From positions 14,436,213 through 14,500,212 of the forward strand of contig OZ234493.1 in assembly GCA_965153455.1 (NCBI GenBank): a DNA stretch of 64,000 nt. Reading direction: 5' to 3'. Position 1 is the stretch's first letter; the number at the start of each line of letters is the position of its first letter. This DNA is from Sphagnum compactum. Lineage: Eukaryota. Below are positions 1-64,000 of the stretch, piece by piece. The notes below the pieces were generated by a model. It searched no databases. It saw only the letters and a list, made by a program, of their open reading frames with translations, and was not told the origin of the DNA. Both the position numbers and the translations under genes were made by a program.

Positions 1-1289
1 CACCTAGTCATTATGGAAATTGCTTAAATGTTTTCAACAAATTATAAATTACATATATTATTGCAATTACATGTAAAGTTTTACCTTGGGATTGGTGTTC
101 AAATGTCAACCTACAATCATGACAAAACATTTCCAAAAGTTTGGGTCCATTATTCAATTGCTCCATTGGAATGTTTCCTTAACAACATCCATATTTGTAA
201 AAGAGGTACACACAATATGTATCCATGCAAAAACCATGTAAATGAGCGTGTAAACTATTTGATTTTACAACCCCATGACTAATTTGAAATAAATACATTC
301 TTTTCAATTGAATTATTAATACATAAAAAAATGATCATACTTATCAAAAGATAATATTTGAAGATTATTGCAAAGGGTCTTATATTGATAAAAACATATT
401 GATAATTCTGTCAATGGTGATTCACATCTAGTGCAATTGTAAAGTATTTCTTTCAATCATTTTCCAATTATAGAATAAAAAACTTCTTGTAAGCATGGCA
501 ATAATCATACACCTCATTATAATATGAAAAAAATCATATGTTAGACACAATTTTGGAAATTATATTATAAAACTTGAAGCAAAAGTTAACTTCTATCGTG
601 GGGTTATGAATTCAAGCAATATTAAATCAACATTTAAAATTGAAACATAACTAGATCAACTCAAATCGTATTTTAATGTCAAAGTATTTTATATAGAGTT
701 TTTTGGGGATAACTTGGTTTAACACATCATTTTTCACTAGGGAAAATATATCAATGTGGTAAAAGATCATCTCCATTGTGTAATGGTTAAATGACATTTT
801 ATCATATCCAAACAAGCCATCAACATGTACTTGGCCCTAACATTTTATGTTTCCCCCATTGTTTGAGTTGACCCTAGATTCAATATGTTGTTTTCCTCAA
901 AACATTTGTTCCCTCCAAGTGCACTTTCCTTCCAAAACTACGTGACAAACTTTATTTTGATTTTCATTGCACACCTCTTTCAATGTTTTGCTTGCAACTT
1001 TCTATGGACTTTGGCTTGCACTCCTACACTTTGCTTACACTTCTTTTAATAATTTGCAATATGTAATCTGTAAAGAAGTTTACTTGTGCACCAATGTGGA
1101 TTGGTGATTGCTTTATGTTTGTAGGATGTTTTATCTTTTGATTTTCACTTGTGCACCTTTGTGAATCATTGAAAAGCTTGAGTAACAATAATGAAAACTA
1201 GTTCAAATCTAACACCAAGGGAGTAAAAAAATGGAATTAATGTAGGTGAATTGTATCATTTCTTCTTTAGTGGTGCAACTTTTATAACT

Positions 1290-1625
1290 TTGATGCATAC
1301 ATCAGCCCAATGTAGGATCTCAAAACCAAATTACAATGAATAAAGGTAAATTTTTTCCATTGGTCAAGGATATTTTTTCTTATAAAGTTCTAGCCCCTTT
1401 TGTACGATTTTTTTGTCGTTTGCACTTGATCCTAGAAAGTTTTGATTGCTCCAAAGTCCCCTATGAATTTTGAAACATCATGTTTTATTATTCCTCATTT
1501 GGCTCCAAAGACTTCACCAATTTGTATGCATCACAAGCTGGGTGGTTATTGTTTTAGTGTTCACAAATCTTCTCCCAAAATGTGTTGCAGTTTTAGCCAT
1601 TTCCTATGATTGAACCTTGCAAGAT
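1290..1625 (-). mobile_element. Decayed PIF/Harbinger-type Myb/SANT-like (NAM-associated) ORF remnant
   Basis: Minus-strand translation through stops and frameshifts gives QGSIIGNG*NCNTFWEKICEH...KSLE..GIIKHDVSKFIG...GLELYKKK...FTFIHC. This matches the 'IIGNGQ..FW..I....SL..KW..I...VSKF.G' pattern of Harbinger ORF1-like proteins. Confidence 0.6.
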
Positions 1626-4600
1626 GTGGAAAAATGAGCCCAAAAAAAACGTTCTTCCTTGAGGGAAAAAAATTTCCCCTTTTGCTTGTTTGTTGAAGTT
1701 TCAAATGCTCATGTTGTTACCATGGGTCATATTCACAAAATTCATTGACATACCCAAAAAAAATTTGATTTGGCAAGTTCAAATTTCGTTATGGTATCTT
1801 GATGCATTGGAGCCTACAACAATGATTTTGTTTTTCTCAATTTTGTGTTATTCAAGTGGCAATCATCCATAAATATATTTAACCAAATTTGGAATATTCA
1901 AAATACAAAAGTAAAAAATCTTATGCACCCTTTCATATTTTAAACAATTGTGATGATTTTTGGCAATTTCTTAATTTTGAGTTTTGGCCAAAATAATTGT
2001 AACCAAGGAATTTGTGACAAAATATGTTTTGCAAAATGGCAAAAATTCACCACAACAAAAATCCTTGGGCTGCAGATACATTTGTTTTAGCCTTAACAAT
2101 ACTTATTTTGGATGGATGCAATGGTGGGGATGGTCATGTGCACAAAACAAGTGTGAGTCTTGCAAATTGCCCATTGGAAGGTTATTTGTAATGAACGGTG
2201 GGATGGTCACACCAAAATAAATTTACTTAAAAAATTAAGTGTTATTTATACCACATGGAAAGAAAGTCTCTAGTTGTTAATGCCATCTCACTATTGGTAA
2301 TATCTTCAATTTTTTGAGTTCTTGGAGAAATAGGCATGGCACATTTGAGAAGCAAAGATGCAAAACAAAGCTTTGATTTCTTTGACAAACTACAAGTTGG
2401 TAGTTTAACAAAACATGGAGTGAAATGTGCATTCATTTCCCTTTTTGGCAACCCCCCCTCCAAGGTTTTTCCTTCATACCTTCATTGTTTTCCAAGATTT
2501 GTCTCATCTTGTATTTGTATTAATGATGGAACATTGGTGATTATGAGCGTTTCATTGAAATTGAAAACTTTTTTATGATTATGGTTTTGAATGTACTAAT
2601 CATCCATGGGTCTTTTAGATATTAAATGGTCATGAATATTTTTGCACATAAAATATCAAAGTCTTTTGTTATCGTTTATTACAAATTTATTTGGAACACA
2701 ATGCATATATGTAAACTAATAAACCATGGAAATATACTTCAATATTTTTGACATGTTGAAAAAATGCAGATAGAAATGTGCACAATCATGGAGTCGGCAT
2801 CACAAGGTTTGGTTGATTGGGCGCTTTTCCATGTTCATGTGTCAAATAAGTTGCATCCAAATCGCACTGAACATTTCATTCGAACAACATTTGACTCTTT
2901 TTGTGGAAAAAGTATGCCACATGACATTTTTTTCATTCTTGTTACATGCTTGAAACTATAAAATATTATCAACACTTCAAAATGCTTTCAATCAATGAGA
3001 AAAATAGCTTTACTATGCATTCTTATATTTTATTTCATGATTTATACATGAACAAAATATTGATATTAACATATAAAGTTTGTGATGCCACTATTTGGAA
3101 TAATGCACTAAAACATGGGTTGGAAATTTTGTAGGCATGCCCAAAAGGGAGTTCTTGACATCACAATCATTTCTTAAAGTTTTACAAAAACAAGCCCCTT
3201 TGCTCAATCAACGACGAGCTAAAGAGGCATTTTTAGAACTTGATTCTATTGGTGAAGGTTTTGTAACATTTTTTGATTTTGCAGCAGCCATGCGATCTGA
3301 TGTCCCATAATTGTGTTCCATTTCAAACGTAATCAAAAGATTAATCAATTGAAGAAAAAACTTACAAAGATTGACCTAAGACCTTTTCATGTTCAAATTT
3401 GTGAATATAATTATACCTTTTGGAGAAGTATAAAATTATCTTAATCAATGATTCACAAAACTACCCTTGATTCTCCAAACCAAAGATGCACCAATATTTT
3501 GGTTCAAATTGTCAACATTCTTCTTGATGTATCAGGGGATACATTGTTTAAAATTTATTATTATGGTCATAGAATCAACCAACAAACCTCAAGAAAATGG
3601 GGAATGTTGGTAACATCCAAATGGGGTTAGTTATAATCATATGATCATAAATATTGTTGGTTTTTGTTTCTTGTGTAATGATCATTTTCACCCTTTGAAA
3701 TTGTCGAGCTTATTCACAAGCAAAAAAATCTTCCTATTTCATTGTATTTAAATTGTAAATGACACAAATTTGTTTCTCTACTAAAGTGTACTTATTGAAT
3801 TTTAATGAAACTAATTGGCACCCAACAAACAAAAGTTCATTAAACAACGTTAATCCAATAATTCCTCTCCTAGATAGAAAATGATCTATTTGAATTTGTT
3901 TAGTTTATTACTTTTACAAATAATCATATATAAAGGGATTAAGTTTTTGGCTTAAATGAAACATGTGCTTCACAAAAATCAATTTGTAATACCAAATTGT
4001 GATATGAATCATGTTAGTTTGGAAATTTGAAATGAAAAATGCATGTATAATTGACACATCAAGTATGTTAAATGGTGTCTAAAACCAAGAAGTTAAATGA
4101 CATTCATCACCAAGTTTTAAGCCTACATTTGTGTCATGAACCCTAAATTTGAATATGATTTATATTTTTTTCTAAATATTAATGCTTATCATTTTCCCAT
4201 GTGTTGTTGTTGTACAACTTTACTTAAATTCAATTATTGCCATCAATGTTACAAGTATAAAATGCACCAAGTTTACCATCTCTTTACATGAAAAAAAAAT
4301 TTTTGAACTTGTTATGGAATAATGAAAGTCTCAAAATGGACATAACAATAATGACCAATCCATGGGCCTATCTTAGTGTCAAGTTTGTTTCATAAGTTTG
4401 ATGTTTTAAATGCAAGGTCAGTGTCGTTGGCAAATGTCCATAATAAGGGGTAAACCCTAAGAATTATAGGTTAATCAATTATTTAGAAATCAAACTAAGA
4501 AGATAAACATAAAAGGGACATAGTAACATTTGAGACAAAAACATTTGATGGATTGTTTAAAATAATTCATTGTTACATATGTGCCTACCAATTCATGCCA

Positions 4601-6489
4601 AGAATTGGAGCACATTATACTCCCCCCATCAAACTTCACAAGGCAACTTGTCATTTGGTGCCTTGCATGGTTTTGCGCATAACTGCACATGAGTTTCATA
4701 TTTTGATGATTTACACATAACAAGAAATAATAATATGTTCTAAAACTCCTTGTGGATTTGAACCCACCACCATAGGGAAATAAGATCTAGTTGTTATCAC
4801 TAGCCTTCCTATTCTTTCAAATAATTACATCATATTTTTTAATGTATTTTTCACTTTTCGTCAAATCTTGTGGCAAAACTATGTAAGGTGTTACAATCCT
4901 TTTTACTAACACCTTGATACAAAATGACAAGAGTTGTTATATATGGGTGCAAAATAATCTAAACTTTGAAGGATTCATTATTGAATGAGAGCACTTTTTA
5001 TTTTAAACAATTTTTAATTTAGTTTTAACAAATGGTTGTGATAAATCTCTAAAAATGGATATGCAAAATGTTATGGTTATTGAAGTTTTTCTAATGTTAT
5101 TATACTAATTTCTAAAAGATTTTCTAAGGTTTATTTTAGCCAATGACTCAATATACCTTAGAAAATATTTCATGTGTTATGTGCCCCGTTCATTCCCGCA
5201 AGGATAGGTCATTATTTTATTTTATCTCAATTTTTTTGTGTAAAATGTTGATTAATTTAACAATAATAGTTGGGTTTGATGGTGTTTTAAGGATTTAAAA
5301 ACTTAAAGTGATGATTATCCCTAAAAATATTTAGCCATACATGGCTACAAATGAATTATGCCAAGTAAAAGAAAATTAATAATCATTTTATATTAATGAC
5401 AATTTGTTGAAAAGTGACATACATGTTTGGTGATGGGTCCCCTGCAAGGGAGGAAATTTTGCAACAAAGAAGTCAAAATTTCAAATATTTCTTGACTCTT
5501 TAATTACCATACATCTTTTGAAACTCTAGGTGATTAAGGAAAATAACTTTTCAATGTCAAATCTAAAATAAATACCTTGCACAAATATGAAAGAAAACTA
5601 GCAAGAAAAAGGGGTGACCATAGGCCATTTTCAAATGAAATAAAGGGATATAAAGAAGGGAAAAAGGGAACATGGTAAAAGGGAAAAACAAAAAAAGAAC
5701 TTGAAAAAAGGAAGGTGAAAAACGATGACTTTTTTTTGTGTGTGAGATTTTGCCAAAATGAAAAAGGGAATATTTGATGATAATATTCTTTTTTTTTTGA
5801 ATAATCACCAAATTTCCAAGGAAAAAAGGAAAACTTTTCACCATTTTTGGACTTTGATTTTAATTTTGGTAGCATTTTTAAAATCAATTTTTGAAACTAT
5901 TTTTATAGGTTCTAAAAACCTATTGCCATTTAATGTTAAAACCCTCTTAGAATGCTCGCCAATGACACGAGGTCAAAAATTTGAAAAAAAATCCATTGGT
6001 GAGAAAATTGAAGATAAATAAGGTAAATTTGATGTATTTATGAAAAATGAATGACAAATATTTGCATGTATGGTTTGTGCTTGATCATAAAACATTTTAT
6101 AAGTGAGTGGAACACATTCATCAAATAACATGATAAGTATGACAAAGGATAAACATGCTACTGTACAACTTGAGTGGGCAACATATGTACATCTATTGTA
6201 AAGTGGAAGCAAATTGATGTCATGTCCATTTGTAGACAAGAGTAATTAACACAATCATGCTTATGTGAATCCCCCTTTAACCTTGAGGGTAGATTAGCCC
6301 TTCATTTGATGAATCCAAAAACCTCTTTACACTTCAAGTGTGGTATCTTCAATGTATAGGAAAAGCCTAATGCATATCTTGCAATTGCAAGAACCATTTA
6401 GAAAAAGGTCATGAAATTGGTTGGTTCTATGTAAACACAATTCATTACTATCTAAACCTTGATTGGATTGAGCACCCTTCAATGTACTC

Positions 6490-6640
6490 ATAGTAATACT
6501 TGAAAGTTCACATATAGTCATCAAAGGTCATAGCATATAGGCATGCGCCCTTTTTTTTAGATTTTTGGAACCAAATGTTGTGGACCATCTTTGAAAGGCT
6601 AGAAGTTGGCATGTTTGCCAACTCTTCCAAGGTGAACTTT
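6490..6640 (-). mobile_element. Possible decayed transposase fragment (MULE-like)
   Basis: Minus-strand reading LEELANMPTSSLSKMVHNIWFQKSKKRGACLYAMTFDDY resembles the 'N.SE..H..W' segment of Mutator-like transposases. Surrounding frames are broken. Confidence 0.3.
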
Positions 6641-8764
6641 TGCATTGATTTTAAAGAAATGAAGTAAAAACACAATCTGCATGACATGGAGATTTAACCC
6701 AATGAATCAAATACATTAGGAAGAAATCTTACCTGTAACATGAATCTTCCCCATTGTCTAACACATAAATGCCAAAAATTCAACTAGTTGAACTAGTTGT
6801 TGAACTTGTGAATTGTAGTCTCACAAATAACTTTAAAAGAGTACCACCAAGATTGAATTACAACATATTGAAGATTGGTACCTTCCATAGATGTTGCATT
6901 TTTATATTCGTAACACAACCTTGTGTTTACCTTGTAATTCAAATGTTGTCAACTATTTATAATGTGTTTGTCAAGTTATTGAATCAAATGAAAAAAACAA
7001 GTTCACTCCTTGTCAACCATTTTCACAATAGGATTTCTATATCTATAAATGATTTACATGGCATTCCAATTTGCTTGTGTGGAATTCTTCCACAATATAC
7101 AACACATTGTTTGATGTACATTGGTTAAATGATGTTTAATAAATCAATTTTTTTAAATTCAAAGATTTATGAAGATTGTCGACATTAATCCTTAACATCC
7201 ATATGGATAATCATAATTAGGACCAAAAGGAATATGAAGACAAATGCCAATAGATGGTTATTAGTGGGAATACAACATTTTGTTGTTTGATGAATGATCA
7301 CAATGTATTATTTAAGACATTTGAGTCCGCATATTCTAATCGACCCAACACAACACACAAGATATGATTTTGGTAGTAATCTTATAGTGTGGAATAAAGC
7401 TCATAACATATTTAGATATGACAATTTGGGCTACTAGATTTTGGCTTTAGGATGACAAGATGATGACCAAAGAGGATAGTTAACTATGTCAAAACCAATC
7501 GTGAAATGTAAACAAAATCCAATGAAATTTTGGTTAAAAGTAATCTGATTTTTTTTCAATAGTCCAAAAGGACATTTATAAATTTGTTAGCCCAAATTTG
7601 ACAAAATATATAAACCTTGAAGACATCGGATATTTTTTGGGTCAAATTTTACATCCAAATTGCATTCAATATGGGATAATTGCATTTGTATGTTTACATG
7701 GGCATAAATTACCTAATGTTGAATGGAGGTTGATAGATGAAACTACATATATTTTGAAGAAAAAAATTTAAAAATTAATTAATTGCATCACCCAAAGGTT
7801 ATATGATTGAGAAATGAAAGAATGATTTATGATGACAAAATTTGTCAAGATATTTTTCATGAATGGAAAGGTGCAATTGGAGGGGGCCAAGATGCCATCT
7901 TGAAAAATAATCAAATAATAAAACACATGGTGGAAACAAAAAAACCTAATAAAATAGAAGGATGTTTAATGTATTGTACTTTTTTCCCCAATGAATTGCA
8001 TTGTTATGTAGAGACATGACATCAAGAAGGCAATGACACCTCCAAAGAGGAGGAAAGGGCAAAGTTTTAAGTGGACAAATCCCAAGAAAAGATGGAAGAA
8101 AAATAATATAATGATGAAAGATAATAAAAAAATGGTAGAGATGAACATAGAAGACAAAAAAACAATGGACATTAAAAAAAAGACCCCATTGGCTAATGAA
8201 AATCAAGAATAGATACATGAGGAGGCCAATTTGAAAAAGAAGAAAGAGAAGATGATGACGACTATGATGAAACAAAAATTCAAGTAGGCAAAAAAGAAAT
8301 GAAATGATGTTTAACAACATCATTTCCATAAAATGTATCAAAGGTGTTAAGTGAAGGGACGATAGTAGTGCAAAAGGTTTAAAGAAGTTTTTTAAGTCGA
8401 AAAATGTGTTTTTACTATTGAAAGACCTTTAAATTAACATTTTTAGGTTTTGTTCATTTTTAGTAATTTTTAGGGACTTGGGTTTGTGCACCCAAAAACT
8501 ATCTACAAGAAAAAATCTTGTCCTTTTGCACCCCCACACATTGCAACTATTATCCAATTTTATTACAATTTCAATCACAATTGTCCATCTTAAATTTTCG
8601 AATGGCTTGTTGCACTAATTAATGGTTAATATTGTTTATAATTATAACATTCATTATGTTGTTCATTTATGAATGTATCCGAAATCTTATTCTATTTTTT
8701 AATAATTTTAAATTGTTGACATGGAAATTGAAGTAACTTTTAACTTGATTTACACAATGCAGTA

Positions 8765-9425
8765 TAATGGGTTGGTGTTTTTTTACATCTATTCAACTAT
8801 CAATGTGATACATAAATTAAACCATTCACTTTTAAAACATTGAACCCTTGTTCATGGGTTGCATTTTACACTTGCCATAATTTATTAAAACACATGTAAC
8901 AACTTAAAACTTCACATATTTATTAAAATGAATTAGTGATTTTTTTCACATCTCTTTAAATGTCAACATGTGTTGAATTATTCATTTTTAATATGTTAAA
9001 ATTACTACTCAAATGTCTATTTTTCATTTATTAAAATATATTGAAACACATGCAACTTGGTGTTTTATAATTATACTTGAATGGTTTAATGAGTTTTTTC
9101 ACATATCTTAAATTATCAATATTTATAAATGACTTGAATCATCCATTTTGAACCTATTTGAAACCATTACTCAAATATTTCATCATGCATTTATTAATAT
9201 ATATTGAAACGCACACAACAACTTAACATCTCACATTTATATTTGAACATGTTAATGATTTCACATATCTTGAACTATCAACATTTGCACATGAGTTGAA
9301 CGAATCCTTTTGAATGTGTTAAAATCCATTATTCACAAGTTGCATTTTGCACTCATCACAATTTTTTGAAATGAATGTATAAAAACTTGAGCAATCACAC
9401 ATTTATATTTGAACGGGTTAATGAT
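8765..9425. repeat. Degenerate tandem repeat, about 160-bp unit, about 4 copies
   Basis: The block ttgaa..gttaatga..ttcacatatctt.aa.tatcaa..ccattactcaa..tattgaaac.ca recurs at about 8930, 9080, 9245 and partially 9410. Confidence 0.6.
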
Positions 9426-11214
9426 CAGGTCAAAATTTTCATGCACGTAAAATCTAAGGTGCATTCATATTTTTAAATTATAAAATTTTAATATATTGAA
9501 TTATTATACATTTATATAAGTTAAAATGTATGTTTTTCCCTTAGATTTTTTTAGGCACCACGGACAAGTTTTTTATTATGAAAGTTCATGATGCCACACC
9601 AAAAGCCCCAAAAATAATCCCTAGATGTTTTCCCTTTTCTTTTTTTTGTGTATGAGAAAAACATTAGTGTTAATTTTTTATTACTATAAAAATTGGTCAT
9701 TTCTACTTTATTTTTATCTCTTAATTTTTATTAAAAAAATTATCAATATTTTTTAACTTATTATTTAAAAAACCTTAATCATGATTTAACATTTTTAAAG
9801 GTTTGTTTTGTTATAGATTTAGGTTTAAATATTCAAATATTTTTTAAAAAATGAATGAATTAAAAATGGTGATCATGACAATGACATCAATGATTTTTGT
9901 TTATAATTTTGTGATATTATTCAAACGGTAATCATTTACAAGAAGATTTAACCATGTTTTGGTTATAAAAATTATATGTAGGTATAAAATAGTTAAAATA
10001 TTTTTATAATTTGGCTATAGGTCCTAAATCTATTGTAGAATTTTAGCCTTCAAAAATAAAATAAAATAATGAGTTTTGGTTTTTTAATTTAAAAAATCCA
10101 TGCTTGATGTTGATGGTATTTTTTTATGTTAAAAAATGGTGGAAATTCATCACAAAAGACCACTGAACTACATCATTAATATTTATTTTAAAGTTTTCAA
10201 AAAAATTGGATAAGGTTTATAATAATTTCAAATATTGCTTAAATTTTTAAAAATAAGTTTGATGTTGGAATGTTTATGGGCATAAGGTTTGATTTATTAT
10301 AATCATTTCTTTAAAAAATTCATTTGGAGTACCATTTTTCAAATTTGTGATTTCAAATTTTAACAAATTTTTGTTGTTTTCATTTTTCTTTGAATTCGCA
10401 TTGTTTTTTCAAATTTTTGCAAAAATGATCATCACCAAAAGTTAAATAAATAAATAATACTCGTTAATTAATCACTAGTACAAACATTAACTATTGTAAC
10501 TAACTCCTATTATTAATCAATGTATAATTAACTAATTATGCATAGGCTAATATAAATTACCTACCTACTTAACTTAGATAACCTAAGAACGGTATTGTAG
10601 ATGGTTTAGGTAGCCTAGGTATGTAAGTTCAAGTAAATTATTTACATATCGAAGTTACGTTATTAGTTGCTCATCTAATTGCCTATCTAAAGTACATTAA
10701 TTAATGTGTAATTAAGCAATTAGGTATTGATTATTGTAATTACCTCATACATTGAACTAATTAGTGTACTTATCTACTTACCTATATAATTACCTACCGA
10801 CTTATGTAAATAATGCACCTACCTCCTTACCTACCTACTTACTTAATTGATGTATTTAATTAATTACCTGTGGATAATGTTGTATGGGATATGGGAATGT
10901 ATCCTTTGTGCAAAAGTTTAATTCATATGTTTATCATCCTTTTAAACTTGTACACAATATAAGTGGGTGCACTACAATTTCTCATGGTTCAATGATGTGT
11001 GTTGAACCAAAGCCAAAGTTATTGACTATTTTTTAATGCCCTTGCTTTGGCAATCTCATTAGTATGCCAAATGTAGGTGGATTGTTGCACATTTAATTTT
11101 GGTGAGATTCAAGATTTTGATGGTGAAAATTTTTAGTGGGATTCAAACTTTTGATTTAAAATTTTAATTTATAAGTGATAGCAATTTTGGAACCCTTCTT
11201 TTCATTCATACTTT

Positions 11215-11876
11215 CTTTTCAACCTAGCAAAGTTCATAACATGTTGGCATTCATGTTAGATCCCCAATACAAGGGGTTGGGGTTGGTCATTTGATATGTT
11301 GGCAAGCAAATGGCTCTTCATATTGTAGGTGAGTATGATAGAAAGGTATTATTCCCACTCCTTTGTGCATACAAGATCCTAAACCTAATTAATGCAAATG
11401 AAAGAGGCCTAAGTAGTTTTACATCCAAAAATTCTCAAATTACAAGTTTGTATGATGTCATAGAAAATGATAATGATATGACATTATCAATGACGAAAGA
11501 ACAATTCAACCATTTCAAGACCAAGGAAGTCAATTTGGATGAATGCAAAGATTCATTAGCATGGTGGAGAACCACAAGATGCAATTTTCCTATGTCAGGT
11601 TTGTCAATCTTGGGGATTGATCTCAAATTGAGGTAGAAAAAGTTTTCAATATTGCAAATATTTGCACAAACCTACAACGTTCTCTCTTGGGGCATGGATA
11701 ATTTTGAGATGCTTATAAGCATTTACAAGAATTGGCTTGATGATGCCCACGTTGGTGGCTTTCCATCATCCATGGAAAAATTCATGAGAATGGAAGAAGC
11801 CCTAATAGATGAAAATGAAGATGTAATTGCATCATTCAAGCTTTTGGATATGAATGAAAGCAACTATAGAGTTTAG
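11215..11876 (+). mobile_element. hAT transposase C-terminal remnant (dimerisation domain), pseudogenised
   Basis: Reads HNMLAFMLDPQYKGL (LDPR.K-type motif), DSLAWWR, ILGI..QIEVEKVFNIA (S...ERxFS-type motif), MDNFEMLISIYKNW, with stops and frameshifts. Confidence 0.75.
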
Positions 11877-13485
11877 GTAAATTTTATTTCTTGTTCCTTG
11901 CATCTTTCAAGTCTTTTTTCCTTCCCAAGTTTGATGTTCGTATTCATCAAAGTTGACATAATCAACTTGTTGTTTTTTTGGTTGTCATAGGTCTTTCGAG
12001 CAATGTGTGGAGCAAGGGTGTTGCATTAGGGCTCCTCATACCCCAGGGTTGTATGTGATGAAAAAATTGCTAGGTTTCAAGTTTTAAAAATTTCTTCCTT
12101 GGTTTGCCACTTTGCATGAGTTTTCTTGGCATCTTGAATTTGGCAAAATTACGATATAATTTGGGAGTGTTTTGGAGCCAATATCTTTGGTTTTGGAGCA
12201 AGATGTTAAAGGGCACAAATAAGGCAGATTCTAGGTATGTATTATGGGGTTTAGGATACCCTTTTAGGGCTGAATTAGGGCAGATTTGAGGACTATTTTG
12301 GAGCAAAGAGGGTGTCCATTGCAAGTTATTTTTGAGGTGGTAGGTTTGAAGGGGTAGATTTGGGGGCTGGTTGGGAGCTCAGATGGGAGTGTTTTTTGTG
12401 GGCTGAATTCAAAAGTGCCAAAATGACCCATTTCCAAATTGGCATACAAGTGCACGAAAAGACATGAAACCAATTGGCATAAAAAATGATACGAATCCAT
12501 TGGTATTGTAGTTTAGATTAGTTTAGGTTAGTAAAAGTAAGTTAGATTGTTGGGTTTCATTTGGCCTTTTATAGGCTTTGTACTAATCTGACTTATTTTT
12601 GAAATTAAAAAAATCTTTTATTTGCATTCTTTCCAATGATGTTTTGAGAAGTGAAACCTAACCAGGAGGTTAACCAAAACCTACCCTAGAATTGATCATT
12701 GTCGTATTTTGAAATAGCTCTATATTATCATAGTACACAAACGATTTTAGCGTAAATTAAATTATTTCTTATTTGGTCGAATGTTTGAGTAATTATTTAT
12801 TACTTATGCCAAAATCTTAATAATTGTTATAAAAATAAAATTTAAAATATTTAATTGTCAGGTCTGAGCTTCAAACCTGCCACTCCTTGAATTTAAGAAT
12901 GTGACAATCTAGACACACGTAGACCAACCCACAAAGACAACAAAGGTATGTTTACTAATTTTTGTAAGCATTACCTGCTGAAAATTTCAGAGTTAAAAAC
13001 CAGTTGCCGAAGTTAAGATTTGAGATTTAATTAATTATTTGGCAATTTTACTACTGAATCCATTCAGGTACTAAGGTAAACCAAAGCTGGAATTGACCTT
13101 TACATTGAATAACCATAACCGAAACCAGTTCCCACTTAAATATAATTTAAAGAAAAATCTACCCCACACCAGAACTGACGCTATAAAATGTTTTGGAACT
13201 GCAACTAGTGGAGGTTCCTTCTAAAACCCAAGAACCGCCCAACACTGTAAATTACCAATCTACAAATGCCACAAGTTGGAACCTTCCAAAGTTTGCAAGT
13301 GGGTTGTTGCACTAATTAATAATGAATCGAGGTGTAACCTTGTCTGACTGACAGGTTTAAGGAAGAAATAATGTCACCATCCAAGAGGAAAAGTACACGC
13401 CAAAAAGGGTCCCAGACAACAATGAAAAGTCAGTAACATAAATACACTCATTCATTATTGTGCTGCATTCTACAAGGAGTAATTG

Positions 13486-13503
13486 AGAGAGAGAGAGAGA
13501 GAG
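13486..13503. repeat. (GA)n microsatellite
   Basis: gagagagagagagagaga seen directly. Confidence 0.9.
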
Positions 13504-14654
13504 CCTAACTTAGTTGGTAAGAGAAGTTGGTGTTTCCATTCTGTAAGTTTTGGCCCACCAAAGTGAAGAGTGAAGCAGCAACAACCCACCAAACTGGATG
13601 GATGATATGTGAACAGGACACTATTTTTCATCGTTTTTCTTCTCCCCAAAAGCTAACCAGGGTGGTTGGTTAGCTATCTACTAACCATCCACATGCATCT
13701 AACTATTTACTAGCCACCAAGTGTGCTACCTATTTTGAAAAACATACATAGTAATCAATTATATTATTATTATATTAGATATGTACTTATGTATGAGATT
13801 TACCCCATTCTGAAGGTAGTGTGAGGTTTACACTTTACTCGATAGGTTACCATAATTGAAACCCCGGTAAGTAAGTAAGTCGGTTGTAGTTCATCCACAA
13901 CAACGGAGTCATAATGGATTCCCTATGGATGGTGCATTGGTGGTGGGTGCTGGTTCACTCTGGCAGACTTGTAGTAGCTCACATGTTGCCACCACTCAAC
14001 AACCTCATTGAATTTTCAGAAACCCAACTATTCATTCAGTGCAAAAATATTAAAACTATTAATTAAAAGTTATTAAAACTTAGACTTTCTGGCACAAAAT
14101 CAAAAATCGCCAACTCACACTATAATTTCTCTCATGATCCAAAGTAATAAGAGTATCTCCACCCATACCCACTATTTGGACCTCTATCATTTTTTTGTGG
14201 CAAATTTTTGTCACTTGGGTACCCAAAAAAAAAAGTTGGGACTCATCAAGGGGATTTTTTCTTTGTAAAAAAAGGCCCAAAGTCACCATATTTCAAGGAG
14301 GGAGGGAGGGGGGGAGAGAGAGAGAAGGGGTGAAATCGCCAGATTTAGATTATAGGTTCTATCATGTCGCCAAAAGAAAATAGCAGATTCTAAAAAATAA
14401 TATCTCGGACCTGTCGCCAAATTTGGCTAAGTCCTCTTGTGGATGATGGCCAGTTCATCTCCCTCACAAAATTGAAAGAAAAAATGCCCTTGGAGGTTCA
14501 CCTTACAATGCAAGCTGTGTGTCAGGAGAGATGAGTGATGAGCTTGTAAAACTCATCAATTGCCAATAGGCTAGGCTTTAGTGTGCAAGAATGAATTCCA
14601 TGAGAGTTCTTCATGCTTGCATTTAAATTTTGGAAGACTAACTTTCAGGGACTA

Positions 14655-14762
14655 TTGATTTCACACACTACAAAAATAATAGAGAAATTGCAAATGGGTT
14701 TAGGTTGATTTCACACACTACAAAAATAATAGAGAAATTGCAAATGGGTTTAGGGTTTAGGG
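14655..14762. repeat. Perfect 50-bp tandem duplication ending in two plant telomere-type TTTAGGG units
   Basis: ttgatttcacacactacaaaaataatagagaaattgcaaatgggtttagg occurs at 14655-14704 and 14705-14754, running into tttagggtttaggg. Confidence 0.9.
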
Positions 14763-15478
14763 TTTTGGAAGTTGTCAATTGACAGTGGATATAGAAAAAT
14801 AAGGGCATGCACTCATAGGCCTTGCTGTTGTCCCTGGGCCCTTCACTTTGATCCACCTCCCCTCCCAAGAGGACTCCAAATATGCATCAATTCACCTTAA
14901 TCCCTCCCCCCCTTAGGATCACTCTAAATAGATACAACAATTCACCTTATCCCCCTTAGTATGACTCCAAGCAGATGCAACAAGTTGAATGTGGCATTGG
15001 GCTCAATGTAGGTAGGCCTAGTCCAAAAAAAGACATGTGCCAAAAAAAAAGTTTTCTTCCACTTCATTTGAATTTTTGAAATCTTATCATAAAAGTTCTT
15101 TTCTATTACAATTATTCGAAATTCATTGCAATGAAGGACATGTGATGTACTTTTTATTTTCTTTGAGTGCAAGGAATAAGGGTTAGAATCTTCTAAAGGA
15201 GAGAATTTTTACTTTGACTCATGTTCCTCAACAATCAACTTGCTTGGATATCATTCCCAATTGGTCAATATTTGTGTAAAATACTTTGGAATTTTTTAAT
15301 AAAAAAATTGGGTTGCTTTAGGTTCCCTCTCAAAAGGCTATGTCCATTGTATCACATGCGAGTTAGAAATGTTCATGAAGAACTGGAAAATGGATGAAAA
15401 TGGAATAAAGTGGAGAGTGACAGAAGTTAGAAAAGTTGAAGTAGAGGAAGAAATTGAGGGGTAAAAAAGCTTGTGTTA

Positions 15479-15905
15479 GAGCATCTCCCGCGGTGCTCAG
15501 TATGTGATCCTGCACAGTAAAAATGGATGAAGAAAGTCGAATATATGCCGGTTTGATCAGGAAATTGGTTTTGGCCACCAGGTTGCTGTGGCTGGTGAAA
15601 GGCTCCGCAGCCACAGCGCTGCTGGGTTTAGGAATTTAAAAAGAGTGTAATAACTATGATCTAACTGCTGCTCAGCGTTTCTGATTGGCCATCATAATGA
15701 TTGGTCTAGGTGGTTTGTTATATAGTAGTCCCCCACCTATTTGCTGTCCCAATTTCAGTTTTATTGGTGGGGTTGCAAAAGAGTACTTTAATAAACTTGG
15801 ATGTGAAAAGTATGTGACAGCATCTCAGGGGTGCTCAGTATGCGACCCTGCAAAAAGATTTTTCACATCCGAGTTTAGTTATTTACTTTTTTGCAATCCC
15901 ACCCG
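15479..15905. mobile_element. Tourist/PIF-Harbinger-like MITE, rearranged copy (same family as 47665-48009, opposite orientation)
   Basis: Begins tta|GAGCATCTCCCGCGGTGCTCAGTATG and aligns by eye to the reverse complement of 47665-48009. A second terminus (agcatctcaggggtgctcagtatg) restarts at about 15819. Confidence 0.75.
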
Positions 15906-15922
15906 TGAAAAAAGACCGTGTT

Positions 15923-16010
15923 AGTTTTATCTTCCTTCACTAATCCAGATGATGTAAAATCCAAAGAAGTTGAACCCAAGACATATGGATTAGTGAAGGA
16001 AGATAAAACT
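15923..16010. repeat. Perfect 25-bp inverted repeat with 38-nt loop (hairpin)
   Basis: agttttatcttccttcactaatcca (15923-15947) is the exact reverse complement of tggattagtgaaggaagataaaact (15986-16010). Confidence 0.9.
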
Positions 16011-17579
16011 GAAATGGAGGCCAAGAAAGATGCAAACTCCAAGAAGCACACGCCAGTCTTGTCTATGGGTAGCAAACTATGGAGGTGGGCTGTTGTTGTT
16101 TTTTTTAAAAAGGCATCCCTAAAATCCTTGCACTCACTTATGCACAACACCAAAGCTTAAACAATTCCTACTACCTACCATATTCCAACCCACCAACATG
16201 CCCCAGCCATACTACACATTTTCCACCCAATATAGTATATACCAAAATCAATTTCTGAGGTACAACAACCAACTACAACATTTTAATGGGAGGACTAGGG
16301 TTGCACGCATTGCCCCATCCACCACACTACAAGCAAATATAAAGGCCATCCATTGGCCATGAAATATGAAGTCCCCATTGAGCCATAACCCAACAACTTC
16401 TAGTGCCTAGCATGGATTTGAATATAATGGATAATGTAATTATAAGCTTTCAACACAAGATGGTTATCAAAATCCAAGCCCTTCTATGGTTGCTAGCATA
16501 CGTCAAATCAATAATACAAAAGCACCACATGAACCTCACAATAAAACAACAACCCACCAACCATTGGTCAATCAAAAGTGCTTGATTGTGCATAGCTGAA
16601 GACAACCACATAGAGAATACATAGAAACCCCAAATGGATAATGCAAAAGTTTGCAATGAGCCCTGGAATCTCCATTGGATTTTATGATTGTAAACCTTGG
16701 GTTGAACTGATTACCTGATTTGGCACATTAGTGCTGAATAATTTATTCATTTTTCAATATTTTTGACATGCATATATGACACAAATGAATGCACAGGAAC
16801 ATTTTTTCATTCATTTATGTTTACATCAATTGGTTGTTACGTTTCTTGGTTATGTTTGCATGCTTTATTTCTTGGCTATACATTGATTTTTGTTTGTCTC
16901 CACAAAATGGTTAGGTCAAATCACATCATCAATGTAACCACAACCAACAATTGCAATAGCATGGCTCTCTCTCAGCTCTCGATCAATGGCAAAACTTCAG
17001 ATTTTTAATTTATTTATTCATTTATAACATATAGACAAATAATGAAATGGCAATCATTGCAATTCATAAACAATGGGTCTCCTAGAACATCATTCAAATC
17101 CATGTAGAGCATGCAAAAAAGTGAAAGAGATCATATGTGAAGAGGGTGAATTCTACTATGGATACTTTGCATTCTAGTGACAAAAACAATGACATGGACA
17201 AGAATTGTTGCCTAAATGAATGAGCTTGGGGACAAAATGAATGTCCTTTTAGTACAATTTGACAAACAACCATTCAATTATTCCTTGTAGCATTGGTGCC
17301 AACTAGTTCTATTGTTGATCTTGTTCAATGTTGAAACAATTTTTGCAAATTTTCTCTACAGGCTTTTGATAAACATTTTGACACAACATATCATATGAGT
17401 ATTGATTTATAGTAATCGTCAACTAGGAATTTGAGATCCTAGGTGACTAGACCTTGAAATCACCTATTGCAAATCATTGATTGCCATATTGTGTTACAAC
17501 ACCAAGAAGTTTTCATTTGACATCTTTCATCTCCATCATCTCCAAGTTCTTAATATGCATAACATTGATATAAATGTGT

Positions 17580-18354
17580 AGGGTGAAAGCACACTACAGT
17601 GACCCCTTTTGGGGTGTTACATTGTATTATTTTTTAAGGATGTGCATGTTTGAATGTATCCCACTTCAATCTTTCGAAAGATTTTCACAATATTTTTTCA
17701 TATTATGTTATAATATAATTTAAACAAAAGATTAGAAAAAAATTTATTTCATTTCATTTTATAAAGTGGGAGATTGGAATATATTTGTGAAAATGAATGT
17801 AATGTACCAATGTACTCAAAAACACAAATATACTCCAATTTAAATGAACTTTAATCTTTATGAAAGTTGAAGGTATATTGTACCATGTGATTAACTTATA
17901 AATTTTCATCTCAAAAAATGAGTTTTTTGAGCAAAGATGCGATAAATGTGTGGTAAATTGAAATTTTAACAATAAATCACATCCACATAGAAGATGACAA
18001 GCATAGTTAGATGGGCCATTTTTAAAGTTTCATTAAAACTGATTATTTTAATGACTAATGAAGCCCTAAAGTTAGTGCAATCAAAACGAGATTGTGGCTT
18101 TATACCACCAATGTATATTATACATATACTCATGGATCCTTTAATATAGATAATGAAATTTATTTCTATTTCTAAAATAATATTACATAACATTAGTTTT
18201 GTAGAAATAATTATTGTATGGCCCAAAAATCAACATTGATACCCAAAATTAAATGTACCATGTTTTTGGAACAATTATACTATATGTACTATAATACTAG
18301 ACCCAAAAATGCCCCAAAGGCCCAAAGGGGGTCACTATAGTGTGCTTTCACCTT
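17580..18354. mobile_element. Non-autonomous TIR element (about 33-bp TIR, AGGGTGAAAGCACACT family)
   Basis: Left end agggtgaaagcacactacagtgacccctttt(ggg), right end cccaaagggggtcactatagtgtgctttcacctt. Interior is AT-rich and non-coding. TSD not evident. Confidence 0.75.
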
Positions 18355-19559
18355 GCACACATACACACACACACACAATTAATCAACATGCAAGGAAAAA
18401 AATTTAAAAAAAAAATTCAACCTTGTAACTTACCTTGAAATCCTAGGTGACTAGACCTTGAATCATTAGCACCTTTAATATTTTGTTGTTGCAGTTCTAA
18501 AACTAGAATCAAACATTCTACTGAAAAAATAAATACCACCCCAAGTCCAACTTCTACAACTTGTTAAGATCTAATTATTATTCCACAAAATCATCCCTTC
18601 ACAAGTTACATGTTAACAATTTAAAAAAAAATCATGTTATCGACATCCTTCCCACACGTAAACCAACATAGAACTCAAAAAAACAACACATTCTAAAAAC
18701 AAAACTTGTAATTGAACTCATGAATTAACTCATAATTCATGACTAGTTGTTGAAAAATGATGGCAATAGTCCCACAATAAGGTTTAGATTTCCCAAAATT
18801 TTGGTAACAAACATTTACAATTTTTAAAATTTTGACATTTGGGTGAAAACACGGTTAAAGGAACCAAGGGCGTCCAAGGTAAAAGTCCTTTTTAAAAGAC
18901 TACACATGACGTGTGTTGTTTTTGTATTGGTTAAAAAACTTAAAAGCTGTTTTTTAAGTACCCCTTTTAACACTACATTTTAGATATAAATACATTTTGA
19001 CTACAAATTGATTTTATATCATATATATTATGCATTCATCTCCTCTATCACATAAACATGAACAACTTTTGTTAAAAGCACATTTTCAAAATTCATGATT
19101 TTCAAAGTCAAAAACACTTTTGAACCAAATATGCTTCAAATTGGTTATAAAAAAAGGTTCATTAATTCAAGTCCATTTGTCCTTCTAATCATCAACGTTA
19201 AAATCCTTTCCAATTTTTAGAAAGAATGGTGCACATTTGATAGAAAAAAAGGATGCTTGAAAAAGACAAGGATTGTCCACTCTTAAAGTTTGAGTGCTTT
19301 GAACATGCAAAAACATTTTTGGTTTGTGTCAAGCTTTGAGCATGTAAACTTTGCAATTAAGAAAAAATATATTAAAAAAATTTATGACAATCCAAATTAT
19401 TATGCTTCACTTATGATTTTTCAAACATATAAAAGTGTAGTTTTAAGAAGTGTCCACTCAATTGGATGGCTCCTTTGACTATGCTTTTACCCATTTGGGG
19501 CAAATAATTTCTAAAAAAATTCAGAATTAAAAAAAAAATGTCAAATCCATTTGAATACT

Positions 19560-20900
19560 ACAATACGCAATGTATCTACATGTTAAGTTGAGTAGGCCAA
19601 ATAAGTATCAACAATATTTTATAGGTATTTAAAGGTCCAATCACACATAGAAGTATGTTATTTTTTCAATTGACTTCAACATCCAATTTTGGCACACCCC
19701 ATCTAAAATGGAAGCCTAAATGAAAAATTGATCCTCCATTTTTTTAACTATACAAGTTCAAGTTTTTTTTCCCCTATTCCCATTCTTGCACTTTGCCTAC
19801 AACCACCCAAATTATGATTAATTTCTGCAAGTTAACTTTTTTCCCCAAAAGCCTGTTAGAAGACACAAAACATTAACATTGCCTTGTCAAGATTGTGTTT
19901 GTCTTCTCCTAGGAACAATGAAATGTCATCACCAAATATTTGGTTGGTGATTAACAAGGCATTAGGAAAGACTTTTTGAAAAGGATCTTGTAGCATTTGT
20001 TTAATCACATCCACTATTGTTAGCAAAAAGATGTAAGGTGCCAGGGGGTAACCCTATTACATTGACATTTGAACTTTGAACTTAGTCCATTGTAAGTTGT
20101 TTATCAAAACTCAAGCGATAATCAATTTGTAAAGGATCAACTTGAGAAGTAGGCTTTTGAGATGTTATGATCTTTTCACTGTATCTTTTTTATGATACAA
20201 TTTGACAAAATATCTTTCACATAACTTAAAGTTCTTTAGATGGTCATCTTATTGAAGTTGTTTTTTTTTCTTATATGTGCAAAGAGAGAATAATTCTTTA
20301 GTGCATTTGTTTACAACCCAAGTTCACCTAGTCATTGATACTAGGGCATGGGCTTTGAGTTTCTTTTGTTGAATTTCTTGCACATTAAGTTGTGTTGTAT
20401 TCAACTTGTTTCAAACCATCTAATTATTCCAATTGAGTTATAGTTTTGCTTTAGCTTCTTCTATTCATTAAATTTGAGATTTGAAAACCTTTTCCCAACC
20501 TTTCCTTTGTTTAGCTACCATTCTAGAATCTTCAATTTTCATAATTGTTATTACCTTAGTAATTTTCTAATTGAGGAGAGTTTGTTTGACTTTTCCATAG
20601 TTTTCCACCAATATGTCACTATACTTTGTTTACCAACTACTATCTTCCATCAATGGATGAACTTAGTTTTAATGTTTAGATTAACTTTACTTAGTTGACA
20701 TTGGATTCTTGAATCCTTGTCAAGGTATCATATCTTGTAAAATTTGGTTTCTATTTTGTAGCTACCCCATGTTCATTTACACCCTCCTATTTTCAACCTT
20801 TTAATCCCCCTTTTCCCATTGAAGCATTGAACATGCTTTGGCCTCTTCTGATTCCCCATACATTTGACTATGGCTATGTCAATATATGTAACTTGCAATG
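19560..20900 (-). mobile_element. LINE (L1-like) reverse transcriptase remnant
   Basis: Minus strand about 20053-19855 reads GYPLAPYIFLL...NQIFGDDISLFLGEDKHNLDKAM, degenerate versions of the QGCPLAPYLF and FADD motifs of non-LTR RTs. Outer boundaries are approximate. Confidence 0.7.
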
Positions 20901-22121
20901 GTGGTTGGAATGCAATGAGGTTTGGCCTTCTCAGTAGAAGTAGCTAGCACAAACATGATATTGCCACATACATAAAAACTCGTAATGGGTGTGAAGGTTG
21001 AGAACTTATAACAAAAGAAAGTGGAAACATAATAATCTCTATTGCACATGAGAACATGAACAAGGACATGATGTATGTAAAGTTGTGGGTAAATGAGATC
21101 ACATACATAAGATCAAAAAACTTGAAACATGAAAAAAGGTGATTAAGAGTATGTTGTTTAAACAATTGTTGTTTATATTGAAGATACCAAATTATACTAC
21201 ATCTATTTATATTTGTACTAGCTAGGTACTAGGTCATAGAAGCTTTTGTAAAAGTTTTCATGAAACCTACTACCAAAGCCATGGAACCTTTTAAAGCAAA
21301 TTTGTTAATATTAGATGTTGATGAAGAGGATGGTGATGGATAAATTCATCCATCATGGATGAAAAAAGGATGACAAACAAATGTCATCCAAGAATGATGA
21401 ACTAAAGTACAAAATTATGTTATGAAATATTTTATCTTTAATAAATAAGTATTAAACTTTATTGATGTTTTGAAAATCTTTGTTGAGTTTAATAGGATGT
21501 CAATTTTGACAATAGCAAACATGCAATATGCTAGTCATAGAAAAAACAAGTGCGTGGAGTAACTTTTTGCTTCATTGTACTTCTTTTTCCCCTTTTTCTT
21601 GCATTTCTTTTTCATTTCACGAGGATTACAAACATTCCATTAGCCTTCATGATACCAAGAGCATGAAATTCCAGCATTCCTTTCTTTCATTTCACCAAAG
21701 TTTGGAGAGGGTGCATGCTTCTTATATACGTGTTTAGGCATTTTGAAATCAAGTTACACCTAAAGCTCTTTACTTGTTATGTTCAAAGAATGGAAGTTAA
21801 TCTTGGTCTTCTTGCATTCATGCAGGTTGGTCATGTTGGTGCATGCCATCTTGCAAGCTATTCATTCTTTTAGAAAACAATGCGATGCATATTAGATAGA
21901 ACATGCAATTGTCAATGAGTGCTTATCACTTCAAGCCTTGTGCAAAAGCCTCTATGGAAACATTCTACTCTTATGTACCTTGAGGATTTGAGAATTGTTA
22001 GTGCTCAAAAGAAAAGATATCAAGGAAATAAGTTTTCTAATCAACAAGACACCCAATCACACACATTTCTGCAACAAGGGTCTTCCCCTTTTGTTTGAGA
22101 GTATATATGGTATGTAACTAC

Positions 22122-22348
22122 TTTCAAACATATCATGTGGAAAATTTGTTAAGGATCATGAACTATTCACTTTTCCTTGCTTTCACTCACATGGTTGTTT
22201 TCAAATGTTGCATTTGGAAAAAACTGTCAAGATCATGAGCTATGTACTTCACCATGCATATGGTTGTTTTCAAACATAGCATTTGGAAAAACTGTCAAGG
22301 ATCATGAGCTGTCTACTTTACCACGCTTTCACCCATATAGTTGTTTTA
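22122..22348. repeat. Tandem repeat, three diverged copies of about 70-78 bp
   Basis: The unit tttcaaacatagcatttggaaaaactgtcaaggatcatgagct..acttt.cc.....catatggttgtt is repeated three times downstream of the kinase. Confidence 0.8.
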
Positions 22349-22826
22349 TGTAGCTGTGTGTAAGCTCTCTCATTCTTTACATTGCTGGTTTCAACACCAA
22401 CTTACCAGTTTTCAGTGGAATTTCTCTCAAATCTAGCCTGCTCTGATACTCTGTACTTGTGTCAAAGTAATCCTACTTGAATTACTTTGCCTCCACCTAA
22501 CCCTAATCTCTGGGTGTTCAATGCACCAGGATCTAATCACAAGGTTTCAAGGACAACAAGTGAAATCTGATTGTTTCTTTGATCTAAAATAGCTATCACA
22601 AGGATGCAGGTGACCAGAGCTTGAAGGTTAAAAGGTACCCAAGACAAAATCTTCCCACAAGGGTTTCAGAATTATTTGCTCAGGCAAGTTCTAGCAATGG
22701 AATTCAGGGCAACAAAGAGAGGTTCAGGTGACTTTACATGGGTGTCAACAACATTGAGCACCAAGTTACTGTGTCTCACAGCAAGTCAAGGCATCACCAG
22801 CTAATTGAGTAAATTTGAATTGGTTT

Positions 22827-25518
22827 TCACACTTCAAGCTGAGAATTTTGCATTTGGTTTGACACTGAATCTTCATTGGCACTCACAACTGTGGTTGCTC
22901 CAGCTGCAGAGGATGGACTCTCCAATACGGCTTGATTCTGGACATTTGGCTCACTACCTTGTAACTCACTGGGAGTCAAGCCTTGTGTATGTCTGTAGGC
23001 ATCTCCACCTCTGGGTGAAGAGACAGACTCAGAACCTTCAGCCAGATTGCAGAGAGATGACCTTGTCATGGCGGGAGTTGCTGAGAGTTTCAACAATGGG
23101 TTTTTATGACTGCTGGTTAGTCTGCTTGCGCAATTCTCAAACTCCTCCTCTCTGTTGATGATATGGTGCCCACAAGGCAGCACCCAGTGATTGCCACATG
23201 AACCCTGAGGACTCCTCCTACATGGAGACATTGGCCTCCGAGAAGCTCCAAGTTGAATCCATGTCCTTGATGACATCCAGGAATTGCACTGACCTACGGC
23301 ACTTAAACATGAAGCATTATGTTCCCTCATGGCAGCATTGTCGAGTTCCATTGGTATGACTTGATTTGTTGATGGGGATGATGCATTCTCCAACTTGCAT
23401 TCCCGAAAGGGCATCTCAAATTCTACTTCATTGCCATCAGATGTGAGGGGGTTTGGAAGGGGCTTGTGCAATGCAAAGAAACCTGCAGGGGGTTCAGTGA
23501 TTGCAGTTTCCATGCCCAGGACTTGGGCACTGTGAGCTTCAACTGTAGCTCCCTCCCTTTCAAGCTTTGTCAGTTTTGAGCACATTGCTTTGTCTTCACC
23601 CTGAGAGAGGCCCCTGTAAACTCTTCGAGCAGAAACCCCAGGTCTGGGTCGCTGCTGAGTGCTGACCATGTTTCTTTGCACCACCCTCGTGAAACCATTG
23701 AATGTTGAGAACGAGATTTTCCTACTGATTTCCTTGAGTTCCTCAACAACATCAGACATGTGTGGAGGGTTTTCACGAGATGAACGCACACATTTGATGG
23801 CCAGGTTTATCAGCTGCTTGAGTGGCTTGAAACTTACAGGAAGACTCAACTTCTTGTCACACACCTCAACATAGGCACCTTGACTTACAAGGGGCAACAC
23901 CCAATCTAAAATGCTGGGGGGTTCACAGGCCAAGTCAATTGCATGCCGTCCACTAACAATTTCAAAAAGCAGAATCCCAAAACTGAACACATCAGTTTTG
24001 GTGCTCAAGTCTGAAGGGGTCTCATACTCAGGGTCTAGATAACCCATGGTACCTGCAGGGGGTGTCGATGTCTTGAGCACATCTTCAATGTGGCCACGAA
24101 GAGCGAGGCCAAAATCCCCAAGTTTGGCATTCCACTTCTCATCAATCATCACATTCGAGGATTTGATGTCACGGTGGATGACTGGAGGGGATGCTGAATG
24201 GAGTCTCAGTATTCCTTTGGCTGTTTGCAATGCTAACTGGATGCGCATAAACCAGTTAATAGGTGGGATGCTGTTATGAAGACTGTCATGTAGTGTTCCA
24301 TTGGCCATGAACTCCACCACCAGGATCTTCTCAATCGAATCACAACTATACCCCAACAGGTTCACCACATGATCACCTCCTCCAAGCTTTGACAATATCT
24401 CAAGTTCATTGTCAAAAGAAGTCTCGTCTTGCAGGAGCTGCCGAGCATAAGTCGGTCGCTTCACTGCAACAAGCTTGCCATTCTGTAGGACACCCTTATA
24501 TACACATCCATGACTGCCCTTACCTAACAATCTCTCTGCTGCGAACCCCCTTGTTGCCTTCTCCAAATCCTTCACACAAACACACAAAACCCCAAAAATT
24601 CAATCAGCAAAGAAAAGAAAAAAAACCCATCCACCAAAACCAAATGGTGTGTGCAGTGTGCACCACCCTCTACATGATGACACATTTGTAGATAGATAGA
24701 TAGTCCACTGCATCTCCAAGCTGCTGGTCTCATTAGTACATCAAGTAGTAACTGATCTCAAATACAAGAGACCTTCTCAATTATTTCACAAAAGGAAGCA
24801 TGTGGATGTGGACTTAATCTGTCAGGGTTCTAAAAATCCAATGGCAAATCCAGTTACTCACAGTGTGCTGTGATCACAGCAACCTAATGGAAAGCTACTG
24901 ACAAAGGGCCTTGTTTCTTGCTGCAAGTGTGGTGAAAATACGTAATTAATCATATTATGAGCTCTGGGAACACACTGTGTTCTCATGATTTTTTAGTATA
25001 GATGTCATTTTATAGTGAGTCACAGTTTGACTCGAAGTTCTCACAGCTCCTGCAATTGGCCAATGCTTGACTTGTAGAGCTATGAGATGACTGTGAGGAC
25101 AACTAGTTGGAAAAACATAATGGAAAGCTACTGTGATCACAGAATCCGTGTTTACAGCAGCCTAATGGATAGATGTCCTGTCAGATGGAAAACTGCCAAC
25201 TACTTTCTCCTGAGTATTCATTCTTCGAACAACTGAGCAAGAAGTGGAATGAGAGAGACAGACAAACACACATACAGAGTCTATTGGTGATCTGCAGTAA
25301 CGTGGTGTTGGTAGAGAGCATAAAAGATCTAGTGGGAACATTGGGCTTGCACAGAGACAAGGGTGAAGAAATGGATGCCAACAAATTGAGGAAAAAAGAA
25401 AGGTTTTTACCTCATACTTGAAGATTCGTGGGTGTGCAGGTCTGTGTCGCTTGTGCTTCAGGTGTGCATTTTCGCGTGTCCCTGTTGCAGCTTCTGTCCG
25501 ACATGACAAATACCCCAT
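22827..25518 (-). CDS. Receptor-like cytoplasmic Ser/Thr protein kinase (At1g28390/At3g51990-like), 2 exons, about 616 aa
   Basis: Exon 1 25518-25411 (MGYLSC...RIFKYE|GT) and exon 2 24569-22827 (AG|DLEKAT...) join in phase 0 to give the canonical FKYEDLEKAT. Kinase motifs are intact: GKGSHG, VAVK, HRDIKSSN, DFG, GTMGYLDPEY, DVFSFG. No signal peptide or transmembrane segment is apparent. Confidence 0.93.
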
Positions 25519-27772
25519 GACTCTTCAATGGGTTTGTGGACTCGACAATCACCACTACGGGCTCACTACTACTGCAGCAGCAGCAGCTCACCAATGCTCT
25601 TCACAACATCATCACCCTGAGTGACGGTTTTTTCAACCCCTCCTCGCATCCACGCGCCAGGGTGGGGAGCACTCTCGCAGGCGCTGGACAACTGCATTGG
25701 AATGAATGAGCTGAATGTGACAGAATTATTGCTACTGATAATCAACCAGAGCTTTGATGGAGGAAACTACTATTACAACGGCTTTTGTGAAATTCAAGAG
25801 CTGAAGACTCTCAGCCTGCGCTTCGTCGGCAACGACTCTGTGGCATCAAAGCGATGCAACAGAAATTCATTACAATAGCACAAAAGAAAGCTAGCTCCGC
25901 CACTGCTGTAAGTAGATTGGATCCCAAATCCAAAGGTATCTTGGGAATCCTGGAAATGGGCGTCTCAACCACGAGGCTACCTCACTCACTCACTGCTTTC
26001 AAAAACCCAGAAGATCGCGGGGGAAAAACAAACAAACCCAAAGAAGAAGAAAAAAAGGGGGGCTACGAAAGATGGAGTGGCAGAAAAGCCCGCAAAACCA
26101 TAAACCTTGTCACAAGAGGATGCCAAACAATGGGGAGAGGGAGGGAGGGAACCAAACCCAACAACAAGACCAAAACTGCGAAACGAGAATGGGCAGAATG
26201 CAGCACGTCATAGCACGACCACCCGCATACGAAAAAAAGGCACCAGTTGTTGACGACTTCCGTGGTGAAGCATCATCACACGCAGAGACTGAAGAATCTA
26301 GCAAGCTTTGAAACAAGGAAAAAGAGAGAGAAGCAGAGAGAGAAAATGTTGAAGCAACAATGATCCTCAAGCTCTTATATTAAAATGATCCAAATGACAC
26401 TGAGAAATACTCAAAAATACCTCGCAGTCTAAAACAACAGGAGGGGAAAAAAAAAAACACTCGCCACCAAAAACTCCGGCAGCCCACAAACTGATCACTA
26501 CACACAAAGTAAGACGAGTCCCCCGCGCCCCCGTCCCCGCAAACAAAAACGCTAAGCCCAAAAACAAAAACAAACTCTTTGAGAACAGACAAGAGAGAGA
26601 GTCACCTCAAAAAACACACCCAAGACTGGATTTGTACCAAATAAAAATGAGAACTCCAGAAATCACGGAAGCAGTAGTGCGATCGATTACGACGACAACA
26701 ACAAACAAACTATCAATTTTCTCGAACATGAAGATTTTTTGTTCCCCTTTTTTTTTTTTGGCGACACAAAAGAGTGCGCAAAACCATCGATGCGCATATT
26801 GCGAGCATTTCCGCGGCAACGCAAAAAATACGAAGGAAAGAGACCGACGGGAAGGAGCTTAGCAGCATCCAGCGGACGGTAGTTCACAAGCACACAAGAA
26901 AACCCATTGTATGGACGACGACCTTTGGTCGGTCGCACTACTCCCCTCCCCACCCCACCCCACCCCACCCATCATTTTTCCCTGGGATCCCTATTTTAGC
27001 ATTTAGCTACCTATTATTTAATTAGGTACCTATATATAGGTGCCTATGGCTAGGTTTGGTGGTAGTACCTAGCCTAATCAAAAGACATGATGTCCCTATA
27101 ACTTTTGACACGCTCATGAAGTTCCCTCTCCATTTGGCGCGCTCTTCAGGGCCTTTGAAAATCATCATTTCTCAAGCACTACTTACATGATACCAACCAA
27201 ACTTGTGTAGGTAGGTAGGTAGGTATTAATGTGTAAAGAGCTGCTCTGATTTTTTTATTTTTTTATTTTTTTGAAAATCCCAAGGTATCACTAAGTAGGC
27301 TAGGCTAGCCTCTCATGGGGAAAAAAACAAAAAAATTGTTTTGCATTTCAAAAAACTGGAATATATGTCCATCAGAGAAGGCAATCCATTTTCAAAATGC
27401 TGCCCAATCACTGGATTGGAAAAAAGAAAAAGAAAAAAAAAGGTTTTACATTTCAAATAACCATTTTCAAAATGTTGCCCAAGCAATGGAGGAAATAATA
27501 TGCTGGGGGCAATATGCTCTCCAATTACACTAAAGTAATCATTGTAGGTCTTTCAATGTATATTTCACACCAAAAATTAAGTTCTTTGATAAATGCCCTT
27601 GCTAGCATGTTTGTAAGCTCGAAAGGCCAAATGCCACACACCCATCCATCATGGGTACTTGCAAGCTATGTTGATTGTATAAAGGAACCACACCACATCT
27701 GATTTCTATTTTCTTACCAAAAAAATTGGGTGTAGGATTTTTTGCACTGAGATTGAATTCAATTATATGTAC

Positions 27773-27810
27773 ATATATATATATATATATACACCTCCCC
27801 CCCCCCCCCC
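27773..27810. repeat. (TA)n microsatellite and poly-C run
   Basis: Seen directly; a second (TA)n lies at about 27909-27930. Confidence 0.85.
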
Positions 27811-27938
27811 TTTTCGTCCCCTTTTGGGGTTGTTTTTCCTTGCAATGAATTCTTTTCATTTGTGCCAAAAATTATATATAATAAAAATAATTATATGTAA
27901 TTAAGGTTATATATATATATATATATATATTTGTGTGT

Positions 27939-28062
27939 GTAGGGTAAAGCCCTAGGGTGGGGGCATTCCCAACATAATAAGGGGCCTAGGATGAGAGGAT
28001 GGTAGCCAAGTCCAGCCTGCAATTTGGGAATGCCATGCCACCCAGGGGCTTTAACCCATAGT
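27939..28062. mobile_element. Short MITE-like inverted-repeat element (related copy at 51227-51336)
   Basis: Termini tagggtaaagccctagggtg ... cacccaggggctttaacccata are near-complementary. Confidence 0.55.
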
Positions 28063-30238
28063 AAAGGAGGACCCAAAAGGGCTTTCATGATGGTAAAGAG
28101 CTCCTCTGATTTTCTCTAGTGTATGTACATAGAGAGCCCCCCCTTGTAGTAGAGTGTAAAAAATCTCCTGGCTTTTTGAAAATGGCTCCTGCCAGCATTC
28201 TGTTTTTGTAAAGCCTGACATCTTTTATATATATTTTTCTCGAGTGATATGTGCTTGGGCATTATGCGCAACCAAAAGTGAGGTTGCTCTTCATGCTCAA
28301 TAAAGCACCATGGGCAAAGGCATTACTGAAATTGGGTAGCACTCCGTTGTCACCTTGCATGGGCCCTTATTTTGGTAATGACCTCGCCTTTGTGCTTTTT
28401 ACCTTGCACCTAAACATGCCTATATTACTACCTTACCCTGAGGTCAGTTCGGTTTCATCATTAAATAAACCTCAAAATAGTGAAATGAAAATTTGTGAAA
28501 ATGTGAAGTTGAAGTGTTGAAAAATCATCATAATTATCATAGGCTATACTCTGAATAATTTCACTACTCATACATAAATCACAATATTATAGTAGATGAT
28601 GGAAAAAATTATAATTTCAAAATTTAATAAAAAGAATTCATTTTTTGAAAAAATAATAATTATTCATTTTTGTCAATGTGGAAACTAACCAACCCTAGGC
28701 TACTAGGGTAGTTGTAAGAGGGGGGAGGGGAGAATTATGTCACTTGCTCCTTCCTAAGGAGTATAGGTAATATCCCTCTTCTTTTCTATGAGGGAAATTG
28801 AGGGAAATCAGGTGCCCTCCGAACACACTTGAAATTTCTCAACTGCCTGACATGATAGGTTAACGGCCGAGGAGTTGGGTGTTCCCCAAAGAAGCGGCCA
28901 TCTGACCCCCATAAACTTGTGAGCTGCTTTTTTTCCCCTTATTTGGGTCAGACCCAAATGGGCCATATTTCCTCTTCAAAATTAGAAATACTTGTGTCAC
29001 AGTTTCACAGAGAGCTCCTGACAAGAAATCTCACTCCAACAAATTTTATCACAATAGAATACCTCACAAAACACCACGTGAAGTGTGCATGTAAGACTAC
29101 GGTGTGCATGTAAGACTATGGTTCATGGGGAGGCCATTAATTGTGAGATTGAATGAAAGAAAAAAATTGAGATTATATTCTGTTTTCTGCAGTCAAATTT
29201 AATCAAAATGCAATAAAAAGTCCTTTTTAAGTCATTCTAAAAAATGCCAGCAAATTTTGTTTTTTCTTGATTTTTTGTGTGTGCTTATTTTTTGTGTGTG
29301 CCGAAATTCCATATCTCATCTGTACAAAAGACAACCCTCCAGTTTCACTGACTTCTGCTCTCTCATCCAAACTTACATTCTCTCTGTGTGCACTCAGAAT
29401 TGTTCAAATCACAATTTGTTTGGACAAACCGACAAGGACCCTTGTCCTATAATGAATCAGCCAGCCATGCCATCTTGATTGTCATGATGAAATTTTCTCA
29501 TGTATAAATTGTCATTCACGAGAGTTTCCGTCCTTCACCCTGAGGTTTCGAGGGTCAATGGCTCTCCAAAAGGCTTTATTCGTGCATAATTGTCATTCAG
29601 AAGAGATTCTGCCCTTCATCCTAAGCTTCTCAGGGTCAGTGAACTCATCTTCCAAATGCAGGCAACTTGCACATCCAACATTCCTGAGGTCTAGGAAATA
29701 ATAATCAACAAAGTTGCTAATGATGTAGCGGAATCCTTTTCAAATGCCAATTATGGCAATATTCTCTCCCAATTGCCGAAAATCATGTGTTTGTTTACTT
29801 ATTGTGTTAACATGTGTTAAATCCCAAGCACTCAGGGTAGATTCATTTGGAAAATCTTCCATTTTTTAAATTACTTGGGTAACATAAATCATGTGGGTTG
29901 CTTGACATTGGTTGCTTGCTCCTTGATCCATCACTAGTATTTTTCTCTCTTTAATTTGTGTGCGTGTGTTTTGCTTTCACAGCTTTCCATAGTTGAAAAG
30001 AGTGATTAAAAGTGAGGAACTTTGTGGGATGGCAAGCTGTTGTGCATTTCAATTTTGCCTTTTATGAAACTTTCAGGAGCCAAAGTTTTAAAGAGGATGA
30101 TAGATGGGTGGTGGCACTGGAGGGATGATAGGCTACAAGTTTGACTTTGTAACTTTGATGAGATTTTAGATTGGCTTGATTGCATCATCATAGTACCCAC
30201 AAATGTGATGTTTTGGGGATAGGAGTCAGGACTCTCCA

Positions 30239-30263
30239 AGTAGTAGTAGTAGTAGTAGTAGTA
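30239..30263. repeat. (TAG)n microsatellite
   Basis: agtagtagtagtagtagtagtagta seen directly. Confidence 0.9.
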
Positions 30264-33200
30264 CCTTGTAAATTCTCGAAACCAGTGTAGGTATGTGATG
30301 TAACTTATGATCCACAAGCAGGGCTGGTGGCAGGTGCTGAAGAAGTTTCAGAGAAAGTTTTGGAATTCATTATTGCTGTTGGGGCTCCTGATTCCTCTGA
30401 TCCTGATCAGTGATGATGAGTGGGTCTCAAGGTTTTGGGTTTTTTCAAGGGTAACAATAATACTAACAATTATGATAATCTTGTAATCAACACTAGGTAT
30501 TCTCAAGCCCAAATTATTATACCCAAGTTTGTGTCATGTGTTATTTTTTGATCCATTTCATGCATGAGCTTATAGATTGTTTTTTTTTCTAAAAAACAAA
30601 ATTGGGGGAGGGGGGAGGAGGGGGGAGCACAAGTGAAGAAGCACTTTGTTGCATGGAGAAAATGGAACAACAAACCCGGGATAGCAAGGCAAACATCATC
30701 ACAACAAGCAATGGGGAAGGAAAGCTTACTAATTAATGAAACTACTATGCCCAGGCAGTAGCACCATGTAATTTTCAGCCCATCCAATGAACAAGGGGCA
30801 AAGTGGTTGTCCTATTGCTTGCCAAAATCTTGTCTCAAGCTAATCTAGAATGGAGTCCAAATGAACCTCTTTATGTGCTGGAATGCTCATACAGCTATCA
30901 CTAAATACTCTTTGATTTCTACTAATCCATGTTGTCCAAAGTGTGTGACTCGCCCTAAGGCACCATATCCAGCTTCCCCACTTTCATAAAACCTCTGACC
31001 CTCTAGTTTCATCCACCTTGGTGAGTTGATTTTGCTCCTGAATAAGTAAGTATATATGTCAGCCAGTTTTTGTTGTAACTTGCTCTAAATTAAGTAAAAT
31101 GTGGGCTTTGTTTGAGATTGCGATATTTACACACCAAAAGTGCATTTTCTTCATGTGTCCAAAGCTAGTTTTGGGAGAATTGCACAAAAGTGCACCATGT
31201 TCTTGACTCAAACTTGTGGCTGCAATGGTAACGTTTATACTCGTTTTGGTGTGACACTTGTTCCTAATGGCCAAGGACTTCTAGTTTCCTTTGCATCCAG
31301 GTGGGGGAGGGTAGGTTTGCCATACCTTAATTTGGGATGGCCAGCTGCCCATGCTGAATTTGGGTTAGAGCCTCCCCTTGCCTGCCTCCCTAATAAACTA
31401 CACGAGTAAAAAAGACAAGTACTTAAAGAAGAAAGAGTCATGACCTTTGTGAGCTCCGTGGAGAAACCAAGTCACAAAAAGTGCCAAAAGCAAAGCAAAA
31501 GGGGCGAAAAACAGTCCGTTCGAGCTAACAATGGCAGGCATTCTTCAAAAGGCTGAAGGAAATTTGGGCACAACAAACCTTTTAAAACAAACCATCTATT
31601 GGTCTACAAACATCCACATTCTTCAATCTCCAAAACACCATCAACCATCATCGGGTACCAAAGTGTGGGCCATCCGGAATTGGAACCCAAAAAACCAAAT
31701 CGCCTTGGTTGAACCCGTACAAAGAGATGTAAATACATATTTACATGGTGGGCCTTTGTTGTCTTGGGTGATGAACCTGTACAAACTAGAAACATGAGCC
31801 ACCAAAAAATTTGATTCCAAGCCTCTCTCTCTTCATGTCTTCATAGGGAGTTTCAATCACCATCCACATCATCATCCCACTAGCCCCCAAAAAATTGGGT
31901 GCCTAATAGAATGTGAAGAAGAGAACTTGGTCTTGATTCATGGTTTGCATCTGAAGAAAAGATTTTTGGATTTTTTTTTTTTTAATTCAGAATTTTTGCA
32001 TGTCTATATGTACCAAGACAAATGTTTTGTGAGTTTTCCACAGACCATTTTGAGATGGAATGGATAAAATTTTATGTTTTGATGGATGAAAAATGCTGAA
32101 ATTTAGATGATGTGCTTTCAAGTTCCAAGCATATCTTGAGGAAGCAAATAAGGAGAACTATGAAGACAAGTGCAAAACATGGAAACGTCTCCCCCATTAC
32201 TAGGTGCACATTGGACATCCATTGTAGTGAAAGTATAAATTTGGAGACAAGTTTTTGTAAAATAATATCTCTCTTGGACATGAAGGACCTATATGATGCA
32301 TAGATAAAATAATTTCTATGTTTCGCACCCTCTTCCCCCTTTGTTATTGCATTTTGCATGGTATCATAACAATGTTAAGAACATGTTCAACCTTATTGAA
32401 TTAGAAGCAATTGATGAGGAAGGATAGTGGATTTTGTAGAGGCAGAAAGGGTAAAGTGATGTAGCAAGTGATGATATAAGTTATTTTCACGCTCAAATGT
32501 ATGATATAATTGTATAGACGACCCTTCTATACAATAATCTTTGGAACTTCAAAATAAAAAAGTAAGATTTACTAAATTTTTAATGTTGCAGATGGTCAAG
32601 GATAGTTTTTTTTCTTTTTCAATTTTTTGATTAGAGAAAAGTGGCAAAATTTTGCTGAAAAACACAATTTGTAGTCTAAAACCTTTTTCTTCTTTTTTTT
32701 CCATTTTAAAGATCCAAAATAGCAAAAATCACAAAGGTACCCAAGTTGACCCTTCACTTGCTCCCTATTACTAGTGATGATTTCATCATTAGAAGTAACA
32801 TCATCCATTCACATTACAAATATACATATCAAGTTTTTTCTTTAGAAGAGTTGACAAATGAATAGAATTGATATTTTGCATTAACCAAAAGAATAACATA
32901 CTAATACTTATTTGCTCGCTCATTATTATTACAATGAATGTCCTCTTAATGTTATTACAATGTCTACATTTGTTGTTAATTTGCCTCAAAGAATATGCCC
33001 AAGTTGACACCATCCAACATAATAACCAAGTACGCACAAATGGTGTGTGATAGTGTAAGGTCTAGTATGAATAATTTAATGAGGTTTTAATTTTTGTCCT
33101 CAGAAAAATATCCTGAACAATTTATATATCAAGAAAGGTGTTTGTTTGTTTTGTTTGGATGTGACCACGTTATAACCCTTCTAAATTGTGGGGGCCCCCT

Positions 33201-34530
33201 TACGGCCCTCCCCTTTGGTACCATACTATTGTAAAGCTCTTGACAAGGCAATGTGCACATTGCTTGTTTCACAATTTTCGAATCAATGGAGCAAAAGTTA
33301 TTAAATTTAAAATAATAATTTTCATCTCCAAAAATTACTTAATTTTGTAAAAGAAATTCACAAAGAATTCTGTAGTTGATCCCACTTTGGCAGAAATAGT
33401 ACTGAGATGCATGGCCTTATAGGAGGCTTAACATGCTTGGGCCAACAACAAGGGGGCCACTAGTACCAAATTCCAACAAGAGAAGAAGAGTCAATCAAGT
33501 TTATTTTTTAAAAAAAACTAGCTTGAATAATCATTTAATTGCTACCAAAGCAATTTACTTAATGATGAGGCCACACTTCAACTATTGTGTCCATTACCCA
33601 TGTCATCATATATCAAGACTTTGTTAATTCAATCAATGGTCAATAAATCTAACTTTTGATATCCACAATTGAGAAATTAAGTGATGGTTAAGAGGTAATG
33701 GTACCTCAAATCAACAACCTTCTATGGAAATGTCAAGTGGGAATTTAATTTCTTAGAGTCAAACCCTAGAAACATTGAGATTGTCAAGTGACATTTAAAA
33801 TGTGGTAGAATAATCTTCACGCATTTACAAGATTGTTAATGGGATTGAGTGACTAGCCAGCTATTTCTAACTCATCTTTTTGTAGAAGTTACCCATATCA
33901 CACATACCACTAGACACGATTCCAACAAAGGTCGATACGTAGTGAAACAAATTGCTTGGATTAGTGCATTCTAGGTAATGTATATGAGTCTATGCAAATC
34001 ACAACAATTGGTGGTATATATGTCTTGTTACTTTCATTAATTATTATTAAAAGTATACATTTGCAAATTTTTAGGGTCCTAGGTCTGAGTTCTTAGGTTT
34101 TAGGTCTTAGCTCTAAGATTTTATATATAAAGGCATCTTCAATGGTAACACTAAAATGGTCTTTACACAAACACATTGTGTTGTTCCCTATTGTTATTCT
34201 TGGGAAAGTATTGGGGAACATTTTGGAAATCCATTGGAAAATGAAGAAAACTTGATGTAAATATAATGGGAATCTTTTGGGAACTTGGTGAAATCGGTGG
34301 GAAAACATTGATAACGTCAAAGTTCAAAAATTCAAAAATCAATTTTGGGATCATCTTCAAGAACAAGTAGGGAATCAACCTTGGCCTAAACCTAAAACTA
34401 AAATATTTATAAAGGTTGGACCCATCAAACTTGAAACCATTAATCAAAAGATTTTGACATGGCCTTGGAACTAATGGGTTTTAATTTTTGAAAATATTCC
34501 TTAGACTTAAAATTCGAAGTTTTTCATTTT

Positions 34531-36671
34531 AACTAGTAGAAATCCTGTCATTTGCAACTAGTCACTATGCAATTGGCATGTTATTAGCTGTCGTTTGCAA
34601 TTATTTCGATCATGTTTGCAATTACAAATTTCGTATTTTATAATTTTTGGGCCATATAATTATGTGTGCAACTAAATGTGCACATGGACACATGTTATAA
34701 AAATGATGGCCTAAATTTATACATACTTAAATTAGTATGCTTAATATATCTACATAGACTATGTATAATAATATTATGTACCTCTAGCACTAAAGTTAAA
34801 CCCATGTTAACTAAGGCTAGCCGAAACTAACCTAGGTTAAAATAATCATGACTAAATTAAGTTAGGCTAAACTAGTTATGGCTAATCTAAATTAAGCTAA
34901 ATTAAATCAAGTTAAACTAACCATGGCTAAATTAAACTAGGATAAACTAAATTATGCTAAATTAATTTAAGTTAAACTAACCATGGTTTAAATATGTATT
35001 GTAAGTTTTCAAATTTTATTTGTCAAATACATTTAAGTATTTTTTTTGGCAAGTAGAATTTTTTTGTTTTATTTTATTTTGATTCTTTTCAAAAATTGTA
35101 AATTTAATTAAACAAAAATATTCATAATTAATTAATATGATAATATTATAAATTATTATAAATAATCATAATTATTAATCAAACATTTATATATATTAAA
35201 TAGGTATTATATATTTATATTTTATTATTTATGTTAAAATATTTATGGTAAATAGGTTACACTAATTAACTTACAAATACCCAAAAATCCTGAGTTAATT
35301 ACTAGTTTAAACTAGATAATAATATTAAAATAATATTTTCATTATAAATAATTATAATTATTAAAAATATCTTACAATCATCTTTGAAGTGTAAAAAAAA
35401 AGCAGCAATAAAAAATTAACAAGAAAAACAAGCTTCCAAGTTACAAAACATAATTTATTTTTTTTCTTTTTTTTGGACCCCTCCTATTTTCAAACCTCAT
35501 AACTTTCTTATTTTTTATTCATTTTAAACGATTTAAAATGTTATAGGAGCGCCACCTAAAGTTCTACGAATCATCTCTCAACTCTAATAGCACCACAACA
35601 ACATACAAGGAACTTTTTGGGTGTTTGAGAACCGGCCTTTGTAATGTTCAATGGTTTTTGTTTTTGAATTCTTGACCCCCTTTACTTTGGGGGCCATAAC
35701 TTTCTCATTTTTCATATGTTTTCAATGATTTTTAGTGTGTCAGATGCACTAAGAAAAAAGTTTTGTTTGGACACCAAAAACAATGGAGCCCTCCTCAGGC
35801 TGGGTTATTCTAATATAATAGTTGCATCTAATGTGCAACTAAGTTGGTTCTTGAGGTTTGCAATGGAATTTTTTATCCCTTTGGCTTCAAATTCAATTTG
35901 GCACAATATATAACTAGGGGCAATAGCTATGAACTAACCAAATACCAAGTGCCATTGAAGATGAGTGAATAAAAAAAGGTTGACCTTTATAAACCTTAAA
36001 AGTAAAATTGTATTATTCTAAACCTACCTATATAACCTAAGCTTAGCTACTATTCAACCTATTTACATACCTAAGTAACCTACCTACCTAGTAGGGTTTA
36101 ATAAATACTACCTATGTAGGCCCCATGTGTCAACATCTTATTAGCCTTAAATTGGACGACTTAGATTTCATTAATTAATATTTTTAAATTAAAAAATAGG
36201 TGGGCTTTAATTGCCACATGTCACCATATAATTGGTGTTTCAAAATGGACATTTGTCAAATGGTCAATGAACATTCCATGGTGTGCCACGTGTCATCATC
36301 TTAATGGCAGAAATTTTAGCGATTAAAATTAGTCCAATGAATTTCTAATTTTGAAAACACAAAAATAATTTTTAAATGACACATGTCCACAAATAAGTCG
36401 TCCAATTTTTCAACATGTGTCATACTTTGATTTGTTGCATTATAGTTGCAAGGAGAGTTGCACATAAGGTGCAACTACATTTGGATTGGTATGTATGGAT
36501 GAACATGTATATTAGCACCATATATACATGTTGTATATGAAGTGTCGCATGCAATTAAATGTCATGTGCAACTTGTCTTAGGCAACTACATGAATTTGTA
36601 ATTGCATGTGTCACATGCAACTGAATTTTAATTACAAATTACAGTTGCATAACCCAAAGGTTTTACTAATA
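34531..36671. mobile_element. Degenerate non-autonomous CACTA/EnSpm-like element
   Basis: Left end (a)actagtagaaatcct and right end aaaggttttactaata resemble decayed CACTAGTAGAAA TIRs. Both subterminal regions are rich in tgcaacta/tagttgca motifs. There is an internal short-period array (gctaaattaaacta/gttaaactaaccatg) at 34800-34990. Confidence 0.5.
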
Positions 36672-37133
36672 TTATACAAAATTTTAAAATCAAACTTAAT
36701 GATTTTTGTAAAAATCAACAACTGGCCAACATTGGTTTGAATATCAAATTTAAAAATGATAAACATTCTCCTCATGGATAATAAATGTGAACTACACAAA
36801 CCAACCAATTATTTGACTTTTGTGAAGTCTATAACATGTTTTGACAACTTGTGCATCTTTAGATTCCTAAACAAAATAGTTTTATGAACCATAAAATATC
36901 AAAATATTCATTAAAAGTTATTGAATAAACTTTGTTAACTTTTGAAGATCACAATGAATCAAATTAGTATGTTGTTTCGCTACTATTTTTACCTAAATTC
37001 CATATAAGCAGATTTTGACGTGCTTATGTATGTTGTAAGAAACATGTTATTTTTAATTTGCACACTTTTGATTTTCCATTTGTATCTCTCAAGCTTCATT
37101 AAAAGATTATTTTAAAAACTTGGGTAGCATGAG

Positions 37134-37449
37134 ATGAACATCACAAATTTAACATGCAACGAATTAATAATGAAAATATTGCAAAGTTCATTCATTCATA
37201 GGTTCATACATTTTACACACAAACATTATGCATTGAAAACATGTTTGACACTTAAATAAATGTGTTGGCGGATAAAGTACGAATGTATGAATGAACAAAT
37301 GTCACACGAATTGCACATCTTGCAATAATTTGTATGTCAAATGTGTTTTCAATGCATGATATTAGTGTGTGAAACGTACGAATTATGAATGAACTAATGT
37401 TACATGATTTCCATTTTTAAGTTGTGAGATGTTATGTTTGTGATGAAGG
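37134..37449. mobile_element. Fold-back (long inverted repeat) element, Mutator-MITE-like
   Basis: catcacaaatttaacat...ttcattcata...cacacaaacattatgcattgaaaacatgtttgaca pairs with tgtcaaatgtgttttcaatgcatgatattagtgtgtg...tatgaatgaa...atgttatgtttgtgatg. Imperfect arms of about 115 bp. Confidence 0.7.
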
Positions 37450-37562
37450 TCTAATAGCTAAATGTTTAAAGTTTTCCCATTTGTCAATGTTATGTTGACA
37501 TATTTCATCCAAGTTTTACATCTTTGTACAATATTCATCCACTAGATAAAATTGTTGTTTTA

Positions 37563-38365
37563 AGGTGAAAACACACTAAGATGTTACCAAAAAATTGATG
37601 TATAAAAAATTTGATGGCACACATTAAACTGAAATTTTGATGACACCATTTAGTTATCTTAAAACACAAGCAAAAAATTTTAAAATTTGCATGATAACTT
37701 TTTGAAATTCAAAGTTCATTTTGAATCAAAATTAATTTTGATATAATGGTTAAATGAAGAGGATTGGATAAAATCAATGTATATAGAATATTTAATTAAA
37801 TTTTTTTGATGGCCATAAGGTTTCATGTTTATGGTTCATGAAACATTACCAAAAACTCTTAAAACAAAATAAAACGCAATGCCCATTTATAGAATTTATT
37901 CCTTTCTAATATGTTCTTCGATATGGTAGTGATTTTCTCTAAAAAAAAGAGATTGTTATGCATGTACTGTTAAACAAATGCAAAAAACACATTTTTTGAA
38001 TGAAATTTTTTTCAAAACCTTTAAACTTGACCATAGGTATAATTAATGCATATCAATATCATACACCATAAAAAAATTCACCCAATAATTCCACCCTCAA
38101 CCTTAGTTTTGAAATATATGTGCAAATTTTCAAACCTTGTGATGAATATTATTTTGTCACAAATATATTCCATATGTTCAAGTTTTTTAGTTTTTTTTGG
38201 ATTTTTAAAAAATTGATTATATTAAGTTTAAAGTTCATCAAATATACTTAACACAAACAAAAATAATTCAAATACGTTGTCTATATGTTACTAAAAAAGA
38301 TAATTATAAAACTAAGTATATACTTGTGATTACAATTTCGGGGGGGCTTAGTGTGCTTTCACCCT
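37563..38365. mobile_element. Non-autonomous TIR element with TTA target-site duplication (PIF/Harbinger-like), nested in the copia 5' LTR
   Basis: tta|aggtgaaaacacactaag ... cttagtgtgctttcaccct|tta. The 3' LTR shows the empty site ttgtTTAgtgat at about 45402-45413. Confidence 0.85.
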
Positions 38366-38494
38366 TTAGTGATTTTTTAACAAAATTACACACTTCAAAT
38401 AATTTAATAAGAGATTAGGCTTAAAAAAGATATTTAATGGACCTTTTTGGTATCCAAATCAATTATTCAATACAATGCATATTATGTAGCAATT

Positions 38495-38506
38495 TGGTAG
38501 TAGAGC
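38495..38506 (+). promoter_or_regulatory. Primer-binding site (degenerate tRNA-iMet type) of the copia element
   Basis: tggtagtagagc matches 10/12 of the canonical TGGTATCAGAGC and lies 3 nt after the LTR-terminal CA. Confidence 0.7.
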
Positions 38507-41500
38507 AAAGTAAACCATCTTCATATGCAGACTCTTCAAAATAGTTTATTGTTTTTCCATCTATATTTTTTTATCACAATGGAAAACTACAAGGAATTGC
38601 GAAAGAATATGAAATTGGAAGAAATTTCAAACTATGTTGTATGGAGTTTTAAAAAACAACAAATTATGATGAAGGAGAAGACCTAGATTTGCATGAATGC
38701 AGGAATAACATTCTAGTGTTTAAGAAAATATTACCTACTATTGCCATTAGTTTAAAACAATGGTACTACCATTGAATGGGATTTCGTAGATGTTGAAGTT
38801 GTTAAGAAGGGGAAGGCATTGACTTTTAAAAAGGTTCACATTTGTTTTGAAATCTACATTAAATATTGAAGAGTTGAAAGTTAAGCTTTGACTATTGTCA
38901 CTTTGTTAATGATGGATAATGTGTTTCTAAACATTATGCATTTCAATGATCATATCTTAATGTGGAATATACTTAAAAATTTGTATTGAATTTAATGCGA
39001 TTCTAGAATATTGATGTTAAAAAACAAGTTGCACATCTTTCCGTGTTTGAATCTAAGAATATAAAAAATAACTTGAAAAACATGAACATACTAATAACCT
39101 AAGTTTTTTTCTTTTGGTGTGATAGTCTTTGACGTTGAGCTAATATATTTGGTGATAAATGTGTTGTTTGGCAACTGTAGCAACTACAGTCAAATCCTTG
39201 CAACTTGAGACATCATCCCTTCATTCATCAAATTGGAAAGAATTTTAGTGCAAGAAGAATTTATGAAAGATGTTATTTAATCAAAGATTCGAGAAGACAA
39301 AGTCATGTTGGTTCAAAGATGCTATTATATTCATGATCTAAGACAAGAAACTATGTCATACCTCAACAAGTTAATATGGAACACCATTCAAAGTTAAAGG
39401 TTTTTGCCCAAACTAAGGGTAGGATCAATATTAGGCATTGATTGGAGGCCAAGGGTGTTTTAACTAGTGTTGCATAGTTCTTCCTTTTGGAAAGAACCTT
39501 TGGTCTTGGTATTAACATTATAAAATTGATTTGGAGGTTCTTTGGGTGGGGGTTTGCACCCCATTTTTCCAATTTCTTTACCTTTTGATTCCAACTCTAG
39601 CACATTTCAAATTGAAGAACCTTCAATTATGGTTCAAAAATTAAATTTGGTTCCATGTACACATTCCCCAATGCTAGAAACTATGTGGGTACAAAATTCT
39701 ACAAATAATTAAAACTAGGCTTTGTGTAGGTATGGAATTCAACAATTGTTTAAAATTAATACTTAACTATAAACTTTAGCTTATTTATTTACATTTATTT
39801 TAGAATTCTTATTTAAAGATCTTGAGCTTGTTTTCAAGAATAGTTTTTCATGATTCCAAATCTAACAAAAGATTAATTCCATGATTTAGGGATTGTGCTA
39901 GTTCCAACAAAAGGGTGTCAATTTAGGTCTGGGTCACAAAACCTAAACACAAACCCTTGGTTTTTACCCTACAAACCAAATACCCTCACAATTTTACTTT
40001 TAACCATTACAATGGATTTGTGCGACAAGGAGATTACAATTATAATGCACTCTGTAACCACTATGGTAGTCCTTATCATTCCTCTCAAGATTGTGGCATT
40101 TGTGAGATGGAAGATGAACTTGCTAAAGTAACGTTATCAAAAGGGAAGCTAGTTAATGTTGAAAGTAGATAGAAAAGAAAGAATTCACTTTGAAAGGGAA
40201 ATGAAAAACTATAGCCCAAGTCATAGAAGCATGCCTCACCTCAACTTGCATAGTTGTACCCAAAGATAGTGCTAAGAAAGAGTGCACTTAGATATTAGTG
40301 CAAGTGAGTACATTATGGGCAACAAAAAGTTGCTTGAAAATTTGCAAGATGAATATAAATTTATTGTCAAAATAATAGGAGGCCAACATCTTCCCAGGTG
40401 AAACATCCCTTGTAGTTGATGGTGGAATAAAAACTACTGATATTCTCTATGTTCTTGGCATCACTAAATTTTTTTTATTAGTATGTGCCTTTGTAAACTT
40501 TGGATTTTTTGGATTTTGTGTCTTCTTTAACCACACAACATAGGTGTTTGATAAACACAATCATAGTAAAATCTACCTAAAGGGCACAAGAGATCCCTTC
40601 AACAAACTATACAAACTACGAGTCAATTCAACCTATACATAAATTCATGCAATAGTAAATAATGTAGAAGATACACCAACAATAATAGATTTATGGCACA
40701 AAAAGAATTGGTGATAACAACTATTAGTCATTATACCATTTATCACAAAGAGGATTCATTATTTGATTACCAAATATGCCCCTAGTTAAACATTTTTTTG
40801 AAAGTTGCATGTATGGCAAAAGTCAAAACAAGCGATTTCCAAAATCCAATAGTATAACTACAACCAGACCTTTACAATTGGTTCATACTAACCTTTGTAA
40901 CCCATTTAAATCATCTTTAAAAAGTCACAGGTATAACTTGACCTAATTAATTGATAACTTAACAAGAAAACTTGGATCTATTGTGATGTTAACAAGGATC
41001 AAACCATGTCCAATTGTTTCAAATTCAGAAAGAAATGGAAAAAAATACATGAAAGAAAATATATTGCTTGAGGTCAAATACATGTCTAAAATATTCATTA
41101 AATATTGTAAGGATGAGGGGATCCATCACCAATTTATCACATACTATTCCCCTCAACAAAATAAAATGGTTTTGCGAAAGATCAGGCATGTCCAAAAATT
41201 AAATCATCTAACAAGCATGGTTGTGACAACAAAATTGTTTATATACCTTTGCGAAGAGAAAGCTAATGAATACATCTCTTATTAGAACCTTGAAATTCAA
41301 AACTAAAATATACAAACCAAATTTACCAAACCTACAAGTCTATGGTAATATTGCTTACATTCACATCCCAAAATAAAAGAAAATGATACTTGAACTTTGA
41401 AAACTTAATTTGAGTTGGTTATTATAAGAGTCAAAGGCTTGTAGATGTTATTTAACCTAGTGACAAGGAAATTTTTAATAAAATATGTTTTTTTTAATGC

Positions 41501-44042
41501 AAACACACTCGAAATCCAATGTCATTCCTCAATTATTATAGATGACAATTTATTGAATATTATAGGAAGACACCGAACTAACAAAATTGTAGTAGCAAAT
41601 TACATAAGAAGTGATGACTAACTTACTTAGGTTTAGCTCCCAACAACTCTAGATATGCATGATCTATTTGAAACTCCCACTATAAATAAACTAGCCTTAA
41701 CCTTTGAATTAGAACTACAAACTGTTCAATTAGAATTACCAATTCCTTTTGAGTTTGTTTTTAAAAGTGATATTGACAACTTGCCACCATCATATCTTGC
41801 ACCCCTTGACCTAGTAATTCTCCCACTTGAATAATTAATCGAATTACCTTTTACTCAATTTAAAAAAATTAAAATAAAATGAATAAAAAAAATTCATTTA
41901 AATGATTTTAATGTGTTTCAACGACAAGCTTTGACGAATGTGTTGGGTGCAAGCAAGATATTTTGGACATGTTACCTTGTTTTCTACTTGAAAACATGAA
42001 AAAGATAATTTAAAAAACTTCTAACCTTCCTTTAGCATTTGAAAATAAATGAAACTTTTAGTTTTTTTCACAAGCATCTATAGCTTCCCTCGAGCTTCTC
42101 AAAGCAATTTGTGTCATATCATTTGGACTAATACCTCAACAGTATCCCCAACATCACATCATTTTCAAAGGTTGGGGATGCATATAATTATGAAAACAAA
42201 TTCTATTAACCGAAAAAATAATATTAGACTGTTCATCACATCAATATTGAGGCGTTTGACAAAAAAACCAAATACTTACAAAAATTTCACCTATTTTCAA
42301 ATACTTGAACTTTATTTTTCAATTTGCCACAAATTTTAGGTCCATTTCAAGTACTTGCAAGTAGTTTAATATACATGATTATAACAATTTAGCTTTTGAA
42401 ATCCATGTAAACAAAAGTTTAAAAAAAACTTGCCCAAAAAAATTATTATCCCCATAAAATCATCTACTTGTTAATTCTTTTATTTAGAGACCCCAATATT
42501 TTGTTGCTTACATTACTTTTTATGTATACTTTACCATGCTTTCACCCTATTCTTGTTTTAAATTTGCTAGATACAATAGGCGATGATGTGTCGTTTAAAG
42601 AATCAATTGACTATCATGGCTCAAGATCAAACATGGAAAATGAGATGGGTTCCATCTTAAAAACTAGACATGGTTTTTGCCTGACCTTCCTCTTTAAAAG
42701 GAAACACCAAATTAATGTTAAGTGGGTCTTTAAAACAATAATAGGTCTAGAAAAGGATAAAGTAAAATTAAAGGCCCATTTAATGGCTCATAGTTTTGAA
42801 TACAAAGCAAATATAAATTCTACCAAAACCTTTGTTGCAAGGGTAAAATGTACACTATAAGAATTGTCATTTCAAGTTAGCGATGTTGAATCGCTAGGAA
42901 TACATCAATTATATATTAAAACAACATTCTTGCATGGTCAATTGCAAGAGGATGTATTCTTGTTATAACTAAATGACTTTAGATAAAAAGGAAAAAATCG
43001 TTTAATGTGCAAGTTACACAAAGGCATTTATGGCCTTGAGCAAAGTTAAAGAACTTGGTATCAATGAATATATACATATTTATGGGAAAATGGCTTGATC
43101 AAGAACAATGCAAATTCTAACCTATACATCATGCATAACAAAGGTGATATTCTTATTTTCATATTGTATGTCAACAGTTAGTTCATAACATGTGATGATA
43201 CTAAAAAAAACATGATTGAAACAAATTTTTAGAGATGAATTTGACATGGTAGATTGAGGAAAGGTTTAGAAAATAAATTGGAATCCAATTTTATCATTAT
43301 AGCCAAAGAATTTTCTTGCATCAAACTGATATGCCAACTCATTACTTCAAAAATTCAATAAGACTGATTGTAAGCCTACTAATGTGCTTTTGGTTAAAGG
43401 TTTCAAATTGGTAGTTGAGACAAGTATTGATCTTGTAGGTGAAAATCATTATTGTCAAATGGTAAGAAGTTTGTTATATTATTGTGTTATTGGATTTGAC
43501 ATTCAATTTGAAATTAACATAGTAAGTAGATTCATGAGCTCTTTGCATCATGTGTTATATTAATGATACCATGGATTATGGCATATTATGTGAAAAGGGA
43601 GCACTACCACAACTAATTGGATACATGAATGTGGATTGGGCATTTGATTTTAACATAATAAGATGAATTGGAAGTTACCTATTCAATTTTAAGTTTTGCC
43701 CCATCATTTGGCAATAAAAAAGATAGACCATTATTTTTTATATTCAACAAAGTTTTAATATCAGGCTATTGTGGGTGGAGCATAAAAAGCCATATGGTTC
43801 AAAAGACTCCTTCATGAACTAAATCTTGGTGGTCCATCAATTACTTTCACTCACATTTCAATCACAATCTCAATTCATATTTTAACACAACAATCAAAGT
43901 ACATCACAATAATGAAAGATCTATAAAGTTAATTAAAAATCATGTGTTTCACGATTGTATAAAGCACAAAGAAATTCATTGTCACTTAACTAAAGAGAAA
44001 GTATAAAACAAACATATAGAATTATGTTACATACCTATAGCC

Positions 44043-44784
44043 TAGGCCTCCTAAAATTATGGATTTCTAAAAATAGCACCTGAATTTCCATAAATAAGTT
44101 TGGAATTGTTCAAAAAATAGGAAAAAAATTATACACACGCGGCAACTGGTAGCGGGGTTTCCTCAATAGGGTCTAGCATTTTTGTTCGTCTGTGCGCCAT
44201 GAAGTCGATCCCATTCCAGATGAAGCACGCCCTGGAATTCGGCTTGGAGGTCGTCTTTAAAGATGCCAAAGGAGATGTGACCATGCGGTGCCTTTTCTGC
44301 GTCCACGAAGGCCGGGACAGCATGGAGGTCGGTGGTAGTTCGGGCCGCAAGCGAAAGGCAACCTTGAGGACGAACATTGTGATCTACTCAAGGTCTATAA
44401 TTCAGATTCGATTCTGAAAGCTGCAATCGATAAACAAGACCACTAGACATCATTCAACCTTAGATGGGACGTCTTATCGGCCAGTCGATTCGATTCCCTG
44501 CGTGCATTTGTTGGTGGTTTGGCCACCGTGTTCGCCAACACAACATCATTTGAGTGTGATTTTTTGATCTTTAAATGGGAGATGGACGAAAATTGGACCT
44601 CTTTGATGCATTTGTCATTGGAAGGTATCTTCGAAACTAAGCAGCAATCAATGTTGCAAGCATTAATTGCCTAAAATTGCTTGATAATACATAGTTCGGG
44701 CCGATCCATAATTCAAGTCCAGTAGTGTCCATAATTTAGCTTAATTTATTTAATTTATGAAAATCTATAACTTTATGAGGCCTG
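44043..44784 (+). mobile_element. Internally deleted hAT DNA transposon with perfect 8-bp TSD
   Basis: TSD ctatagcc at 44035-44042 and 44785-44792. TIRs taggcctcctaaaattat / ataactttatgaggcctg. Interior holds a transposase N-terminal piece (MRCLFCVHEGRD...GRKRK) joined to a C-terminal piece (LRAFVGGLATVFANTTSFECDFLIFKWEMDE...LSLEGIF). Confidence 0.9.
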
Positions 44785-45339
44785 CTATAGCCCATGCAAC
44801 TTGCAATTATTGTTACAAAAGAAAATTTAAATTTAAACAACATAGTCAAAAGGTTAGTGTTTTAAGCTTTTAATCTTTTTCCTAAACCATGTCCAAGTCT
44901 AAACTTAACCAATTTTTCTCTTTTGCTAATAAATTTGTAATAGAATTAGAGTTAACATTCTTTTCTTCATGCACTTGATGTTACATTTTAGGCTATTGTG
45001 GTATCTTGTTAAATTGGTAATTTTACATGAGGAGCAATCAACAACTTGATACTCAAAGTTTGTCATCATCTTAAGGAAAGGGGATTTTGGATAGTAATTA
45101 ATTCATTTACATTGACAATTGGTATTTCATGGGGCTATTGACTTTCAACTGAATGTTATTTACTTTAACTTTTCTCATTCTCACCTTTGCTTTCTAACAT
45201 TAGACCCATTAGAGGGGGACATGTTTCATTATTTGAAGTAGACTCAATAATTTTATAAATTAACCAAGGTAAGATTAGCAAAAACAAGATATGTTGTATA
45301 CCAAATAAAGTTTAACATGAAGACTTGTTTGAGAGGGGT

Positions 45340-45528
45340 TGTTGACATATTGCATCCAAGTCTCTCATCCTTGTACACTACTCATCCACTAAATAAAATT
45401 ATTGTTTAGTGATCGGTTAACAATATTTCAGATAATAATTAAGTTAAAAAGATTAAGTTGAAGCAAGGTATTTAATGGACCCTCTTTGTATTCAAATCAA
45501 TAATCTACTATAATACATTCCATATACA
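45340..45528 (+). repeat. 3' LTR of the copia element
   Basis: Follows the PPT and is colinear with 37493-37562 plus 38369-38491. Confidence 0.8.
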
Positions 45529-47664
45529 AACATTCTATAAAATAGTGTAATGTGAGAAGCATTGGGAAACATCAAGGTGCTCAAACATTGTCACAAAAAG
45601 TTGCTTTTCTTTGATTGTGTGTAGATACCCATTGGATGTGCATTTTTGATCATTTGATTCTCCCTCATTTCAAGTCCAAATTCAGCAAATATTTTCACCA
45701 ACCTCATATGGAGGCCTTCTCTCTACCCTATAAATTTTTATCATCAATAAAGCATGGTAGCTTGGTCAAATCCTTCAAAACCTTCAAAAACATGAAAATT
45801 TTGAAAACCACTCATAACTAGTAGACTTGCACTTTCAATGGTGGGGATTTTCCATTCTTCAACCAAATTCCTTTTTTTTGGCGAACCAAAAGATTGAGCT
45901 TGAGGTCCCTTAAAACTCTACCAAGTTGAATTTTTAAAATGGTGACATTTTCTGTGACTATTGGGTGACTATGTAGTCACACCTCCCTTTTGTCACTTGG
46001 GACTGTTTTGGTCAAGTGCCAATTAAAAGTTAACCCATGTCAAGCCTATCAAATAAATTCTTGAATGAAGTCATGATGACTACTTGATAAACCGAGAACA
46101 AGTTGGCTATATTGGCTCATAACAATTAAACAAAATTTGAAGTGTGAGGTATTGTTCTAAAATAGAAGTGAGCAACATCTAAATCTTCAACATCAAAAAA
46201 ATAATTTGGATACAATCTCGTGAATTGGTTTTTGTTAAATTCAAAAAAATGGTTTTTTTTTTTTTTTGGATGTGGTGCTTATGGAGAATTGAAGGCCAAA
46301 AGGTTCACATACTTTGATGATAGCATGAAGAAAAACAAGATTTCAATCAACATTTTAGATGTGTTTTTTTGGATGAATGTGCTGTTCTTCCAATGAGAGC
46401 AAAAAAATACTCCTAAATCTTTAGGATATGACCTAGCATTAGAGGTTGATGAAGGCTACATGTCCTTACATGTTGATATCAGTTTGGCCATTGTTTAAAT
46501 CACCCCTCAGCTAGAACCTTGACATGAAATTTGGCAATCAATTTGACCTAAGGAAAATGGAGTCAAATATAAGCAGATCATCCTGGCTTTGCTAGTGTAC
46601 TACACAATTGAAGTGAGCAAAACCCTGTTCCATAAAATAATCTCAAATGTTGTCAGATGCTTGAAACCAGAAAGGATCTCTTGATGATCAATACAATTCA
46701 TTAATGAAAAAAAAAGCAGTCTGGGGTTGGATGATTTGCCTCTTAATTGGTGTAGGATGAGTTGTTAGCCTGTTCTTTGTCTAAAAAATATATTTTTATT
46801 ATTTTATGTTATTATATAAGGCCCAATCCCTAAGAATTGAATTTCTCACAAAAACCAGGATTTGATTATCATGACACATTCAATTTCTGGAAAGGGTTTG
46901 GTGAAGTTGCTTACTAGGCTATCTTGAAATACAATTAGGTCAGATGCAATCCCAGGCTCAGGAATTTGGTTTTTTCCTTCTCAAGAGAAGTACTTAAACA
47001 AATGTGTTGACTATCATTCAAAATGTATTTATGTACATGACCATCATTCTGTAGCCATGGATTTCAACTTAGATGAATGGAATCAGTCACCCAAGATGAT
47101 TTGTTGGCTGCTTCATCATGTAAACCATGATATGTGCACGGCAAGACCTAGCAGCTTGGGTTTCTCATCATTCACAATTTAGGAATAGCTTTGGGCAAAG
47201 AACAGAACACAATGGCAAAATGAATTTTGTGATGTATCGGAGTCGCCTTTAAATTTGATGTCATTATAGTCCAGGCCTGCAATAAGGCCTTCCCCTCTTT
47301 GTTGGGGTGACTTAGACTAAGATTCAGACACTCCTCAATAAATTCAATAAAATTATTATTTATATCCCTCACGTATTGTATAGTACACTGGAGTCTGGAT
47401 ATGCTCACAAATATGCTCATGAAGGCACTGCGATGATTGAACATGAAATTGAGTAGGTCATATTGGCCTGCACAACTTTCATCACCTTAATTTCATTCCT
47501 AATTTGCATACAAGTTGAGGTTTTGGGGGTGAGGGAGGTTTAGTGTTGGGAGTGGCCGCATTGAATGGATATATCAGTTATTTGATTCAAGGAACATATT
47601 AGTTGTAATCAGTGCTAAGTTGAACTGGAGAGATGAATAGTCTTAGTAATAAGTAATAAGCTTA

Positions 47665-48009
47665 AAGCATCCTTGGGGGTGCTCAGTACAAAGCTATTTC
47701 TCACATCTAAGTTTCATTATCTACTTTTTTTGCAACCCCACCCATAAAACTAAAACCAGAAATAAGTGGGAGACTACTAATTGGTCTAGGTGGGAAACCA
47801 CCTAGATTAATCATTATGATTGACCAATCAGAAACAGGGACCAGCAATCAGATCATATTTATTACACTCTTGGGTGGCAAGTGCCTTTCACACCCTTGCA
47901 AACTCTGCAAATATGATGGGCCAAAAACCATTTTGGTGAGCCAAACTGACATGTTTCTTCATCCAATTTTAATTTGCAGGGTCACATACTGAGCACTGCT
48001 GGGATGCTC
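47665..48009. mobile_element. Tourist/PIF-Harbinger-like MITE with TTA TSD
   Basis: tta|aagcatccttgggggtgctcagta ... tactgagcactgctgggatgctc|tta, 345 bp, non-coding. Confidence 0.85.
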
Positions 48010-49461
48010 TTAGGGTAGGTCACATATGAGCGGCTCAAGCACTAGTTCCTGGAATCTAATGACCAAAGTATGTTTGCATGTGAGATAACAATAACTCTTG
48101 GGCTGCCCAATTTGAGAGAATCCATAGTTGTTCAGCGGGCTGCCACGCTTAGTCATAGTTCTTCACCTCTTCCATACATATCAACTAGTGCACCTTCATC
48201 ATTAGCCCATTTGTGAAAGGGGATGCTCTTTTAGCAATAGGTCTTCTACTTCATTGCTATTGTTTTGATTGTTTTGGTTTTCCTTTTGTGTGTTTGCATT
48301 TGCTTCAACATGCCTTGTACTTTTTGTGATACTGTTTGTGGAGTGATTTCCATCCTTGTTTATATATATTATATATACAGGATATATATATTTTCTCATA
48401 TCAACTGGATTTGAGTAGTTCAAGTTTTTGCAGATTCACTCAGAGGTGGCAGCCACGAAACTGGTTATTGCCAATTAGCTTATATATTACAAGTTTTATC
48501 ATTTGATCTACGAAGGGTCCTTTACATATGTTTACCATTTCTGGATGATAGAAAGATGGGATTCTGACCTAACGGTTCATTGCACATACCAACATTACTC
48601 CACTAAATCTGTTTTAGTATTCTCACAGTTTGATTAGCAAACCTTCAGAAAATAGTGATTGAGCAACTTACATATGACCTGACCCTACTAGGAGTAAAAT
48701 TGTAATCAAGCCCTTCAAAGCCTTGTAGCACTAGGCCAATTGTGTTATATTTATCATATCATAGCACCTTGGCAGCTTTGCCACTAATTATATTATCTTT
48801 AGAAATGTCCCAATTTTCAAAAGACAAAAATCTGTGAAGAGAGATAGAGAATCTTGTACTCCAGTATATGATTGATCACTCAAGCTTTATGTGTAAATGC
48901 ATCTTTTGCCAAGTCCTTTATGTTTGAAGATGCTTTTGTCCAGGCTTGTGTCATTGACAATTTTTTAGCTACTTGGTGTATTTTCAAGTCTTGCAAGCGT
49001 TTGTCATTGTCAGTTCTTTCGCCAAAGCAACTGAACTTGCAAGTATTTTGGATGTTCTCCACATATTTTTAAAGCTCTGTAGCTCATGGCTGGATGAAAA
49101 AAGTTGGATGAAAATGAATGGGTATATAGTTAATTCTGTTGTTAGTTTTGCATCTGGTTCATGAAAGAACTCTACATGGGTGGATTCTTTTGGAGTCCTA
49201 AACAACAGAGAGACAGTCTGCTTGCTTGGTTGTTGTTTGCAAGAAAGAAGATTCTTCTTCAGCTGCACTTGATGTTTGCAGCATTAAAATCAGAGGTCTC
49301 AGTCAGAAACTTTGTGCATCGACCAAAATCATATGAAGATGCAGTTTTTTTCTGTTTGTGTGAGAGTCTCATGGTTTTTGTTGATTTGATCTCCGTTTGC
49401 AAAAGCACAGTTTTGAATAATGTGCTGAAGTGAAGCAAACTAGGGAAATTTTGTATCTGGA

Positions 49462-49590
49462 GAATTCTGGGTCTACCCAAATGGGGAATTCTGGGTCTAC
49501 CCAAATGGGGAATTCTGGGTCTCCAGAGAATTTCTCTGGAGACAAATCCAAATGGAGATCTCTGGAGAATTTTGGGTCTATCCAAATGGG
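49462..49590. repeat. 24-bp tandem repeat cluster with internal palindromes
   Basis: GAATTCTGGGTCTACCCAAATGGG occurs twice (49462-49509), then partially, then as a diverged copy at about 49568-49590. A 12-bp perfect inverted repeat gtctccagagaa-t-ttctctggagac lies at 49519-49543. Confidence 0.9.
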
Positions 49591-51012
49591 GATGAGGGGC
49601 TGGAGAAGACGAAGAGTTGCAGGTAGGGATCATCCCCCAAGGGCACGACAGATCAAGAACAAGGCGTCCTCCTGCCTTTTCACATTCCCATTGGCTTCTC
49701 CCCCGCCTGCTGCCCTTTCACCTCCTTCTGAGGGTTTTGTCATCACTGGAAGTGCTTGCTTCCTACTTGATGATGGGTTTCATATAATATCTATAAGTGC
49801 CAGATGGTTTTCTATCAGCTTTTGTGGGCTTTTTGAATTCTCCTCCATATGAGCCAGCTGCTTACTATACAATCGTGTTGTTTTTTCACAATTCTTTCAT
49901 CATCAATTTCATGTGGCATGATCATCAGTTGGGCCCAAGAACATTATTGGATGTGAATTGCTCCTGGGGTTTTGGAAAAAGCTTCTGCAGAGCATGAATG
50001 ATGGAGCCTGAGGCTGTGGCATGTACAAGAAGAATAATGAGGGAGCTCCAAATCACAGTTCCAGACACAACAATGTTTGACACCACACACTTTTTTTGAC
50101 TGCAGTCATGGGTACCAATCCTTACCACAGAAGCTCTAATGCTTTGTTGTAGCATCCTTAAGATCTTCTTTTGACCCATTTCCTTGTCCTTTCTTGTTTG
50201 CTCAATGTATATGTTTGCCTCTCCTATCTGAGGAGTCCACAGAAAACTGTGCTAGTAGAGAGTCTGACATGTCAGTTTGTGTCATTCTCTTCTCCAATAT
50301 TGCACAATCCCAACAGTTTTTTCCAATGAGGAATTCAAACAGATTGATTGCACGGTTGAAGATTCTGTTGTCCACAAAACACAGTGCTATGGGTATCACA
50401 GACTGAATTGAATAAGAGCCAGATCATTCTTCAGATACTGTAATATTCAAAACTATGAGAATCCTTCACCTCTCAAATTCACCCATGTTTCTCTTGAAAA
50501 TCTATAGATAGAATTCTGCAGGTTTGCCAACCTCATTCTCCACCACTGTTTTCTTTGTAGTTTATGACAAAGCAGCAGATCTGATCACATATATTTTGTA
50601 GTTTCTTCCATCATCCACTTTGCTTATTTCTGAAAAGAAAAGGCACAAGTTGCAAGCAACTGAATTTAGAACAAAATTGTACTCAAGCAATAATTAGATG
50701 CATCAGGGTGATGTGCATTCTTTCTTTGGGATGTTTTGAATCTCATTGGCATTGTCCAATTGTTGCATTGGGTTTGGTCAGTGGCTGAATCCTGCCGGCA
50801 GAAGGTGGAGTGGCAATGGCAAACTACGAATTCCGAGTATGGAAAATTCTATGTAAAGCTTCACAAAGAGGTAAAACATCTACTGCATTTTGTTTCTCTA
50901 TGCGTTGTGGATTTGGCGCTGAATTTGTTCTGACAGTTTTTGCAAGGCACTTGAAGTTTCCACATGTTGAATTGTGATGGATAATTTTATGTTGGTGCTT
51001 GTTGGTTAGGCC

Positions 51013-52509
51013 ATGGAGGCGGCAGTAGTTCACAAAGACTGTGAACAAAAGTGTAATGAGTTATTTGCTGAGCTCAAGGTTTGCAAAGCCCAGCTTGAAA
51101 TGATGAGGCTCACTGGTGGTCACTGCAGCCCCTGCAAATATGGTTTACTTTTCAAACTCTAAACTCTTACTGTCACTGTATCTGTTTCTCTCCAAAGTCC
51201 AAAATGGCATCATGGGTAGACTAAAGTGTAGGGTAAAGTCCAAGGGCGAGGGCATGACTGAAATATGGGCTGTGTGAGTAGTAGAGTGCAGGCCCGATTT
51301 AGGTGATGCCCCTCACCTGGGGGGCTTTACCCAGTGTAAAGACAGAATCAGTGAAGGAGATGAACGTTTTGAAATGAAATTGCCTGCTCAGAAAACGAAA
51401 TGTGTCTCCTCTCCTTTGAAGAAAATTTTCACTCTTTAATGTTACCTCCAAATATACTAAATTTTTTCTGGGAGGTCTTTATGACTGGCACAATCAGTGT
51501 GCTTTTTGATCATATGTGTATGTGTGTGTGTGTGTATTACTCCATCTGAAGTGATTGCTTGGTCTTATGGGAAGCGGTGTCTTATGAATAATCTTAGATT
51601 CACTCGTTTCTTTTACTCTCTGTCTTCCTCTCTCCTCCAAACTGATTTATTTAGTTTTCTTAACATCCCGTGGATGGTGATTTTTCTCTTGGGAAAAAAA
51701 TTGGCTACACCATGAAGGTCATCTTCAGACTGTAAGACCGACTTCCCCGAAGCTAGGGCTTTGCAATTGCCCAGCACACCCTGGACCCCGGAACCCTGAT
51801 CCCTTTGTCTCTGTAACAAGCAGTGAATTCAATGGTGGGAAACAGCATGAACCTCAGATGCTTGAAGACCACATAAAGAGTGCACATCCACGGCTTGTCA
51901 AGCGAGTGGAACCCAAGAATTTCACATCAGATCCTGGAAGACACATGGATTGTTGCATGTAAGTGTTGGGTTTTTATACATATGGATTTCCTTACAATTG
52001 ATGTGGTTAACCTTCCACTTATTGACATCCTCACTCAGAAGGTGATCAGAATGGGTCTCTAATGTTCCTTTGCAAATTGATTACCTACTTGGATTGCAGC
52101 CGAGATGAACCACACACCTATTACCCACCAGTGGTTCAAGTGGTCCCAGTTGCCCCAGAAAAACCACGAAGTAGAAAACCACATGGCAAGGAGGCTGCAT
52201 ATTCTCCTCGACAAGCCCATGAAGAACACAAACCACAAACCCAAGGCAAGCGTGTGGGCAGATATATTAACGGCAAGAAAGTCATGGTCTCATCTGGAAG
52301 CAGTGTTCCTGCAAGCCAACGTTACAACTTTTACAGACAATATGGTATGAGCAGTAAACTGTTGTTTTGTTTTTACATGAGTCAAGAAGTGATGGTTCAG
52401 AAGGATTATGCCTTAAGTTTCTAGAGAAATAATTGGTGGATTTGGGTTTGAATGTGAAGGTTTTGCGGGGCAAGGTGCCAAGACAAGTAATGGATGGCAC
52501 ACGAAGTAG
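51013..52509 (+). CDS. Uncharacterised spliced protein, at least 221 aa (may extend upstream via exon 50782-50870)
   Basis: Exons 51013-51142, 51718-51958, 52100-52344 and 52460-52509 have GT-AG boundaries whose phases (1, 2, 1) join into one open frame: MEAAVVHKDCEQKCNELFAELKVCKAQLEMMRL...GHLQTVRP...IRDEPHTYYPP...GFAGQGAKTSNGWHTK*. Start context is gccATGG. Upstream exon 50782-50870 is also in frame. Confidence 0.7.
51227..51336. mobile_element. Short MITE-like element in an intron (related to 27939-28062)
   Basis: tgtagggtaaagtcc ... gggctttacccagt inverted termini. Confidence 0.5.
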
Positions 52510-55326
52510 ATGTGGAGACATACCCAATGCTGCTCCTACCCCATTTGGACAAGTAGTTCATGAGAATGTATTGGCTCTTGTTTGACTCTTTATAGGATGT
52601 ACTCGATTGTGACAAATTTGTTCAGTTCAATTGTGTGTTGTGGTTGACAAAAAAAGGAAGCTATATTTTGTCAAAGTATTGACCTTTGATCTTCATAAGG
52701 ACATTCTTTGGTCCCTCTTCATCTTCATATATCAATGTCCATTATCTTGCAAGCTTGTGATTTTATTTTCCTGATGGCATCCGTATGCTTGTGGATTACT
52801 AATTTGCCAGTGTCCACTTGCTACTGATGTGCCTGAGCTTGGAAAAGTTATTTTGTTCTAGATGCTGATCATTGCCTGTTTCTGCCTCCTTGAAGAATCC
52901 ATAGCAAATTCTCTGTTTGACATAACATTGTGAGGTGCGGTTAAAGGCTTTATTCTCCCTTTAGGGAATTTTGGCTTCAAATCTTAAGTAATCTATGAAA
53001 ACGTGCGATTCGTTGGACACTCTAAGAACTGGGGCAGGTATTAAAATTTGAAATTAAAATTTGTTCGAGAAGCTAGCCAATTCTTGTAAACTCTTGTAAG
53101 AACTGGAATTGGAGATTCTCTAAAAAAGTGAGAACAGCCCAACACTGGTCCAAACTAATTTTTGGCTGGTATGAAGCAAGTAGACACTATACACCTGGTA
53201 TTGAGACCTGATATAAAACTGGTACAAGAAGTATTACCTGAGGTCCCTATCAGGCTGGCATGGGTGTAAGGCTGGTATTGCCTCAGCTCATACCAGTCTG
53301 GAAGGGTCTTTGCTACCAGTGTTGATTAGTTGATACCAGGAGCAGGTCTATAGTCTATGCCAGATCAACACTGGTCCTTAGTCCTTACATGTCTTACATG
53401 TTTTAGGGCTTGGTTGTTTTGTTTGTTGTTTGTTTTTGGTCACAATTTGTTGAGCTTTTTGCACAAGGTGTGACCTTGGGTTTGCAAAAGATCTTCAGTG
53501 CCAGCACTCAAGGATGCAGACGCAGCATGTCGACAGTTTGAACTTTCATGGGATGTGATTGATGAGCTTCCTGGCATGCCCATCAAACGCCCCCTGCTTT
53601 TTACTTTGCTTATGTAAGTGATTGCAGCTGTTTTGGTTGGGTTTTTAAAATGTTTCAGTTGCAGAATGCAATTGTCGCAATTGTTTGCAACTGGACATTG
53701 AAGTTCATACAATCCAATGGTGAATGATGGGTCGTCAAACATCAGCAGCTACGTGAGCAGGTAAAGAATTTCAAAGCTTGAAATTCTTGGCTCATTCTTT
53801 CACATCTTGATGGTGTTGTGGGTGCCGTTTTTCGCCGTGGTCATTGCTTTTTCTTCACTTGATTTGCTTGGGTAGACTGAATCTTCTTCCCTCCGGTGTG
53901 GGACGACAACAACAACACACAAGGTAGTTCATTCGTTTCATTTCTTCCCCACAGATTGTGGGGATTGCATGCAGAGGAAACGCATAAGGCTTTTGTTATT
54001 CATCTGGGTTTGGTTTCCCTTTTTGCTATTGATGATTCTTCCTGTCCTTCAAGGATAGCAACGAAAGTGAGCAGCGCTCATTGAACACGAGTTCCTTTTG
54101 AGTAGCAAAAACCTGACCTTTGTAGAAAGTGCCTCTCATTTCCAGTCTCTCAGACGGTGTGCTGCCTTTTGTTCCATGAAGAAAACTTGTATATGCTTAA
54201 GCGAACCACTCTTTGGGCAAATTCTTTTTCCCACCATTTTGTGGGAAGGAAGGGATTTGGAGCAAACAGTCAGAGCTTTGCAGCATATTTTGCAAAGAGC
54301 CTCAACATGTGTGTGTCTATAGGGTCTTCACTTTTTCTGTCTCACTTTCAGCCCTCTGAATCCTTTTAACAATATAAGCGGGAACAACAGAACATCAATT
54401 CTCTTGCTCCATTCACAGATTACGAATGCACCCTTTTTGTCATGCTCAATTCTTGGAACATGACTTTTGGTGCAAGATAGGCTGTTACCTCAGTGCCTGA
54501 CTGTGAACAACAAATTGACTAAAGCACACAGTGTTCAAATCTTCATTGTTCTTTCAGTGGGACAAACAAAAGGAGTGCATTGCCAGGAAAAGTAAAAGGC
54601 TGTGTGGTTGCATATTTGATAGACTTTGGACCATCTTGAATGTAATCCTGAACCCCAAAGCTTTGTCTACTGCTCAATGAACACTTCTCCAAAGAAGTCT
54701 TTGTCTTATCCAGTATTTGACTGTTATCTCAAGTCTTCTTCTCCATAATGGTTTACCATGAATGTCACACCTTGTCTTTTGAACAAGTACCATTAGATTC
54801 ATGTAGGATACCACTCTTGGAGAAGAAGGGTTGAATTCCAGAGGTGTCAAAGAAAATGTAGACATTGAATGTCTTGATATTTTAGTTAAAAATTGGCTTG
54901 CCACTATGAAGCTTGTCAGAAAGATGCTTGTTGATCCATCAGAAAGTGCATTGAATAATGACATATCATTCCAGAATCTCAACAGTGAAACTTGATGGAC
55001 ACCAAGATTATGTGATTGAGGTTCTTACATTGGTACACCTGTTACTGATGTTTCCCTTTAGTGGTTGTTGACCTTCTGTATCTTACTTCTCATGTTGACA
55101 CATGATTGTCCTAGGAGAAAGAGAAAGAATGGATTCTGCTGTCATCTTCACCTGGAAGTGACAACTTAGCTGACTGACAGATGAGTTATGCAATCACATT
55201 CTGAAATAATTGACTTGCATTGTGAAGAACATCTTAAAACAGTTTGGGTGACTCGATTAGGTAATCAAGGAAGCAACCTGGTGAATTTTCAAGCAACAGA
55301 GGCCAACTGTTCAGCAGCAGCTAGAG

Positions 55327-58284
55327 ATGGATGCTCAAGTTGAAGGTGGTGAAGACAAGGCATTCGAGCAGTTTGTCGATGACCATTTTGCAGGACAAAA
55401 TAAAGGAAATAGTAAAGGAGGGAAGAAGGTGGGAAGGGAAACTCATGGCCCTGTATGTGTTTCCTTTGAGGGTAATATTGGTGTTGGCAAATCTACCATC
55501 CTCAAATTGCTTCATTCACATCCTCGTCTCCACCAGTATGTTTCTTCTTCACTCTGTCTCATTTGGGCCTACACACATTTATTGAATGCTATTTCTTCTT
55601 CCCAGTGAGTAGCTTTCACAAGAAAATCTCAATCTCTGTACCATTTTTTCTTGTTCACAACATGCATATGTGTTCTAGCTTGTGCTTTAGGTTGGTTGAT
55701 GCAGAGGCCCATGTGAGGATTCAGGGGTCTTTCCTTGGAAGGGTGTGCTAACTATGCTTGTAAAGAATGATGTTCTGCTAGGTCCATCCCACATAATGTG
55801 GTTCAATGCCAATTTTCTTCAAAGATCTACTAGAGTTGATCATGCATCTGGGTGTTGAACTTCTCAGCGCTTTACTGCCACGTTCCATTCTAATGTAGCC
55901 TAGGTTGTTAATGGACAATTGTATGTAGCTCTCTTTGAGTATATCAAGAATTGGGAAACATCTCTTCTCTCATGTAAAAAGTATCTGAAAGATGAGAAAG
56001 ATGAGGACTTACTGACATGTAGAAAGAACAGGACATAGCAGTGCCGATCCCAAATTCCTGAATGAGAACACTGGCATGTGGTTCCTTTTGGTTGTTTACA
56101 GGTTTCTGATACTAAATCTTGGGTTGCACAGTCTAAGATGAGAGTTGCTAATATTCTTGCTATATGGCTATTTTCATGCAGTATCTCAGAGGTATTGCAA
56201 GAACCAATTGGACAGTGGCAAAATGTGAATGGAACAGGTCTCAACATGCTTGAAGCTTTCTACAAAGATCCACACAGGTCCATAACCAAATCTTCTGATT
56301 GTAGTCCTACCATAGCATGTCTTCAAGCTGTTAATGCCTAGCTCCTGGAGATATGGAGTAGAGTATAGTGGTCTGGGAATTGGGTTCAGTAGGGCAGGAC
56401 TGAATGACTGGGCCAGTAGTGCTTGTGATCCTGGGTGGCTCTCACAACAAAGGTAGGTACTTAAAATAAATTTTGCATGCAAGAGAAGGGATTTGGCTGC
56501 TTTTTGAACAGAAGACTCTTCATCCTTTAATGGTTGCATCTTAGACCCCATTGGTGTAAAAACAGTGCGGGTCCAACTGAACTGAGAAGATTGTTCACAT
56601 TGCACATGGGTTTGTGCACCCAGTTTACTGTTATCTCTTTGTGCCCGGTGGGAGAGGCCTGCCAAGTTAGCCTAGGCATCCAGCCTTGCAGTGGTTGCAT
56701 CAATTGTAGGAAGTTTGGGCTCTTTAAGTTTGTAACTAGTGGTGGGTAGTGTGTTGCAGATACGCGTACTTGTTTCAAAGTTTTGTGTTCACCACAAGAT
56801 TTCTTCAGCAAAATGCTGCAGCTTCGACATCAAAGGCTGCTTTTCTGCTGACGGAGCGCTCAGTGTTGACAGACCGTTGCGTATTTGTGGAAACAGGGAA
56901 AGATCAAGGCTATCTCAATGCGCTCGAGGTTGCTGCATATGAAGCATGGTACCATGGTGTTGTGGCAGCCCTGCCTAATGTGGTACATGTCCTTCTTGCC
57001 CTTGTACCTATTATTATGTGCTTTCTCTTGCATGAAAGGGTAGTTGCTTGTTTCTTCTTTCTGTGTAGACATTCTTTCTTTGACTGTGAAAATCTCTTTC
57101 CTTGCTTTCCAAATAGTACGTCCTGATGAGAGAGCTTACCATGCAGAGGAAATAATCAAGTGTTGTGTGCTCATGTTGGACTGTTGGTATGCTCCCATTT
57201 GTCTGGTTGACATGTTCATGAACGTGTCTCTGTGTGAAATGCCCAAGCATGCATTGTTGAATCCAATTGTTGTATTGTTGCTGATGCAGGTGCCTGATGC
57301 TTTTGTATATCTACGAGCTGATCCTGTAGTGTGCTATGACCGGTTGAAAGCACGGTGCTCTCACAAATTTATCCTCTAAAATTATTAAAGTAGCAATGAT
57401 CATGAATATACTTATTGATTTTCTTGTTCATCATCATAGTTGCCAATTTCTTGGGACTGGAACACCTGAGGCTTTTGTTTTTGCATAAAATAGAAATGAT
57501 TTATTTTCTATATGGCAGTGCAAGGTCTGAGGAAGCAGGCGTCAGTCTTGATTACCTCAAATCTATTCATGAGAAGCATGAAAAGTGGTTCATAGAGGGT
57601 GCATTCGAGAATCCAGGTAACAGTGGAGCAATTTCCTTTGTCTTTAGTTCCATTCAGATGCACTTTGATGTCCTTTGTAAACCTTTTACTTCATCTGAAG
57701 TGATTTTGCCTCAAGTGTCTATATGGACTTCTCTATGTCCTATATAGTTGCTGTTAGTAACAGGGGAGTTGATGAAGCTTGAGGTCCAAAGTAAAGACAC
57801 ATTCAAGCTATTGCCAGTACAGAGCTTGGTGTCAGGACTGTCCAGGTGATCATTCCTCCTAATTAAGTGTGTCCTCTTAGGCGGCTGCGATTAGAACCAG
57901 CAAGAAGACTTTACTCCCTTGGATCTTGTACAGTATGAATCCTTTTTCCCTTGTGCAAGCGTGGTTTGTGTACCAGACAACCATATAAACTTCAAGAGTA
58001 ACACATCAGAGGCAACAGAATCCAGCATTCAGTTGCTTTGGCCAGCTGCACCCCCGGCAGGTTCAGGGTTTGAGAGTTGAAAAGTTTGGCCCTGTTATGC
58101 AGGTGACTCAGGAACCCAGTTGCGCGAGGGCCATATTATGTCCACCTCAGGAGCACCGTCAGTAATTCATGGCTGTCCTGTCTTTGTGCTGGACTGCAGT
58201 GCCGACCTGCACTTTGGAAGGCCGTCAAAAGAGTGTGATGCTGTTATTGATCAGGTTGTAGATTTCTTGCTCCGTCCTGCTTGA
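55327..58284 (+). CDS. dNK: Deoxynucleoside kinase (dCK/dGK/dNK family), 6 exons, about 290 aa
   Basis: Exons 55327-55535, 56182-56277, 56760-56982, 57290-57354, 57519-57616 and 58103-58284, all GT-AG and phase-compatible (873 nt). Motifs: P-loop EGNIGVGKST, EPIGQW, FYKDPHRYAYLFQ, ERSVLTDR, PDAFVYLRADP, lid RLKARARSEE, LDYLKSIHEKHEKW. Confidence 0.92.
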
Positions 58285-61102
58285 AAACAAAAGTAGCCAC
58301 TGACTCCAAACTGTATGTATGGAAGGGAAAAATAGCTCAAATGGAGCTTATCCTTAATCTGGCTGTAATTTATGAAACAATCAGTTGCTGTTTTCCATTG
58401 TGCAGGGTCTAATACATGGGACTCAACAGGTTAGACAGCAGTTGTAATTGCAAACAAAGTTGAAGCCTGCAAACCCAGCCTCTGCATCACAAGACTATAA
58501 CAATGGATCAGAGGAGGGCCTTCAAAAGTTGGTCCTTGTATGGTTTCCTTTGGATGGTGGCTCTTAATTTTGTGAACTCCGATTGGTGTTTTTGTTGTTG
58601 TTGATGAACCACAATGGAGAGAGTCAATGTGACTGGGTTATGTATTGGTTGAATCGGTCTGCAAAGCTGGAAACATCAGTCATGGAGATCATGCATGTGT
58701 CCAAAATTGAGAAACATGTGAAGACAGGAGGAGAATGAAGAGCTTTGGATGACAGGTCTTTGTTTTGATTGCTTTTATCTTGGTTTTCTGTTGTTTTCTC
58801 TACTGTAGGTATTTGTGCACTTCACCTGCACAGCAAAATGCATGCTTTGTATCTCCTTAATGATAATTAATTGTCCATCCACAAGAGAGAGACAGATTTG
58901 CACTCTTTGCATTCCTTAAAAGGGTGGGAATACCAGAATGTGTGAAATGTCCAAATGAAGACATTGTGTGCTTAATTTGCAGACCAGAGTGCAGCTAAGA
59001 GCATGAATTGTACAAGTATGCAAGCATGAGGAACTTGGGTGTGAAGACAATAACAGGTTTAGGACCTAGAGCAGTAGCACCATCAAAATGGGCTTTGAAA
59101 GATGGTGGGGATGCTGGTGGTTTGCCTGCTGTTAATGCAACAGTTAGCATATGGTAAACTAAGATGCACTTCTCAAATGTAGTACTGGGGGTTGTGTAGT
59201 AAAGCACTAATAAGGTTATTGTTCTCCAACTATGATATCACACAGACATGTGCAGGAAAGGATGCTGATCCCAAAAGTTTTTTTCTTGAACAAGCCTGAA
59301 ATATTGCATGAACCTTGCAGTAAAGGCACATTGCAAGACCAAGGGAAACCTCCCATTGATGCTGAGGTGAGGGGAAGATAAGGTATTTTGCAAACTGTGG
59401 CTGCTACAGCAACCCCAGGCAGGAATGTGACTAGAGTCCTCAGATGTTGTCGGAACACCTCTGAAGCAGAATGTCTCAGCAGGTATTGTAGTAACAGGTT
59501 CTTGCACTGCATGAGGTGCACCTTCAAGTTCTTCTGGTGGGAAATTAGTGCAGACATCAATTATGCAGTAGCCCTGGCAGCATTGGCCAGAGTAGCAGTT
59601 TGAGCTTGTGGAGGATCCCACTTTTTGGAGAGATCATAATGTGCACGGGGGTCACATGTGGTCTTGGTACATTCTTATCGGTAATTGCAAATATGGAAGA
59701 AATGCTTTTGACTGTTGTTTCTCCAAGCCTTGATGCCTATCTTCTTTAGCATATGCTGTGTTTATCAGATTCTTGGATGGATTTGGGTTTCTTTCTCAGG
59801 TCATGATCCAGTTGCAACCAATCAACAGCTCAGAATGGTTGATTCAGGGGTTCACTAGGTGTGTAAAGCAAGAAAGTGCGCACAGAATCAGCTTGTGAGG
59901 ACAACCTGAGTCAAGGTTCACATTTCACTGTATTGCTGGTGAACTTTTTTCTCAGGCGCAATTTTGAGACTCAGGCTTGTTCTTCAAGCTTTGAATGTGT
60001 GTCTCTGCATAGAGGTTAATCTGCATGTGTGCTGACAGAAAAAATCTGTTGATTGCAAGAAAAGCTTTTCAAGGTGGCAGATTGCCTAAGGTTGAGAATT
60101 GCATAGGCTGGGTACAACAGCTGTATGTTTTGCAGGTTAGCCAATGAAGACAATTTATCTGTTCTTGACTTTGTATGCAACTTTCATCTGCAGGAAATTG
60201 TGTGCATGATTGTGCAAGTGTGAGAAGTGTAGTGCAAGGATCATAAATGTGGTGGTTTTGTAAGAGGGTCGTGGCAAGATGGCAATGGAAAAACATGTAC
60301 AATGCTTGGAGACATCATTGACCATGACTGCAGGCTGGGTGAGAATCAGGGCATGACTCCACAAGTTTTTGAGCTTTGCTGAACTCTGCTTGGTATGGAT
60401 TAGGAGATAGATGGCCATATGCAAAGCAAAAGTTGCTCCTCCCACAATGGATTCCTATTTGGGATTATTATTTGCCTTTTTCTAGCTCAAAAAATCTCAA
60501 CAATTCCTTGCTTGTTTGCAAACCAAATGTTGGTTGTGTTTTCCATATATAAGGTTCTTTTTTCCAATCTTGGCTTGCTGGTCCCCATTGTACACATGCC
60601 AATGCCAAATTTTACAAAATTTGCTACTTTTATCAACTTTTTAAGATATGCACTCCCTGGCTAACTTAAAATTTGTAACTTTTCTTGGTTCTTGACACTA
60701 GTATGAAGGTCCCTAAGTGCACACATGTGATCATTTACCCCTCCAAAGCAGACATTAATTAGTGAACATAATTTTGAGCATTTATTTTGGGTGTTTTTAT
60801 CTTAGTGATTTGAACCTAACTAATGTCAGGCATATCAGTAAAATTCACGTGTTGGACTTGATATACTCCATTTCACTAATCATTTCAATTTGTTTCTAGC
60901 CCAGGGTGACCTCATACAAGTATGGCACTTCAAATGCTTTGTTACAGTTCAGGAACAGCTTGAATTTAGAAAATGGTTCTCTTGTTGGAAAAACAAAATG
61001 TTTACAATACAGCTGTTGTTTACATATTGCTATCAATCTAGTCTTACGCGCTTTGGCATGGGTTCTATTTCTTCCTGCTCTGTGCTCTCAACCACATGAG
61101 TT

Positions 61103-62389
61103 CTATTTCTTCCTGCTCTCCACCTGTAGTTTCCAATTCGTATCCTTCTCCAACCTACTTGGGTCAAAGGCATAGAAAATTGGTGGGTCTTCTTCACGTT
61201 GTACACGTGATAATGATCTCCCTTGACCATTAAAGTTATTGAACCGATCTTCAGCTGATTGTGAACTCAACAAATTTTGAATGTCTCCTGCAATATCATC
61301 ATGCAACAACTTGTGATCCAAGGACATGTTGATGTCAACTCCGGATATATCAATCACCTGAATGGGCCGTGTGAATCTGCTGAACTCTCCACGGTTTTTC
61401 ATCTGCACAAGGCTTTGGGTGTCTACCAATTCATTTTGCTCATCCGACCTCTTTAATAAAAAGAGCTTTCGGTCAGCAGCTGATGAGTAAATTGTGAAAA
61501 GTATTGATAATTGTCGCCTCCACCTCCCATCACACATGCCGTTAAGGTCCATGTGTTCAAATCTGGCCCTCATTGCATCAGGTGCCAAAAAAATGACATT
61601 TTTCAAAGCTCCTTTGACATCAAGTTGAACTATATTTTGCCTGTTGAAGCTATGGCTTGTATTTCCCTTGCCAGGGCTCGAGCTATCAGACTTTTGGAAA
61701 TTTTGCAATGCTTCAATTAGGGCACGATTCCCCATGTCGTGTGCAAGGATATGGACCTTTTTAACCTTCGTTACCTGTGCATAAGATTTCAAAACAATAA
61801 CTATGTGCTTCTTCTATCGCTTGCATGTCTTTTCAGTGGACATTCCATCATTTCTTGGAAGTGAATTTCAATAAACTTTACTCATGTTAGAACTTCGAGG
61901 CAACAATGGATTATACATTTACAATCAAGTAACAAATATCCACCGTTATTTGAGGTTGATACCATATTCCCAATGTTTGTGTAGGCTTCTTCTTTCTTTC
62001 ATTTTGTTGTCCTTACGCTTGACAATCTCTTGACAAACAAATTGAACACATTTGTTCTATTGACAGACATTACCCTAGTAGGCTGACATTACAGACTACA
62101 GTTATTCTGGACTTATCTACAATGTGTAGAATATGGTTGGGTCTGTAATTCATACCTCAGTTAAAAGGATTGTGATAAATTGATGAAGCCAGGGGGCTGA
62201 TTCCTCAATGACCTTTTCATCATGTTTGTAGCCCCACAATGTCCCATTGGAAGGCCAACTGTATACAATTACAAGGCCTTTGAACTTCAGAGAATGTTTG
62301 AGTTGTGCTGCTTGCTTGATGGCATCTTTATGGTTTACATTGTACCCATGAATGTACAACAATACTTCTCGAGCAGATTCCTCCTGCAT
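61103..62389 (-). CDS. DUF900-type alpha/beta hydrolase, at least 2 exons, about 301 aa from the visible ATG
   Basis: Exon 62389-62156 (REVLLYIHGYNV...AAQL...VYSWPSNG...Y..D) is spliced GT-AG in phase 0 to exon 61774-61103 (VHILAHDMGNR...VIFLAPD...TIYSSAADR...IDISGVD...DH). The motif series is typical of DUF900 esterase-like proteins. The true N-terminus is uncertain. Confidence 0.85.
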
Positions 62390-64000
62390 TCAAAGATCAA
62401 CCTGTACATTAATTAATTAAAAAAAGAAAGTGTTGAACTCTTCCTTCCCCAATAAATATGGTTGACTTCAGTTTAAAACTATTTAAACACAAGTTCAAGC
62501 TTGAGCATGACATGTCTACATAGTCTTATGGTTTTCTTCAAGTTTCTATAGAGAATAATTTATCAAATAGTGACAGTGATTTGTGAAACTGTCAACCATT
62601 CAAGTGAAACTTAGTAGTAACTAGTGTGGCCTGTGTAATTGGCCCAAGTGTTAACTAGTTACCCAACTAAAATTGAATTTGAATTTTGAATTTTTATTAA
62701 ATTTCCAATGACAAAGGTTACTAAAAAATCAACATCTCTTGCACCTCAGGTTTTGAAAATTATGAAATCAACATCAATACAAAATCCCACTCATTGAGGG
62801 CTTTCCAATAGTAGCAAAAGCACTCCCCAAGTTCCCTAACATGCTTAGTTTTAATCTTATTGAATTTTCAATGAGAAACCCTTGCACCTTAGGTCTAAAC
62901 CAATCTTGGCCAGTTACCCGGGTGGACTTGGTTATCCAAGCTCGGTTTTGGTTTGATTTTAGAATCAAAATTGAGTTTTTTTTTAGAACCAGATGGAATT
63001 GAAACCTGATAAGGAGGGACTAGTTATGGAACTAGATTGGAATCGTACCTTGGTATTGGAATTGGACTCTGGGTTTCGGTCCAAACTCATTTGAGAATCA
63101 GAATCAGATCAAATTTTTTAAAAAAGTTCAATTTCAATTGTAGGGTTTAAAGAGTTTTTTGCTTTTTTTTTTGGGAGGAAGCTTACTTTTCTGTGACTGT
63201 CTTTTGTAATTTTTTTATTTTCGAAAATTATCATGTTAAAAGAAAGGTTGTGAGCTCCCAAATTGAGGTGCTTCAAATTTTGTTCAAAAATTTCACACTC
63301 AAGAAACAAGACAGCATTGGAGCTTGACTTCAAACTTTTTGGGGTTTGAAATAAGAGTTTTTTGGGGGCTGATCTAAGGTTTTTGGAGGGATTTGAAATA
63401 GAGTTTTTTTGAGATTTAAAATAAGGGAGAATTAAGGGTCCTCAAGGGTGGCAAGAGGTCAACCAAGATGGGTAGTTACAATTTTGAAAACCCTAAACAT
63501 GGAACCATATCTTTTGAAGACATTTACTGTAAATTAGGGTTTTGAAATATGTTATTTGTATTAATTGATTAAAAAAAATTGTATTCTAATTATTTTCCCT
63601 TAGAATAAAAGTTCAAGTTGTTTATTTTTCATATGTTGTTCATTTTCATATTTTGAATGTTGGAACCAAAATTGAAGGTTACCCAAAATTGAGGTTATTT
63701 GGTTAACAATAAAAATCAGTCTAACTTGAAAAAACAAACCAACCAAAACCGAAATGGCTCCCCTAATTAGAAGACCAAAACCAAAACTGAGTTTCACATT
63801 TGAAATTAAAAAAAACCTGAAACCAAACTAGACAATCCCTTCAAAAATGTTAAGAACAAGAACCCAAGGGGTCCCTCAGGACAGAGGAACTGGCCAACAC
63901 TGGTCTAAACATCACAAAACCACCTCAGTGCATACCTTTTCTAAGGGCTTTACCAGGAGCACTGTGGGGGCACAGTGATTTGGGAGCTCTCAACATGACA

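Follow-up and report, generated by a model that had tools for sequence, protein, structure and literature searches.

The window, by which we mean the whole 64-kb stretch of Sphagnum compactum DNA analyzed here, carries a single copy of a gene for a DUF900 (PF05990) protein, on the minus strand near the end of the stretch. Its coding sequence appears as two open pieces, 62389–62156 (translation P0001, 78 aa) and 61774–61103 (translation P0002, 223 aa), with 381 nt between them. The sequence-only reading had treated 61103–62389 as one unit; it is actually two exons and a 381-nt GT..AG intron (62155–61775). Matches to the DUF900 profile stop at position 88 on one side of the gap and resume at position 92 on the other, which is what a phase-0 intron would give, and a counterpart intron of 363–383 nt is present in all 7 related loci that contain both exons. 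The features of the locus are listed here, with positions as in the window.

62384–64000, minus strand: 3′ part of the preceding intron, by its match to the intron of loci L006, L008 and L010
62156–62383, minus strand: penultimate exon (exon 1), 76 codons, EESAREVLLYIHGYN...YSWPS...LLTE, with the oxyanion HG and SWPS motifs
61775–62155, minus strand: intron, 381 nt, GTATGAAT...CACAG, phase 0, GT..AG
61103–61774, minus strand: last exon (exon 2), 223 codons plus TAG, with AHDMG, LAPDA and SSAADRK; His block missing
61736–61738, minus strand: GAC, Asp at the nucleophile position, in HILAHDMGNR
About 61322–61328, minus strand: private 21-nt in-frame deletion between CATGTC direct repeats, from the nucleotide alignment
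61090–61120, minus strand: private 31-nt insertion, a partial tandem duplication, absent from all 7 aligned loci
61033–61089, minus strand: out-of-frame relic of the C-terminal tail of the relatives (ESTEQEEIEPMPKRVRLD, then stop); relatives end ...ESTEQEEIEAMPKRLRVD

Three related moss loci (L006, L008 and L010) have another coding exon some 1.7 kb 5′ of exon 1. This upstream exon is open in all three and is homologous to residues 157–244 of the Ser-type Sphagnum paralogue P0027; its end, ...LLAQ, borders on a GC donor (GCATGT). The collinear alignment of the window with the moss loci extends to base 64000, and in the sense of the gene the window starts about 75 nt past this donor. The acceptor of the preceding intron, ...TGAATGCAG, is kept in 6 of 7 aligned sequences (L008 has CCAG). 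While the junction CAG/GAG at 62384/62383 is conserved, the ATG at 62389 is not and reads ATC in L008; it is not the start of the gene. Annotated full-length Sphagnum proteins run ...LLAQ, EASAGEVLLYIHG...LLTE, VKEVKKVHILAHDMG, joining LLAQ to EASAGEV and LLTE to VKEV and so confirming both splice junctions. Additionally, a metatranscriptome contig from a relative contains the spliced junction in which LAQ is followed directly by EESDKFKREV. Because of the upstream exon in relatives, the conserved acceptor, the non-conserved ATG and the full-length junctions, we read the window as containing just the final two exons (62383–62156 and 61774–61103) of a longer nuclear moss gene whose 5′ exons lie beyond base 64000. 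The gene model is corrected accordingly: the edge of the window cuts through the gene.

Three other accounts of this structure were considered and rejected. An in-frame TGA before the ATG might have been a Trp-to-stop mutation; relatives have intron at the same place, however, and splicing in the full-length proteins skips it. Protein P0030 is an intron read-through call. A transposon-captured gene fragment does not fit a gene that is single-copy in the window, gives no self-hits and has relatives collinear over their full fetched length. Lastly, an N-terminally truncated protein of 300 aa, as in the annotation of P0007, is contradicted by the annotated full-length relatives. The G+C content of the window is 27–43%, and the two-exon structure of the locus is eukaryotic.

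The relatives encode proteins of about 730–790 aa, with annotated full-length ORFs of 728–787 aa in five Sphagnum species. At E ≤ 0.01, Pfam matches on these full-length proteins consist of DUF900 at roughly residues 430–706. The N-terminal residues 1 to ~430 (LLPRFYLLQALCDKLPILTSTYE...VDRFLVPYLQSQ...LRDYLPK in P0188–P0193) are common to Asp-, Asn- and Ser-type Sphagnum proteins. This region of ~430 aa had no Pfam or NCBIfam match, and its first 400 aa in P0188 gave no lead in the ESM Atlas. A PADLOC search returned no match, nor did a metagenome scan with a single protein query return anything. Two of the six proteins P0188–P0193 start with MGxxxT/S.

The minus-strand translation reads HILAHDMGNR with GAC at 61738–61736, and the motifs IHGYN, YSWPS, LAPDA and SSAADRK are all found in the two exon translations, just as the sequence-only reading had described the AHDMG elbow and the kept HGYN, SWPS, APD and SxxDR motifs. 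Against a Pfam cut-off of 20.5 bits for DUF900, the exon 1 piece scores 64.9 bits (profile positions 14–88) and the exon 2 piece 36.0 bits (positions 92–216); DUF900 was the one family reported for the window pieces at E ≤ 1. The only PDB sequence matches align AH-D-MG with the AHSMG elbow of a Bacillus lipase A (E = 4.4e-5), which places the Asp at the nucleophile position. The best of these, Bacillus subtilis lipase A (PDB 1i6w), is a minimal Ser lipase of 180 aa and is also among the best fold matches; the likeness is local at the elbow in sequence and generic in fold (TM 0.3–0.5).

Measured against the catalytic residues of DUF900, the window copy keeps the acid Asp (SxxDxxL, here SSAADRKL) and the oxyanion HG (here IHGYN). 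It lacks the Ser nucleophile, reading AHDMG in place of AHSMG, and it lacks the invariant His of the xHSY block, which is present in 103 of 103 aligned family members. The "late His" that had been pointed out in SLDHKL is a different residue from this family-invariant His and sits in an insertion specific to the relatives described below.

To place the elbow change, we searched proteins exhaustively with P0007 as query and obtained 5550 proteins at E ≤ 0.001. Among the best 150 of the representatives, 146 cover the elbow and 4 do not; the elbow residue is Ser in 143 (P0134 being poorly aligned), Gly in 1, Asp in 1 and Asn in 1. The sole Asp and the sole Asn both belong to a group of non-Ser proteins from Sphagnum, so that the remaining 144 covering representatives are Ser in 143 and Gly in 1, with Asp in 0 of 144. 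AHSMG is indeed the family norm, as the sequence-only reading had it. AHDMG is neither common nor found in print: a literature search for "AHDMG" returned an unrelated mosquito peptide paper only, and the main texts retrieved for DUF900, PF05990 or IPR010297 contained no description of the moss clade that we could find.

All relatives with a named source are from Sphagnum (S. balticum, S. compactum, S. troendelagicum, S. magellanicum, S. tenellum and S. jensenii), and the rest are from metagenomes; sequencing runs that share part of the window carry the label moss metagenome. Ten metagenome loci (L001–L010) are collinear with the window over their full fetched length, with flanks 92–94% identical, and are thus orthologues, homeologues or segmental duplicates rather than dispersed copies. 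An eleventh locus, L011, carries at 1148–3205 (plus strand) an uninterrupted 685-aa ORF for a canonical AHSMG (AGC) DUF900 protein on a G+C-rich metagenome contig that is evidently bacterial; ordinary bacterial DUF900 members therefore occur in the same habitat.

From the clade we examined the window copy, 10 loci and 24 proteins from databases, 35 rows in all, which reduce to 28 unique sequences after removal of 7 duplicates. The elbow residue in these is Asp in 21, Asn in 3, deleted in 1 and not covered in 3; the family His is retained in 26, replaced by Tyr in 1 (L003) and deleted in 1 (the window copy); and the acid position is Asp in 24, Glu in 1, Tyr in 2 and deleted in 1. The window copy thus shares its Asp with close homologues: among the 25 unique sequences in which the elbow is covered, 21 have it. 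We built two trees of 43 rows each from chosen subsets, from which duplicates and fragments were excluded, as were most of the 150 representatives. In the first, the Asp and Asn copies form one clade (support 100/100) on a long stem (0.90), nested among Sphagnum AHSMG paralogues. In the second, 27 of 27 non-Ser rows fall in a single Sphagnum-only group (100/99), in which P0193 (S. jensenii, AYNMG) is sister to the remaining non-Ser rows (97/96). The window copy lies inside the 100/99 group and shares the clade insertions and collinear flanks. Because all 27 non-Ser rows form one group among Ser paralogues, Ser was lost once. Taken together, the sequence comparisons indicate that the non-Ser DUF900 clade is confined to Sphagnum and derived by duplication from AHSMG Sphagnum paralogues. 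In S. troendelagicum, a Ser-type protein (P0032) and an Asp-type protein (P0191) may share a chromosome, since the longest contig given for each has 18,861,551 bases.

Canonical DUF900 proteins, including the Sphagnum AHSMG paralogues P0027 and P0030–P0034, are ~35–45% identical to the clade and have the HG, SWPS, A-H-x-M-G-N-R, APD and SxxD motifs in common with it, as well as the same exon layout and the N-terminal TDR...LHYG...IP region of the clade relatives. In contrast, the moss clade has Asp or Asn at the elbow and an acidic/KR tail; a Ser-rich segment is inserted behind the helix of the elbow, other loops also carry insertions, and the HxxGxxExP motif has been lost. The window copy additionally lacks the invariant His. 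All 5 Ser forms examined keep the N-terminal IPxxHxxGxxExP, and none of 3 clade loci does. The TDR... region is still present in the same 3 clade loci, and the loss is limited to the HxxGxxExP part; in the window copy the exon for this region falls beyond base 64000.

The codons at the elbow indicate how the change may have come about. The codon is GAC in the window and in 8 of the 10 paralogue loci, AAC in L006 and L008, and AGC (Ser) in the bacterial relative L011. Asn is found as AHNMG in L006, L008, P0015 and S. magellanicum P0192 (729 aa), and as AYNMG in P0193 (727 aa). The subclade of L006, L008, P0015 and P0192 is placed in the base of the clade, whose branching the tree does not fix: holding all Asp rows together costs 1.42 log-likelihood units and is not rejected (p-AU 0.377). 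Counted by hand, an Asn-first order takes 2 nucleotide steps (Asn subclade sister to Asp) or 3 (nested) and an Asp-first order takes 4, a parsimony count made without DNA of the Sphagnum Ser paralogues and with a long branch (0.92) to P0193. Parsimony therefore favors single steps from Ser to Asn and on to Asp, probably the path taken; if so, Asp would have arisen by one transition (AAC to GAC) after plain loss of the nucleophile. It had been argued that the two substitutions separating any Ser codon from GAC exclude decay. This argument fails because Asn is seen in a sister lineage and in a basal subclade, and one substitution each suffices to turn Ser(AGY) into Asn(AAC) and Asn(AAC) into Asp(GAC).

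To determine whether the clade is maintained as coding sequence, we analyzed nine loci together with the window (L004 is identical to L003 and L011 is bacterial, and both were left out). The body of exon 2 has taken ~319 substitutions on the tree with 0 stops seen against 13.3 expected (P = 1.7e-6). All 12 indels in exon 2 are multiples of three, in contrast to a single one among 6 in the intron and to 12 among 55 in the 3′ flank. The lack of stops and the in-frame indels show that the clade is maintained as coding sequence.

Constraint on the residues is weak even so. By Nei–Gojobori counts with bootstrap over codons, in which pairs are not independent, omega is 0.35 for exon 1 (CI 0.14–0.93), 1.23 for exon 2 (95% CI 0.90–1.75) and 1.62 for the window copy against the others (1.09–2.57). 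We also split exon 2 according to how conserved its positions are in 89 family members from outside the clade, so that variation in the clade itself did not enter the criterion. The family core (82 codons) gave an omega of 0.79 (0.41–1.62), and neither this value nor that for exon 2 as a whole differs significantly from 1 in either direction. The clade-specific insertions (51 codons) gave 2.71 (1.44–9.7), with values at or below 1 in 0.1% of bootstraps. Mean pairwise p over the window and 7 loci is 0.107 in exon 2, 0.057 in the intron and 0.036–0.062 in the 3′ flank, so that exon 2 has diverged about twice as much as the non-coding DNA around it. On these sequence measures, frame and fold are kept, the former active-site half is under almost no constraint, and the newly gained loops evolve fast. 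The outcome is mixed for the earlier claim: its dN/dS check came out near or above 1, which goes against it, whereas the presence of Asp in close homologues and the rarity of the variant speak for it.

These values bear on the possibility that all copies in the clade are pseudogenes, dead DNA with Asp as neutral filler. An exon 2 omega of ~1.2 would fit such a set, as would lesions in some copies (those of the window copy; His to Tyr and acceptor CAG to CAA in L003/L004; varied tails) and the 0 polyA RNA reads on the locus described below. However, the frame statistics for stops and indels, the exon 1 omega, the annotated 728–787-aa ORFs in five Sphagnum species and the spliced LAQ-EES junction in the contig from a relative all argue against it, and we regard a dead clade as very improbable.

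Two lesions are private to the window copy. The 21-nt deletion takes out xxQHSYxS, including the family-invariant His, and among the 28 unique clade sequences the window copy is the only one with the His block deleted. The 31-nt insertion is out of frame and brings in a TAG at 61105–61103 that cuts off the C-terminal tail. The tail itself, ...EQEEIEAMPKRLRVD (window 61033–61089; L001, L003, L005, L007, P0190), is missing from the Ser paralogues; it appears to resemble a short basic nuclear-localization signal. Because the Ser is replaced and the invariant His deleted, the protein predicted from the window copy cannot work by a nucleophile-His-acid mechanism.

Decay of the window copy and continued production of a useful protein from it are about equally likely. 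The window copy may alone be a pseudogene, an unexpressed decaying allele or duplicate whose relatives are functional, and we give this an even chance; it is compatible with the explanation that we favor for the clade. Decay is suggested by the pair of private lesions, of which one shifts the frame and brings a premature stop, as well as by the lone deletion of the His block and by the omega against the other copies, whose interval lies above 1. On the other side, the frame is open for 223 codons, the deletion is in frame, the splice sites are intact and C-terminal tails differ among other clade copies too. The open frame says little either way, since ~1.2 stops are expected on the short terminal branch of the window copy (0.043 × 669 sites × stop probability 0.042). 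In a polyA RNA run from the same species (X22), 0 reads fell on 60500–63500, a count that covers ~12% of the run and comes without a positive-control stretch. Contigs from X15 and X16, apparently the same data, cover only 62154–62386 and small pieces of 62781–62899, and cannot show expression of the window copy. The window copy is best read as a non-catalytic DUF900 variant, possibly in decay. In two metagenomes, L003 and L004 have an exon 2 acceptor changed from CAG to CAA near L003 position 774 together with His to Tyr (QYSY), and the near-identical L005 keeps both the acceptor CAG and the His. L003/L004 is probably a decaying allele in another sample.

Asp nucleophiles are well known within the α/β-hydrolase fold, in haloalkane dehalogenases, epoxide hydrolases and fluoroacetate dehalogenase, and enzymes of this type have the oxyanion motif HGxP. 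The moss clade resembles them in its elbow Asp, and its intact members likewise keep the His and the acid. The largely kept triad of elbow Asp, His and acid Asp could mean a working Asp-His-Asp site in those members. Beyond this there is no sequence relationship: DUF900 is the only family that Pfam reports, neither the window pieces nor the full-length relatives fall in the Pfam families of Asp-nucleophile hydrolases, the oxyanion motif is HGYN, and the moss Asp probably derives from Asn. Of the Asp elbow and catalytic His that mark dehalogenases and epoxide hydrolases, the window copy has the Asp, and the family-conserved His is deleted. An AlphaFold2 model of P0007 from a 103-row alignment has an α/β-hydrolase fold (mean pLDDT 80, pTM 0.84), with low confidence in the clade-specific insertion and the His loop; P0007 itself is without the elbow residue. 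Foldseek matched the model to generic α/β hydrolases only (TM 0.3–0.5).

The clade could be a set of active hydrolases with an Asp nucleophile and retained His and Asp, with the window copy as a null allele or paralogue. Its elbow, His and acid positions are mostly intact (Asp in 21 of 25 covering sequences, His in 26 of 28, acid Asp in 24 of 28), its reading frame is strongly maintained, and the elbow block is conserved and varies synonymously around a constant Asp. Nor is the variant drift within ordinary DUF900, since none of the covering representatives outside the clade has it. Yet Asn, which offers no possible nucleophile, occupies the elbow in intact relatives; the Asn-first order is more parsimonious; the core omega has a confidence interval that includes 1; the N-terminal His motif is lost; the oxyanion motif differs from HGxP; and the window copy has no His. 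We therefore consider active Asp enzymes improbable for the clade. An independent change of chemistry, one of the two outcomes first proposed for this locus, is unsupported for the window copy, which has no His, and weak for the clade, given Asn in intact relatives; new chemistry at the window locus itself is unlikely. The other proposed outcome, a catalytically dead pseudoenzyme, is supported, with both Ser and the invariant His gone from the window copy and a catalytic-half omega of ~1.

We consider it likely that this is a Sphagnum-only DUF900 clade in which Ser was lost once, to Asn and later to Asp, and which is maintained and probably non-catalytic, the window copy having also lost the His. 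Duplication of a canonical AHSMG paralogue in Sphagnum would have founded the clade. Ser would first have become Asn, a plain loss of the nucleophile, and Asn would have become Asp (AAC to GAC) later, in an already non-catalytic background. The gene would have stayed protein-coding throughout, with its ~430-aa N-terminal region of no known family followed by the DUF900 domain, and the DUF900 fold may be kept for binding or scaffolding rather than ester hydrolysis. A nearly unconstrained catalytic half together with fast surface loops fits retention of the fold for such a role. The window copy would then have deleted the invariant His and lost its C-terminal tail through the frameshifting insertion.

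Plants re-use this fold in EDS1/PAD4/SAG101 and GID1, non-enzymes or receptors in which it is kept for binding or signaling. Their likeness to the moss clade would be one of analogy in fold re-use. A bolder version of the history, in which a ~750-aa Sphagnum family went from Ser through Asn to Asp with its His, acid and reading frame intact, acquired positively selected loops and became either a re-armed Asp enzyme or a ligand sensor or receptor like other plant receptors of this fold, seems to us doubtful. If true, it would be a Sphagnum-specific innovation, possibly tied to moss chemistry or microbial partners.

Section 2.5.12 of one paper describes DUF900 as a bacterial family of unknown function (PMC11878206), and a passage in another reports a few brown-algal ROCO proteins with a C-terminal DUF900 domain (PMC11378527). 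In a preprint, cinquedea from Haloferax larsenii is described as a secreted bactericidal phospholipase, and 69% of its archaeal homologues match DUF900 (bioRxiv 10.64898/2026.06.10.730825). It was the one experimentally characterized DUF900-linked protein that we found. Cinquedea is archaeal, secreted and catalytically active, in contrast to the moss clade, which is without the Ser nucleophile; what the two have in common is the DUF900 link.

The clade offers a dated and traceable case of nucleophile change in an α/β-hydrolase family, which happened once and in one plant genus. Its probable Asn intermediate is alive in sister lineages, which allows direct comparison of Ser, Asn and Asp forms. 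The case also draws attention to a protein family that is confined to Sphagnum, an ecologically dominant group of plants, and that is maintained but evolves fast, and it cautions that Asp at the nucleophile elbow need not imply new chemistry.

Several neighboring features of the window were also recorded. Upstream of the acceptor in the sense of the gene, the intron at 62600–63900 is AT-rich and aligns poorly between loci, with an apparent p of 0.2–0.3 and many indels, unlike the well-conserved 250 nt directly before the acceptor. In the 3′ flank, 58600–60600 has a mean pairwise p of 0.036–0.046 among moss loci, compared with 0.057 in the intron, and could be UTR, a neighboring gene or conserved non-coding sequence. 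Farther downstream, plus-strand frames at 56740–57123 and 57406–57744 match successive positions of the deoxynucleoside kinase profile (dNK, PF01712; 40.5 and 24 bits) and look like exons of a neighboring gene downstream of the DUF900 gene. Lastly, the minus strand has at 22830–24599 an open frame of 590 aa with a kinase domain (PK_Tyr_Ser-Thr, 127 bits; Pkinase, 125 bits), probably a single large exon of a gene for a plant protein kinase.
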